Source of the DNA: a virus | Lineage: Duplodnaviria; Caudoviricetes | Strand: one strand, 5' to 3' | Length of the DNA stretch: 39,998 bases | IMG/VR virus record: IMGVR_UViG_3300037420_000418 | Span: 1 to 39,998 of that record | Shown here: positions 1-39,998 of the stretch, in pieces | Layout of the letters: each line of letters starts with the position of its first letter | Position numbering within the stretch: the stretch's first letter is position 1 | Program-made: the position numbers and the translations under genes | The notes under the pieces: generated by a model | Database searches by the model: none | What the model was told of the DNA's origin: nothing | What the model saw: the letters and a program-made list of their open reading frames with translations, nothing else

Positions 1-213
1 TTGGGCACTTGCTCCGATGTTGTTCTGTTCTTGGACAGCGATCCGGCCGGAGCTAAAGCGGTTTCGATCTTGATTGAAATGTTTGAGCCCTACGTGCCGG
101 TGCGGGTCGTGCCGGAGCATGAGGGTGACCCGGCGAGTCTTACGACAGAGGCGTGTGAAATACTTATAAGACAGGCAGTAGGAACACAAGAAATTTGGAT
201 GCCTGAAATCTAA
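1..213 (+). CDS. DNA primase, C-terminal TOPRIM part (5'-truncated by window edge)
   Basis: VVLFLDSDPAG (DxD) and GDPAS motifs typical of the TOPRIM end; directly upstream of SSB. Confidence 0.75.
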   Translation: MGTCSDVVLFLDSDPAGAKAVSILIEMFEPYVPVRVVPEHEGDPASLTTEACEILIRQAVGTQEIWMPEI

Positions 214-238
214 CGTGGATCGTGAATAGGAGAACTAC

Positions 239-1021
239 ATGGCTTTACAAGGTTTTGAAGCAGTACGACGGGCATCCCAGGAGATTACTGAGCGTAAGAA
301 TTCTGGTGGTTCTTTCGGACCCCGTGAATTGTGGCCCAATCTGCGTAATTCGGGCGACACCATCCAGGTTCGTTTCTTGGAGCAGGGCGAGGATGTGAAG
401 GTGGCCTGGGTTCATGAATATAAGAAGCCCAATGTTAATAAGTCTTTCTTCACACCTTGCTTGGATCAATCCGACGAGGGAAATCCTTGCCCCGGGTGTG
501 AGCTTGGTATCAAGCGTAAGTTCCAGGGGTACATCAACGTTATTCAGCGCAACTCACCGCAGCTAAAGCGCGGCGAGGACGGACGCGCCGTCAAGAATGA
601 GACGGGCCAGTATGTCGTTGAATCGTATAAGGATGAGATCGGAGTTTGGGTACAGGGAATCACCGTATTTGAGGATTTGGCCGATAAGGATATTACTTAT
701 CGTGGTCTTACCACTCGTGATTTTAAAATCACTCGGCGTGGATCTGGCCTGAACACCAAGTACGTGATCGAACCGGCTGTCGATGAAGATGGTAACGCTA
801 ACGCTACCCCTCTGACAGCAGACGATCAGGAACTCATCAAGGAAAAGTACGATCTGGACAAGGAATATCTAACGCCGCTTAGCTACGAGCAGATGAACGC
901 TCTGTTCGCCAAGGGTGAGATTCCCTCGGGCGGTGGCGTCAAGCCGGAAGATGTGCAGCCTACTTCTCCGTTCGCCAGAGGCGACGGGGAGAGCCGCGCT
1001 AACCGATTCTTGGAGGGTTGA
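239..1021 (+). CDS. single-stranded DNA-binding protein, T4 gp32-like
   Basis: VRFL...H...C...CPGC Zn-type motif; DFKITRRGSGLNTKY; SD AGGAG upstream. Confidence 0.75.
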   Translation: MALQGFEAVRRASQEITERKNSGGSFGPRELWPNLRNSGDTIQVRFLEQGEDVKVAWVHEYKKPNVNKSFFTPCLDQSDEGNPCPGCELGIKRKFQGYINVIQRNSPQLKRGEDGRAVKNETGQYVVESYKDEIGVWVQGITVFEDLADKDITYRGLTTRDFKITRRGSGLNTKYVIEPAVDEDGNANATPLTADDQELIKEKYDLDKEYLTPLSYEQMNALFAKGEIPSGGGVKPEDVQPTSPFARGDGESRANRFLEG

Positions 1022-1419
1022 TGGGTACTATTGACAGTAGTCCTAATTTGAAGATTTCTGAGTTTGTAACAAAGGATGAGTTTGTAACAAAGGACTCAGG
1101 CGAGCGGGAAGAGTTTTCCACTGGTGCTCGCAGGGATATTCAGACAGGTAAGCCGCGTTATGACCTGATTCCTTCCCGTGCCCTGAAGCGTGTAGCTGGA
1201 CTATACGCTCGGGGCGCGGAGAAGTATGGCGAGTCCAATTGGCAGAAGGGTATTCCATTTTCCCGCTGTCTCTCTTCATTGGAGCGGCATCTACATCAGT
1301 TCAAGATGGGCGAGATTGACGAGGATCATCTTGCCGCTGTGGCCTGGAATGCCTTGGCCATTATGCACTTTCAGGAGACTGATCGTAAGGATTTAAACGA
1401 TATGGAAGGTAAATATTAA
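1021..1419 (+). CDS. dATP/dGTP diphosphohydrolase domain protein (DUF5664-like)
   Basis: TGARRD..GKPRYDLIP..GAEKYGESNWQKG..RHL..EDHLAAVAWNA. Confidence 0.85.
   Translation: MGTIDSSPNLKISEFVTKDEFVTKDSGEREEFSTGARRDIQTGKPRYDLIPSRALKRVAGLYARGAEKYGESNWQKGIPFSRCLSSLERHLHQFKMGEIDEDHLAAVAWNALAIMHFQETDRKDLNDMEGKY
1059..1094 (+). repeat. perfect 18-nt tandem duplication (EFVTKD x2)
   Basis: TGAGTTTGTAACAAAGGA repeated twice in frame. Confidence 0.9.
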
Positions 1420-1599
1420 ATGGATATAGTAGAATACGGAGTTTTAATACAGTTAAATGGAACTGAAAAAAGTTCTGTTCTACACACATGTTTAGGGCCT
1501 GAGAGTGCAAAGGGTACAGCAAAGGATCTTAGGAGCATGTATCCTTATGCAAGAATTATTTTATATCTAGAGAATAAGGCTGTGTACGGATATGTCTAG
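1420..1599 (+). CDS. hypothetical protein (59 aa, below ORF-track cutoff)
   Basis: ATG abuts previous stop; MDIVEYGVLIQ...; stop overlaps next start. Confidence 0.6.
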   Translation: MDIVEYGVLIQLNGTEKSSVLHTCLGPESAKGTAKDLRSMYPYARIILYLENKAVYGYV

Positions 1600-2260
1600 A
1601 ATAGCTTTGGATATTGATGACACACTATATCCGTTTTGCAATGCGGCGAGAGACAAGATCGCTGAAATTGGGGCCAAAACTGGAAATGATTTGCTCATCA
1701 CGGCAGCGTACACACCATGGCCCGAGTGGCGTTCACCGACAGACGTAATGGGTTTGGACATTTGGTTGGAAATTATTGATCATGTGCATCAGGACGAAAC
1801 AATCCTTAAGCAAGAACCATATGATGGCGCAGTTGATGTTGTTAATCGTCTTTATGATGCCGGATATGATCTCACGTACATTTCAAACCGCGATCTTAAA
1901 ACACATGAGGCAACGCAGTCCTGGCTTCAAGCGTGCGGCTTCCCTCTTGATAAAGAGAACACAGAACTAATTTGTACGACTGGCGATAAAACTCAACATA
2001 TGAGGGATTGCCAGTACATTATTGATGACCGACCAAAGACTCTTATCCAGTTTGTCTATGATTTTCATTGGGCGCATAAGCATGGGTCGGATTCCAAGCG
2101 GCGGCTGGGGTTCGGGCTCCACAAAGAGTACAATCGCTCCCTGACAGATGCGCCGGGGATTTACTTGGCCCCGTCGTGGAACCTGTTGGAATTGTACTTA
2201 GCTAAAAAGGGATTGTTAGGTGCCCCGACCAAAGAACCCGCGCACCAAGGAAGTAGTTGA
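1592..2260 (+). CDS. HAD-family 5'(3')-deoxyribonucleotidase-like protein
   Basis: IALDIDDTL motif I, ISNR motif II, K, IIDD motif IV. Confidence 0.75.
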   Translation: MSRIALDIDDTLYPFCNAARDKIAEIGAKTGNDLLITAAYTPWPEWRSPTDVMGLDIWLEIIDHVHQDETILKQEPYDGAVDVVNRLYDAGYDLTYISNRDLKTHEATQSWLQACGFPLDKENTELICTTGDKTQHMRDCQYIIDDRPKTLIQFVYDFHWAHKHGSDSKRRLGFGLHKEYNRSLTDAPGIYLAPSWNLLELYLAKKGLLGAPTKEPAHQGSS

Positions 2261-2558
2261 GCTTTACGAAACGTATTCGATTAATAAAATTGTCGAGTTA
2301 ACTGGCATCCCCTTCAGTACCGTACGTGGCATTCTCGTTTCTGAGGGCGTGCAGCTACGGAAAAGAGGTAGCGCGGTTAACTGGCAACTCTCTTGGAAGG
2401 AGTATGAGAAGACGATTTTTCTTTATCATAAAGTCGGACTAGATTTAGAGGGCTGTGCAAAGCTACTAGATATTCACCCTGCGACTGTTCAAAAAAGACT
2501 AGTACGCGCCGGGGTTAAGTGTAGACCACGAGGTACGAGGGCGAAGGTTACTATATGA
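2220..2558 (+). CDS. tandem HTH DNA-binding protein
   Basis: two HTH-like repeats (SINKIVELTGIPFSTVRGIL; DLEGCAKLLDIHPATVQKRL). Confidence 0.7.
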   Translation: MPRPKNPRTKEVVELYETYSINKIVELTGIPFSTVRGILVSEGVQLRKRGSAVNWQLSWKEYEKTIFLYHKVGLDLEGCAKLLDIHPATVQKRLVRAGVKCRPRGTRAKVTI

Positions 2559-5500
2559 GCATTGTCCACACCCACCGACACGGTGAGTATTCTCTGTTGG
2601 ATGGAGTAGGTACGGCAGAGCAATATGTAGCGGAAGCAGTCCGCTTGGAGCAGCCGGGGATCGCCGTCACCGACCACGGCACTTTGGCCGGTGCCTTGCA
2701 CCATTACAAGGCGTGTAAGGAAGCGGGAATCTTTCCCATCCTGGGCATGGAGGCGTACTTCAAGCCCAACCGCCACCTGAAGGACGCTGAGAATAAGGTC
2801 TTCTACCACCTTGTTCTCTTAGCTAAGGACCTTAAGGGCTGGCATAACCTTATGAGGATTTCCTCAGAGGCTTACAAGACTGGTTTTTATTACAAGCCGT
2901 GTATTGATTTTGACTTGTTGTCGCAGTACAACGAAGGCATCATTTGCACTACGGCTTGTATATCTAGCTATCTGAACAAATCAATCCTTGGCGGTGATCA
3001 CACAGCCGTCAATGATACCGTCACATTCTTGAAGGACACCTTCAGGGAAGATTTGTTCGTGGAAATCATGCCCCATGATTTTGACGACCAGAAGGTACTA
3101 AACGTGGAGTTGGCCAACCTCGCCAGCGAACACAGTCTTCCGTTGATCGCCACGGTGGATGCCCATTATCCCTACAAGGAATGGGCTGACACGCAGGACA
3201 TTATGTTGATGATGGCCACTGGCCAGACGGTTGAGAAGAGAAAGAAGAAGAAGGAAGCTGGTGAGGATGTATACGAGTTTGGCTGTGACTCGCTCTATCT
3301 CATGAGCCGCGAGGATGTTGAGAATGCTTTCGAGAGAAATCATCCTCATATTCCCAAAGAGATAGTAAAAGACTCAATCAATAACACCCTCGAAGTCATG
3401 AACCGGGTCGTTCCCTTCATGATTTCTAAGCGCCAAAAGATGCCAAAGGTTGAGGGCAACTCGAAGGATATTGTCCGTCAGTGGTGCGAAGAGGGATTGC
3501 AGGAAAAACTTGAAGACGGACAGGACATTGACGGCCGCTATCGGGAGCGGTTGGAGTTCGAGCTAGAGACGATTGAGCGCAATGGCGCACTCGATTACTT
3601 CGTGGTCGTCGGTGACGTATGCCGCTGGGCCAGGGGCCAGGGCATCCGCATTGGTGCCGGTCGCGGCTCTGCTGCTGGGTGTCTCGTCTCTTACCTAATC
3701 GGCATCACCTACCTCGACCCCATCGCCCATGGACTGCTCTTCGAGCGCTTCATGAACCCTGACCGTAAGGGAATGCCCGATATCGACCTGGACTTCCAGA
3801 GCGACCGCCGCGATGAAGTTAAGAAGTATGTATCAGAAAAGTATGGAGAGGACCATGTAGCAGACATTTGTTCTCACCAGACGTTTAAAACCAAGGGCTC
3901 TCTTCAGAAGGTTGCCAGAGTCTTTGATATGTATAAGGAATCCCATGAAGTAACAGAGACTATTGGCGATGATGAAGATGTGAAGCTAGAGCGTCTGGCT
4001 GAGGTAAACGCCAACTTCACTGAGTTCGCCGCTAATAACCCGACGATTTGGAAGCACGCCTGCCGAGTTCAGGGTCAGGTTCATACTATCTCCAAGCACG
4101 CCGCCGGGGTAGTAGTCACCGACCGACCAATTTCTGAGTACATGCCGATCATGTTCGGCAAGAAAGGCGAGGTAGTAACGCAATGGGGTGCCAGTTCTGA
4201 TTTCAACATCATTGATGAGTACGGATTCCCAAAGATTGACTTCCTGGGGATCAAGGGACTGGCTATGCAGGAGTATGCCTGTGATCTGATCGAAGAGAAC
4301 CATGGCATACGTATCAATTTGAATGATCTGCCGGTGATGAATAACCCCTATGCCACCGACCAGAAGGTGTTGGATGCCTTCAGTAAGGGTTTAGTCCTAG
4401 GGGTCTTCCAGTTCACCGGTTCGCGCGGGTTCGCCAAGTTGATTCAGTCTTTCAAACCTAACTGGCTGGGCGACCTGGGCGCTGCGAACGCGATCTATCG
4501 CCCCGGCCCGCTCGGCGGCGACGTGGATAAGTTCTATGCAAACAGAAAGTTTGGTAGAGAACAAGTTTCTTACTACCATGAGTCCGCCGAAGATGTATTG
4601 AAGGAAACTTATGGTCTAATTGTCTACCAGGAACAGATCATGAAGCTCGCACAGGCTATGGCGAACTTCACTGGCGGTGATGCTGACACGCTACGGAAGG
4701 CGATCAGCAAAGAATACCGAAACGGTATGGCCCACGTCATCAAGTATCTTGAAGACAAAGGATATAAGGAGAAGTGGTACCAGGGATGCCGCGACAATGG
4801 CATAAATGATTCCGTCATACAGGAGGTATGGCGTCTGATCATCGCCTTCGGAGATTACGGATTTAACAAGTCTCATGCTTACGCGTATGCCTCTCAGTCG
4901 TATCAGGATATGTGGCTTAAAGTATTCTACCCCACAGAATTCTATGCCTCCCTTCTTACATATCACGCTGATCTTGCACGGCGTACGGTGCGAGAAGCGA
5001 GAATGTTTGATGTAGAAGTCAAGCCGCCGGATATCAACCGCTCGGGGCGCGAGTTCACGGTCAGCGATGGAGAGATTCTGTTCGGTCTGAAGGCGGTCAA
5101 AAACATGGGCGACGTAGCGGTTAGGGAGGTACTGGAAAAGCAACCCTTCCGCTCTTATGAGGATTTTTGCGAGCGCATCACCCCGAGGGCGTGCAATAAA
5201 ACCTCCAAGGCGGCCCTGGTAGCCGCCGGTGCCTTCGACCGTTGGGGTATGCGAGAAGAATGGACTCCTGATCAGATCAACAAGTCTGAGAGAGAAATCC
5301 TGGGCGTCACTATCTCACAGTCACAGATCATTAACAAGTACAAGGATCTAGTGGCAAGGCTCATTACCTCTGAGGAACAATTTGATGGGCTGCCTGCTGG
5401 CTCGCCAGTGATTGTGGGTGGAGATATGATCTATAGCAAGGAAATTAAGACTCGTGGTGGTAAGAAGATGGGCTTTGTGGAGCTACAGTTTGGTTCCCAA

Positions 5501-5683
5501 ACATGGCAAACCACTCTCTTTATCGAAGAGTGGGCCGAGTTCTATCCAATTATCATCACTGGCGATCCCTTGATGATCAGAGGAAGAAAAGATTTTGCCC
5601 CTAATGGTAAGCCCACCATTATCGTAGACTCACTTGCTACAGTAGAAGAAGTAGCAATGGAACTAGCGAATAGGAGCGGATAG
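2555..5683 (+). CDS. dnaE: DNA polymerase III alpha subunit (family C)
   Basis: PHP HxH..YSLLDG, TDHG, GRGSAAG, PDIDLDF, KHAAGVV, FNKSHA, C-terminal OB fold. Confidence 0.97.
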   Translation: MSIVHTHRHGEYSLLDGVGTAEQYVAEAVRLEQPGIAVTDHGTLAGALHHYKACKEAGIFPILGMEAYFKPNRHLKDAENKVFYHLVLLAKDLKGWHNLMRISSEAYKTGFYYKPCIDFDLLSQYNEGIICTTACISSYLNKSILGGDHTAVNDTVTFLKDTFREDLFVEIMPHDFDDQKVLNVELANLASEHSLPLIATVDAHYPYKEWADTQDIMLMMATGQTVEKRKKKKEAGEDVYEFGCDSLYLMSREDVENAFERNHPHIPKEIVKDSINNTLEVMNRVVPFMISKRQKMPKVEGNSKDIVRQWCEEGLQEKLEDGQDIDGRYRERLEFELETIERNGALDYFVVVGDVCRWARGQGIRIGAGRGSAAGCLVSYLIGITYLDPIAHGLLFERFMNPDRKGMPDIDLDFQSDRRDEVKKYVSEKYGEDHVADICSHQTFKTKGSLQKVARVFDMYKESHEVTETIGDDEDVKLERLAEVNANFTEFAANNPTIWKHACRVQGQVHTISKHAAGVVVTDRPISEYMPIMFGKKGEVVTQWGASSDFNIIDEYGFPKIDFLGIKGLAMQEYACDLIEENHGIRINLNDLPVMNNPYATDQKVLDAFSKGLVLGVFQFTGSRGFAKLIQSFKPNWLGDLGAANAIYRPGPLGGDVDKFYANRKFGREQVSYYHESAEDVLKETYGLIVYQEQIMKLAQAMANFTGGDADTLRKAISKEYRNGMAHVIKYLEDKGYKEKWYQGCRDNGINDSVIQEVWRLIIAFGDYGFNKSHAYAYASQSYQDMWLKVFYPTEFYASLLTYHADLARRTVREARMFDVEVKPPDINRSGREFTVSDGEILFGLKAVKNMGDVAVREVLEKQPFRSYEDFCERITPRACNKTSKAALVAAGAFDRWGMREEWTPDQINKSEREILGVTISQSQIINKYKDLVARLITSEEQFDGLPAGSPVIVGGDMIYSKEIKTRGGKKMGFVELQFGSQTWQTTLFIEEWAEFYPIIITGDPLMIRGRKDFAPNGKPTIIVDSLATVEEVAMELANRSG

Positions 5684-6705
5684 TGGCTGTGGCTGATAAA
5701 AAAGTTCAGGATATTATTGATGAGATTAGATTGCAATATGGAGACGACCGTGCAAACTCTGGATCAGAAGAGCCGCCGATTGGTCATATCTCTACGGGTT
5801 CACTGGAGTTGGATTACGCAACCAACGGTGGCATCCCTATCGGGCGGTGGTCGCGTTTTTACGGTCCGAAGTCCTCTGGTAAGTCAACGAAGTGCTGGCA
5901 CGTCGTCGCTGAGGCACAGCGACAGGGTATGGTATGTGCCTACTACAACGCCGAGAAGCAGTTCACGGACGAATTTGCTGCCAAGCAGGGAGTTGATACC
6001 GACAATCTAATCATTGTCCAAGGAACAGTCATCGAAGATATCGGTGAGGTTATGGAGGGCCTAATGGAGAAGGTAGACCTTCACGTAATCGACTCTTGCT
6101 CTTCCACTATTACTCGTGTTGAGTTAGCTGACGGTCTGAACGAGAAGGAATACTACGCTATCCGCGCTCGCAAGTGGGCACAACAGTTTGCCTTTGTCAA
6201 CGAACGCTTTGATCAGAATAGAAACACTGTGATCCTTGTCGATCAGGTGAGAACTAAGATTGGTTCTGGACCATACGTATCTTATGAGCCGCCGGGCGGC
6301 AAGTATATGGAACATGTTTCTTCTATGACAGTAGAGTTTAAATCAGGTGCTCAACTTTGGTACGACAAAGATGGTTTGTTGAGCGAAACTAGAAATACAA
6401 AGCAGAAGACTTTATCCGGCGGTGCTGAGGCAGACGGTATTGAGATTAAAGCAAAGGTTGTTAAGTCCAGGGTATGTCGGCCGCTTCTTACAGCCAATAT
6501 GAAATGGGATTTTAACCTATCTGAGTTTGATCATGTCGATGAGTATGTCAAGGCTGCTAAATATTTTGGCGTGGTTGAAAGTTCGGGCGGCTGGATAAAA
6601 CTCCCAGGCGAAGAAAAGTCCATCCGCCCCCGTGAATTGCGCGAACGGTTGGATTCGGACGACGGGTTGCGCGAGGCGATCCGCGAAGCTATGCTCAACC
6701 GCTAG
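5683..6705 (+). CDS. recA: RecA-like recombinase
   Basis: STGSLELDYATNGGIPIGR, Walker A GPKSSGKS, Walker B VIDS. Confidence 0.92.
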   Translation: MAVADKKVQDIIDEIRLQYGDDRANSGSEEPPIGHISTGSLELDYATNGGIPIGRWSRFYGPKSSGKSTKCWHVVAEAQRQGMVCAYYNAEKQFTDEFAAKQGVDTDNLIIVQGTVIEDIGEVMEGLMEKVDLHVIDSCSSTITRVELADGLNEKEYYAIRARKWAQQFAFVNERFDQNRNTVILVDQVRTKIGSGPYVSYEPPGGKYMEHVSSMTVEFKSGAQLWYDKDGLLSETRNTKQKTLSGGAEADGIEIKAKVVKSRVCRPLLTANMKWDFNLSEFDHVDEYVKAAKYFGVVESSGGWIKLPGEEKSIRPRELRERLDSDDGLREAIREAMLNR

Positions 6706-6731
6706 ACAGTTCTCGGAAAGACTGTTAAGGT
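6703..6731 (+). promoter_or_regulatory. sigma70-type promoter for membrane/lipoprotein cassette
   Basis: TAGACA-17 nt-TAAGGT with extended -10 TG. Confidence 0.55.
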
Positions 6732-6741
6732 TCCCACCGCT

Positions 6742-6954
6742 ATGCATCCATGCCAATCGGAAGGGCGTTCCCGCTTACACTTAGACGAAGTGCGCCGCCG
6801 GACCTCCTGGTCCCAGGCCCAGGCGGAGCTAAACCGCCAGGAAGCGGCGCTCCGTCATAAGAGACAGAAGATCAAGAGTGATCTGATCACTATTGGAGTC
6901 CTGACCACACTGTTAGTCGGGGCTGTCTTTGGTCTAGATAAAATAATCGGTTAA
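6742..6954 (+). CDS. small membrane protein
   Basis: C-terminal hydrophobic segment LITIGVLTTLLVGAVFGL. Confidence 0.6.
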   Translation: MHPCQSEGRSRLHLDEVRRRTSWSQAQAELNRQEAALRHKRQKIKSDLITIGVLTTLLVGAVFGLDKIIG

Positions 6955-6964
6955 GGGAGTTTAG

Positions 6965-7579
6965 TTGAGTAAGAAGGCTGTAGTTCTTCTTTGTACAACA
7001 GTAGCTTTTCTGGCCGCCTGTGGTGGAGTCTCTACCACATTTGGTAATGACTGGCTAAGTCAGATTGACGCACGATCTAATAAGACCAAGCCATTTATTT
7101 CACCGTGGCCGAGTCGAGAGTTCTACAACTACACCAAGGCGCAGAAGCTTTACGCTGACCAGAATACTATTATCTGGTGTTCTACCACATGGGGTAATGC
7201 TTCGGCTCCTATCGTCACCGTGCCCATCGCTGGCAAGCTGACGAGTAGCAGCGTGTCGTTCTTCCCGTCGAGCCGTGTCAAGGTTGGCGATATGGGCGGC
7301 ACGGAGTACACGCCTGAGCGCCGGTCGGTGGATGGCATGTATCACGGAAGCCCGCCGCCCTATCGCTATGGATTCACCCCAGGCGGCCAGTACGTGGACT
7401 TCTTTAACATGCCTACTTTCTGCACCACGGCCCTGACCAAGTTCCAGCGTCAGGAGACTAAGGTCGCTGTCAGCTTTGATCAGGAAGCTCTAGTTGCTGA
7501 TCGTGCTGCTGAGGCGGCGCTGAGAAGTGGCAATCCCTCACAGGCTCAGAAGATTCTATCCGACGCATTAGGAAAGTAA
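6965..7579 (+). CDS. lipoprotein, paralog A
   Basis: signal peptide with LAAC lipobox; TTG start with GGGAG SD; paralog of next gene. Confidence 0.8.
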   Translation: MSKKAVVLLCTTVAFLAACGGVSTTFGNDWLSQIDARSNKTKPFISPWPSREFYNYTKAQKLYADQNTIIWCSTTWGNASAPIVTVPIAGKLTSSSVSFFPSSRVKVGDMGGTEYTPERRSVDGMYHGSPPPYRYGFTPGGQYVDFFNMPTFCTTALTKFQRQETKVAVSFDQEALVADRAAEAALRSGNPSQAQKILSDALGK

Positions 7580-8176
7580 ATGAAGAAACTCCTATTATTC
7601 ATTCCATTATTACTATTATTTATTGGTTGCGGTTCCGATAAACAGGAAAAATCTCAGTATGAGAAAGTTACTGAGAAGGCCAAAAAAGCTGAAGCCTATA
7701 TTCCTAAGAATAATGTAGAGCTTAGAAACTATAATGATGCACAGAAGGTGTATGACGATCCCACCAATATTATTTGGTGTACGTTTTCCTTCACTAATCC
7801 TTCTTCGCCACTCGTCACTGTTCCGGTGTCGGGCAAGCTAACTTCGTCTTCCACGACGTTCTTTAACCCCGTAACGGTTTACGGCGATGGGTATGATTGG
7901 GGTGTGGCTATTCCGGCCCGCTCCGTTGACGGCCTATTCCATCCCAATCCGCCAGGGTATCGCTATGGCTTTACTCCAGGCGGTGCGTATGTAGATTTCT
8001 TCAACCTAGAAACCTACTGCTCGAACAAGCCAACTAAATTCCAGCGCCAGAATACAAAGGTTTCACTTGCTGTTGACGCTGGCCTGGGTGCTGCTGACGC
8101 TGCCGCTCAACGCGCTCTAAAGAACGGCGATAAACGGGAAGCTCAGCGGATCATCGAACAAGCAATCGGAGGGTAA
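7580..8176 (+). CDS. lipoprotein, paralog B
   Basis: MKKLLL..FIGC lipobox; shares IIWC, GKLTSSS, RSVDG, YRYGFTPGG.YVDFFN, TKFQRQ with paralog A. Confidence 0.8.
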   Translation: MKKLLLFIPLLLLFIGCGSDKQEKSQYEKVTEKAKKAEAYIPKNNVELRNYNDAQKVYDDPTNIIWCTFSFTNPSSPLVTVPVSGKLTSSSTTFFNPVTVYGDGYDWGVAIPARSVDGLFHPNPPGYRYGFTPGGAYVDFFNLETYCSNKPTKFQRQNTKVSLAVDAGLGAADAAAQRALKNGDKREAQRIIEQAIGG

Positions 8177-8670
8177 TGAGTCACAAAGATAGTGATAAGA
8201 AGTGGGAAGATCGCACAGAGCGTGTCTATGCTTCCTTTTCTGATCATCCGGTAAGAACCGGTGTAAAGTGGTATTTCATTGCGCTGGGTATTGTGATTTC
8301 CCTGGCTATCGTCGGTGGCATCGTGTCCTATGTCGGTTCCTGGGGGAGCGAGTCCAAGCGTGTTGCCTCGCCAGAGAACGTCCGCGAGCAGAACACTCAG
8401 ATCATTGAAGATTACGAGTCACTGAAGGCGGCTGCAAGCAATGCCTGCGGTGTCTCTACCGGCGCGAAGTCGAGTGACGATCCGACACTAGTGGAGAACC
8501 CGGCGCTCGCGTATGAGGCCACCTATCGTCGCATCGAAGTAGACTACAACAGGAGAATGGCAAATCTCTACGAGGCGCAAGCAGTACGCAAGCTGCCTCT
8601 TCCATCTAACCTTCGGTCCTACCCTGAGGTGGCACCGACATTAAAGGAAATGCAGGCACAAGTATGCTAG
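8176..8670 (+). CDS. single-pass membrane protein
   Basis: N-proximal TM helix then helical domain; translationally coupled to lipoprotein B. Confidence 0.75.
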   Translation: MSHKDSDKKWEDRTERVYASFSDHPVRTGVKWYFIALGIVISLAIVGGIVSYVGSWGSESKRVASPENVREQNTQIIEDYESLKAAASNACGVSTGAKSSDDPTLVENPALAYEATYRRIEVDYNRRMANLYEAQAVRKLPLPSNLRSYPEVAPTLKEMQAQVC

Positions 8671-9035
8671 CAAGCCAGCTCTTAATCCAAGCGAAGGATC
8701 GAATTAAAGATCCTGAAAACTGGACAAAATACGCCTACCAAAGAACTATCCAAAAGGGAATTTTCTTCAAGAAGGAAATCGTTTCCTATTGCGCGTATGG
8801 GGCAGTTCCGCTGCATTGCAACGTCGAACAGAGAGCACGCGCTTTAAACATTTTAGATCAAGCGGCACAAGAGTTTGGTTTTTCTAGCGCCCTGACACTG
8901 AACGATGACGCTGCAACAAAGCACGCACTGGTTCTCATGATGTTTGATCGTGCTATTGAAATCGCGCAGGAGAAAGAACTAATTCAGTTCAATATCCAGA
9001 CCATGAAAGAAAAGAAGGAGCTAGTCTCCGTCTGA
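8664..9035 (+). CDS. conserved phage protein (DUF6197-like)
   Basis: W..., YCAYGA, LND...HALVLMMFDRAI pattern. Confidence 0.6.
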   Translation: MLASQLLIQAKDRIKDPENWTKYAYQRTIQKGIFFKKEIVSYCAYGAVPLHCNVEQRARALNILDQAAQEFGFSSALTLNDDAATKHALVLMMFDRAIEIAQEKELIQFNIQTMKEKKELVSV

Positions 9036-10063
9036 TGTTGTCCCGAGGCGAATTGTTTGCCAAGCTTGGATTGATTCAAGTTGTCGAACGTATAACTGGA
9101 AGGGCGTATGCCGAAATCGAAGAGCAAATCTGGCGACTCGATCTTGAAAACTCGCCCCATGGAGAGCCCTGGCATACGTCCTTCCACGCCTCGTCCTTTC
9201 CAGGCGATGACGAACTGGCGTGTGGCCGTAAGGCCGTCTACGGATTGCTTAACCTGCCCACCCCTGCGCCTACGGGTAGGTTCCTTCGTTCCGTAGCAGA
9301 TTCAGGCAAGGCAATCGAAGATGAACTAGTCACTAGATGGGACAAGGCAGGCTATCTGCTATCCGCTAGTGTCGATGCTGAAGTACAGACTGGCTTTGTC
9401 GATGAAGAACACTGGTTGACGGGCAACTGTGATGCCATAGTCTTGCCAAATCACTGGCGGCGTCCACATGTGGTTGAGGTTAAAAGTAAATCTCAAACCA
9501 AAATTGATGAAATGAAGTCGGGCCAACGTGGTCCTGATCCAAAGCATCGCCTTCAGTGTCTCACTTATGTAAGTTTTGCCCACGAACAGCATCCGTGGAA
9601 GAGCGCTCAGGTGTGTCGTGAAACTTGGCGCATACCAAATGATGGTGTTTGTTTAATTCACAACTCTTCTGATTGTCTCACAGTAATTGATTTGGAGCCC
9701 TGCGAATCTGGCTCCATTTTTTATGTATCTAGAGACGATCCATCACAGACACATGAATTCTTCTTCAAGCGTGAGCCTGATTTTCTAGAACAGGGCCGCG
9801 CTAAGATTAAGGAGTGGAAAGAATCTTTTGAGGCAGGGCTATTACCCGACCGTCCGCGCCACGAGGATGGGAAACTCGTCGGATGGTCGGAAGAGCCGTG
9901 TAAGTGGTGCCCCTTAAAGAAAGAAGTCTGCAAGAAAGACTGGCAGGATAAGATAATTACAATAGAACAGAGCCATGCTGTTGAGTTCGTCAAGTCCATT
10001 AGGCCGTACTACGAACTTAATAAAACTATAGAGGCGGTGAAGGAACGTTGGGTAGAACATTAA
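9035..10063 (+). CDS. Cas4-like PD-(D/E)XK exonuclease
   Basis: N-terminal Cys (CGRK), GNCD..VEVKS, QCLTY, C-terminal CKWC..C. Confidence 0.8.
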   Translation: MLSRGELFAKLGLIQVVERITGRAYAEIEEQIWRLDLENSPHGEPWHTSFHASSFPGDDELACGRKAVYGLLNLPTPAPTGRFLRSVADSGKAIEDELVTRWDKAGYLLSASVDAEVQTGFVDEEHWLTGNCDAIVLPNHWRRPHVVEVKSKSQTKIDEMKSGQRGPDPKHRLQCLTYVSFAHEQHPWKSAQVCRETWRIPNDGVCLIHNSSDCLTVIDLEPCESGSIFYVSRDDPSQTHEFFFKREPDFLEQGRAKIKEWKESFEAGLLPDRPRHEDGKLVGWSEEPCKWCPLKKEVCKKDWQDKIITIEQSHAVEFVKSIRPYYELNKTIEAVKERWVEH

Positions 10064-10221
10064 TTGTTCATCTAAACCATGAGAATGGTGAGACGGCCGT
10101 GTTTAGTGGAGTTATATTTTGGGAATTTCGGAATAGATGGCTTTACGCTTATGCCGACAGAGATAGAGTAATAGGGTTGGTAAACGAACACGAAATCAAA
10201 TACATAGAATTTAATGATTAA
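10048..10221 (+). CDS. hypothetical protein (57 aa)
   Basis: TTG start with GAAGGA SD; fills gap and overlaps both neighbours. Confidence 0.5.
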   Translation: MGRTLIVHLNHENGETAVFSGVIFWEFRNRWLYAYADRDRVIGLVNEHEIKYIEFND

Positions 10222-10987
10222 ACAAAAGACAGCTATAGCAATTATAAATCAAGCCAAAGAAAATGGCTTCTATGATGACCCTCTTCCCGAGGGCGCTGAA
10301 GATCAGTTGGCAGAGGCCCTGACTATTCTTGATGAGGCTAAGCACGCCTATGATAAGGGTGCTCGCGGTGACGCCATTGTCTCCATCTTAGGTTTGGCTC
10401 AGGTAGATGATGAAGTTAATACAGCTAAGGAGCCCGAGCCAAAAGAAAAGCTGGAACAGACTGTCGCTGTTGCAAGGGAAGTATTAGCACAGTCGAACAA
10501 AGGAATTAGTTTTCACACTCAGGTCGAAGCGAAAGAACTTGCTATCGCTAAGATCAAGAAAGAGAAGCTTCCCATCCCGCCGGAGATTGAGGGAGAGCCT
10601 CCTGCCCTCCCTAGAGATATTTCTGTCCTCACCGATCCAGAGCTACGGCGTTTGCATTCCGAGTTCAACGCCGTCCTTGCCCGTGCTAACTGGCTAGTCG
10701 CGCTAGTCGAGGCTGACGAACTAGCAGCCGAGCAGATCGCCAGCCTCTATGAAGCGCAGGCGATCAAGCGCGCCGCTCAGGACCCTGATCCCGTCACCGG
10801 TAAGGGTAAGACAGTCGCCGCCCTAGAGGCCGAGGCATCCGACGATGAGCTTGTGCGCAAGTGGCGGGAGAAGAAGACCGAATACGTCATTGACAAAAAA
10901 CTACAAAAAGCTCTGCGCGATACTTATCTGTCTAATGTGGAAAGAATCAGCAGAGAGTATGCTATGAGAGAAGGGGAAAGAAAATGA
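10214..10987 (+). CDS. hypothetical helical protein, possibly recombination accessory
   Basis: long ORF, helical C-terminal half, located in recombination module. Confidence 0.6.
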   Translation: MIKQKTAIAIINQAKENGFYDDPLPEGAEDQLAEALTILDEAKHAYDKGARGDAIVSILGLAQVDDEVNTAKEPEPKEKLEQTVAVAREVLAQSNKGISFHTQVEAKELAIAKIKKEKLPIPPEIEGEPPALPRDISVLTDPELRRLHSEFNAVLARANWLVALVEADELAAEQIASLYEAQAIKRAAQDPDPVTGKGKTVAALEAEASDDELVRKWREKKTEYVIDKKLQKALRDTYLSNVERISREYAMREGERK

Positions 10988-11118
10988 TCAAGACTTTAGC
11001 GCTATCACTGTGGCAACTAGTTGTTCTACTGATCCTAACCGCTGTCGTTGGTGTTACGACAGGTGTGTTTGTTAAAGTAATCGTAGAATCGTTTCAACTA
11101 GGAACCAGTGTTTTGTGA
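10984..11118 (+). CDS. small membrane protein (44 aa)
   Basis: ATGA overlap; MIKTLALSLWQLVVLLILTAVVGV hydrophobic. Confidence 0.55.
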   Translation: MIKTLALSLWQLVVLLILTAVVGVTTGVFVKVIVESFQLGTSVL

Positions 11119-11490
11119 GTGGGTAAAAGCCAGAGAGAAAAGGGCCGAAGAGGCGAACAGGAAGTCGCTCGCATCCTCAGATCAAGAGGATTCGATGCCG
11201 AACGCATTCCTAACTCTGGCGGACTCACTGAGAAGGGCGACGTTAAGTCGAAAGATTTGCCCCGACTACACTTCGAAGTAAAGTTTCAAGAAACATGGAG
11301 TCTCTTGAAGTGGTTGCGTCAAGCTATTGAAGAAGCATTACCTACTCAGGTACCTGTTGTGGTATTCAAAAAGAGTAGAGAGCCTTGGCGCGTGTCAGTC
11401 ACACTAGAACATTACTTGGACTTAATAGAGGATAGTGAATATGATCAAAGAAAAGTGTCCTGTAGACCTAGAGAGCAAGTTAATGCTTGA
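11119..11490 (+). CDS. Holliday junction resolvase (Hjc-like)
   Basis: KGRRGEQEVA..L..RG, GD, FEVK, PVVVFK..REPW. Confidence 0.8.
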   Translation: MGKSQREKGRRGEQEVARILRSRGFDAERIPNSGGLTEKGDVKSKDLPRLHFEVKFQETWSLLKWLRQAIEEALPTQVPVVVFKKSREPWRVSVTLEHYLDLIEDSEYDQRKVSCRPREQVNA

Positions 11491-11731
11491 TATTAAACCC
11501 TTCCAATCCTGGTTGTGGTCAAAGATCGACCGCTACGGATCGAAGACCGCCGCCGCAGAGATTTTGGGGCTGAGCTATAAAAAGATGGAAGAGTACCTGA
11601 CCGGCCGACGACTTGATAACAGGATTAAGGATCCTAGTATAAGAGCAATACCTTTAGATGAGGTAGATCGCTTATATTGCCGTGAGGGCGATCACATAAT
11701 GGAAGATTACCCAAGCATTTACGCCTTCTAA
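11441..11731 (+). CDS. putative HTH protein
   Basis: SKTAAAEILGLSYKKMEEYL; GAGGA SD. Confidence 0.55.
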   Translation: MIKEKCPVDLESKLMLDIKPFQSWLWSKIDRYGSKTAAAEILGLSYKKMEEYLTGRRLDNRIKDPSIRAIPLDEVDRLYCREGDHIMEDYPSIYAF

Positions 11732-11851
11732 TGTTGGGTTTTTATAAGTGTAGATGCGGTAGGCGGTGGATTTTCCCATGGAGCGACAGGTATTACCTGG
11801 GCTTCGGCAATAGGAAAGTCTGCGGAGATTGCATAAATGGTTATTAAGCTT

Positions 11852-11880
11852 TAGACATAAATCTGTATTTCCGATACAAT
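11852..11880 (+). promoter_or_regulatory. sigma70-type promoter upstream of terminase genes
   Basis: TAGACA-17 nt-TACAAT. Confidence 0.65.
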
Positions 11881-11881
11881 T

Positions 11882-11908
11882 AGGGACAGGGAAACCTGTC
11901 CCTTTTTT
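11882..11908 (+). terminator. intrinsic terminator
   Basis: AGGGACAGG-GAAA-CCTGTCCCT then T run. Confidence 0.8.
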
Positions 11909-11910
11909 AT

Positions 11911-12459
11911 ATGGGAAAAATGGATTTAACAGAAGCCGAGCGCAATAGGCGCTCCGAACTTGCCCGAGAACTCCACGGCAAGCGTGATCCCCTGACCGGC
12001 CGACGCCTGTTCGGTGGCCCCCAACCGGGAGCCGGACGCCCACCGAAACGTCGCGCCACAGAAATCATCAATGAGAAGATTGAAGAACATGCTCTTGATG
12101 TGTGGGACGCGATGTACAAGGCTCTTAAATCTGGCAAACCCATGATTGCTCTTCAGGCTGCGCGACAGATGGTTGAGATTTCCAAGATGGAAACTGACAT
12201 TCAGGCGCGCGAAGAGAAGAACCTTGAAAATACATCGACCGAGGAACTGGTGGAACTTGTCGCCTCACGACTCGCAAGACTCTCAGAAGCAGACGAAATC
12301 AGAGACTTCATCGACGGATACGCCACAGAAGAAACCGAACACGTACAAATCGGCGAAGGAAATGGCGTTGAAGATGAACCGGAAGGAACTGTTGAGACTG
12401 GCTCAACAGATGCAGGACTTGGAACGTCGGCTTTCGCTCGACGGACCCCAAAACGATGA
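11911..12459 (+). CDS. terminase small subunit (putative)
   Basis: GRRLFGGPQPGAGRPPK motif; immediately upstream of TerL; start may be ATG 11920. Confidence 0.65.
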   Translation: MGKMDLTEAERNRRSELARELHGKRDPLTGRRLFGGPQPGAGRPPKRRATEIINEKIEEHALDVWDAMYKALKSGKPMIALQAARQMVEISKMETDIQAREEKNLENTSTEELVELVASRLARLSEADEIRDFIDGYATEETEHVQIGEGNGVEDEPEGTVETGSTDAGLGTSAFARRTPKR

Positions 12460-14140
12460 AGAACTTCACTGGTGGATTCGACATAACATCGGAATCAGCA
12501 TCCCTAGAGAGTCCGTTTGCGACGGTCATCAAGCCCCATTCTCATTTATCTCTGACCTGTTCTTCAATAGAACAGGATCAGCACTTCTCATGGCAAACCG
12601 TGGTGGAAACAAGACTCACGGTGTCGCCATTTTGCACTTGCTTAACATGCTCTACAAGCCTGGAATCGAGGCAGCGACGATTGGCGCTATTGAAGCCCAG
12701 GCCGACCGAGCCTATGCACATTTCAGGCACCTTGTCCGCGTATACCAAGAGCGGACTGGAAATGATGTTGTCGCTTCGTCAATGAAGTCAAAGACAAGAC
12801 TGAGGAATCATTCAGTCTTGGAAATTTTGGCCGGTACCATGAATGCAGTTAACGGACCTCACCCTCAGGTAGTACACGCTGATGAGGTTGAGCTTATGGA
12901 TCCTGAGGTTTATCAGGAATCGCGCAACATGAGCCAAGGTAAGAAGAGGGATGGTATTCTCTTCCGCGCCCAAGATATTATCACTTCAACCCGTAAGCGC
13001 GGTATTGGCCCGATGCAGGCCCTCATTGATCAGATCAATGAGGCTAAGTTAATTGGTGCTGAGCCACCATATAAGATGTATTCGTGGTGCATCTTTGAGT
13101 GCGCCGAGAATATGCCCAATTGTCAAATAGCAAATCCAGAACAAACCTGTGAATCATGTGACTGCGACAAGGTTGTGTCTGGAAGGTGGGAGAACGGGCA
13201 ACCGAGAACACTGAAGGATGTATGTGGTGGTCGCTTTGCTCGCAGTGATGGGTGGATTGACCATGAGACGATCAAAAACACTTTCACGAAGTCCAGCCAG
13301 GGTATCTGGGAAGCGCAGCAGGAGTGCATCAAGCCCTCCACCGAAGGACTGGTCATCCCACAGTTCTCTCTAGAACGCCACGGGATAAGGAAGTATCGGC
13401 CCGATCCTGACAATGGACCTATCTTTATGTCTATCGACTTCGGTGGCACTAACCCTCACGCTGTCAATTGGTATCAGGTTCTCAACTATGAGATTGAGGT
13501 AGACACTTATAATGGCACCAAGCGTAGACTGAGAGAGGGAACACGAGTTTGCTTTGATGAAATCTACAAGGCCGAAATATCAAACCGACAGGTATTTGAC
13601 CTGATTGTGGCCCGGGAAAACTTCTGGAGACAGCAGTACCCCTACTGGAAGGTCTACAAGCGGTTCGCTGACCCTCAGGGAAAGGCCGCGCGACTTGATA
13701 TGGCCCGGAACAAGCCGCCCCTCCCCACAGTATTCGTCACCAGTCGTGACGTTAAGGAACACATCAAGATTTGTGCATATCTAATTGAGAATGATATGTT
13801 CGCAGTAGATGTTGATAGATGTGAAATGTTCACGTCCGAAATTGAGTCTTGGCATTATCCAAAGAAGAAGCCTGGCATGGTAGATGATCCTGAAATTCCT
13901 GTAATGGACTTCGACCACTGTATGTCAAACTTTAGATACGCTATGGCAAACATACAACAACTGGTACAATCTGGTATGCGAAAGAAGGGTATGCCGGGTT
14001 CGACTGACAAGCCCCACCTGACAGTTAGGGGTGCCGGTTCCCGTAGACAGAATGAGATTCCAGCGTATGCCCCCAACAGCAGGGGCTTGCCACCGTCTGA
14101 GCGGTGGCGTTTGCGGTTCGGCAATATCACTAACCCCTAG
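12362..14140 (+). CDS. terminase large subunit
   Basis: Walker A ANRGGNKT, Walker B VVHADE, TST, nuclease IDFG...ADP...DHCMS; GAAGGA SD before ATG 12362. Confidence 0.9.
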   Translation: MALKMNRKELLRLAQQMQDLERRLSLDGPQNDEELHWWIRHNIGISIPRESVCDGHQAPFSFISDLFFNRTGSALLMANRGGNKTHGVAILHLLNMLYKPGIEAATIGAIEAQADRAYAHFRHLVRVYQERTGNDVVASSMKSKTRLRNHSVLEILAGTMNAVNGPHPQVVHADEVELMDPEVYQESRNMSQGKKRDGILFRAQDIITSTRKRGIGPMQALIDQINEAKLIGAEPPYKMYSWCIFECAENMPNCQIANPEQTCESCDCDKVVSGRWENGQPRTLKDVCGGRFARSDGWIDHETIKNTFTKSSQGIWEAQQECIKPSTEGLVIPQFSLERHGIRKYRPDPDNGPIFMSIDFGGTNPHAVNWYQVLNYEIEVDTYNGTKRRLREGTRVCFDEIYKAEISNRQVFDLIVARENFWRQQYPYWKVYKRFADPQGKAARLDMARNKPPLPTVFVTSRDVKEHIKICAYLIENDMFAVDVDRCEMFTSEIESWHYPKKKPGMVDDPEIPVMDFDHCMSNFRYAMANIQQLVQSGMRKKGMPGSTDKPHLTVRGAGSRRQNEIPAYAPNSRGLPPSERWRLRFGNITNP

Positions 14141-14148
14141 GAGATTCT

Positions 14149-16581
14149 ATGGCGACGGATAACGGCGCTCCAACTAAACAAGAATTGGGAAGGCTGCGTA
14201 AGCAGCTATTGGTTGACAACTCTCCGTCGTCTAGACAGCAGAGCTATCAGTACGTCTATTGGCGTCAGATTGGCGACACACTTGGTCAGCCGTTCGACTC
14301 GACCAAGATCCCAATGTCAAAGTTGTATCAGATGCGTCGGGATCCGATGATCGCATTTGCTCTGCACTTTATCAAGGTGCCGATGATCCGTGCGCCTTGG
14401 TATATCCAGTGCCAAGATGCTCAGGTCGCAGCATTTGTTGACTATGCATTAAGAAGAATCTATGGGCGACTGGTTCTACAGTACATGCTTTCGCTGGACT
14501 TTGGATTTTCTGCTGTTGTCAAAAGATTTGAACAAGGCAACCCTCATGCAATCTACATTGATCCCAATGACCCAGAACAGAAGGAAAAGCCGGTCTGGGA
14601 TGAGGGTAATGTGGATGCCCTACTGTGGAAGCCGTTCGTAGCGTTGCCCCCGGAGCAGGTTGAGCCTCGCTTCTCGTCCAGCGGAGAATTTAATGGCATT
14701 CGCTATGACACCAAACAGGATGTTCCGCTAGCTTTCCCGTCTAATAAGATATTTGACCGTGACGATGCGGTTGACGTTCCGCTAGTCAGTTCTCTGTGGG
14801 TTACTAACGAGAAGGATTCGGTGTTCGGTTCTCCGTGGGGTTATCCACGCCTCGGGTATGCCTTCCGTTACTGGTGGAGCTACTGGTACAGATGGGCGCT
14901 GGCCGATAGACACTTTGAAAAGGATGCTGACCCGCCTGCCCTGGTGCGCTACCCGGACAAGGCCGATGAAGATATTCTTGATGAAGATGATGAGACGGTT
15001 AACTACAAGGAAATCGCTCTTGGTATTGGCGAGCAGATGCGCTCAGGCTCAACCATCGCAATGCCATCTACTCCTTACACTTCGGAGATTGACGGTAAGA
15101 CAACGGGCATTTATGAATGGGATATGAAATTTATTGAGGGCGGAGGAAACTTCGACGCCTTCGATAAGACCTTCGACCGCCTTGAAGTGCTGAAGCTACG
15201 GTCCATTTGGGTGCCCGAGCAGGCGTTCCTAGAGGGCCAGGGAGGTACGTCCTCGCGCAACGTGGCCAAGACCATGACCGACTCCTTTCAGGAGGCCCAG
15301 GCCGTGCTCATGGACGAGTTCGATTATCACCTAAACCACTACATCATCCCACAGTTGGTGCAGGTTAATTTCCCCGAGTTCAAGGGTGATGCTAGAAAGA
15401 TTACTACTGGATTTGGATCCGAAGATACAGAGCTAGCAAAGCAGTTGGTTCAGTTGATCGGACAATCTGACCCCAATGCTCTTGAAGTAGATGTTCGTGA
15501 GATTCTTGAGCGTGCTGGTATTCCCGTATTGTCTCAGACTGAGCTAGAACGTAAGAAGAAGCAGGCAATTGAGGAAGCACAGGCTCTAGCTCCACCGGCC
15601 ACTGCGCCTGTCGCTGGCCAGTCGGCCGGGGTAATTTCAACCCCGCAGACTGATACTGGATTTAGTTATATCCAACCGCGTGAAATTATTTACCTAACCG
15701 ATGACGCTTTTGCTGCCGGTCTGCCAGACAGCCAGCATTACCGGGACCGAGAGATTCTTGCTCGCACTACAGAAAACCGTGAGCTATGGCGCGCTGGTTT
15801 TGAGGCGGCCTATGAGGACTTCGCATCATTTATTGCCAATGCCTCGCTCAACTTTGCCGACGAGGAAGAAGAAGCCGAGAATATCATTAAACGCTGGGGT
15901 CACAGCTTTTCCAACTTGTCGAAGAAGACTATCGACGTTGTGAAAAATATTATGCAACGTGCGGGCAATGCTGAACTGAAGAAGGCCAACATTACGACCG
16001 ACACCTGGGACTTCAGCGGTACTCCTGCCGATTGGGCTGAGCGCCATGGGCTAACGCTTGTGAAGGGCGTTGAGGAAACAGTCCGTAAGGAATTGCGAAG
16101 CTTCCTAGCAGATGAGATTCGTGCTGGCCATAGTAATGAAGAGATCGCCAATAACGTGCGTCTGCACTTCGCTGACTTCCCCTCATGGAAGGCTGATCGT
16201 CTAGCTAGAACCGAAACCATGTTGGCCTATAACTACGCAACGCTCTTCGCTGGCCGTGCGGCAGGGGTCAAAAAGGTTCAGGCCATCGACGCACAGAAGG
16301 GGCCTACCGACGAGGACTGCGAGGTTCGCAACGGACAGATTTTCGACATTGATTCTGCCTTCGGAGAGAACCTGCGCGAGCACCCCAACGGCACGCTGGC
16401 GTGGCGGCTGCTAAGACGGGAGAACCTGTCTGTAGAATACGTAGACAGATCCGAGACAGGTGACCGGCTAGCGTGGTTCGAGCCGGACACGGACACGATT
16501 TATTTGGCGAAGGATATTGAGCCGAGCCAGGAAGAATTTTATCTACTCACGATTGGGGAACAAATCAATGATGAATCGTAG
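14149..16581 (+). CDS. portal protein (DUF935/Mu gp29-like) fused to MuF-like head morphogenesis domain
   Basis: follows TerL; LDFGFS, SPWG, IIPQLVQVNF portal motifs; C-terminal ADRLARTET..AYN..C..RNG..HPNG MuF motifs. Confidence 0.85.
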   Translation: MATDNGAPTKQELGRLRKQLLVDNSPSSRQQSYQYVYWRQIGDTLGQPFDSTKIPMSKLYQMRRDPMIAFALHFIKVPMIRAPWYIQCQDAQVAAFVDYALRRIYGRLVLQYMLSLDFGFSAVVKRFEQGNPHAIYIDPNDPEQKEKPVWDEGNVDALLWKPFVALPPEQVEPRFSSSGEFNGIRYDTKQDVPLAFPSNKIFDRDDAVDVPLVSSLWVTNEKDSVFGSPWGYPRLGYAFRYWWSYWYRWALADRHFEKDADPPALVRYPDKADEDILDEDDETVNYKEIALGIGEQMRSGSTIAMPSTPYTSEIDGKTTGIYEWDMKFIEGGGNFDAFDKTFDRLEVLKLRSIWVPEQAFLEGQGGTSSRNVAKTMTDSFQEAQAVLMDEFDYHLNHYIIPQLVQVNFPEFKGDARKITTGFGSEDTELAKQLVQLIGQSDPNALEVDVREILERAGIPVLSQTELERKKKQAIEEAQALAPPATAPVAGQSAGVISTPQTDTGFSYIQPREIIYLTDDAFAAGLPDSQHYRDREILARTTENRELWRAGFEAAYEDFASFIANASLNFADEEEEAENIIKRWGHSFSNLSKKTIDVVKNIMQRAGNAELKKANITTDTWDFSGTPADWAERHGLTLVKGVEETVRKELRSFLADEIRAGHSNEEIANNVRLHFADFPSWKADRLARTETMLAYNYATLFAGRAAGVKKVQAIDAQKGPTDEDCEVRNGQIFDIDSAFGENLREHPNGTLAWRLLRRENLSVEYVDRSETGDRLAWFEPDTDTIYLAKDIEPSQEEFYLLTIGEQINDES

Positions 16582-16843
16582 TTACGTAATTAAAAACACC
16601 GAAGGATTGAAGTGTCATATATGTGGTGACGTTCACGGATTCTTGTCTAGAAACTGTGTCACCCTTGAACTAAATGAGGAAGAGGCGGATTGGTATAACG
16701 ATCTTGGAGAGCCAGTAGAGCTTGGAGGCTCACATGCTATGGTCACCGTTCCCTTTTATTCTGATGTTCCGAGCGAAAATAGTAAGTCTTTTACTCGATC
16801 TACTCTTTGGAACTTCGGACTTGCCGAAGGACTACTCCAGTAA
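16568..16843 (+). CDS. hypothetical protein with CxxC..H..C
   Basis: GGGGA SD; CHICGDVH..C; may be frameshifted from next ORF. Confidence 0.6.
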   Translation: MMNRSYVIKNTEGLKCHICGDVHGFLSRNCVTLELNEEEADWYNDLGEPVELGGSHAMVTVPFYSDVPSENSKSFTRSTLWNFGLAEGLLQ

Positions 16844-16854
16844 CACGCTTCCTA

Positions 16855-17793
16855 ATGCCAGACCAGTGGACTCAGATAGAGTTTGATGAGAAGGGATATC
16901 TGGTTCTCACCGATAGAGAGCCGGATATTCTGCTGGCTAATGCGAAGTTGAACAAGACTGCATCTACAGTTTCGGGTGCCAAGCGCCATTCGGAGTCCGG
17001 CAACCCGTGGTTTGATCCTCGCACGGGACGGTTTGCCAATGGCCCTCCCGGCGTGACAGTCAAGGCAGGCGGTGGCTTACTCCGTTCGCTATTGAACGAT
17101 GCCAAAAGGTACATCACAGATCAAGTAGCCCGGTACCAGGGTGACGCTATCTCTGCCGCGCCAGGGCAGAACGGGAAGGTGCGTATCACGATCTGGAATG
17201 ACGGAGCGGCCATCGTCGTCTTTGACGTGGAAAGTAAGAACTCTCCTGTTAGCCAAGCGCAGCCTGCCGCCAAAGAAGAGCAGGCCCATAGCCTCATGCC
17301 TGACGGTGTAGACCCCGAGGAATGGCATCGTCGTATGGATGCCGTGAGGGATGCCGCCAGGGAGTTTGATTCAATGTCTTTACAGGATGTGCGCGAATGG
17401 CTCCAAGGAAAGACCACACGAGAACTTACACAAGCAGAACTAGAATCATTTCTCCATGATGTTCACCAGCATAGGCTATCGGATCTGGTTGATGTTCTTG
17501 ATACAAGTCTGCGCAAGTCCCTCTCTGAGAGATTCCGCCAGAGAAGAACAGTCAGAGTCGTGCCGCCACGAGGATGGGTAAAGCGTACCCTCGCTGGTCT
17601 GGAGGATGATGACATTGCTATCTTGTACACACGACTTAAGACTCGTGGCTTCAGCGATGATGACCTTGACAAGTTTTTGATTGGGCGCTATCCCGAAGAA
17701 CGACAAGCTAGACTTAGTTCATTGATCAAGCGCCCCAATAAGGAGAAGTCCAAGAGTGAAGAGAGTAGTAGCAGCCCTGATCGCGGGCAATGA
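16855..17793 (+). CDS. putative head-associated protein
   Basis: NPWFDPRTGRFA resembles the NP.HD..GRF motif of minor head proteins; start uncertain. Confidence 0.55.
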   Translation: MPDQWTQIEFDEKGYLVLTDREPDILLANAKLNKTASTVSGAKRHSESGNPWFDPRTGRFANGPPGVTVKAGGGLLRSLLNDAKRYITDQVARYQGDAISAAPGQNGKVRITIWNDGAAIVVFDVESKNSPVSQAQPAAKEEQAHSLMPDGVDPEEWHRRMDAVRDAAREFDSMSLQDVREWLQGKTTRELTQAELESFLHDVHQHRLSDLVDVLDTSLRKSLSERFRQRRTVRVVPPRGWVKRTLAGLEDDDIAILYTRLKTRGFSDDDLDKFLIGRYPEERQARLSSLIKRPNKEKSKSEESSSSPDRGQ

Positions 17794-20095
17794 TATCAAA
17801 GAAGATCCCTCCGGCATTACTAGATGCCTCGAATCTCTTACTGACTACATTGAAGTAGCATTCATTCTCTTTAACGGTGACGGTGATCCGCCCGAATTAG
17901 AAGGTAACATCCCTAAGATTATTTGGGGAGATATGGTCTGGGAGGATGACTTCGCCAAGGCGCGTAATAAAAGCTTTGAGCTAGTACATAACTACATGAA
18001 GCTGTCGGGCGAGAAGTTCGACTGGATCATGTGGATTGATACCGACGACACCTTAGAGGGTGGCGAAAACCTACAGTCCATGCTCGATGAGTTGGACCCT
18101 AGCACACAGGGAGTGTTCCTTAAATATGAGTACGCCGTTGACCCTGATACCGGGCAGGTTCTCACTGCCCAACAACGAGAACGCCTATTCCGCATTGATG
18201 TGGTGGCCAGATGGCACTACCCAATACACGAAGTCTGTCATACCCCAAACGGCACACAATATGCGAAGAAAGACTCGGTCTGGATTCGACACCAACGGAA
18301 CCCGCTTGCAGACCGATCCTCTACGCGCGAAAGAAATCGGCGCATCCTTACCCGTGCTCACAAGGAAAGCCCCGAAGTGCCTCGATTCACATATTACCTC
18401 GCAAATGAGGTCTATGCAGAGGCAGCCGAACTTGCGGTGGCAGGAAGAGTCGATAAAGACGTAGCTAACGCCGCTATCAAGCTCTACGAGGAGTTCATTC
18501 CTGTAGCCCCGTCGCCGGACGATGCCTACATCGCCGCGCATCAAATAGCTGAACTGAAGCGCATGAAGGGCGACAATCGTGGCGCTATTGAGTCGGAGTT
18601 ACAGGCGATGATGATTCATCCCACTTGGTCTGACGCCTACGTGGGGATCGCTCAGTGTTATTGCAACGTGAAGGATTGGGATAAAGTAATTTTCTGGTCT
18701 GATTCTTGCCTAAAGAATTCAGTTAAGGCTGAGACTTCTCAGGTTCGTGAACCTTTGAATGACTATGAACTACCCCTGTACCTGAAGGCTATTGCCTTGG
18801 AGAACAAGGGCAACCTGACCGAAGCGCTTTCGATCTATGAAGAGCTAGACACGGGCGCTATTCCTGAGGTACCTCTGCGCATTACAGAGGTCAAGGGGAA
18901 GATTCTGGATGAGAACGATAAGGCCGGATTACCTAGTCCTGAGGAAGATCGTAAGCGACTCTTTGGTACTCAGCCCGAGAAGTCCATCGCGTTCTTTACT
19001 CGCCCGTTGTTCGAGGCGTGGCACCCGAAGGTCGTCAAGGAAGGGGGTATCGGTGGTGCTGAGACGTGCGTGATGGAGGTTGCGAAGCGGTTTGCGGCCG
19101 ATGGCTGGCGCACGGTGGTCTTTGGCACCCCCGGCGATTACCGTGGTGTAGACGAGGACGGAATCGAGTGGTGGAACTCCGAGGATTGGGTGACCACTGA
19201 GCCATTCACAATCTTTGTGTCAAGCCGCACGCCGGAAGTATTCGATTCAGTTATTCCGGCAGATGTAAAGCTTTTATGGATGCATGATGTGAATGTCGGG
19301 CCGGTCTTTGACGGCCCATTTGGCGACAGAACAAAGAATATCGACGCGATCATTGGCCTGACCGACTGGCACTGTCAGCATATGTCGAAGCTTTACAACA
19401 TTCCGATTGAGAAGTTCATCAAGATACCAAACGGTATTGATCTGTCTCGCTTTAGCGATGAACAGAAAAAGAAGAAGAAGACATTTGTGTGGTCCTCTAG
19501 CCCTGACCGTGGACTAGATGTAGTCATGCGGCTATGGGGTCCGATCAGGGAGCGTTGGCCGGACGCCGAATTACATATCTACTACGGCTGGAACTCAATT
19601 AATAAGATTCTGGAAATTCATCCAGATCATCCACTCCAAAGTTTTAAGGCACATCTAATGGGGGTCATTGAGGATCTAGGCGGCGAGGGTGCAGGCATAT
19701 ATTGGCATGACCGAGTGGGGCAGCAGCAGCTAGCGCGTGAGCTAGAGGGCTACGAATACTGGCTCTACCCCACTTACTTTATGGAGACATTCTGTATCAC
19801 CGCGCTTGAAATGCAGGCGGCAGGAGTCATCCCATTAGTAAACAACATCGCAGCCCTCAATGAAACCGTGGCGCACCCATATTCGAAGCTTTGGGGTTGG
19901 CCAAACAATGAGAGCTTTATGACTGAGTTTCTTGGACGACTATATGTCTTGGACACTCAGCCGAAAAAGAAGAAAGAAATCTATGCCGCAGGGAGAGAGC
20001 ACGCTTCAAAGTACACATGGGATAACGCTTATTCACTTTGGCAGATGCATTGCGACCACATCGTTAACCATCGCTTACAGGAGGTAGCCACATGA
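17756..20095 (+). CDS. multidomain glycosyltransferase (GT2 + TPR-like + GT4/GT-B)
   Basis: DFAKARN..WIDTDD..RERLFR..IHE; helical repeats; GIGGAET, WMHD, PNGID, SSPDRGL, YPTYFMETFCITALE. Confidence 0.9.
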   Translation: MKRVVAALIAGNDIKEDPSGITRCLESLTDYIEVAFILFNGDGDPPELEGNIPKIIWGDMVWEDDFAKARNKSFELVHNYMKLSGEKFDWIMWIDTDDTLEGGENLQSMLDELDPSTQGVFLKYEYAVDPDTGQVLTAQQRERLFRIDVVARWHYPIHEVCHTPNGTQYAKKDSVWIRHQRNPLADRSSTRERNRRILTRAHKESPEVPRFTYYLANEVYAEAAELAVAGRVDKDVANAAIKLYEEFIPVAPSPDDAYIAAHQIAELKRMKGDNRGAIESELQAMMIHPTWSDAYVGIAQCYCNVKDWDKVIFWSDSCLKNSVKAETSQVREPLNDYELPLYLKAIALENKGNLTEALSIYEELDTGAIPEVPLRITEVKGKILDENDKAGLPSPEEDRKRLFGTQPEKSIAFFTRPLFEAWHPKVVKEGGIGGAETCVMEVAKRFAADGWRTVVFGTPGDYRGVDEDGIEWWNSEDWVTTEPFTIFVSSRTPEVFDSVIPADVKLLWMHDVNVGPVFDGPFGDRTKNIDAIIGLTDWHCQHMSKLYNIPIEKFIKIPNGIDLSRFSDEQKKKKKTFVWSSSPDRGLDVVMRLWGPIRERWPDAELHIYYGWNSINKILEIHPDHPLQSFKAHLMGVIEDLGGEGAGIYWHDRVGQQQLARELEGYEYWLYPTYFMETFCITALEMQAAGVIPLVNNIAALNETVAHPYSKLWGWPNNESFMTEFLGRLYVLDTQPKKKKEIYAAGREHASKYTWDNAYSLWQMHCDHIVNHRLQEVAT

Positions 20096-20922
20096 CTCGC
20101 TGTGCGATCTTCACCCCCACGCAGCGCCACGGGATTGACGTAACCCACCAATCAATTCTGCGCCAGGAGTGTGACGCAGAACTATTGTGGATCGTATGCG
20201 ACGAGCTATTCGATCAGCGCCATGATGTGTTTTACAATTTCGCCATGCAGGATAAGAAGAATGGCAAGTATGATTTCAAATATTTCTATCGCCATAAGAA
20301 GCCTGGCAACAAAAGAAATCTAGCCGCAGCATATAACGATGCGCTCTCTTTCGCCAGAAATTGGGACGCTGATATGTTTATCTCACTTCAGGACTATATC
20401 TATGTCCCGAAAGATGGTGTGCAAAAGTACATTAATATGTTTAACTACGTGGAGTGTGTAGAGGAAATTGATGCCATCTACACTGGCATCTGCTCTATCT
20501 CGGAAGACCCGACCGATGAGCAGATCCACGATACCAGTGGCATGTACACTATCTTTAAAGAGCCTTACGTAAATAGACCACAGAAACTTTCGTGGCTAGA
20601 TGTGCGTTACAATAGCGACTCAACGTATCGCTACAACGCATCGAATCCCGTTGAGTGGGAAACGAATTGGGCTTGTATCCCCAGAACAGCACTCTATGAC
20701 GAGCGCCTAAAGTTCGATGAGACATTTGACAAGGCTGTCGCGTATGAGAACCAGGACTATGCCTATCAAGCAGAGAAGCTTGGTTATCGAATTCTCATCG
20801 ACTATTATAATGACACTATCTCACTGCCCCACAAGCGATACTTTGCAGCCGAGTGGGAAGAAGAGAAGCCGCTGACAGATGTAAACAGGGCTTACACTGA
20901 GTCAAAGTGGGGAAGCCCGTGA
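20092..20922 (+). CDS. GT2-like glycosyltransferase
   Basis: IFTPT, AYND, SLQDY, FDETFD..YENQDYAY. Confidence 0.75.
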   Translation: MTRCAIFTPTQRHGIDVTHQSILRQECDAELLWIVCDELFDQRHDVFYNFAMQDKKNGKYDFKYFYRHKKPGNKRNLAAAYNDALSFARNWDADMFISLQDYIYVPKDGVQKYINMFNYVECVEEIDAIYTGICSISEDPTDEQIHDTSGMYTIFKEPYVNRPQKLSWLDVRYNSDSTYRYNASNPVEWETNWACIPRTALYDERLKFDETFDKAVAYENQDYAYQAEKLGYRILIDYYNDTISLPHKRYFAAEWEEEKPLTDVNRAYTESKWGSP

Positions 20923-21494
20923 CTATAGATCGTTTCAATTTTCAAAGATCGTGCGCCCACAAATATACAGGTCTTGTTTTAAATGTGGGCTGCAACACTG
21001 ACCCCGGACACATTAAGGGTGCCGCGCCAAATGTAATTAATTGTGACGCCTATGAAGAGGATCAGTTCACGCGAGAGAAGCTCCCTGTCGATGCCGTGTT
21101 TGATTGCACCGAGGACAGGTGGCCGTTTGAAAACTCTTCCGTAGACCTAGTGATCCTGGGTGACATAGTAGAACATATGTATCCTCAGGAATTTGAGCGA
21201 TGCCTCGCGGAATGCGCGAGGGTAGCCATACATTTATGTATAACGCTACCCGTGGACACACGCATAGAGGATGACCCGAACTATAAAGACAAAATCGCTG
21301 ATGTTCCGAAAGGTATGGTTCACGTCCATGTTTATCGAGAACCAGAACTTAGGTCGTTCCTTTCCAACGCTGGCTTTGAAATCACCAGCTTCCAAGCGGT
21401 GGACTACGGATTTGTGGCGGAAGGATATTACATTGAAGCTAAGAATCTATCCCCGATCAGTAGTAGCTCACCGCTCCAGAAAATTGACGTATGA
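20919..21494 (+). CDS. class I SAM-dependent methyltransferase
   Basis: VLNVGC, WPFENSSVDLVILGDIVEH. Confidence 0.85.
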   Translation: MTIDRFNFQRSCAHKYTGLVLNVGCNTDPGHIKGAAPNVINCDAYEEDQFTREKLPVDAVFDCTEDRWPFENSSVDLVILGDIVEHMYPQEFERCLAECARVAIHLCITLPVDTRIEDDPNYKDKIADVPKGMVHVHVYREPELRSFLSNAGFEITSFQAVDYGFVAEGYYIEAKNLSPISSSSPLQKIDV

Positions 21495-21606
21495 CCCCCA
21501 AATCGGTGATTTATCTAGAGGCCGACTGAAGGCTATGGTATCCATCCGCACGATGCTGAGGGACGGACCTCTCGGCCCGGAGGAAAGGGTTAAGTTATGG
21601 ATTTAG
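21433..21606 (+). CDS. hypothetical protein (57 aa)
   Basis: TTG start with GAAGGA SD; fills the gap between methyltransferases. Confidence 0.35.
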   Translation: MKLRIYPRSVVAHRSRKLTYDPQIGDLSRGRLKAMVSIRTMLRDGPLGPEERVKLWI

Positions 21607-22130
21607 ACGCGCCGGACTCTCAGCAGCCGTTGGGTGTTCTCGACCTGCCTGATGAGCCGTTCCCGCTTGAAATCGGCGCGGGAGAACGGCCGACGCCCGG
21701 TTTCATCCATAACGACGCGCGGCCCCTTCCCGATATCGAGGTCGTCTCTGATGCGCGCGAAGAACTTGTGAGTCTCGTTGGCCCGGGGCGGGTGACTGTC
21801 CTGAGGGCGTGCCATGTGCTTGAACATTTCCCTTATGCCGAAACTGTAAACATATTACGTTTATGGCGGAGTCTACTGATACCGGGCGGATTTGTCCACC
21901 TTGAAGTGCCAAATATGACGTGGCAGATCCAAGCCTGCGCCCGGGGAGAAATTACCGATAGTGAGTTCGTCTACTACGCGTATGGAGAACAAAACTATTC
22001 CGGTAACTTTCATTGTGCCGGGTTCTCACCCGGTATTTTAACGTCATCATTAGAACAATCTGGATTCGAAGGTATAAACATAAATGATATTGGACAAGTT
22101 CTCGTAGCTAACGCTAATAATCCTCTATAA
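21597..22130 (+). CDS. class I SAM-dependent methyltransferase
   Basis: LEIGAG, HVLEHF, LIPGG..LEVP. Confidence 0.85.
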   Translation: MDLDAPDSQQPLGVLDLPDEPFPLEIGAGERPTPGFIHNDARPLPDIEVVSDAREELVSLVGPGRVTVLRACHVLEHFPYAETVNILRLWRSLLIPGGFVHLEVPNMTWQIQACARGEITDSEFVYYAYGEQNYSGNFHCAGFSPGILTSSLEQSGFEGININDIGQVLVANANNPL

Positions 22131-22165
22131 TTTGTCGTGTAAATTATCTGAGTGGGGAGGGTTAG

Positions 22166-22372
22166 ATGCGTTGTGTGGAAGATGATTGTGAACTAGACGC
22201 CAAGGGCTATGATATCGAGAAGGCCTATGATCAGGATAATCAGCCCATCTATGCTGTCACCTACGAGTGCCCCGAAGGTCACAAGTTTGTAGCTGAATAT
22301 GAGCGTGCTCTAGAAGAAGACATTATCGAAGAAGATTTCGAGTTAAGAGTCCCGGAGGAAGCGAATGGCTAA
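22166..22372 (+). CDS. small acidic Zn-finger-like protein
   Basis: C..C and CPEGH; GGAGG SD. Confidence 0.6.
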   Translation: MRCVEDDCELDAKGYDIEKAYDQDNQPIYAVTYECPEGHKFVAEYERALEEDIIEEDFELRVPEEANG

Positions 22373-23057
22373 ATACTTAGTGTTGCACAGATGCCCGGTC
22401 CCGGCTAAGCTTCATCCCGAGTTGAAGTTGATTGCCATGCGAAGCGGGGCGACCTTAAACTCCTGCTACCGAGGGACAGATGCCGAGTCATTGCTGCGCC
22501 GGTATGGAAAAATGTCTCAGCGACAGTTGTACAATCTGTTCTTGGCAGGCCGGGGTAATCCTGCGAACAAGCCAGGGTTTTCTACCCACGAATTGAGAAG
22601 TGATGGTGTAGCGTACAGAATTCCACGAGGCTTGCCATTGCGATACTGGATGGTGGGTCAGGACTGGTCTGATCCGGGTGCAGTTGTGCGTGAAGCTAAG
22701 CGTATCGGCTTCACGGCCACTGTGACGTACCCCACAAACCCACGGGAAGGTCACCATATCAACTTCCGCAAGGAACCGCGTTTGGTCCCGCAGTACAAAC
22801 CGCTTCGGCTGGGTTCGACCGGAAGGAGAGTTAAGGGCCTCACTCGCCGCCTTACCTTTATCAAGGACAGGCATGGACACCACTACCTTAAACACGCCTA
22901 CAACACATACACAAAGGAAGTTGAAAGCGCTGTCAGGCGGTTCCAAATCGACCATCACCAACGCGCCGACGGTGTTTATGGTTTGCAGACTGCTAGACAA
23001 TTAAATGCCTCTGTCCGTTGGCGCAAGAGAAAGAATAGGGAAGAGAAGAAAAGATGA
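22365..23057 (+). CDS. endolysin: M15-like Zn peptidase + peptidoglycan-binding domain
   Basis: SCYR..Q..LY..ANKPGFSTHE..D..EGHH; C-terminal LRLGSTG..AVRRFQ..ADGVYG..T. Confidence 0.8.
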   Translation: MAKYLVLHRCPVPAKLHPELKLIAMRSGATLNSCYRGTDAESLLRRYGKMSQRQLYNLFLAGRGNPANKPGFSTHELRSDGVAYRIPRGLPLRYWMVGQDWSDPGAVVREAKRIGFTATVTYPTNPREGHHINFRKEPRLVPQYKPLRLGSTGRRVKGLTRRLTFIKDRHGHHYLKHAYNTYTKEVESAVRRFQIDHHQRADGVYGLQTARQLNASVRWRKRKNREEKKR

Positions 23058-23623
23058 GCGATTATATTGGTGACTCTTTAAAAAACTTGGGCCATTACCG
23101 TGTTCAACGTGTTCAGGAAATTGCTCACGAAGAGAATGACAATATCACAGGAGTATTACTCCTGTGTCTTGGCCTGCGTGAAACTGGCCTCAGAAACATT
23201 AACAACCCGGCTAAGACAGATAAGGGATGGGTTCAGATAAGTGATATCTACCATCACGACTGGCTTTTTAGGCAACCGGGATGCAAGGCTGGTACCTGGA
23301 CACCGGTAGTAGGTCATAATGCTGCTGAGCCAGATTACTGCCCTCGTTTTACACCGGCCTGCCGGTATGCAATTGAACTTTTGCAGGACGGTATCAACTA
23401 TGCTTCTTCTCATGGCGTGCCTAAGGATCAACAGGTGCGGTTTGCCATTGCGTCTTACAACGCTGGCATAGGCGGAGCGTATAAGGGTTGGCGCGAAGGC
23501 AACGTAGATAAGTACACAACAGGTGGAGACTATTCCCGTTGGGTACTAGACAGGAAGCCACTCGTCAGCAAGTGGATAAAGGATCATCCGAATTGGTTGT
23601 GGACGCCCGAGCAAGGGGGGTGA
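23054..23623 (+). CDS. lytic transglycosylase (SLT-like)
   Basis: LRET catalytic Glu, GWVQI, ASYNAG, TTGGDYS..V. Confidence 0.8.
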   Translation: MSDYIGDSLKNLGHYRVQRVQEIAHEENDNITGVLLLCLGLRETGLRNINNPAKTDKGWVQISDIYHHDWLFRQPGCKAGTWTPVVGHNAAEPDYCPRFTPACRYAIELLQDGINYASSHGVPKDQQVRFAIASYNAGIGGAYKGWREGNVDKYTTGGDYSRWVLDRKPLVSKWIKDHPNWLWTPEQGG

Positions 23624-23629
23624 GAAAAT

Positions 23630-23821
23630 ATGGGAACAATTAAAACTAGACCAGCAGAGTCTTCATCTTTGCTTGCTTCTTTCCTTCTGATCGTCGGCGT
23701 TTTGACCGGCGGCGTGGAAGTCAACAACGACACTCTGTCGGTAATTGCGATTGGTATTGTTGGTGGCCTACCGGCTGTCGTCACGTATGTTGTCGAGCTT
23801 GTAAGAAAGGCTAAGGGATGA
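23630..23821 (+). CDS. holin (putative)
   Basis: two TM segments, basic C-terminus, follows lysins. Confidence 0.65.
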   Translation: MGTIKTRPAESSSLLASFLLIVGVLTGGVEVNNDTLSVIAIGIVGGLPAVVTYVVELVRKAKG

Positions 23822-23908
23822 GGACTTTAGTATCGCATGTGGCCAGACTAGTTCTGTACATGCTAGAACCAGCGCCGAAACCAGAAATCAAACCAGCGAG
23901 AATTACCT

Positions 23909-24115
23909 ATGGCACGACGAGCAGCAACACAAAAGCCTGAGTATAGATTCGTGGTAGTAGATGCCACGATCAATACTTGGCGCGTAAAGGACAGACTAAC
24001 CGGCGATGTATTCCTAAAGGATTACTATTCACCGATGGACGCCAGAGTCAGGGCTGAAAAACTAAACATAGACCCATCACTAGTCGTGGAAGAGAAAATT
24101 GAAGATCAAATTTAA
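23909..24115 (+). CDS. hypothetical protein
   Basis: ORF in operon. Confidence 0.55.
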   Translation: MARRAATQKPEYRFVVVDATINTWRVKDRLTGDVFLKDYYSPMDARVRAEKLNIDPSLVVEEKIEDQI

Positions 24116-24533
24116 GAAACTCTTTGATGATGTAATTACACCAACATATGAAACAATAGGATCAGTAGGTTTTGATCTTAGGTCCTATGAAGATTACGAG
24201 ATAGAACCTTTGGAATTGGGGCTGGTCCGGACGGGGTTGGTAATAGAAACCCCGCCCGGATTCATGCTCGCCCTCGTGCCCCGTTCAAGTACCTTCAAGC
24301 GCACCGGGTTGGTCATGCCACACAGTGTGGGTGTGATTGATCAGGATTATTCCGGCGAGGAAGATGAGTTGATTTTGCAGTTCTACAACAGTAGCCGCCA
24401 CGCAACTGTTGATGTACGTAAAGGTGACAGGATTGCTCAGGGTATTTTCTTACGGATCGGTCGCTTTGGTTTTGAAGAGACAGAATCTATGGGCGATAGC
24501 CGGGGCGGCTTCGGAAGCACAGGTACACAATGA
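24099..24533 (+). CDS. dut: trimeric dUTPase
   Basis: GFDL, PRSS, GVIDQDYSG, GDRIAQG, RGGFGSTG. Confidence 0.95.
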   Translation: MKIKFKKLFDDVITPTYETIGSVGFDLRSYEDYEIEPLELGLVRTGLVIETPPGFMLALVPRSSTFKRTGLVMPHSVGVIDQDYSGEEDELILQFYNSSRHATVDVRKGDRIAQGIFLRIGRFGFEETESMGDSRGGFGSTGTQ

Positions 24534-24730
24534 TTTTGAAAGCGGAAGACCTGGACTTCGAAAGCTATACCCCCTCTGGTGTAGGGGCACCACAAAATGT
24601 TAACAGTGCAATTAAAATCACACACATTCCGACAAACTCATATGTAGTTTGTCAGCGGTTCCCTAGTCTTTTAAAAAATAGGGACGCCGCCCTAATGGCA
24701 TTGAAGGTACTGGTGTCTCATGACGGTTGA
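24530..24730 (+). CDS. stand-alone RF-1 (peptidyl-tRNA hydrolase) domain homolog with degenerate GGQ
   Basis: EDL..SGVGAPQNVNSAIKITHIPT..VVCQ..S..KNRDAAL matches release-factor domain 3 consensus. Confidence 0.75.
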   Translation: MILKAEDLDFESYTPSGVGAPQNVNSAIKITHIPTNSYVVCQRFPSLLKNRDAALMALKVLVSHDG

Positions 24731-24992
24731 TCCAGTACACGGAACTAAGGTTGAGTGTGAATGCCCTGAAGTTATTTTGATAGACGAGCGTGCTTTTGGT
24801 TTAGGTTTTCGGTGCGTCAAGTGTGGCTTGTCCGCCGACCACCGGCTCGAAGAGTTCATGGAGCGGCTGCACGGCCGCAAGGTGGTCCTGACCGACGAAC
24901 AAAGGGCCTCCCTGAAATACCGAATTGCTAAGATAAGAAGACAGAACGCCCGACAGGGAACTACCATTACAAAGGAGTCAAGTTGTGAGTGA
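24720..24992 (+). CDS. Zn-ribbon hypothetical protein
   Basis: CEC..CVKC. Confidence 0.6.
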   Translation: MTVDPVHGTKVECECPEVILIDERAFGLGFRCVKCGLSADHRLEEFMERLHGRKVVLTDEQRASLKYRIAKIRRQNARQGTTITKESSCE

Positions 24993-25644
24993 GGCAACGC
25001 CTCTTACGGCGCGCGAAGAGTTGGAGCAGGCCAAGCTACAGGCTGAAATCGCCAAGCTGACTGCCGAGGCTAGGCGTTGGGGGTTCGAAGCCCAACGAGC
25101 GCAAAAGGAAATGGAAGCCTGGGACGCTGGCTCGGACGAGCATCGGATCTATAACTACTTCGGCACCGTTGACGCTGGTGGTGTGCATTCCGCTATCGAC
25201 GTGATCGGTAACTGGACCCGCCGCCCGACAGAAAACAAGAATCTAACTGTCGTTCTTAACTCGCCCGGTGGATCTGTCATCCACGGACTAGCTCTATATG
25301 ACTTCCTAGAGGGTCTGAAGGGAGAAGGCTGGCGCATCACGACCATTGCCCGTGGCATGGCTGCGTCGATGGGCGGCGTGCTCCTACAGGTGGGCGACGA
25401 GCGTATCATCGGTAAGAACGCCAACCTCCTGATCCACGAAGTATCCACGCTCGGTATCGGTAAGCTGTCTGAGATTGAGGACGAGATTAAGTTTACTAAG
25501 AAGCTTCAGGAAAGACTGCTGGATATCCTAGCTTCGCGCTCCACGATGACCAAGGAACAGATCAAGAACAAGTGGCGGCGTAAGGATTGGTGGCTCGGAA
25601 GTGAAGAGACTCTCGAACTTGGCTTTGCCGACAGAATTGGATAG
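24985..25644 (+). CDS. ClpP-like serine protease
   Basis: LNSPGGSV, GMAASMG, LIHE, DWWL..E..LGFAD. Confidence 0.9.
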   Translation: MSEATPLTAREELEQAKLQAEIAKLTAEARRWGFEAQRAQKEMEAWDAGSDEHRIYNYFGTVDAGGVHSAIDVIGNWTRRPTENKNLTVVLNSPGGSVIHGLALYDFLEGLKGEGWRITTIARGMAASMGGVLLQVGDERIIGKNANLLIHEVSTLGIGKLSEIEDEIKFTKKLQERLLDILASRSTMTKEQIKNKWRRKDWWLGSEETLELGFADRIG

Positions 25645-25646
25645 AT

Positions 25647-25994
25647 ATGCTTGAACTAGAAGAAGATATTGTAATTGATACAGGGCAATTGGTTGAGTTG
25701 TCTGAGTACGACAATGGATATTTTCTTGTCGTAGATATTGGAGAGGATTTCCAGTTCGGATTTCCGATCTATAAGGATGGCTACACCAATTTCCCTATGG
25801 ATAGAGAAGAGCCGTTCGTAGTAGGAGATAAGATTGACGTAGAGTCTGCCAAGATGGGTACTCGCATCTTATCTCTAGCCGTCAACGGGACGGAATGGTT
25901 CACCTACTCGATGCGTGAGGCGGAGCTTATCTCAGCTATCCGCAAGCACTGGCGGCAGGCGCAGGCACTACAGGACGAGCTAGAGAATGTTTGA
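25647..25994 (+). CDS. hypothetical protein
   Basis: ORF in operon. Confidence 0.6.
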   Translation: MLELEEDIVIDTGQLVELSEYDNGYFLVVDIGEDFQFGFPIYKDGYTNFPMDREEPFVVGDKIDVESAKMGTRILSLAVNGTEWFTYSMREAELISAIRKHWRQAQALQDELENV

Positions 25995-26217
25995 GCGGGA
26001 AGTCCTGTACTGCCATGCGTGCGGTGATTTGTGCCGACCGGGTGAGTTCATCTACTGGTGCGATCCCTTCACCGGCCAGGAGCTACCGGCCGGGGGAGAA
26101 CCGTTCCACGATGAGTGCGTGCCAGGAACAGCTTTCTATGAGGATCAGGAAAGCTATAACCTAGCAGAAGAAGAGCACGATTATGGCACCGAGTCGATGA
26201 GTAATTTTGACACATGA
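25987..26217 (+). CDS. small Zn-binding hypothetical protein
   Basis: CHAC..HDEC. Confidence 0.6.
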   Translation: MFEREVLYCHACGDLCRPGEFIYWCDPFTGQELPAGGEPFHDECVPGTAFYEDQESYNLAEEEHDYGTESMSNFDT

Positions 26218-26696
26218 ACGAGCAAACTGACTTCAAATCACATTATATCCATGGGTACGTGGCTGATGGGCGGGAATTAAATGTCCCGCTCATCAGTGAA
26301 GTGCTACCAGGATTTTGGCAGGGAGGCTGTAAGGATGGAGTCCGGCTACCTGAGGACTTCGATCTAGTTATTTCCCTCTATAAATGGGAGGAATACAAGA
26401 TCGGTCCGAATACCGAACGACTAACAGTCACAGCATATGACAGTGAAGAAGTTCCAGACGTTGGACACCTAGCTGAGATTGCGCATCGGGAATGGAGTCA
26501 GGGGAAAAAGGTGCTGGTTCATTGTCAGGCTGGACTCAACCGTTCGGGACTGGTTGCCGCTCAGGTTCTCATGCTCAAAGGTTGGCCCGCTGTTGAGGCA
26601 ATCAATCATCTGCGTGAGAAGAGAAGCCCACTCGTGCTGTGTAATACAGCATTTGAAACGTGGCTGTTAGAACAACCAAGTGAGCAACAAAAGTAA
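26214..26696 (+). CDS. dual-specificity/tyrosine phosphatase
   Basis: HCQAGLNRS (CX5R P-loop). Confidence 0.9.
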   Translation: MNEQTDFKSHYIHGYVADGRELNVPLISEVLPGFWQGGCKDGVRLPEDFDLVISLYKWEEYKIGPNTERLTVTAYDSEEVPDVGHLAEIAHREWSQGKKVLVHCQAGLNRSGLVAAQVLMLKGWPAVEAINHLREKRSPLVLCNTAFETWLLEQPSEQQK

Positions 26697-27105
26697 GCCT
26701 ACTGATATCGGGGGCGAGTGGGAACGTCGGTTCGCCAAGAGGATCGGTGGAAAACTACAGCCGGGAAGCGGGAATCAATGGTTCGCCAAGCTAGACGTAG
26801 GTTCCCGCTCATTCCTGTGGTCCCTGAAGGCGACGAGCTTTCAGTCCTTCCGTCTGACCAAGGACGTTATCTACGAGGCCGCACGCGCCGTTATCGGGCC
26901 GGGAGGTAAGGGCGGAGACACCATCCCCGGCATCGCCCTGGATATCGACGGCGAAGAGGTCGTGGTCCTACGGCTGAGTGATTTCTTGCACATTGTATCC
27001 GAAGAAGTTAAGATAGTAGAACCTAATAAAGCAGAGCAGAAGAGGGCTCTAGCTAAGCTACCTAAATTTCAGCGGAGAGTAGATGAAGAAGAAGTCGAGC
27101 AATAA
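26680..27105 (+). CDS. second resolvase-like PD-(D/E)XK nuclease
   Basis: ERRFAKRIGG..QPGSG..KLDV..SLKAT. Confidence 0.6.
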   Translation: MSNKSKPTDIGGEWERRFAKRIGGKLQPGSGNQWFAKLDVGSRSFLWSLKATSFQSFRLTKDVIYEAARAVIGPGGKGGDTIPGIALDIDGEEVVVLRLSDFLHIVSEEVKIVEPNKAEQKRALAKLPKFQRRVDEEEVEQ

Positions 27106-27199
27106 AAAGCCAAGTCCTTCAAAGAAGGCAACTCCCCGCTCCAAGCAAATTACTCAGTCTCCTAGACCGAAAAGCCCGAGGGGGAAGTCTTATGCATAG
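27083..27199 (+). CDS. 38-aa Lys/Ser/Pro-rich basic peptide
   Basis: MKKKSSNKKPSPSKKATPRSKQITQSPRPKSPRGKSYA; GGAG SD; overlaps both neighbours. Confidence 0.45.
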   Translation: MKKKSSNKKPSPSKKATPRSKQITQSPRPKSPRGKSYA

Positions 27200-27356
27200 T
27201 GCAATTGTTTACGACCTTCATGATGAAGAGTGGGAGTTCCTAGCTGCCGCCATTGAGGGAGAACATCGTTATCTTATGACTTGGATTGACGACGATGGAA
27301 TGATCTACGTAAGAACTGCGGATAGTTATGCGGAACTTATGTGGAACGCCATCTAA
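27192..27356 (+). CDS. hypothetical acidic protein (54 aa)
   Basis: GAGGGGG SD; MHSAIVYDLHDEEW... Confidence 0.55.
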   Translation: MHSAIVYDLHDEEWEFLAAAIEGEHRYLMTWIDDDGMIYVRTADSYAELMWNAI

Positions 27357-27531
27357 GTTTGTGTACTACGACAGAAACCTCCGACGTGTTTATATCGGAG
27401 GCTTTCGAATTCATCATGGGTTAGCCGGGGCGATAGGCTTCGGACTTACCTTTGTGTCGATGTGCTATTGCGCCGGGTTAGTCCATGATGATTGGCATGA
27501 CTTCCCTTGGCGTCCTGTCAAAGAAATTTAG
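27328..27531 (+). CDS. small membrane protein
   Basis: RIHHGLAG + TM + HDDWHDFPW; last CDS of + block. Confidence 0.55.
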   Translation: MRNLCGTPSKFVYYDRNLRRVYIGGFRIHHGLAGAIGFGLTFVSMCYCAGLVHDDWHDFPWRPVKEI

Positions 27532-27746
27532 ATTAAAAGAGCCAGGATAGCCCATAGAGGTAGTGCGGCCAGTAAAGACCAGCCGGGGATATCATAGGAT
27601 CGGTTTTTATAAAACCCCTCGCCATCGTATAACCACTTGGTCAGCCCAACAGGGGCCGTCCACGCGGCAACAGCAATGAACCACACCCACACTACAATGA
27701 TTTGTCGGGGGCGACGGACACGTTTATTATTTAAACGATGGATCAT
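27528..27746 (-). CDS. membrane protein
   Basis: two hydrophobic segments; ATGA-coupled to upstream ORF. Confidence 0.55.
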   Translation of the reverse strand: MIHRLNNKRVRRPRQIIVVWVWFIAVAAWTAPVGLTKWLYDGEGFYKNRSYDIPGWSLLAALPLWAILALLI

Positions 27747-27910
27747 GAATACGAAGACCAAATTTCAAATTCACCATCAGGCTCAATGACAGCTTCGTCG
27801 CCATCATCGAACTGAACAAGTACAGTGCCGTCATCTTTGTTCTCGACCCAGGTGGAGACGGGATATTTATTGTTTAGTTCCTGAAGGATGTTCTCTTGTT
27901 TTTTATTCAT
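27743..27910 (-). CDS. hypothetical protein (55 aa)
   Basis: MNKKQENILQELNNKYP...VIEPDGEFEIWSSYS read from the reverse strand. Confidence 0.6.
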   Translation of the reverse strand: MNKKQENILQELNNKYPVSTWVENKDDGTVLVQFDDGDEAVIEPDGEFEIWSSYS

Positions 27911-27943
27911 CGCCTAGACTATTTGCTATAGTATGTAATTCGT

Positions 27944-28014
27944 TGCGGGATAGTGGAGTGGCACCATTTGAGGCCCATAACCTTAAGACCCGAGTTCGAT
28001 TCTCGGTCCCGCCA
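27944..28014 (+). tRNA. tRNA-Met(CAT), initiator-like
   Basis: cloverleaf; anticodon loop CCCATAA; TTCGATT T-loop; U1-C72 mismatch. Confidence 0.85.
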
Positions 28015-28234
28015 TTTTAGTTGTCGAAACTTCTTCCTGCTCATACGTAAAGCCTTCCCAATCTAGGAGGGCTGCTATTTTTAGTAGTTCATGTAGTTCT
28101 TCTGGGCCAAGGGAAATCTCCGAACTCTCCTGGTAATCTTCGAATCGTTTGACCAGCATGTGCTCTGCGTCTGCTTCGACCTCTAGCCTTTCTCCCTGGC
28201 CGGAGTAGTTAATAACTGCCTTGGAAATGTACAT
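27983..28234 (-). CDS. hypothetical protein
   Basis: GGGAG SD; 3' end antisense to tRNA-Met. Confidence 0.6.
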   Translation of the reverse strand: MYISKAVINYSGQGERLEVEADAEHMLVKRFEDYQESSEISLGPEELHELLKIAALLDWEGFTYEQEEVSTTKMAGPRIELGS

Positions 28235-28249
28235 TTTATTTACTCCCTA

Positions 28250-28465
28250 TTAAATATCTTCGTAAGCGAGGCCGAGTAGTTTACGCATACGACTGACGCC
28301 GTCGCGGTCGAACTGAACAAACTTGTCATCAATAGTGACCTGGACGCAGGTACCGTCAGGCCCGCCGGAAAACCGGGTTACATGAGCCTTATCCGTGAGT
28401 CCCGATCCCTGGCTTGGCTTGTCGGCGTGTTCGCGGCCCCAGGCCACACCAATTTCTGTGCTCAT
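28250..28465 (-). CDS. hypothetical protein
   Basis: AAGGA SD; TRFSGG..GTCVQVT. Confidence 0.65.
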   Translation of the reverse strand: MSTEIGVAWGREHADKPSQGSGLTDKAHVTRFSGGPDGTCVQVTIDDKFVQFDRDGVSRMRKLLGLAYEDI

Positions 28466-28483
28466 ATTTTTCCTTAAATTAGT

Positions 28484-28966
28484 TTACTCATAAGAAATCA
28501 CATAGAATCTCTCATCAAAGTACGGTTCGATTACGGGCTTAACTTGCTCCCATGAAAGTTGGCCGTTCCCGCACCCGGGCCGAGGAACGACAACAGTGTG
28601 ATCACTCTCATAAGTGCTGTCAACACTATCAAGAAAGTGAACAAGCTCTTTGGCGCTGCGTTCGATCAGCTTCAGATCGGCTGGCCTCATCCAATGATGC
28701 TTGACCGGGAACGACAGTAGATCGAAGGCTAAGTGGCGGGTCTTACCACCGGGTGCAGCCTCAGTCCATCCTAGTTCATGTACGTGGTTGCCGTAGGTCG
28801 TTAGAAGTTCGCCAAGGGTTAGGTCAATACCTGGGTACCGGACGACAGCCTCCCTGGCGCACCCTCTACCCATGACCGCACGCCCGTTCTTCTTCACGAA
28901 ACCGTTGGTAGTAATACACCTAAGGTCAGCTTTAAAATCCCATAGGTCGCCTTTAACTTCATTCAT
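28484..28966 (-). CDS. macrodomain (Appr-1-p/DarG-Poa1-like) protein
   Basis: KGDLW..TTN..VMGRGCA..FPVKHHW..PRPGCGNGQLSW. Confidence 0.85.
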   Translation of the reverse strand: MNEVKGDLWDFKADLRCITTNGFVKKNGRAVMGRGCAREAVVRYPGIDLTLGELLTTYGNHVHELGWTEAAPGGKTRHLAFDLLSFPVKHHWMRPADLKLIERSAKELVHFLDSVDSTYESDHTVVVPRPGCGNGQLSWEQVKPVIEPYFDERFYVISYE

Positions 28967-29172
28967 GGTTTGACAAACCTGTCTCTTCGATGACTATCTG
29001 GAATTCTCTTACCATGAAGAGTTTCTAGTTCAACATTAACTTGACGGGGGGTGAGATTTAAGGTTCTTAAGACCCTATAGATGGTGTTCTCCGTTAGAAA
29101 TCCGCTCCTACCAGAGTCATTTATACAAAGGGCTAGATCGCCTACTTTGAAGGGATAACCGGGAGCACTCAT
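28963..29172 (-). CDS. small SH3-like hypothetical protein
   Basis: FKVGDLALC...IYRV. Confidence 0.55.
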   Translation of the reverse strand: MSAPGYPFKVGDLALCINDSGRSGFLTENTIYRVLRTLNLTPRQVNVELETLHGKRIPDSHRRDRFVKP

Positions 29173-29438
29173 GATTTAGATTTACTGGTATCAACTAAAA
29201 ATGTGCAACGACTATCTACGTAGCTGATACTGATGGGAATAAATTTTTCTGGTTCTTCAGGATAGAGCGGCACCAGAGTATACTCTCGACAGGAATCATC
29301 ACAATCGTAGATTCTAAAGGTGGCACCTCTGAGGAAGATAGCCTGACCGGTTTCTTCATCTAGGTTGTACTTGTCGTCTGACCAGAACCACATATTTTCT
29401 TCACTTAATTGAATAATACTTCCGATTCGTTCATTCAT
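29169..29438 (-). CDS. small hypothetical protein
   Basis: GAGGA SD; IGSIIQL..GATFRI..LVPL. Confidence 0.6.
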   Translation of the reverse strand: MNERIGSIIQLSEENMWFWSDDKYNLDEETGQAIFLRGATFRIYDCDDSCREYTLVPLYPEEPEKFIPISISYVDSRCTFLVDTSKSKS

Positions 29439-29454
29439 AAGTTTTCCTCAAAAG

Positions 29455-29538
29455 TACGGGCGGTGGGATTCGAACCCACATGGGCTTTCACCAGCAGATT
29501 TTAAGTCTGCCCCCTGCTACCAATTCGGGTACGCCCGC
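29455..29538 (-). tRNA. tRNA-Leu(TAA)
   Basis: GCAGA-CTTAAAA-TCTGC anticodon arm, long variable arm, GGTTCGAATCC. Confidence 0.95.
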
Positions 29539-29545
29539 TCGTACT

Positions 29546-29803
29546 TCACGCTTTAATTAAGTCTCTAATATTACAAAGCACAAGATTCTTACCGTGTTCT
29601 GGTCTAATTCTAAAGACCCCCATGCTTCTGATTTTCTTTTCCATTTTGGGAGTCAGACCAGGAACTCTCACATAAGCAAGTGAACCAGAAGAGTAATTCC
29701 TTCTCACACCTACTACAGTAATAGGATCTAATAACTTAGTGCGGCCAAATGAATCCATCGTTAGTAAATAAATTCCGCCTTCCGAAAAATCTTCGGCGTT
29801 CAT
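29546..29803 (-). CDS. hypothetical protein
   Basis: ORF coupled to upstream gene. Confidence 0.6.
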   Translation of the reverse strand: MNAEDFSEGGIYLLTMDSFGRTKLLDPITVVGVRRNYSSGSLAYVRVPGLTPKMEKKIRSMGVFRIRPEHGKNLVLCNIRDLIKA

Positions 29804-30039
29804 AGTTTCTCCAGTTCCGAGAGGAGGGCGAGAATTGGTGCCTTGTATCGTTGGTTATTTACACCCCCGATGGTGTGAGAGTACATGCGCTCATGGTCGA
29901 GAGAAGTATTTCTATCGACCAGTGTAGTCACCCAAACATGATTAAGATTAGAGTGTCTGCGAATCACCTTGACAGTGACACCTTTATATCTAAAAATTTG
30001 ATTACTAATATCATAAGGTGAATCTCTTAGGTCTGACAT
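29800..30039 (-). CDS. hypothetical protein
   Basis: ATG 5 nt after tRNA 3' end. Confidence 0.55.
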   Translation of the reverse strand: MSDLRDSPYDISNQIFRYKGVTVKVIRRHSNLNHVWVTTLVDRNTSLDHERMYSHTIGGVNNQRYKAPILALLSELEKL

Positions 30040-30044
30040 CTAAA

Positions 30045-30131
30045 TGCCCCCGGTAGGGATCGAACCTACACGCCCGGGGAAGGGCACTGGATTTTGAATC
30101 CAGCGTGTCTACCGTGTTCCACCACAGGGGC
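30045..30131 (-). tRNA. tRNA-Leu(CAA)
   Basis: CTGGA-TTCAAAA-TCCAG anticodon arm; type II cloverleaf. Confidence 0.95.
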
Positions 30132-30139
30132 GCGCAGGT

Positions 30140-30334
30140 TTATTTGAAAATTTTATCTGCTATATTATCCCGAACTTCTAGCGTGGTATCAGCGTCGATA
30201 GTCTCAGACCAACCATCAACCCACGTTACTCGAACTTTTTGACCTAGTGATAAGGCGCTCTTAACAATCCTCCCAGAACGACCACCGTCCTCAACACGAT
30301 CACCCTTGATTAATTCTTTAGCAGTTTTATTCAC
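30140..30334 (-). CDS. small SH3-like hypothetical protein
   Basis: GTG start with AAAGG SD; ELIKGDRV. Confidence 0.55.
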   Translation of the reverse strand: MNKTAKELIKGDRVEDGGRSGRIVKSALSLGQKVRVTWVDGWSETIDADTTLEVRDNIADKIFK

Positions 30335-30401
30335 AGCATTACCTTTCCCACTCTTGTCGTATCTTTTCTGTTAACCACGCGCTCATATAGAGTCCGCTCA
30401 C

Positions 30402-30608
30402 TCATGAAACTTCAAGTTCGCTTAGATCGAGGAAGGCCGCTCGGAGTGCGGTCCTGGCGCTCATAGCTGCATCATCCCCGTCCGGCGTCTTGCCGTCAAC
30501 AGCCGAGTCAAGGATGTTGAGTGCCCGCGCCGCCGCAAAGACAATAGAATTAGTTTTATCTCTATCAAGCAGAATAGGAATAACTTGTTCAATAGTAATG
30601 TTACTCAT
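30402..30608 (-). CDS. hypothetical protein
   Basis: ORF in operon. Confidence 0.6.
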   Translation of the reverse strand: MSNITIEQVIPILLDRDKTNSIVFAAARALNILDSAVDGKTPDGDDAAMSARTALRAAFLDLSELEVS

Positions 30609-30610
30609 AA

Positions 30611-30805
30611 TTATATTTCTTCCAGGTCGTGATCGTGGATTTCTACAACAGTGACACCCTCATGAGGTACGTCAAGCTTCAGCTTTAAGTATCCGTCGTC
30701 ATCGCACTGTGATAGCACGGTTGCAGTAGACCCACGCAGAATCTCAGCTATTGTGTCAGCATAAACCGCGTCGGGTGTGATACGAACTCGCGTGTTAGTT
30801 TCCAT
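30611..30805 (-). CDS. small SH3-like hypothetical protein
   Basis: TRVRI..GSTATV..LKLD..DLEEI; ATG 2 nt after tRNA. Confidence 0.6.
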   Translation of the reverse strand: METNTRVRITPDAVYADTIAEILRGSTATVLSQCDDDGYLKLKLDVPHEGVTVVEIHDHDLEEI

Positions 30806-30807
30806 AG

Positions 30808-30891
30808 TGCCGCCGGAGGGAATCGAACCCCCACTCCGTAAAGGAACATGATCCTAAATCATGCGTGTCTACCTAGTTCCACCACGGCGGC
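30808..30891 (-). tRNA. tRNA-Leu(TAG)
   Basis: CATGA-TTTAGGA-TCATG anticodon arm; type II cloverleaf. Confidence 0.95.
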
Positions 30892-30894
30892 GAG

Positions 30895-31047
30895 ATTTGC
30901 GGGGCGGTATTTGATAGTTGTGCACTATAAATACATTCCATGAATCACTTCCCGCTAAGGAAGATCGCCGCTAAGCGATCAGCGATTCACTTTCTATCCG
31001 CAGGGTTTCCTGCACTTTTTGTTATCCCTGTTTGTCGTCCCGCAAAT
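30895..31047 (-). ncRNA. structured ncRNA unit 1 (153 nt)
   Basis: terminal inverted repeat ATTTGCGGG/CCCGCAAAT; internal multibranch with two UAGC-loop hairpins; strand inferred from flanking tRNAs and internal G-U pairs. Confidence 0.6.
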
Positions 31048-31049
31048 TA

Positions 31050-31203
31050 TTTCTGGCGGCTGGATCTGAGAATCCGACCTCACTTCTCCTACCACTTCAG
31101 ACAGAGGCTACCTCGCTAGAGGTTTAGGGAGCTACCCTTTCGCTTGCCCTTTCGATAAACCGGCCTAAGGGTCGGTCCCGTACCGGCTGTATACCGCCAG
31201 AAA
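31050..31203 (-). ncRNA. structured ncRNA unit 2 (154 nt)
   Basis: perfect 10-bp terminal stem TTTCTGGCGG/CCGCCAGAAA; internal UAGC-loop hairpins. Confidence 0.6.
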
Positions 31204-31211
31204 GATTAAGT

Positions 31212-31343
31212 TGTGGCGCGAGGTAGGCTATACCTATTATTTTACCGTAGTAAATTTTCTACCGACTTTCCTCGCTCTACAAAATGCTAGGGCCGGAGCC
31301 TATCCCGGCGCGACATATGTAGGGGGAAGCGTGTCGTGCCACA
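31212..31343 (-). ncRNA. structured ncRNA unit 3 (132 nt)
   Basis: terminal stem TGTGGCACGA/TCGCGCCACA; C(UACG)G tetraloop hairpin on - strand. Confidence 0.6.
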
Positions 31344-31360
31344 TCTAGTTAACATAAAAG

Positions 31361-31545
31361 TTGTGGCGCGTGTGATACTTGGCTAGCACGTTCTCACAAT
31401 TTAGGTTTCATTTGGCCCAGGCCATCGGGGACGATCCACCCCTCCGCACCCTGCTAGGCGTAGCAGGCCGGGTTGCACCTTTACCGCTCTCCGTAGCGAC
31501 CCCCATTTTATAGGGTGCCGACCCCCACGGTGCGTCGTGCCACAA
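31361..31545 (-). ncRNA. structured ncRNA unit 4 (185 nt)
   Basis: same terminal stem sequence as unit 3, different interior with GC-rich hairpins. Confidence 0.6.
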
Positions 31546-31547
31546 AT

Positions 31548-31562
31548 TATTCAGTTTTCAAG
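31548..31562 (-). promoter_or_regulatory. boxA-like antitermination/processing motif
   Basis: CTTGAAAACTGAATA on - strand, after a small hairpin. Confidence 0.4.
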
Positions 31563-31618
31563 TTACGGACCCCAAAATTTTCGGGGGGAGAAAATTGTTC
31601 TAGCACTATGATCATAGA

Positions 31619-31729
31619 TAGAGAACCAAACCCGCTCTTTTATTGTGCTACTGTTGTCCGTTCGCCAATTTAGGCATCCGATCACTCGTTAGAGTTTTCA
31701 GATTTTATGTTCGCCGATTTGGTTCTCTA
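31619..31729 (-). ncRNA. structured ncRNA unit 5 (111 nt)
   Basis: perfect 12-bp terminal stem TAGAGAACCAAA/TTTGGTTCTCTA. Confidence 0.55.
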
Positions 31730-31730
31730 G

Positions 31731-31852
31731 CGCCGCTCTGGGAATCGAACCCAGATCATATGAAAGAGCTTAGCTCGTTTACACTAGCCGCGCGTATCTA
31801 GGAGGGACGAGCAGCCTATGACACTCTTTCTGATAGCTCAACCTGAGACGGC
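31731..31852 (-). ncRNA. tRNA-like RNA with long rod replacing the anticodon arm (122 nt)
   Basis: T arm CTGGG-TTCGATT-CCCAG; bulged acceptor GCCGTCT/AGCGGC; nested helices ATCA/TGAT, GAAAGAG/CTCTTTC, GCTCGT/ACGAGC, CTAG/CTAG. Confidence 0.7.
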
Positions 31853-31866
31853 ATGAATTTTTAAAT

Positions 31867-31980
31867 AAAAAGTAGAGGGGAGACACCAGTTTACCCCTCT
31901 GTTTTAGGTGCAACCCACGTTTATACTCGGCAGGTGGAGTTAGAGGATCAACGATAGCGCTAACGCATTTTCTACTCTCT
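31867..31980 (-). ncRNA. possible structured ncRNA unit 7 or terminator-containing spacer
   Basis: ends pair (AGAGAGTAGA/TCTACTTTTT with G-U); alternative AGAGGGG/CCCCTCT hairpin followed by T run. Confidence 0.4.
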
Positions 31981-31982
31981 AG

Positions 31983-32056
31983 TGCGGGCAGTAGGATTCG
32001 AACCTACGACCTCCTGCTCCCAAAGCAGGCGCGCTGCCAGACTGCGCTATACCCAC
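31983..32056 (-). tRNA. tRNA-Pro(TGG)
   Basis: CCTGC-TTTGGGA-GCAGG anticodon arm; GGTTCGAATCC. Confidence 0.92.
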
Positions 32057-32064
32057 CAGCCTAG

Positions 32065-32271
32065 TTACCTTAGCTCCTGAATCCCGCCGCTGTCAAGCTC
32101 AGGCGCGTGGAGCGGGCAGCCCTCATTAATCCAGAAGGACGGGTGCTCGTCGGGATCCAGGCCATCTTCGCGCGGCCAAGGAAAACCCTTACCGTGTGCA
32201 TTATCCAACACAGGACAAGTACAGCCTTGCCTGATCGCTTCGTCGCTGCCTGGGTTTGGCGTGTCACTCAT
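32065..32271 (-). CDS. conserved small phage Cys-rich protein
   Basis: PNPGSDEA..GCTCPVLDN..G..CPLH. Confidence 0.7.
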   Translation of the reverse strand: MSDTPNPGSDEAIRQGCTCPVLDNAHGKGFPWPREDGLDPDEHPSFWINEGCPLHAPELDSGGIQELR

Positions 32272-32507
32272 TTGACCAGCTCCATTAGATCGTTAGGTGG
32301 CTCCGACCAATAACCCACAACATACTTAGTTTTGATGATCATATAAAGAGGGAAGTCTGGTGAGAATGTAAGCCTATCGGAGATTGGCACAAGCAGGGAG
32401 CCTTCAGGAACGTCAGCTTCACCTAGTGTAAAACCTTCCTCTTTAGTCGGCTTCCCATTGCGCCCATAGATAGTCCATTTTATATCTCGTTTGGTTCTAT
32501 ACAGCAT
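32268..32507 (-). CDS. hypothetical protein
   Basis: TAATG-coupled start. Confidence 0.55.
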   Translation of the reverse strand: MLYRTKRDIKWTIYGRNGKPTKEEGFTLGEADVPEGSLLVPISDRLTFSPDFPLYMIIKTKYVVGYWSEPPNDLMELVK

Positions 32508-32695
32508 TATTCTTCCGCCCGGAGATACATTCTTGCTACCTGAATAGCCCATTCAGTAGCGGCCAGTTCATGCTTGGTCCATCCCGAATCCCCATTTATA
32601 TGATATTTATCTACTCTTTCACGTAGATGCTTCGCTCTTCTTTCGAGGACTGCGACATAGCCCTCTTCTTTTCTACGCTGGCCTCGTTTTCCCAT
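32507..32695 (-). CDS. hypothetical protein
   Basis: helical basic ORF. Confidence 0.55.
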   Translation of the reverse strand: MGKRGQRRKEEGYVAVLERRAKHLRERVDKYHINGDSGWTKHELAATEWAIQVARMYLRAEE

Positions 32696-32835
32696 GTATG
32701 AATCTCAACCTTCATATACTCACCATTGATTGAACAGTCTAGTTCCTCCGCTAGAAACTGAACTAGTTCTTCTGTTTCAAAATATAGTGGCTCGGCAGTA
32801 TTTACACCGTCGCCTAATAGGACTGTATGTTTCAT
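32611..32835 (-). CDS. hypothetical protein
   Basis: ATGA-coupled; overlaps downstream ORF. Confidence 0.5.
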   Translation of the reverse strand: MKHTVLLGDGVNTAEPLYFETEELVQFLAEELDCSINGEYMKVEIHTWENEASVEKKRAMSQSSKEERSIYVKE

Positions 32836-33041
32836 ACCCTCTTAAGCCTGTAATCGTACAGTATAGTATCTCTTTCATCATCAGGACCCTCCAGAGGAGG
32901 GGTAATCATAATAACTTCAACGAGGGGATAGTCGTTACTGTAAGAGGTTACTTGTTTCACAACTCTACCAATTGACCCAGCCTTGAAACGACCATAATTG
33001 GTTTGAAGCATGACAATTTGACCCGGTTCAAAATTATCCAT
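32832..33041 (-). CDS. small SH3-like hypothetical protein
   Basis: FEPGQIVML..FKAGSIGRVV; AAGGGA SD. Confidence 0.65.
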   Translation of the reverse strand: MDNFEPGQIVMLQTNYGRFKAGSIGRVVKQVTSYSNDYPLVEVIMITPPLEGPDDERDTILYDYRLKRV

Positions 33042-33058
33042 AGTTTCCCTTTTCGAAG

Positions 33059-33131
<73 letters not shown>

Positions 33132-33140
33132 AGGGTTTTC

Positions 33141-33350
33141 CTAGCTCAGTGGTGTAGCGGCAAACGGATCCATGTAGACCGTGTTGCCCGGACGGTTTTT
33201 CCCGTCGATAGATTCAAACCCAATACTTGATTCAGAGTCAACCTTCCAAACCCTCACAAAACTACCGGCTGGGAAGGCAATTTCATTGCGGCGACTGGAC
33301 ATAATATCTACTTTGGTGCGATAGATTTTTCCTACTTTATAATAACTCAT
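33141..33350 (-). CDS. small SH3-like hypothetical protein
   Basis: YKVGKIYR..FPAGSFVRV; GGGAG SD. Confidence 0.6.
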   Translation of the reverse strand: MSYYKVGKIYRTKVDIMSSRRNEIAFPAGSFVRVWKVDSESSIGFESIDGKNRPGNTVYMDPFAATPLS

Positions 33351-33586
33351 AGAAGCTCCCAGTATTCTACTGTTCTACTAAGCCTCGGCGCAGGAATCCA
33401 CTCTTTCCACTCTTCTTCATTAGTATTTTTAGTATTGAGAGGTATGGCGTCAAACGAAGTATCTTGATATAGATGAGCAACTCTATAGCATTTTTCTGCC
33501 TTAAATCTACCTTGTAGGCCGGTATATGATTGGGTCGCTCTAAGAATGGAACCATTTTTAACGAGCTTAATTTCTTCTTCTGTCAT
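33347..33586 (-). CDS. small hypothetical protein
   Basis: GSILRA..FKAEKCYRV..AIPL; ATG 2 nt after tRNA. Confidence 0.6.
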   Translation of the reverse strand: MTEEEIKLVKNGSILRATQSYTGLQGRFKAEKCYRVAHLYQDTSFDAIPLNTKNTNEEEWKEWIPAPRLSRTVEYWELL

Positions 33587-33588
33587 AA

Positions 33589-33746
33589 TGCACGAGGCGG
33601 GGATCGAACCCGCAAGGCCAACGATGGATTCTTCAAATTCCTCCCCGCGAAGGGATGAAATTTTCTAGGCCGGTACCAAACGGTCTGCGAATCCAGGGCC
33701 ACTAGGGTTTGAGCCTAGCGTGTTTACCGGATTTCACCACTCGTGC
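33589..33746 (-). tRNA. tRNA-Leu(CAA) with 88-nt variable region (158 nt total)
   Basis: acceptor GCACGAG/CTCGTGC+A, Leu-type D arm, CTAGG-CTCAAAC-CCTAG, T arm GCGGG-TTCGATC-CCCGC; variable region 33614-33701. Confidence 0.85.
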
Positions 33747-33760
33747 AAGTTTAGTTGATT

Positions 33761-33988
33761 TTACAAAAGATCAACGCCGTTTCTTTTTAGATTCTCGACT
33801 TTGTTGAGTGCATCAACTATTCTTTCTGCTACCTCTGGCGATGCATATGCAACCATACCGCCAGATTCCTCATCGACAATGCCGACAAAGTTTTTCACTG
33901 GCTGGGGTGGAGAATCAAGATAAGTTACTTTGCCATTGAGATAGATTCCGTAAGCATCATTGACCCACCAGCGATCTTTTTCTGCCAT
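33761..33988 (-). CDS. hypothetical protein
   Basis: ORF ending VAERIVDALN, a common phage small-protein pattern. Confidence 0.65.
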   Translation of the reverse strand: MAEKDRWWVNDAYGIYLNGKVTYLDSPPQPVKNFVGIVDEESGGMVAYASPEVAERIVDALNKVENLKRNGVDLL

Positions 33989-34180
33989 GGTAATTTTCTC
34001 TTACGTTATATACCGAAGTCTGAGGTTGAACTTACTTATCGCCCTACATTCCCCACATGAGGAATGCACATAGCTTTTCTACGAATTCCCTGAACTCGTA
34101 CCAAGCTTGCTTCAAAGTATGTTCGCCTCCATTAGATTATGTTATGAAACAAGACAGGGTAGATAAGGATTACTCCCTAC

Positions 34181-34426
34181 CTACCCTGTCTTGTGATAGC
34201 CCGTCCCATCGTTTGAGACTTCTTCTCGAAGCCCACGATCCACAATGGGAAGCCCAGCTTGCGCGACAAGTATACCAAGGTCTGTATACTTTTGATCTTT
34301 CGGCCAAAAGGCAAACCCATACTCACCGCTATTAAGTTGAAAGAGAAGAATTGCATTAACAATCTCTTCTCCGACAACTCCTGCTAGGGCTTTCTCGATG
34401 AGGGTCGATAGCTCTTCATCCGCCAT
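34181..34426 (-). CDS. hypothetical protein
   Basis: AAGGGG SD. Confidence 0.6.
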   Translation of the reverse strand: MADEELSTLIEKALAGVVGEEIVNAILLFQLNSGEYGFAFWPKDQKYTDLGILVAQAGLPIVDRGLREEVSNDGTGYHKTG

Positions 34427-34450
34427 GCTGACCCCCTTATATTGGAACGG

Positions 34451-34729
34451 TTACGCCGTGGCGGTCGCCTTGGCACCGGACTTGGCCGAGGACTTCGAGC
34501 CGTTGGACGGCTTCGCTTCCTTCAGCCAAGCGGGAAGCTGCTCCGGCTCGCCAGCCACGACACGGGCCGGGCGGAAGAGGATACCCTCGTCCGTCAGTTC
34601 GGCCGTGAACTGAAGCCCATCCGGAAGGTTCTTCGCAATATCCATCGGAATAGCGATGGAAGCGGCGTCGAACTGCCCCTCCGGGGTGTCAGGCTTGCGG
34701 AGCTTCCGCAGCTTGTATGTACCAGCCAT
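34451..34729 (-). CDS. AbrB/SpoVT-like transcription regulator
   Basis: SIAIPMDIA..FTAELTDEGILFRP; AGGAGG SD. Confidence 0.6.
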   Translation of the reverse strand: MAGTYKLRKLRKPDTPEGQFDAASIAIPMDIAKNLPDGLQFTAELTDEGILFRPARVVAGEPEQLPAWLKEAKPSNGSKSSAKSGAKATATA

Positions 34730-34774
34730 GTTAAATGGCCTCCTGTTGTTGGTTGGTTGGTGCTAGATCAAAGT

Positions 34775-34960
34775 CTAGCTCTTCCGCTTACGCCAGTGTT
34801 CCTTCACTTCTCTGGCGCTTGCTTGGAAGTAGTTTACACGCTTGTCAAGTGGCTTGATCAAAAGTGCTTGCGGAGCTTTGCCCTCGACAAATGCGAGGAA
34901 GATCCGGCCTTTGTGGTCCACTCGAACAATGTCCCCTTCCTTGATAGGTGCGAGGTTCAT
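34775..34960 (-). CDS. small KOW/SH3-like protein
   Basis: IKEGDIVRVDHKG. Confidence 0.6.
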   Translation of the reverse strand: MNLAPIKEGDIVRVDHKGRIFLAFVEGKAPQALLIKPLDKRVNYFQASAREVKEHWRKRKS

Positions 34961-35001
34961 CCGTGTGATTGATTGGAAGGATACACAACAGGAAGGGTTT
35001 G

Positions 35002-35268
35002 TCAAGCGGGAATAGTTTCTCGCTTCTGAAGCTGCTTGATAGCGCGACCGAGAGAGATATTCCTGCCCGTTGACTTGCAGTAGTTGTCCTCGTCGCTGCA
35101 CCGGGCAACGGAGGTAACGACCTCGTTGCCTTCTTCGTCAAGGATGCGACAGCGCGTCATGCCACCACGAGGATCCATATACACCTGACCGCCAATCTTT
35201 TCAAATTGGCGAACGTGTGTGTACTTGGCGATATAACCTTCTGGAAGCTGAGGCTTCATAAAGATCAT
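35002..35268 (-). CDS. conserved phage hypothetical protein
   Basis: GGMT..ARCSDEDNYCKSTGRNISLGRA; AGGAGG SD. Confidence 0.7.
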   Translation of the reverse strand: MIFMKPQLPEGYIAKYTHVRQFEKIGGQVYMDPRGGMTRCRILDEEGNEVVTSVARCSDEDNYCKSTGRNISLGRAIKQLQKRETIPA

Positions 35269-35573
35269 GCCTCCTTTAAATGTAGTAGCTCTGAAAGACC
35301 TACCATGATCTTTACACTAATTTCTCTAGCCGAGAAGTCCTTAAGATCGACGTAGTAAATAGGCTTATAATCTTCAGGTTCTTGGAAGGCTTGCTCCGCC
35401 GAAGAGATTAGATCATCTTCATCGCTGAAGGTATCAATCCAGTATTTGCTCTCATTCTCATTTACTAAGACGAGAGCAAACCTTCCAATAGAACCTGAGA
35501 CTACTTCTATGTTTTCCGACGAGATATTGAACTTGTCGGCCAGGATATGAAAGTATTTACTATACCCTGACAT
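35265..35573 (-). CDS. hypothetical protein
   Basis: ORF in operon. Confidence 0.6.
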   Translation of the reverse strand: MSGYSKYFHILADKFNISSENIEVVSGSIGRFALVLVNENESKYWIDTFSDEDDLISSAEQAFQEPEDYKPIYYVDLKDFSAREISVKIMVGLSELLHLKEA

Positions 35574-35582
35574 ATGTTCAAT

Positions 35583-35903
35583 TTAGAAGCGGCGAAGCTC
35601 CTGGTGTGCCCGACCCGAGTCGAATTCATCCACAAACTGACGGAACTCGGTCGGATTGTAAACCACGTCACCCCGAACGGTACCACCAACAGCGGCAGCG
35701 AACTTGACGCGCTGGGCTTCAGGCACACCAAGGATGGAGCTGGATCTAACCGCTGCACCCGGGAGCAGATCCTTCAGCGAGTTGGCTAGCGGACAATCTG
35801 CGCCGATTGAGCGTCCCTGGGCGATCTGCGATAGCGGAGCGCCACCTAGGGCTACGCGGGCGGCGTTGACCTTGTCCAGAACCCGCCTTTTATCTACGGC
35901 CAT
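35583..35903 (-). CDS. hypothetical protein
   Basis: AAGGAG SD; CPLANS..FVDEFDSG. Confidence 0.7.
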   Translation of the reverse strand: MAVDKRRVLDKVNAARVALGGAPLSQIAQGRSIGADCPLANSLKDLLPGAAVRSSSILGVPEAQRVKFAAAVGGTVRGDVVYNPTEFRQFVDEFDSGRAHQELRRF

Positions 35904-35971
35904 CTGTTCTCCTTATGTCGTTTAGTAATTCGCGCGGCTTCACACGACAGGCGTGAGCGCTCGCGCCGTTC

Positions 35972-36002
35972 ATCTTAGCAGACGCCTTGGCATACGTGTC
36001 AA
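35972..36002 (-). promoter_or_regulatory. sigma70-type promoter
   Basis: TTGACA-19 nt-TAAGAT with extended -10 TG; preceded by GGCCGGG/CCCGGCC hairpin. Confidence 0.5.
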
Positions 36003-36032
36003 GTGGCCGGGTTTCTGCCCCCGGCCGAATAA

Positions 36033-36371
36033 CTACCTACACATATCACAAATTCCATCACGCGGTGGTCTGGCTGCTACAACAACCCTACGACCAGAGC
36101 AGTAAGGACAGGCAACAGTCCAAGGCTTAGCCTCTGATTTATCGTTGCCAACAAAAGTGAAGGCATTTTGATAAGTGGTTAGAAGCTTTCGCCGCATCCT
36201 GCGTACTGGCGCACCATTGTTCCGGTCGTCTGCGTACTGGTATTCGATAAGAGATTCATCCCATACGCCTTTTTGGAAACCAGTAATGATGATTTCTCGG
36301 CCAGGCATAGGGCCACAACCCCACTTATTGCAGAGCCATATCTGGCCAACTTCTCTACGAATGCCCGCCAT
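36033..36371 (-). CDS. hypothetical protein with C-terminal Zn ribbon
   Basis: REVGQIW; CPYC..CDMC. Confidence 0.65.
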   Translation of the reverse strand: MAGIRREVGQIWLCNKWGCGPMPGREIIITGFQKGVWDESLIEYQYADDRNNGAPVRRMRRKLLTTYQNAFTFVGNDKSEAKPWTVACPYCSGRRVVVAARPPRDGICDMCR

Positions 36372-36386
36372 TTAGGTAAACATCCT

Positions 36387-36761
36387 TTATGTTTCGTTTT
36401 TAGTATTACTTTGCATAGATGCTAGTGAGGAGCAGTTAGGACAGTCCATAATAATATCTGCTGTTACCTTTGCCTGGCGAGATTGACAGACGACACAGTA
36501 GAAGATTTTTAGGACAGGCTTATTGCTCGGACGCCCGATCAGCTTATGATATTCAGCTTGAATCCCATCAGAAAAGCTGGCGATATCGAGATTATCCGTC
36601 CAACCCTCTTCCTGATATTCCTCATCTTCGTCTGGTGGGGCCAGGGGAATGTATCGGCATTTGACTAGCTTGTTCGCTTCATCCGTAGGCCCGATGAGAA
36701 AACGATCTCCATGAACGGTCCAAATATCTCCCTCTCGCCAGGGATACTTAGATTTAGCCAT
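36387..36761 (-). CDS. hypothetical protein with C-terminal Zn ribbon
   Basis: WREGDIW; CVVC..CPNC; AAGGA SD. Confidence 0.65.
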   Translation of the reverse strand: MAKSKYPWREGDIWTVHGDRFLIGPTDEANKLVKCRYIPLAPPDEDEEYQEEGWTDNLDIASFSDGIQAEYHKLIGRPSNKPVLKIFYCVVCQSRQAKVTADIIMDCPNCSSLASMQSNTKNET

Positions 36762-36770
36762 AGTTTCCTT

Positions 36771-36983
36771 TTATGTTAGTGTTTCAAGGTTTCGAATATT
36801 GAACCTGGCCTGTATTCTGTCATGGGGCCAAGGATTATTATTGAGTCGCACAATACCAACGCTAGAGTGTCCAAGGTGGTTCACAACACGCGCGATGGTG
36901 CCATTCTCGCGCTTCCAGTCCTCACCCCAATCCGGGCTCGCAACAAGTCGCACAAGGCTATTTATTTCCGGTCGTTCGTTCAT
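36771..36983 (-). CDS. small SH3-like hypothetical protein
   Basis: INSLVRLV..GTIARVV. Confidence 0.6.
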   Translation of the reverse strand: MNERPEINSLVRLVASPDWGEDWKRENGTIARVVNHLGHSSVGIVRLNNNPWPHDRIQARFNIRNLETLT

Positions 36984-36985
36984 AA

Positions 36986-37225
36986 TTAATGAAGTGGTTC
37001 GAAGTAATTCCTACCAGCGCCCAGCCTACCTTCGACCTTATCATTCGAAAGCGGCACAAAGACATAAGGACGAAGGTTTGAGCTACTCTCTTCTACCCTA
37101 AATAGGGTGCCCGCTTTATAACTGGCAATAATGGCTTTTTCCCCGTCCTTATGAGGAAACATATGCCAATCTCCAGTCGTCCTTGAAAGCCTAACAATTT
37201 GACCTATTTTAAATTGTTCTGACAT
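36986..37225 (-). CDS. small SH3-like hypothetical protein
   Basis: FKIGQIVRL..AGTLFRV..VPLSN. Confidence 0.6.
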   Translation of the reverse strand: MSEQFKIGQIVRLSRTTGDWHMFPHKDGEKAIIASYKAGTLFRVEESSSNLRPYVFVPLSNDKVEGRLGAGRNYFEPLH

Positions 37226-37228
37226 AAT

Positions 37229-37426
37229 TTATCTACCACTTGCATCGCGTAGATCCATATAGCCTACGCTTCTTTGCCCTGTTCCACGGCAAGTCCGACA
37301 ACGATAACCTCTTCGCTTTAGATATTCAATGCCGTCATAGCGAATACGATCATGAACCGATGGTTCGACACCAGTTCCGCCGCAATTTGGGCAATCTTTC
37401 TTGCCTACCTCAACCCATCTTGTCAT
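37229..37426 (-). CDS. DnaJ-type CxxCxGxG Zn-finger protein
   Basis: CPNCGGTG..CRTCRGTG. Confidence 0.7.
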   Translation of the reverse strand: MTRWVEVGKKDCPNCGGTGVEPSVHDRIRYDGIEYLKRRGYRCRTCRGTGQRSVGYMDLRDASGR

Positions 37427-37440
37427 TGTTTGGTTGTTCC

Positions 37441-37647
37441 TTACAAGGGCTCTACGCTTTCATAAGAAAGGGTCGCTTTTTCACCAGAAGGAAATGGCCT
37501 ATTTTCATCTAGGGAAACGACGTAGACATAAGTATCATCTACATTATAAACGCGACAAATTCTTTTGTCGTGTAATTTCCAATTACGCGACCATCTGTCT
37601 CCGGCTATAATCCTAACTAGTTGGCCGACCCTGTAATCGTTATCCAT
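37441..37647 (-). CDS. small SH3/KOW-like protein
   Basis: YRVGQLVRIIAG; GGAG SD. Confidence 0.6.
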   Translation of the reverse strand: MDNDYRVGQLVRIIAGDRWSRNWKLHDKRICRVYNVDDTYVYVVSLDENRPFPSGEKATLSYESVEPL

Positions 37648-37648
37648 T

Positions 37649-38362
37649 TTACTCCAGTCCAGCCTCACTTAGCTCACACTGGATGATGTTGTTAGCTTCG
37701 ACGTTCATATAGATCATGCCCGGAACCTTGTCCCCGGCAAGCTGCTTGCGAACCCCGGTCAGCAGATGACTACCAACGTGCCCCATTACATCAATAACGG
37801 AGCGCCGGGTACAAGGATCTTCCTGAGCGTCCTCATCGGAGTACAGCGTCTTCTCAAACAGACGCCATTCCTCCGGGTCCTTCGGGTTGACCGAGTAAAT
37901 GACGATCTTCTCGCCACCAATCCGGGCATCCCAATAGCGAGGAATGTGGAAGCGGTTAGCCTTCACGGCCTTGGCAATTTCCGTCCGCGCCGCCATTGAA
38001 TCGACGCCGGAGACGACTAGCCCCATAAGCTGCGTCGAGTCGGTAACACGCTCATTCTTCTCTTCAACTTCAGAGATAGTGAAAGAACTAACCGCCTCGC
38101 TCAAAGCATGAACCTTCGGGTAACCCAGCTTATCCAGAGGAAAGAACTGGTTGGGAAGGTTATGAGCCTCGACAGAGTCATCGTCAAAGACGGTGATCCG
38201 GCCGATGCCAAGCTTGCCAGCCATGACAGTGAACAGAGAACCGATTCCACCACCACCGATCACTGTCAGCTTGGCATCAATCGAAGTAGGATCGAACCAA
38301 TCCCGCTGGCGGGTGAAGTCGATGGTCCCATTGCGTTCTAGTTCTAGAACACGAGGATTCAT
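37649..38362 (-). CDS. ThiF/MoeB/E1-family adenylyltransferase
   Basis: VIGGGGIGS, DDDSVEAHNLPNQ, KV, GVDSMAAR, DARIG, Cys in EDPC. Confidence 0.92.
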   Translation of the reverse strand: MNPRVLELERNGTIDFTRQRDWFDPTSIDAKLTVIGGGGIGSLFTVMAGKLGIGRITVFDDDSVEAHNLPNQFFPLDKLGYPKVHALSEAVSSFTISEVEEKNERVTDSTQLMGLVVSGVDSMAARTEIAKAVKANRFHIPRYWDARIGGEKIVIYSVNPKDPEEWRLFEKTLYSDEDAQEDPCTRRSVIDVMGHVGSHLLTGVRKQLAGDKVPGMIYMNVEANNIIQCELSEAGLE

Positions 38363-38388
38363 GGAATCACTTCCTTTATTTGTTGTTG

Positions 38389-38577
38389 TTAAGTAAGCTC
38401 TTTAAGCCTTGCCGGGTCAAGATAAAACTCATCCTCATATTGGTCGGGACGAGGATTCAGAAGCTTATAGTTATAGCCATCGTCACATACGACGGCTTGA
38501 CCTTTTACGCCGTAATAAACACCGTCTTCGGGTTCCTCGGCACCGTCTTCAATAAGCACGTAGAATTTTCTACTCAT
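38389..38577 (-). CDS. small hypothetical protein
   Basis: ORF between JAB and ThiF genes. Confidence 0.55.
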   Translation of the reverse strand: MSRKFYVLIEDGAEEPEDGVYYGVKGQAVVCDDGYNYKLLNPRPDQYEDEFYLDPARLKELT

Positions 38578-38610
38578 AACATATTATTTAGTTTGATTAT
38601 AAATACTCTT

Positions 38611-38636
38611 CTCTCCACCGCCGAAACGATGGAGAG
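38611..38636 (-). other. stable RNA hairpin just 3' of JAB gene
   Basis: CTCTCCATCG-TTTCGG-CGGTGGAGAG; no U tract. Confidence 0.6.
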
Positions 38637-38644
38637 TAGACTAC

Positions 38645-39790
38645 TTACATCGCACCCATCATCATGGGGAATGCTTCGAGCACTGCCTTGCGCTCTTCTT
38701 CACTGAGCGTGCGGCGCTTCTTAATGGCTTCCTTTTCCTCATTCAGAAGCTTATCCCAAACAGACTTGGTGATATCTTCCAGAAGGATCAGTTCAGAATC
38801 TTCGACAATCAGTGAGATATCGAAGAACGAAGCGTAGCCAGCGCTTTCGTCAAAGCAACGAAACCAAGTTGCTTCAAAGAAATCACCGGAATCCTCGGCC
38901 TCGTTGTCGGTGTCTTTTCCCCCGTTACTCCCTCGCCGCTTAGTGCCGGTTGAGGAGTTCTTGGACCCTTTGCTCCCGTTCTTCGAGCTTGGCCCGGAAG
39001 TAGTCGTCTTCTTCCCCCCAGACCAGACCCATTTTGGGGACTGCACCTTCTCTTCGTACTCAACCTTAGCCTCTTCCTTGATACCATTCTGGATAGCAAG
39101 GGTAGCTTCGGTGAGTTCCTTATTTACATCCTTGACGGCATCCTTACGAGCTTTCTTGAGTTCTTCAAGACGCTCCTTCAGATCCTTAGTGACATTATCA
39201 AGCTCTTCTTCAAGCTTGGTAATCTCTGCGTCGTAGGGAGCCTCAATACTCTCGCTCTTGGCGATAATATTGATCAGCCCCGGGTGAGGGAGGATTTCGA
39301 GAGACGCGCTCTCGAAAGTAACAGAGTGTCCCTCTTCATCCAGAAGCGGACAAATGTTCCTATCCAGACCCTTGAAGACGTCAAGCCGGTGCTTAACCTC
39401 ATTGCGGTTGTTATACACCGACGAGAACATCCACGGAACCGAGTAGCCCATGCGCTCGATGAAGTCCTTATCCGTACCGGACCAGAACGTACTCATCGCG
39501 CCATGTGAGTGCCAAGAGTAGACGCCGTACTCAGCCGCCGTCCAACCAGCACCGCCATTCTCGACAGGGGTGTACAGCCATTCAAGATACTTAGCGAATG
39601 CCTGATCATCCCAATCGACCGAGCCGGAGGAAACTTCCTGCTCCAGCAGCCGCATATGGCGAACCACATTGGCTCCGTCTTCGAGAGTCTCGATGACGCC
39701 AAAGCCGCCAATCTCATTTGGGGAAGCCTCATGCACCCAGGCTTTAATCCGAGTGTAATCCTCTTCCTCAATAAAGAGAATAGGTGTCAA
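38645..39790 (-). CDS. JAB/MPN-domain metalloprotease-like protein with coiled-coil extension
   Basis: NEIGGFG (Glu), WHSH..FWSGTD (HxH..S..D); TTG start with AGGAG SD. Confidence 0.85.
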   Translation of the reverse strand: MTPILFIEEEDYTRIKAWVHEASPNEIGGFGVIETLEDGANVVRHMRLLEQEVSSGSVDWDDQAFAKYLEWLYTPVENGGAGWTAAEYGVYSWHSHGAMSTFWSGTDKDFIERMGYSVPWMFSSVYNNRNEVKHRLDVFKGLDRNICPLLDEEGHSVTFESASLEILPHPGLINIIAKSESIEAPYDAEITKLEEELDNVTKDLKERLEELKKARKDAVKDVNKELTEATLAIQNGIKEEAKVEYEEKVQSPKWVWSGGKKTTTSGPSSKNGSKGSKNSSTGTKRRGSNGGKDTDNEAEDSGDFFEATWFRCFDESAGYASFFDISLIVEDSELILLEDITKSVWDKLLNEEKEAIKKRRTLSEEERKAVLEAFPMMMGAM

Positions 39791-39828
39791 TGGATTCTCC
39801 TATTGAATTGTTGTTTTTCTCCTACTGA

Positions 39829-39873
39829 TTAGTAGGTCTAGGGCTAGCGTAGTTCTAGCCCTACATCTACTAA
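39829..39873. other. 19-bp imperfect inverted repeat upstream of JAB gene
   Basis: TTAGTAGGTCTAGGGCTAG / CTAGCCCTACATCTACTAA. Confidence 0.7.
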
Positions 39874-39998
39874 CTTAGAGGATTAAAGTGTATCGCGTGC
39901 GAAATGTGAAGGTGAATGAATCTATCTTTATTAGATAGCGGAACAGCATAGAAGAGATTTGTATCGTTACCTCTGGCTTGAAGCCTAAAAAGCGTTCC
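39870..39998 (-). CDS. partial small protein, similar to 36986-37225
   Basis: GTLFRLQ..FYAVPLSNKD versus GTLFRVE..VFVPLSNDK. Confidence 0.55.
   Translation of the reverse strand, partial: GTLFRLQARGNDTNLFYAVPLSNKDRFIHLHISHAIHFNPLS

Follow-up and report, generated by a model that had tools for sequence, protein, structure and literature searches.

The 40-kb stretch of uncultured phage DNA analysed here (the window) contains a non-coding gap at 30892-31981, flanked by genes for tRNA-Leu(UAG) and tRNA-Pro(UGG), both on the minus strand. Eight short ORFs of 40-59 aa overlap the gap, three of them on the minus strand (40-45 aa, with TTG or GTG starts), and none of the eight matched PHROGs at E<=0.1. 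There is no credible gene in the gap. The initial annotation had likewise seen no ORF here in the track it was given. The array that fills the gap was found whole in one sequencing run, possibly the source itself, and in pieces from two other runs with 0 differences. The agreement among independent contigs indicates that the array sequence is not an assembly artefact, and no sequence variants within the array were found among the contigs covering it.

The phage DNA occurs in soil and rhizosphere sequencing runs, and the longest contig carrying the proteins of the window is 99.9 kb. The window encodes a DnaE polymerase, a RecA-like protein, a terminase and a portal protein. The best cultured-phage match of the polymerase was 33% identical, and the terminase matched only one of 50,697 phage records, with 23% identity. 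An endolysin-like protein has one named homologue, from an Actinomycetota genome bin, which is no more than a hint on the host. An atlas look-up of one early protein returned no match at 0.9 or above. The left-facing arm of the window carries tRNAs for Leu(UAA), Leu(CAA), Leu(UAG), Pro(UGG) and Arg(UCU), with no encoded CCA. Three minus-strand ORFs (30805, 33586 and 30039) begin 2-5 nt past the 3' ends of three leucine tRNAs, so that tRNA 3' cleavage would yield nearly leaderless mRNAs. The window also holds adjoining ThiF (E1-like) and JAB genes (37649-39790, minus strand), a gene for a small RF-1-domain protein (24530-24730, plus strand) and one for a macrodomain-like protein (28484-28966, minus strand). 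The coordinates of the array and its neighbours are listed in Table 1.

Table 1. Features in and around the array. The z-scores are for minus-strand folding; closing-pair probabilities are from a fold of the whole array with a pair span of <=200.
Feature	Position	Strand	z-score	Closing-pair probability	Remarks
tRNA-Leu(UAG)	30807..30891	-			CCA not encoded; lies downstream of the cassette; may partner unit 4 in cis
Unit 1	30895..31047	-	-5.2	1.0	closing helix GCGGGACG/CGCCCCGC; repeat D3; ends 3 nt before tRNA-Leu(UAG)
Unit 2	31050..31203	-	-2.4	1.0	11-bp closing stem related to units 1, 3 and 4; multi-hairpin interior
Unit 3	31210..31345	-	-2.2 to -2.5	0.98	closing helix same as unit 4; long irregular hairpin inside; repeats D4 and D6
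Unit 4	31361..31545	-	-0.6	0.93	A-C mismatch in closing helix GUGGCACG/CGCGCCAC; hairpin domain (5') and mirror-tRNA domain
Putative mirror of tRNA-Leu(UAG), unit 4 3' half	31366..31449	-			plus strand aligns end to end with tRNA profile
Gap between units 4 and 5 (73 nt)	31546..31618	-			G/C hairpin 31570-31586, then boxA-like word 31562-31548
Unit 5	31619..31729	-	-5.5 to -7.5	1.0	14-bp closing stem; A-rich interior; GGCGAAC twice; repeats D5 and D9; starts CUAGAGA directly after unit 6
Unit 5 stretch complementary to anticodon arm of bacterial tRNA-Leu(UAG)	31662..31683	-			shorter than the unit 4 mirror
Unit 6	31731..31853	-	-1.7	0.53	tRNA-like; canonical T-arm with GUUCGA loop, imperfect acceptor stem
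Unit 7	31866..31981	-	-0.5 to -0.7	0.0	starts CUAGAGA directly after tRNA-Pro discriminator; weak G-U-rich end-pairing; repeat D9
tRNA-Pro(UGG)	31982..32056	-			no encoded CCA; upstream neighbour of cassette
Second tRNA-Leu(CAA)	33588-33746	-			variable arm ~85 nt with extra hairpins; Rfam 47.9 bits; missed by ARAGORN
Eighth end-paired RNA (~120 nt)	34013..34133	-	-5.15 (0/200 shuffles)		Y-shaped; outside array

The gap had been described as a row of about seven units, each closed by pairing of its two ends, and this observation was partly confirmed. The best tiling of the gap by stem-closed units of 100-200 nt gave a sum of 133.8 kcal/mol, compared with 107.8 +/- 6.7 for shuffled sequences, none of which (0/300) scored as high. 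The count of seven units alone was not significant, as 116 of 300 shuffles reached it, and the tiling missed the ends of units 3 and 4. When other window-strands were tiled in the same way, one of 68 reached 134.1. An ORF-containing stretch on the minus strand (34881-35970) equals the array in stem tiling and has several long-range helices inside its ORFs. In the fold of the whole array, units 1-5 closed strongly and unit 6 weakly, and unit 7 did not close in its context. The folds of units 4 and 6 are little or no more stable than those of shuffled sequences, and a sliding 120-nt folding scan did not single out the array. For unit 5, at a z-score of -7.5, none of 200 shuffles was as stable. 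The linkers, most of them said to be 1-17 nt long, are indeed short and A/U-rich in the main, but a 73-nt gap with its own hairpin separates units 4 and 5.

In unit 7, a local hairpin followed by a U-run competes with the end-pairing, and 49 of 200 shuffles were as stable; it may be a trailer or spacer, and its status as a unit is doubtful. Units 5 and 7 both open with CUAGAGA, after unit 6 and tRNA-Pro, respectively, suggesting a repeated tRNA-plus-trailer pair. Unit 6 itself shares a 13-nt identity with the T-arm of tRNA-Leu(UAG), and its 3' part reached E 0.64 with a Leu covariance model. It has no D-arm and no 7-nt anticodon loop, and neither ARAGORN nor Rfam called it a tRNA. P1/P7 C4 is a tRNA-shaped antisense RNA. 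Unit 6 resembles C4 in retaining a T-arm and an acceptor-like stem and in having another element, here a long branched stem, where the anticodon arm would be; unlike C4, it shows no enriched complementarity to 64 phage gene leaders and has no Rfam match. Antisense pairing of the units to these 64 leaders in the window was rejected, as no word from any unit stood out in a comparison made without a shuffle control. The eighth end-paired RNA lies just past a terminator-like hairpin (34150-34195) and shares the 10-nt 5' word GGCGAACAUA with unit 5; it matched neither Rfam nor any phage record. An intergenic site in Lactobacillus phage PLE3 agrees in 27 of 29 nt (E 0.09) with the hairpin and boxA-like word in the 73-nt gap (31548-31590, minus strand). 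A boxA role in antitermination was not confirmed for this word, and none of its three genome matches lies beside rRNA genes.

The 8-bp closing helix common to units 1-4 has an A/U-rich leader before it and AA after it. In the alignment of the four helices, 26 of 29 cells were paired and three pairs were changed on both sides; 15 of 500 shuffles scored as high, and slid registers reached 52% or less. The A-C mismatch, two C-G/G-C pairs and an AC are retained in units 1, 3 and 4, and the helix of unit 1 has two compensatory changes relative to units 3 and 4. At the mismatch position, unit 2 has G-C when aligned by eye. The interiors, which had been called unrelated, do not align. The units nonetheless have their ends in common, and to that extent they are related. 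The design is modular, with different cargo enclosed by a single type of closing helix.

The region could instead be one large folded RNA of the GOLLD/ROOL kind. An 11-nt perfect complement joins units 7 and 4 and forms when the pair span is unconstrained, in which case unit 4 pairs with tRNA-Leu and unit 7 instead of closing. We estimate that one 11-nt match has a chance of about 0.1 in 1.1 kb, however, and the repeated, self-contained closing helices argue for modules. Rfam searches over the array gave no GOLLD, ROOL or OLE match, and none to a self-cleaving ribozyme, tmRNA, SRP, 6S or RNase P. A single large RNA is therefore a most improbable reading. The earlier statement that no unit can be assigned to a known family was borne out: Rfam gave no match at E<=1 over the window, and nothing rose above noise when the array was searched at E<=10. 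In 270 pairwise tests, no convincing likeness to an rRNA, tmRNA, 6S, SRP or RNase P sequence emerged, and hammerhead, twister, theta-ribozyme and RNase P motifs, looked for by eye, had no Rfam support.

With slight doubt, we take the units to be made from the minus strand, which is that of the tRNAs. Read on the minus strand, the positions that lack a partner on either strand comprise 102 A and 43 U, and the loops of units 1-5 are A-rich on that strand. Both strands of each unit were folded, as the initial annotation had proposed, and the outcome was mixed: units 5 and 6, together with the hairpin of the 73-nt gap, fold better on the minus strand, whereas units 3 and 4 have better z-scores on the plus strand (-3.2 to -3.5 and -2.0, compared with -2.2 to -2.5 and -0.6). 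If units 1, 3 and 4 were made from the plus strand, their A-C mismatch would become a G-U pair, the tRNA resemblance of unit 4 would be in sense, and unit 4 would be a tRNA-Leu look-alike decoy. This is hard to reconcile with the long ORFs and tRNAs of the arm, which are on the minus strand, or with the A-rich minus-strand loops, and no tRNA fold was recognised on the plus strand of unit 4. We regard plus-strand synthesis of these units as very unlikely.

No homologue of the array was found; the compensatory changes described above are those among its own paralogues. A blastn search of the array against 50,697 phage records gave nine short matches, none in T4-like phages, and a search against phages and plasmids returned only tRNA or short chance matches. 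Pattern searches of viral DNA yielded 0, 3, 47, 3 and 8 loci, none of which proved to be an array homologue on inspection. The metagenome pattern search yielded 116 loci, none matching the array or the window proteins by blast, and the 10 read by eye looked like chance. Protein-anchored searches returned 59 loci, none of which had an array or shared more than one further gene, as well as seven distant loci; the others returned none. Several tRNA-like sequences were seen along the way. Two IMG/VR loci (L099 and L103) have a ~55-nt anticodon-less tRNA-like element at the pattern match, the acceptor of which uses both closing-helix strands of units 3 and 4 in swapped order. In Mycobacterium phage Fowlmouth (MH834613.1; L004, about 2458-2524), genes 56 and 57 flank an unannotated tRNA-like sequence whose T-arm and 3' end resemble those of unit 6. 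ARAGORN missed a further tRNA-like sequence (L064, about 5500-5571), which reaches a score of about 50 on several isotype profiles.

Such RNAs have a precedent in T4 RNAC and RNAD, which sit in a tRNA region as well. According to the available extracts of PMC3014915, PMC9697503 and PMC12685909, these RNAs (species 1 and 2) are non-tRNA RNAs of ~120-140 nt encoded in tandem in the tRNA region, and their function is unexplained. The units described here are likewise non-coding, about 110-190 nt long, in a tRNA region and on the tRNA strand. The array differs from RNAC and RNAD in having six or seven units in a row, four of them with a common closing helix, and in lacking sequence homology to rnaC or rnaD by blastn. 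It also has a putative tRNA-complementary domain, a feature that the same extracts do not mention for RNAC or RNAD (PMC3014915, PMC9697503, PMC12685909). The locus is thus a real, orphan, modular RNA array, of a kind that is known yet unexplained. A literature search, mainly of recent and freely available papers, found neither phage RNA arrays like this one nor anti-tRNA phage RNAs.

The sole lead on function is the apparent complementarity of units 4 and 5 to tRNA-Leu(UAG). It first surfaced in the fold of unconstrained span, in which the 3' half of unit 4 paired along the whole tRNA-Leu(UAG), loops included. Because the plus strand of this part aligns with a tRNA profile, the unit 4 RNA would be complementary to tRNA-Leu(UAG), forming a mirror with 58 of 84 identities and with the D-, anticodon- and T-loop in order. 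The profile comprised 31 bacterial Leu(UAG) genes picked by likeness to the phage tRNA, mostly from one small phylum rather than from the host. On this profile the mirror scored 32.5, whereas the runner-up in the window that is not a tRNA reached 25.8, and reverse complements of real Leu(UAG) tRNAs scored up to 28.3. It came top of 608 unit/strand/isotype tests and of 76 profile-strand scans of the window, was matched by none of 20,000 shuffles, and was the best non-tRNA place in the window, with tRNAs masked, in all 20 parameter sets. Across 3.44 Mb of masked background, the one higher score belonged to a real but truncated tRNA-Leu. Cofolding pointed the same way: the mean gain with unit 4 was -8.5 kcal/mol for the 31 Leu(UAG) tRNAs and -1.4 for 107 others, and a gain of -11.0 compared with -2.0 +/- 1.6 for shuffled unit 4 (0/60 shuffles). 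The anticodon-complementary stretch of unit 4 is predicted to be partly unpaired. In unit 5, the second stretch would form a duplex of -24.1 kcal/mol with the commonest anticodon arm and of -15.3 with that of the phage tRNA. A single non-tRNA place in the window outscores this unit 5 mirror, for which the expectation was 0.014 per array length.

Other results limit the resemblance. Only our own end-to-end profile detected the mirror, which escaped Rfam, nhmmer at E<=50 and, at E<=10, a Leu(UAG) covariance model. The duplex energy of unit 4 with the phage tRNA was unremarkable (20 of 200 shuffles), and its cofold gain with that tRNA was -7.7, about average, which argues against host-specific silencing by unit 4. 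When three further Leu(UAG) genes were compared with unit 4 by sequence, one ranked first of 71 tRNAs and two were unmatched (z 0.8 and -0.2); by cofolding, two of the three ranked second and third of 71. The mirror was suggested by the data themselves, which calls for a correction of the shuffle figures; after allowing for about 40 isotypes, we estimate the chance level of the unit 4 mirror at 0.01-0.03. The resemblance of unit 4 to tRNA-Leu(UAG) is, on this basis, likely to be real. The word CCUAAA occurs four times in the array (32 of 5,000 shuffles), which is weak evidence, as four copies of one 6-mer or another are present in 735 of 1,000. A wobble skew against the phage tRNA of 7-10 to 0 (4 of 2,000 shuffles) was discarded as largely compositional, because bacterial tRNAs give 154:65 against the same phage tRNA. 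That unit 4 encodes a tRNA-Leu(UAG) on its plus strand was also rejected, as the covariance model gave no match at E<=10 and the anticodon stem and T-loop are broken.

If real, the resemblance could point to an antisense role, or an inverted tRNA gene could have left it behind as a relic. With a relic in mind, the units might be no more than processing spacers, the helices of which insulate folding and set cut sites around cargo that is inert in trans, including an old inverted tRNA-Leu gene. The unalignable interiors fit this view, as do the trailer-like unit 7, the failure of standard tRNA models to find the mirror, and the breaks in the mirror itself, the anticodon stem of which keeps 2 of 5 pairs, with a broken T-loop and nine gapped columns relative to the profile. 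Yet 1.1 kb would be costly for only two flanking tRNAs, and the folds of unit 1, unit 5 and the eighth RNA are far more stable than those of shuffled sequences (z -5 to -7.5). The D-, variable- and T-hairpins of the mirror are still fully paired in sequence, and a second mirror of the same anticodon arm lies in unit 5. We consider inert spacers unlikely.

The initial annotation had offered decoys or sponges for host defence or RNA-binding proteins as the function. One such possibility is that the matured RNAs bind host proteins (defence nucleases, Ro60 or translation factors) through the shared helix, the tRNA complementarity being due to chance, at the corrected level estimated above. The A-C mismatch retained in three paralogues, with the AC that follows it, resembles a protein-recognition mark, and unit 6 is tRNA-like. 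The closest comparison is with the YrlA and YrlB Y RNAs, which have ends paired in a long helix, in some cases carry tRNA-like modules, are processed several from one precursor and are present in mycobacteriophages, as given in the available part of PMC4201824. The YrlA motif reported there is GNCGAAN0-1G, located in the terminal helix on its 5' strand (PMC4201824). In its place, unit 5 and the eighth RNA have GGCGAAC-A. Near their 5' ends, unit 5 (31715) and the eighth RNA (34127) read GGCGAACA, and the sole full match to the motif (31666) is internal, in unit 5. The YrlA module, with T-arm, acceptor and D-arm permuted, is absent; the only canonical T-loop in the array is that of unit 6, in normal tRNA order. 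No Ro60/Rsr was found among the ORFs scanned in the 40-kb window, of a genome of about 100 kb. Rfam, which includes a YrlA family, gave no match, and with the motif also missing from the 5' ends a Y-RNA-like function was not upheld.

End-paired gaps are also predicted, unannotated, among the tRNAs of Streptomyces phage Blueeyedbeauty (L396; 21184-21386, 21463-21753 and 29956-30354). The second of these has a Y-RNA-like 5' motif and a T-arm, lies about 2 kb from a Ro-like gene, and gave no Rfam match at the gathering score. Such gaps thus also occur in a cultured actinophage, although they are not homologous to the array, and this pairing of a Ro-like gene with end-paired gaps in a tRNA cluster lends some support to a protein decoy. 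For an anti-CRISPR-like or antitoxin-mimic RNA, no CRISPR-repeat or antitoxin-repeat structure was found in the window, only short two-copy repeats. No support emerged for the particular functions originally proposed, and a protein decoy seems to us quite unlikely.

We favour a row of stem-closed units that are likely cut into separate RNAs, of which unit 4, and more weakly unit 5, is predicted to bind tRNA-Leu(UAG), and we give this reading a probability of about 0.5. Its first part, that the gap is a cassette of matured RNAs, is somewhat the safer and is probably correct. Individual maturation, as claimed earlier, is consistent with the tRNA-flush ends, the A/U linkers, the shared compensated helix and the A-rich loops; maturation itself we infer from these features. 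The arm would be transcribed as one RNA, the units together with the tRNAs. As in tRNA processing generally, host enzymes would make RNase Z-type cuts after tRNA-Pro and unit 6, and RNase P would presumably cut before unit 6 and tRNA-Leu. The A/U linkers would be removed by single-strand nucleases and exonucleases as far as the closing helices, which would yield stable RNAs of 110-185 nt with the shared closing helix as a reusable handle.

The second part is far more tentative. Unit 4 might seed on the anticodon loop through its unpaired CCUAAAU and zip along the tRNA, which is the weakest step of the scheme. The host tRNA-Leu(UAG) would then be taken out of use, and the phage would supply its own four leucine tRNAs. 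T-box riboswitches bind one tRNA isoacceptor via the anticodon and 3' end. Like a T-box, unit 4 would bind one isoacceptor, with the CUA codon in an unpaired stretch, and the 3' end as well; unlike a T-box, it would be complementary along the whole tRNA, is no amino-acid gene leader and matches no T-box family in Rfam. That a full-length mirror on a reusable helix disables or shields tRNA-Leu(UAG), with unit 5 directed at the same arm, and that the phage thereby rewires leucine decoding, is a speculative model. An anti-tRNA role in general is doubtful, and targeting of the tRNA is best seen as the leading, but minority, hypothesis of function.

If the mirror reading fails, the locus is one more orphan array. 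For small RNAs of the T4 RNAC/RNAD type in phage tRNA clusters, the reading offers a concrete and testable function for one cargo. If it is true, the virus would control host decoding by antisense RNA rather than by a nuclease.

Follow-up and report, generated by a model that had tools for sequence, protein, structure and literature searches.

A phage leucine tRNA gene with an 88-nucleotide variable region

In bacteria, leucine identity resides in A73, the A15-U48 pair, G18G19, A20a and contacts between the D and T arms, and the sequence and fold of the variable arm are dispensable (PMC9976931, as far as its accessible text goes). Large folded RNAs have been attached to the loop at the tip of this arm (V-loop) in class II tRNAs. 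According to the accessible part of PMC5397188, a Spinach RNA of ~100 nt in the V-loop of tRNA-Tyr gave a stable product whose charging efficiency was down only 2.7-fold and which supported translation and growth; a fusion to tRNA-Leu's V-loop gave a signal in cells, and fusions to either the D- or the T-loop were unstable. The 183-nt fusion made in that study is said there to exceed naturally existing tRNA. Long variable arms occur naturally in the allo-tRNAs and tRNA-Sec, which are found in soil metagenomes and phages and have acceptor branches of the 8/4 or 9/3 type with G73 or U73 (PMC5389517, partial text). Our search of a literature made up mostly of open-access papers found no natural tRNA with an arm of the size described below and no CRISPR repeat in a tRNA.

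The DNA analysed here (the window, 39,998 nt) is a 40-kb piece of an uncultured soil tailed phage and encodes DnaE, a RecA-like protein, terminase, portal, a ClpP-like protease and a peptidoglycan-binding protein. It contains two genes for tRNA-Leu(CAA), one of normal length and one in which the variable region measures 88 nt (Table 1).

The leucine tRNA gene and its variable arm

The tRNA profile of Rfam (RF00005) covers the giant-arm gene end to end, from 33746 to 33589 on the minus strand (a strand that the preliminary description left unstated), with 47.9 bits against a gathering threshold of 29 and a single long insert. ARAGORN called the other six tRNA genes of the window and missed this one; at a low threshold and with introns allowed it returned only noise in the window. 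Watson-Crick pairing is complete in the canonical stems, with 20 of 20 pairs (acceptor 7/7, D 3/3, anticodon 5/5, T 5/5). A preliminary description of this DNA had recognised a tRNA-Leu(CAA) with four well-paired arms and discriminator A, and a normal copy of the gene elsewhere; both identifications hold. The anticodon is at 33711-33709, flanked by U33 and a purine at position 37. The bacterial LeuRS identity set is complete (A73, A15-U48, G18G19, A20a, G19-C56 and U54-A58, compared with the accessible text of PMC9976931). The combination of C32 and C38 in the anticodon loop is common to the normal-length phage tRNA-Leu(CAA) genes of two viral contigs (L248 and L250), and we therefore rejected C38 as a sign of decay.

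Table 1. Coordinates of the giant-arm gene, its parts and related features. Positions refer to the window unless another record is named.
Feature	Position	Strand	Description	Evidence
tRNA-Leu(CAA) gene	33589..33746	minus	158 nt, CCA not encoded	Rfam RF00005, cloverleaf, identical contigs
Acceptor stem, 5' strand	33740..33746	minus	7/7 pairs with 33590-33596; discriminator A73 at 33589	
D arm	33720..33737	minus	class II type, 3 bp, A14, A15, G18G19, A20a	sequence; identity elements per PMC9976931 (partial text)
Anticodon arm	33702..33718	minus	5 bp, 7-nt loop C32-U33-CAA-A37-C38	sequence
Variable region	33614..33701	minus	88 nt: U44, 4-bp basal stem (33700-33697/33619-33616), two unpaired bases ending in U48	
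Insert at arm tip	33620..33696	minus	77 nt, 7-bp closing stem (33695-33689/33631-33625), predicted three-way junction	
Hairpin A	33667..33688	minus	weak, several registers, pair probabilities 0.2-0.6	
Hairpin B	33635..33663	minus	12 bp, one bulge, two G-U pairs, 4-nt loop, pair probabilities 0.66-0.97	
Type III CRISPR-repeat-like stretch	33631..33661	plus (crRNA sense)	31 nt	Rfam CRISPR-DR21, arrays, background test
T arm	33597..33613	minus	5 bp, canonical loop	sequence; Rfam alignment
Normal tRNA-Leu(CAA), second copy	30045..30131	minus	87 nt	ARAGORN, Rfam
Downstream orphan ORF	33347..33586	minus	79 aa, ATG 2 nt after A73, no Shine-Dalgarno between	
Upstream ORF	33761..33988	minus	75 aa, stops 14 nt short of the tRNA, probably on one transcript with it	
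Giant-arm gene L249 (IMG/VR 3300027908_000040)	L249 2001-2094; G035:C1:15739-15864		126 nt, 57-nt arm, UUC (Glu) anticodon	

The length of the variable region given in the preliminary description, 88 nt, agrees with the sequence. It falls outside the ordinary size of class II variable arms (about 10-24 nt), contrasts with the 5-16 nt found in 125 matches of the normal type, and contains a branched insert. In all other respects the gene resembles the bacterial and phage class II tRNA-Leu(CAA) represented by RF00005, the 30045-30131 copy, L248 and L250: it shares their 7/3/5/5 stems, invariant bases, leucine identity and anticodon loop. The arm starts with the same 1-nt/4-bp/2-nt geometry as in the 30045-30131 copy and L250. 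The anticodon arm is neither replaced nor expanded, keeping its 5-bp stem and 7-nt loop; only the variable arm has extra sequence. Because the arm-base geometry and the C32/C38 loop also occur in ordinary phage tRNA-Leu(CAA), the scaffold is of the normal tRNA-Leu type with a cargo at the arm loop. A tRNA scaffold bearing an extra domain, as first proposed, is thus what the intact cloverleaf and the 77-nt insert at the arm tip amount to.

The predicted fold of the arm begins with the basal GGCC/GGCC stem (pair probability about 1), followed by a 1x5 internal loop and the 7-bp closing stem (0.92-1.0), beyond which lie hairpins A and B. The same two stems and two hairpins had been named in the preliminary description and are indeed predicted; the degree of structure it implied is not borne out, hairpin A being weak and the folding energy of the arm ordinary (z -0.72; 210 of 1000 shuffles as good). 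Hairpin A pairs better on the opposite strand, and the reverse complement of the arm has a z of -2.1; the insert alone has a z of -0.94. The best 29-nt window is equalled by 23% of 300 shuffles. The sole feature of the arm above chance is the closing stem: seven Watson-Crick pairs at this place arose in 0.49% of 20,000 shuffles, or in 7.5% if G-U pairs are allowed. This rarity suggests either that selection has acted on the fold or that the unit was folded before its capture.

For the whole RNA, the unconstrained minimum-energy fold is predicted to be a misfold that uses the insert and lies 5.5-7 kcal/mol below the cloverleaf. The gap between cloverleaf and misfold is 5.5 kcal/mol with the real insert and 4.6 +/- 2.5 kcal/mol with shuffled inserts. 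Two normal leucine tRNAs have predicted gaps of 3.7 kcal/mol (the 30045-30131 CAA copy) and 0.6 kcal/mol.

Genomic setting and search for relatives

The same DNA was found in soil and rhizosphere runs, and contigs carrying the same terminase reach 99.9 kb. Among phages with long contigs, the nearest (100-106 kb) have terminases 74% and 64% identical to that of the window. There is no close cultured relative: the best terminase match is 23% identical (Microcystis phage) and the best DnaE matches 31-33%. The nearest Atlas clusters of the lysin-like protein are commonest in Actinomycetota, the phylum being known for only 10 and 3 of their members.

Seven tRNA genes, of which six are on the minus strand, lie between 27.9 and 33.8 kb in alternation with small orphan ORFs. 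In three of the six (at 33586-33589, 30805-30808 and 30039-30045) an ATG comes 2-5 nt behind position 73 and lacks a Shine-Dalgarno sequence, an arrangement from which tRNA release may make near-leaderless mRNAs. Protein searches with the 79-aa ORF downstream of the giant-arm gene returned only the query itself, and no protein family was found for the 75-aa ORF upstream. Scans for promoters and for terminators came close to chance expectation (25 matches against 15.2 expected and 14 against 12.3, respectively). A hairpin at 34149-34194, with 21-nt arms that are 90% complementary, lies upstream of the ORF preceding the tRNA and is a possible terminator or processing site.

The tRNA cluster also includes an 894-nt stretch (30900-31793, minus strand) that contains no ORF of at least 60 aa and is strongly structured (z -4.83; none of 20 shuffles as good). 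It starts with a 65-nt mini-tRNA (31793-31729) made of an acceptor stem, one hairpin and a T arm, and contains a short motif pair in about three repeats. No credible Rfam match was found up to E 10 and no homologue in viral contigs or 35 virus records; a viral pattern scan with the motif gave one chance match. The stretch is a candidate for a large non-coding RNA and may be of greater interest than the giant-arm tRNA itself.

Three further loci in the window deserve mention. ThiF/E1-like and Prok-JAB genes lie close together at 37649-39790 (minus strand), as a ubiquitin-like conjugation module in a phage; a search with the 381-aa JAB protein found no related locus. A 160-aa protein encoded at 28484-28966 (minus strand) has a partial match to the ADP-ribosyl glycohydrolase DarG (E 2.4e-13, below cut-off) and, by this resemblance, possibly counters an ADP-ribosylating defence. 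A Cas4-like exonuclease (PHROGs), of a kind common in phages, is encoded at 9035-10063 on the plus strand.

Phage genomes were searched for an insert at the same position, as the preliminary description had proposed, and no copy was found. With search patterns that were exact and not exhaustive, the insert had no second copy in viral pattern scans, a metagenome scan, BLAST of phages and plasmids, 35 virus records or 401 Chloroflexota genomes. A generic long-arm pattern matched about 520 stretches of viral contigs; the 120 examined contained no relative. Of their matches, 125 are normal tRNAs with a second T loop behind them; another 12, in which the first T loop comes late, are, by eye, expanded anticodon arms or tandem genes. 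A pattern for hairpin B had one match in viral contigs, a chance occurrence in coding-like DNA, and three geometry patterns yielded true giant arms in 0 of 4, 1 of 8 and 1 of 15 matches, the positive being the same gene (L249) both times. No true giant arm was present in 120 of the ~360 matched stretches of metagenome contigs, and BLAST against phages and plasmids produced tRNA bodies or chance matches only. In 34 of 67 terminase-related virus records and the L249 record there were 94 tRNA matches, none longer than 90 nt except L249, and no match to the insert. None of the 401 Chloroflexota genomes contained the giant-arm pattern.

L249 scores 48.6 bits with the Rfam tRNA model and is likewise missed by ARAGORN. 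It has the Leu-type scaffold, the GGCC/GGCC basal stem and a long folded arm in common with the gene studied here, but its 57-nt arm is unbranched, its anticodon is UUC and it shares no insert sequence. The L249 arm is probably an independent event. Since L249 is one more true giant-arm gene on the same type of scaffold, giant arms on Leu scaffolds are rare but recurring. L249 adjoins a transposase-like ORF and a small HTH-like ORF (both named by eye).

Viral contigs also contain Leu-scaffold look-alikes with expanded anticodon arms (L021, L024, L029, L033, L037, L049, L051 and L088), of which L024, L029, L037, L049 and L051 form one near-identical family. In metagenome contigs, L180 is a tRNA-Leu(CAG) gene with an internal tandem duplication from the anticodon to the T loop, possibly an assembly or integration scar.

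Possible roles of the insert

We favour, tentatively, the reading that the gene encodes a chargeable, unspliced phage tRNA-Leu(CAA) that reads UUG and carries the 77-nt insert as tolerated cargo. The RNA would be cut, without splicing, from a long transcript by RNase P and a 3' nuclease, and the host would add CCA, as we infer from the fact that none of the seven tRNA genes in the window encodes it. Host LeuRS would charge the RNA with leucine, because bacterial leucine identity consists of A73, A15-U48, G18G19 and A20a and not of the arm. The ribosome would accept the giant-arm tRNA, probably with lowered efficiency, and read UUG codons, the insert pointing away from the tRNA core. Once it is released, the next ORF would have a leader of 2 nt. 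This lineage probably acquired the insert once, and no function need be assumed for it; a permissive arm tip and the presence of a second CAA gene would account for its being tolerated.

Codon usage bears on this reading in both directions. UUG accounts for 96 of 526 leucine codons (18%) in the 24 larger (core) genes, so that a second CAA tRNA can add dose for them. The preliminary description had called the giant-arm copy redundant for decoding; a second CAA copy does exist, but given this use of UUG the claim was overstated. UUG is found in only 3 of 173 leucine codons in the 27 small minus-strand ORFs, which counts against a decoding role. So does the marginal activity that is all V-Spinach tRNAs showed according to the accessible part of PMC7590224 (Mukai). 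The ordinary folding energy of insert and arm and a misfold gap like that of shuffled inserts are as expected of tolerated cargo, and so is the lack of a conserved relative in any search, if the cargo is specific to the lineage; this lack may also be a sampling effect only. The rarity of the closing stem and the use of the insert by the minimum-energy misfold count against it.

An unlikely alternative is that the RNA is a chargeable, stable carrier in which the insert serves as a protein-binding or decoy domain, for example as bait or steric shield against host tRNA-cutting nucleases, with decoding secondary or absent. The closing stem and the predicted three-way junction would suit such a domain, and the second CAA gene would free the giant-arm copy for it. 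L249 provides another Leu-type gene with a giant arm on the same GGCC/GGCC base, though with no insert sequence in common. Hairpin B has UUC at its loop, the sequence that Schlafen nucleases linked to type III systems cleave in the loops of tRNAs (PMC13462974, accessible text); nothing in the window ties the insert to these enzymes. The aptamer or decoy domain envisaged in the preliminary description has so far gained no support: no homologue, covariation or other sign of conservation was found, the folding energy of the arm is unremarkable, and hairpin A is only weakly paired. A fully canonical anticodon arm sets the gene apart from the expanded-anticodon look-alikes in viral contigs, and, from the sequence, such an arm with full leucine identity appears to fit a working tRNA better than a non-decoding decoy.

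It is distinctly unlikely that the gene has no role in translation and is only a processing signal, at which the long minus-strand transcript is cut to release a leaderless mRNA, or a copy whose damage is too recent for decay to have followed. The near-leaderless ORFs behind three of the six minus-strand tRNA genes would fit a processing signal, and the predicted misfold 5.5-7 kcal/mol below the cloverleaf would fit damage, but the normal CAA copy is predicted to misfold as well. All covering contigs are identical and give no information on the age of the insert, which is compatible with recent damage. tRNA processing enzymes need neither an anticodon arm nor leucine identity, and both are perfect here; this argues against the gene being only a signal or a decaying copy.

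Hairpin B also contains a stretch of 31 nt resembling a type III CRISPR repeat, which the preliminary description had missed. It is solitary in the window and overlaps no ORF of at least 60 aa. Rfam CRISPR-DR21 (17.3 bits, E 5.8) and CRISPR-DR57 (14.1 bits, E 7) both match at 33628-33662, over their full length but far below gathering (48 bits for DR21). A pattern combining hairpin B with the DR21 consensus found 16 loci among 185,579 genomes (Chloroflexus 7, cyanobacteria 7, clostridia-like 2); 11 are multi-copy arrays, and two have type III-A cas10/csm genes beside them, running antisense to the pattern. From the strand of the cas10/csm genes, read together with the known GAAAC-type 3' handle, it follows that the plus strand of the window corresponds to crRNA sense and the tRNA to an anti-repeat. 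Measured only against natural repeats that fit the pattern, the phage 31-mer agrees with the best three repeat types in 25/32, 28/37 and 23/29 columns (76-79%); the alignments contain indels, among them the loss of 1 nt from the 8-nt handle. A C-to-T difference sets it apart from 16/16 natural repeats and preserves pairing, as G-U, only on the tRNA strand. Allowing two edits, the family pattern matches the window once, at this place, and controls twice in 8.9 million positions (0 in 2.34 million viral, 1 in 0.55 million metagenome and 1 in 6 million simulated positions). The resulting chance estimate of roughly 0.002-0.004 is based on 154 positions and a guessed 50-100 repeat families, and is post hoc and partly circular.

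We regard it as quite improbable that the insert is a captured, reversed type III repeat with part of a spacer, and the tRNA a stable, abundant vehicle for an anti-repeat RNA that damps type III immunity. Such an RNA would pair with the repeats of pre-crRNA and block crRNA maturation, or would pose as a self-like target, its 3' flank pairing with the handle of the crRNA. The coincidence of two full-length Rfam matches, the arrays and cas10/csm neighbours of the pattern loci, the control counts and the strand-specific C-to-T change speak for it. Besides the low scores and the broken handle, its orientation speaks against it: the transcribed tRNA strand is the complement of the repeat, so that the transcript does not have Cas6 sense, and the plus strand has only a chance-level promoter match (33464-33491), whereas known RNA anti-CRISPRs mimic the repeat itself. 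No closer repeat was found in 401 Chloroflexota genomes, the window holds no second repeat, and the spacer-like part has no match in the window, phages or plasmids. The arrays belong to Chloroflexus, cyanobacteria and clostridia-like bacteria; the weak host hint is Actinomycetota. The identity of 76-79% is below the level at which SRUFinder calls solitary repeat units, namely 90% or more in both identity and coverage against a known repeat (PMC10651486, accessible text). A CRISPR origin of the insert as such, whatever its present role, we consider a possibility on the unlikely side, and the resemblance may be due to chance.

Very improbable is a non-canonical intron, removed by a nuclease and a ligase to leave a tRNA of ~85 nt. 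The insert does sit exactly at the loop of a normal arm, where clean removal would restore a normal tRNA, and the window shows only ~40 kb of a genome of roughly 100 kb, so that a phage nuclease or ligase could lie outside. However, no splicing endonuclease or RtcB was found among the 59 ORFs scanned, and the virus looks bacterial from its DnaE, RecA-like and peptidoglycan-binding proteins. Group I and II introns have a ribozyme core of some hundreds of bases; with 77 nt and no intron or ribozyme family of Rfam matching up to E 10, the insert is neither, as had been argued at the outset. In archaeal bulge-helix-bulge introns, two 3-nt bulges flank a 4-bp helix at the splice sites; here the junction is a 1x5 internal loop beside an unbroken 7-bp helix, and this identity was rejected too.

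Other candidate identities were discarded. A miniature inverted-repeat mobile element is contradicted by an inverted repeat of only 7 bp, with no duplicated flank and no second copy in the window. The core consensus of the hammerhead ribozyme is absent from the insert. A duplicated anticodon arm would have only the closing-stem letters in common with the 30045 copy, and no valid loop.

An assembly artefact, finally, can be dismissed as having a negligible probability, with no point in its favour. Single contigs of four runs (X1, X2, X3 and X4) span the gene without a single difference or gap, and in run X6 a pair of overlapping contigs covers it, likewise identical and gap-free; none contains a joint giving an insert-free form, and the insert duplicates nothing in the window. 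The arm is not covered in runs X5 and X7. The five covering runs come from five studies; X1-X3 are each a possible source of the window itself, and at least two of the five carry no such flag. The check for an artefact proposed in the preliminary description thus left the arm unchanged.

Comparison with known systems

The gene is a new variant of class II tRNA-Leu and not a member of any cargo family tested. From allo-tRNAs and tRNA-Sec, with which it shares the long variable arm, it is separated by its 7/5 acceptor branch and A73, and we rejected it as an allo-tRNA (PMC5389517, partial text). Like Racr and the solitary repeat units of PMC10651486 (accessible text), the 31-mer is a single repeat-like unit in non-coding phage DNA with no adjacent array; it differs from Racr in its lower identity, in being antisense on the transcribed strand and in being embedded in a tRNA. 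The words 'tRNA' and 'antisense' are absent from the main text of that article in its accessible form. A tRNA-borne antisense anti-CRISPR, improbable as it is, would be a kind of RNA counter-defence absent from the literature searched. Should the resemblance be real, it would connect phage tRNA genes with RNA-based counter-defence.

With an idle insert, the gene would be a rare curiosity of a kind missed by standard tRNA finders. If the RNA is charged and decodes, then at 158 nt it is almost twice as long as working tRNAs usually are, and it would show phages to be capable of attaching cargo to a tRNA active in translation. The gene has kept a perfect decoding arm, unlike most oversized phage tRNA look-alikes, which makes the favoured reading of a working tRNA directly testable with one synthetic gene. 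The closest likeness is then to the engineered V-Spinach and other aptamer-tagged tRNAs (PMC5397188 and PMC7590224, partial texts), which have a large folded RNA at the same place, the tip of a class II V-loop, and keep charging and decoding. By analogy, the giant-arm tRNA would work as they do and would be their natural counterpart; it differs from them in being natural and phage-encoded.
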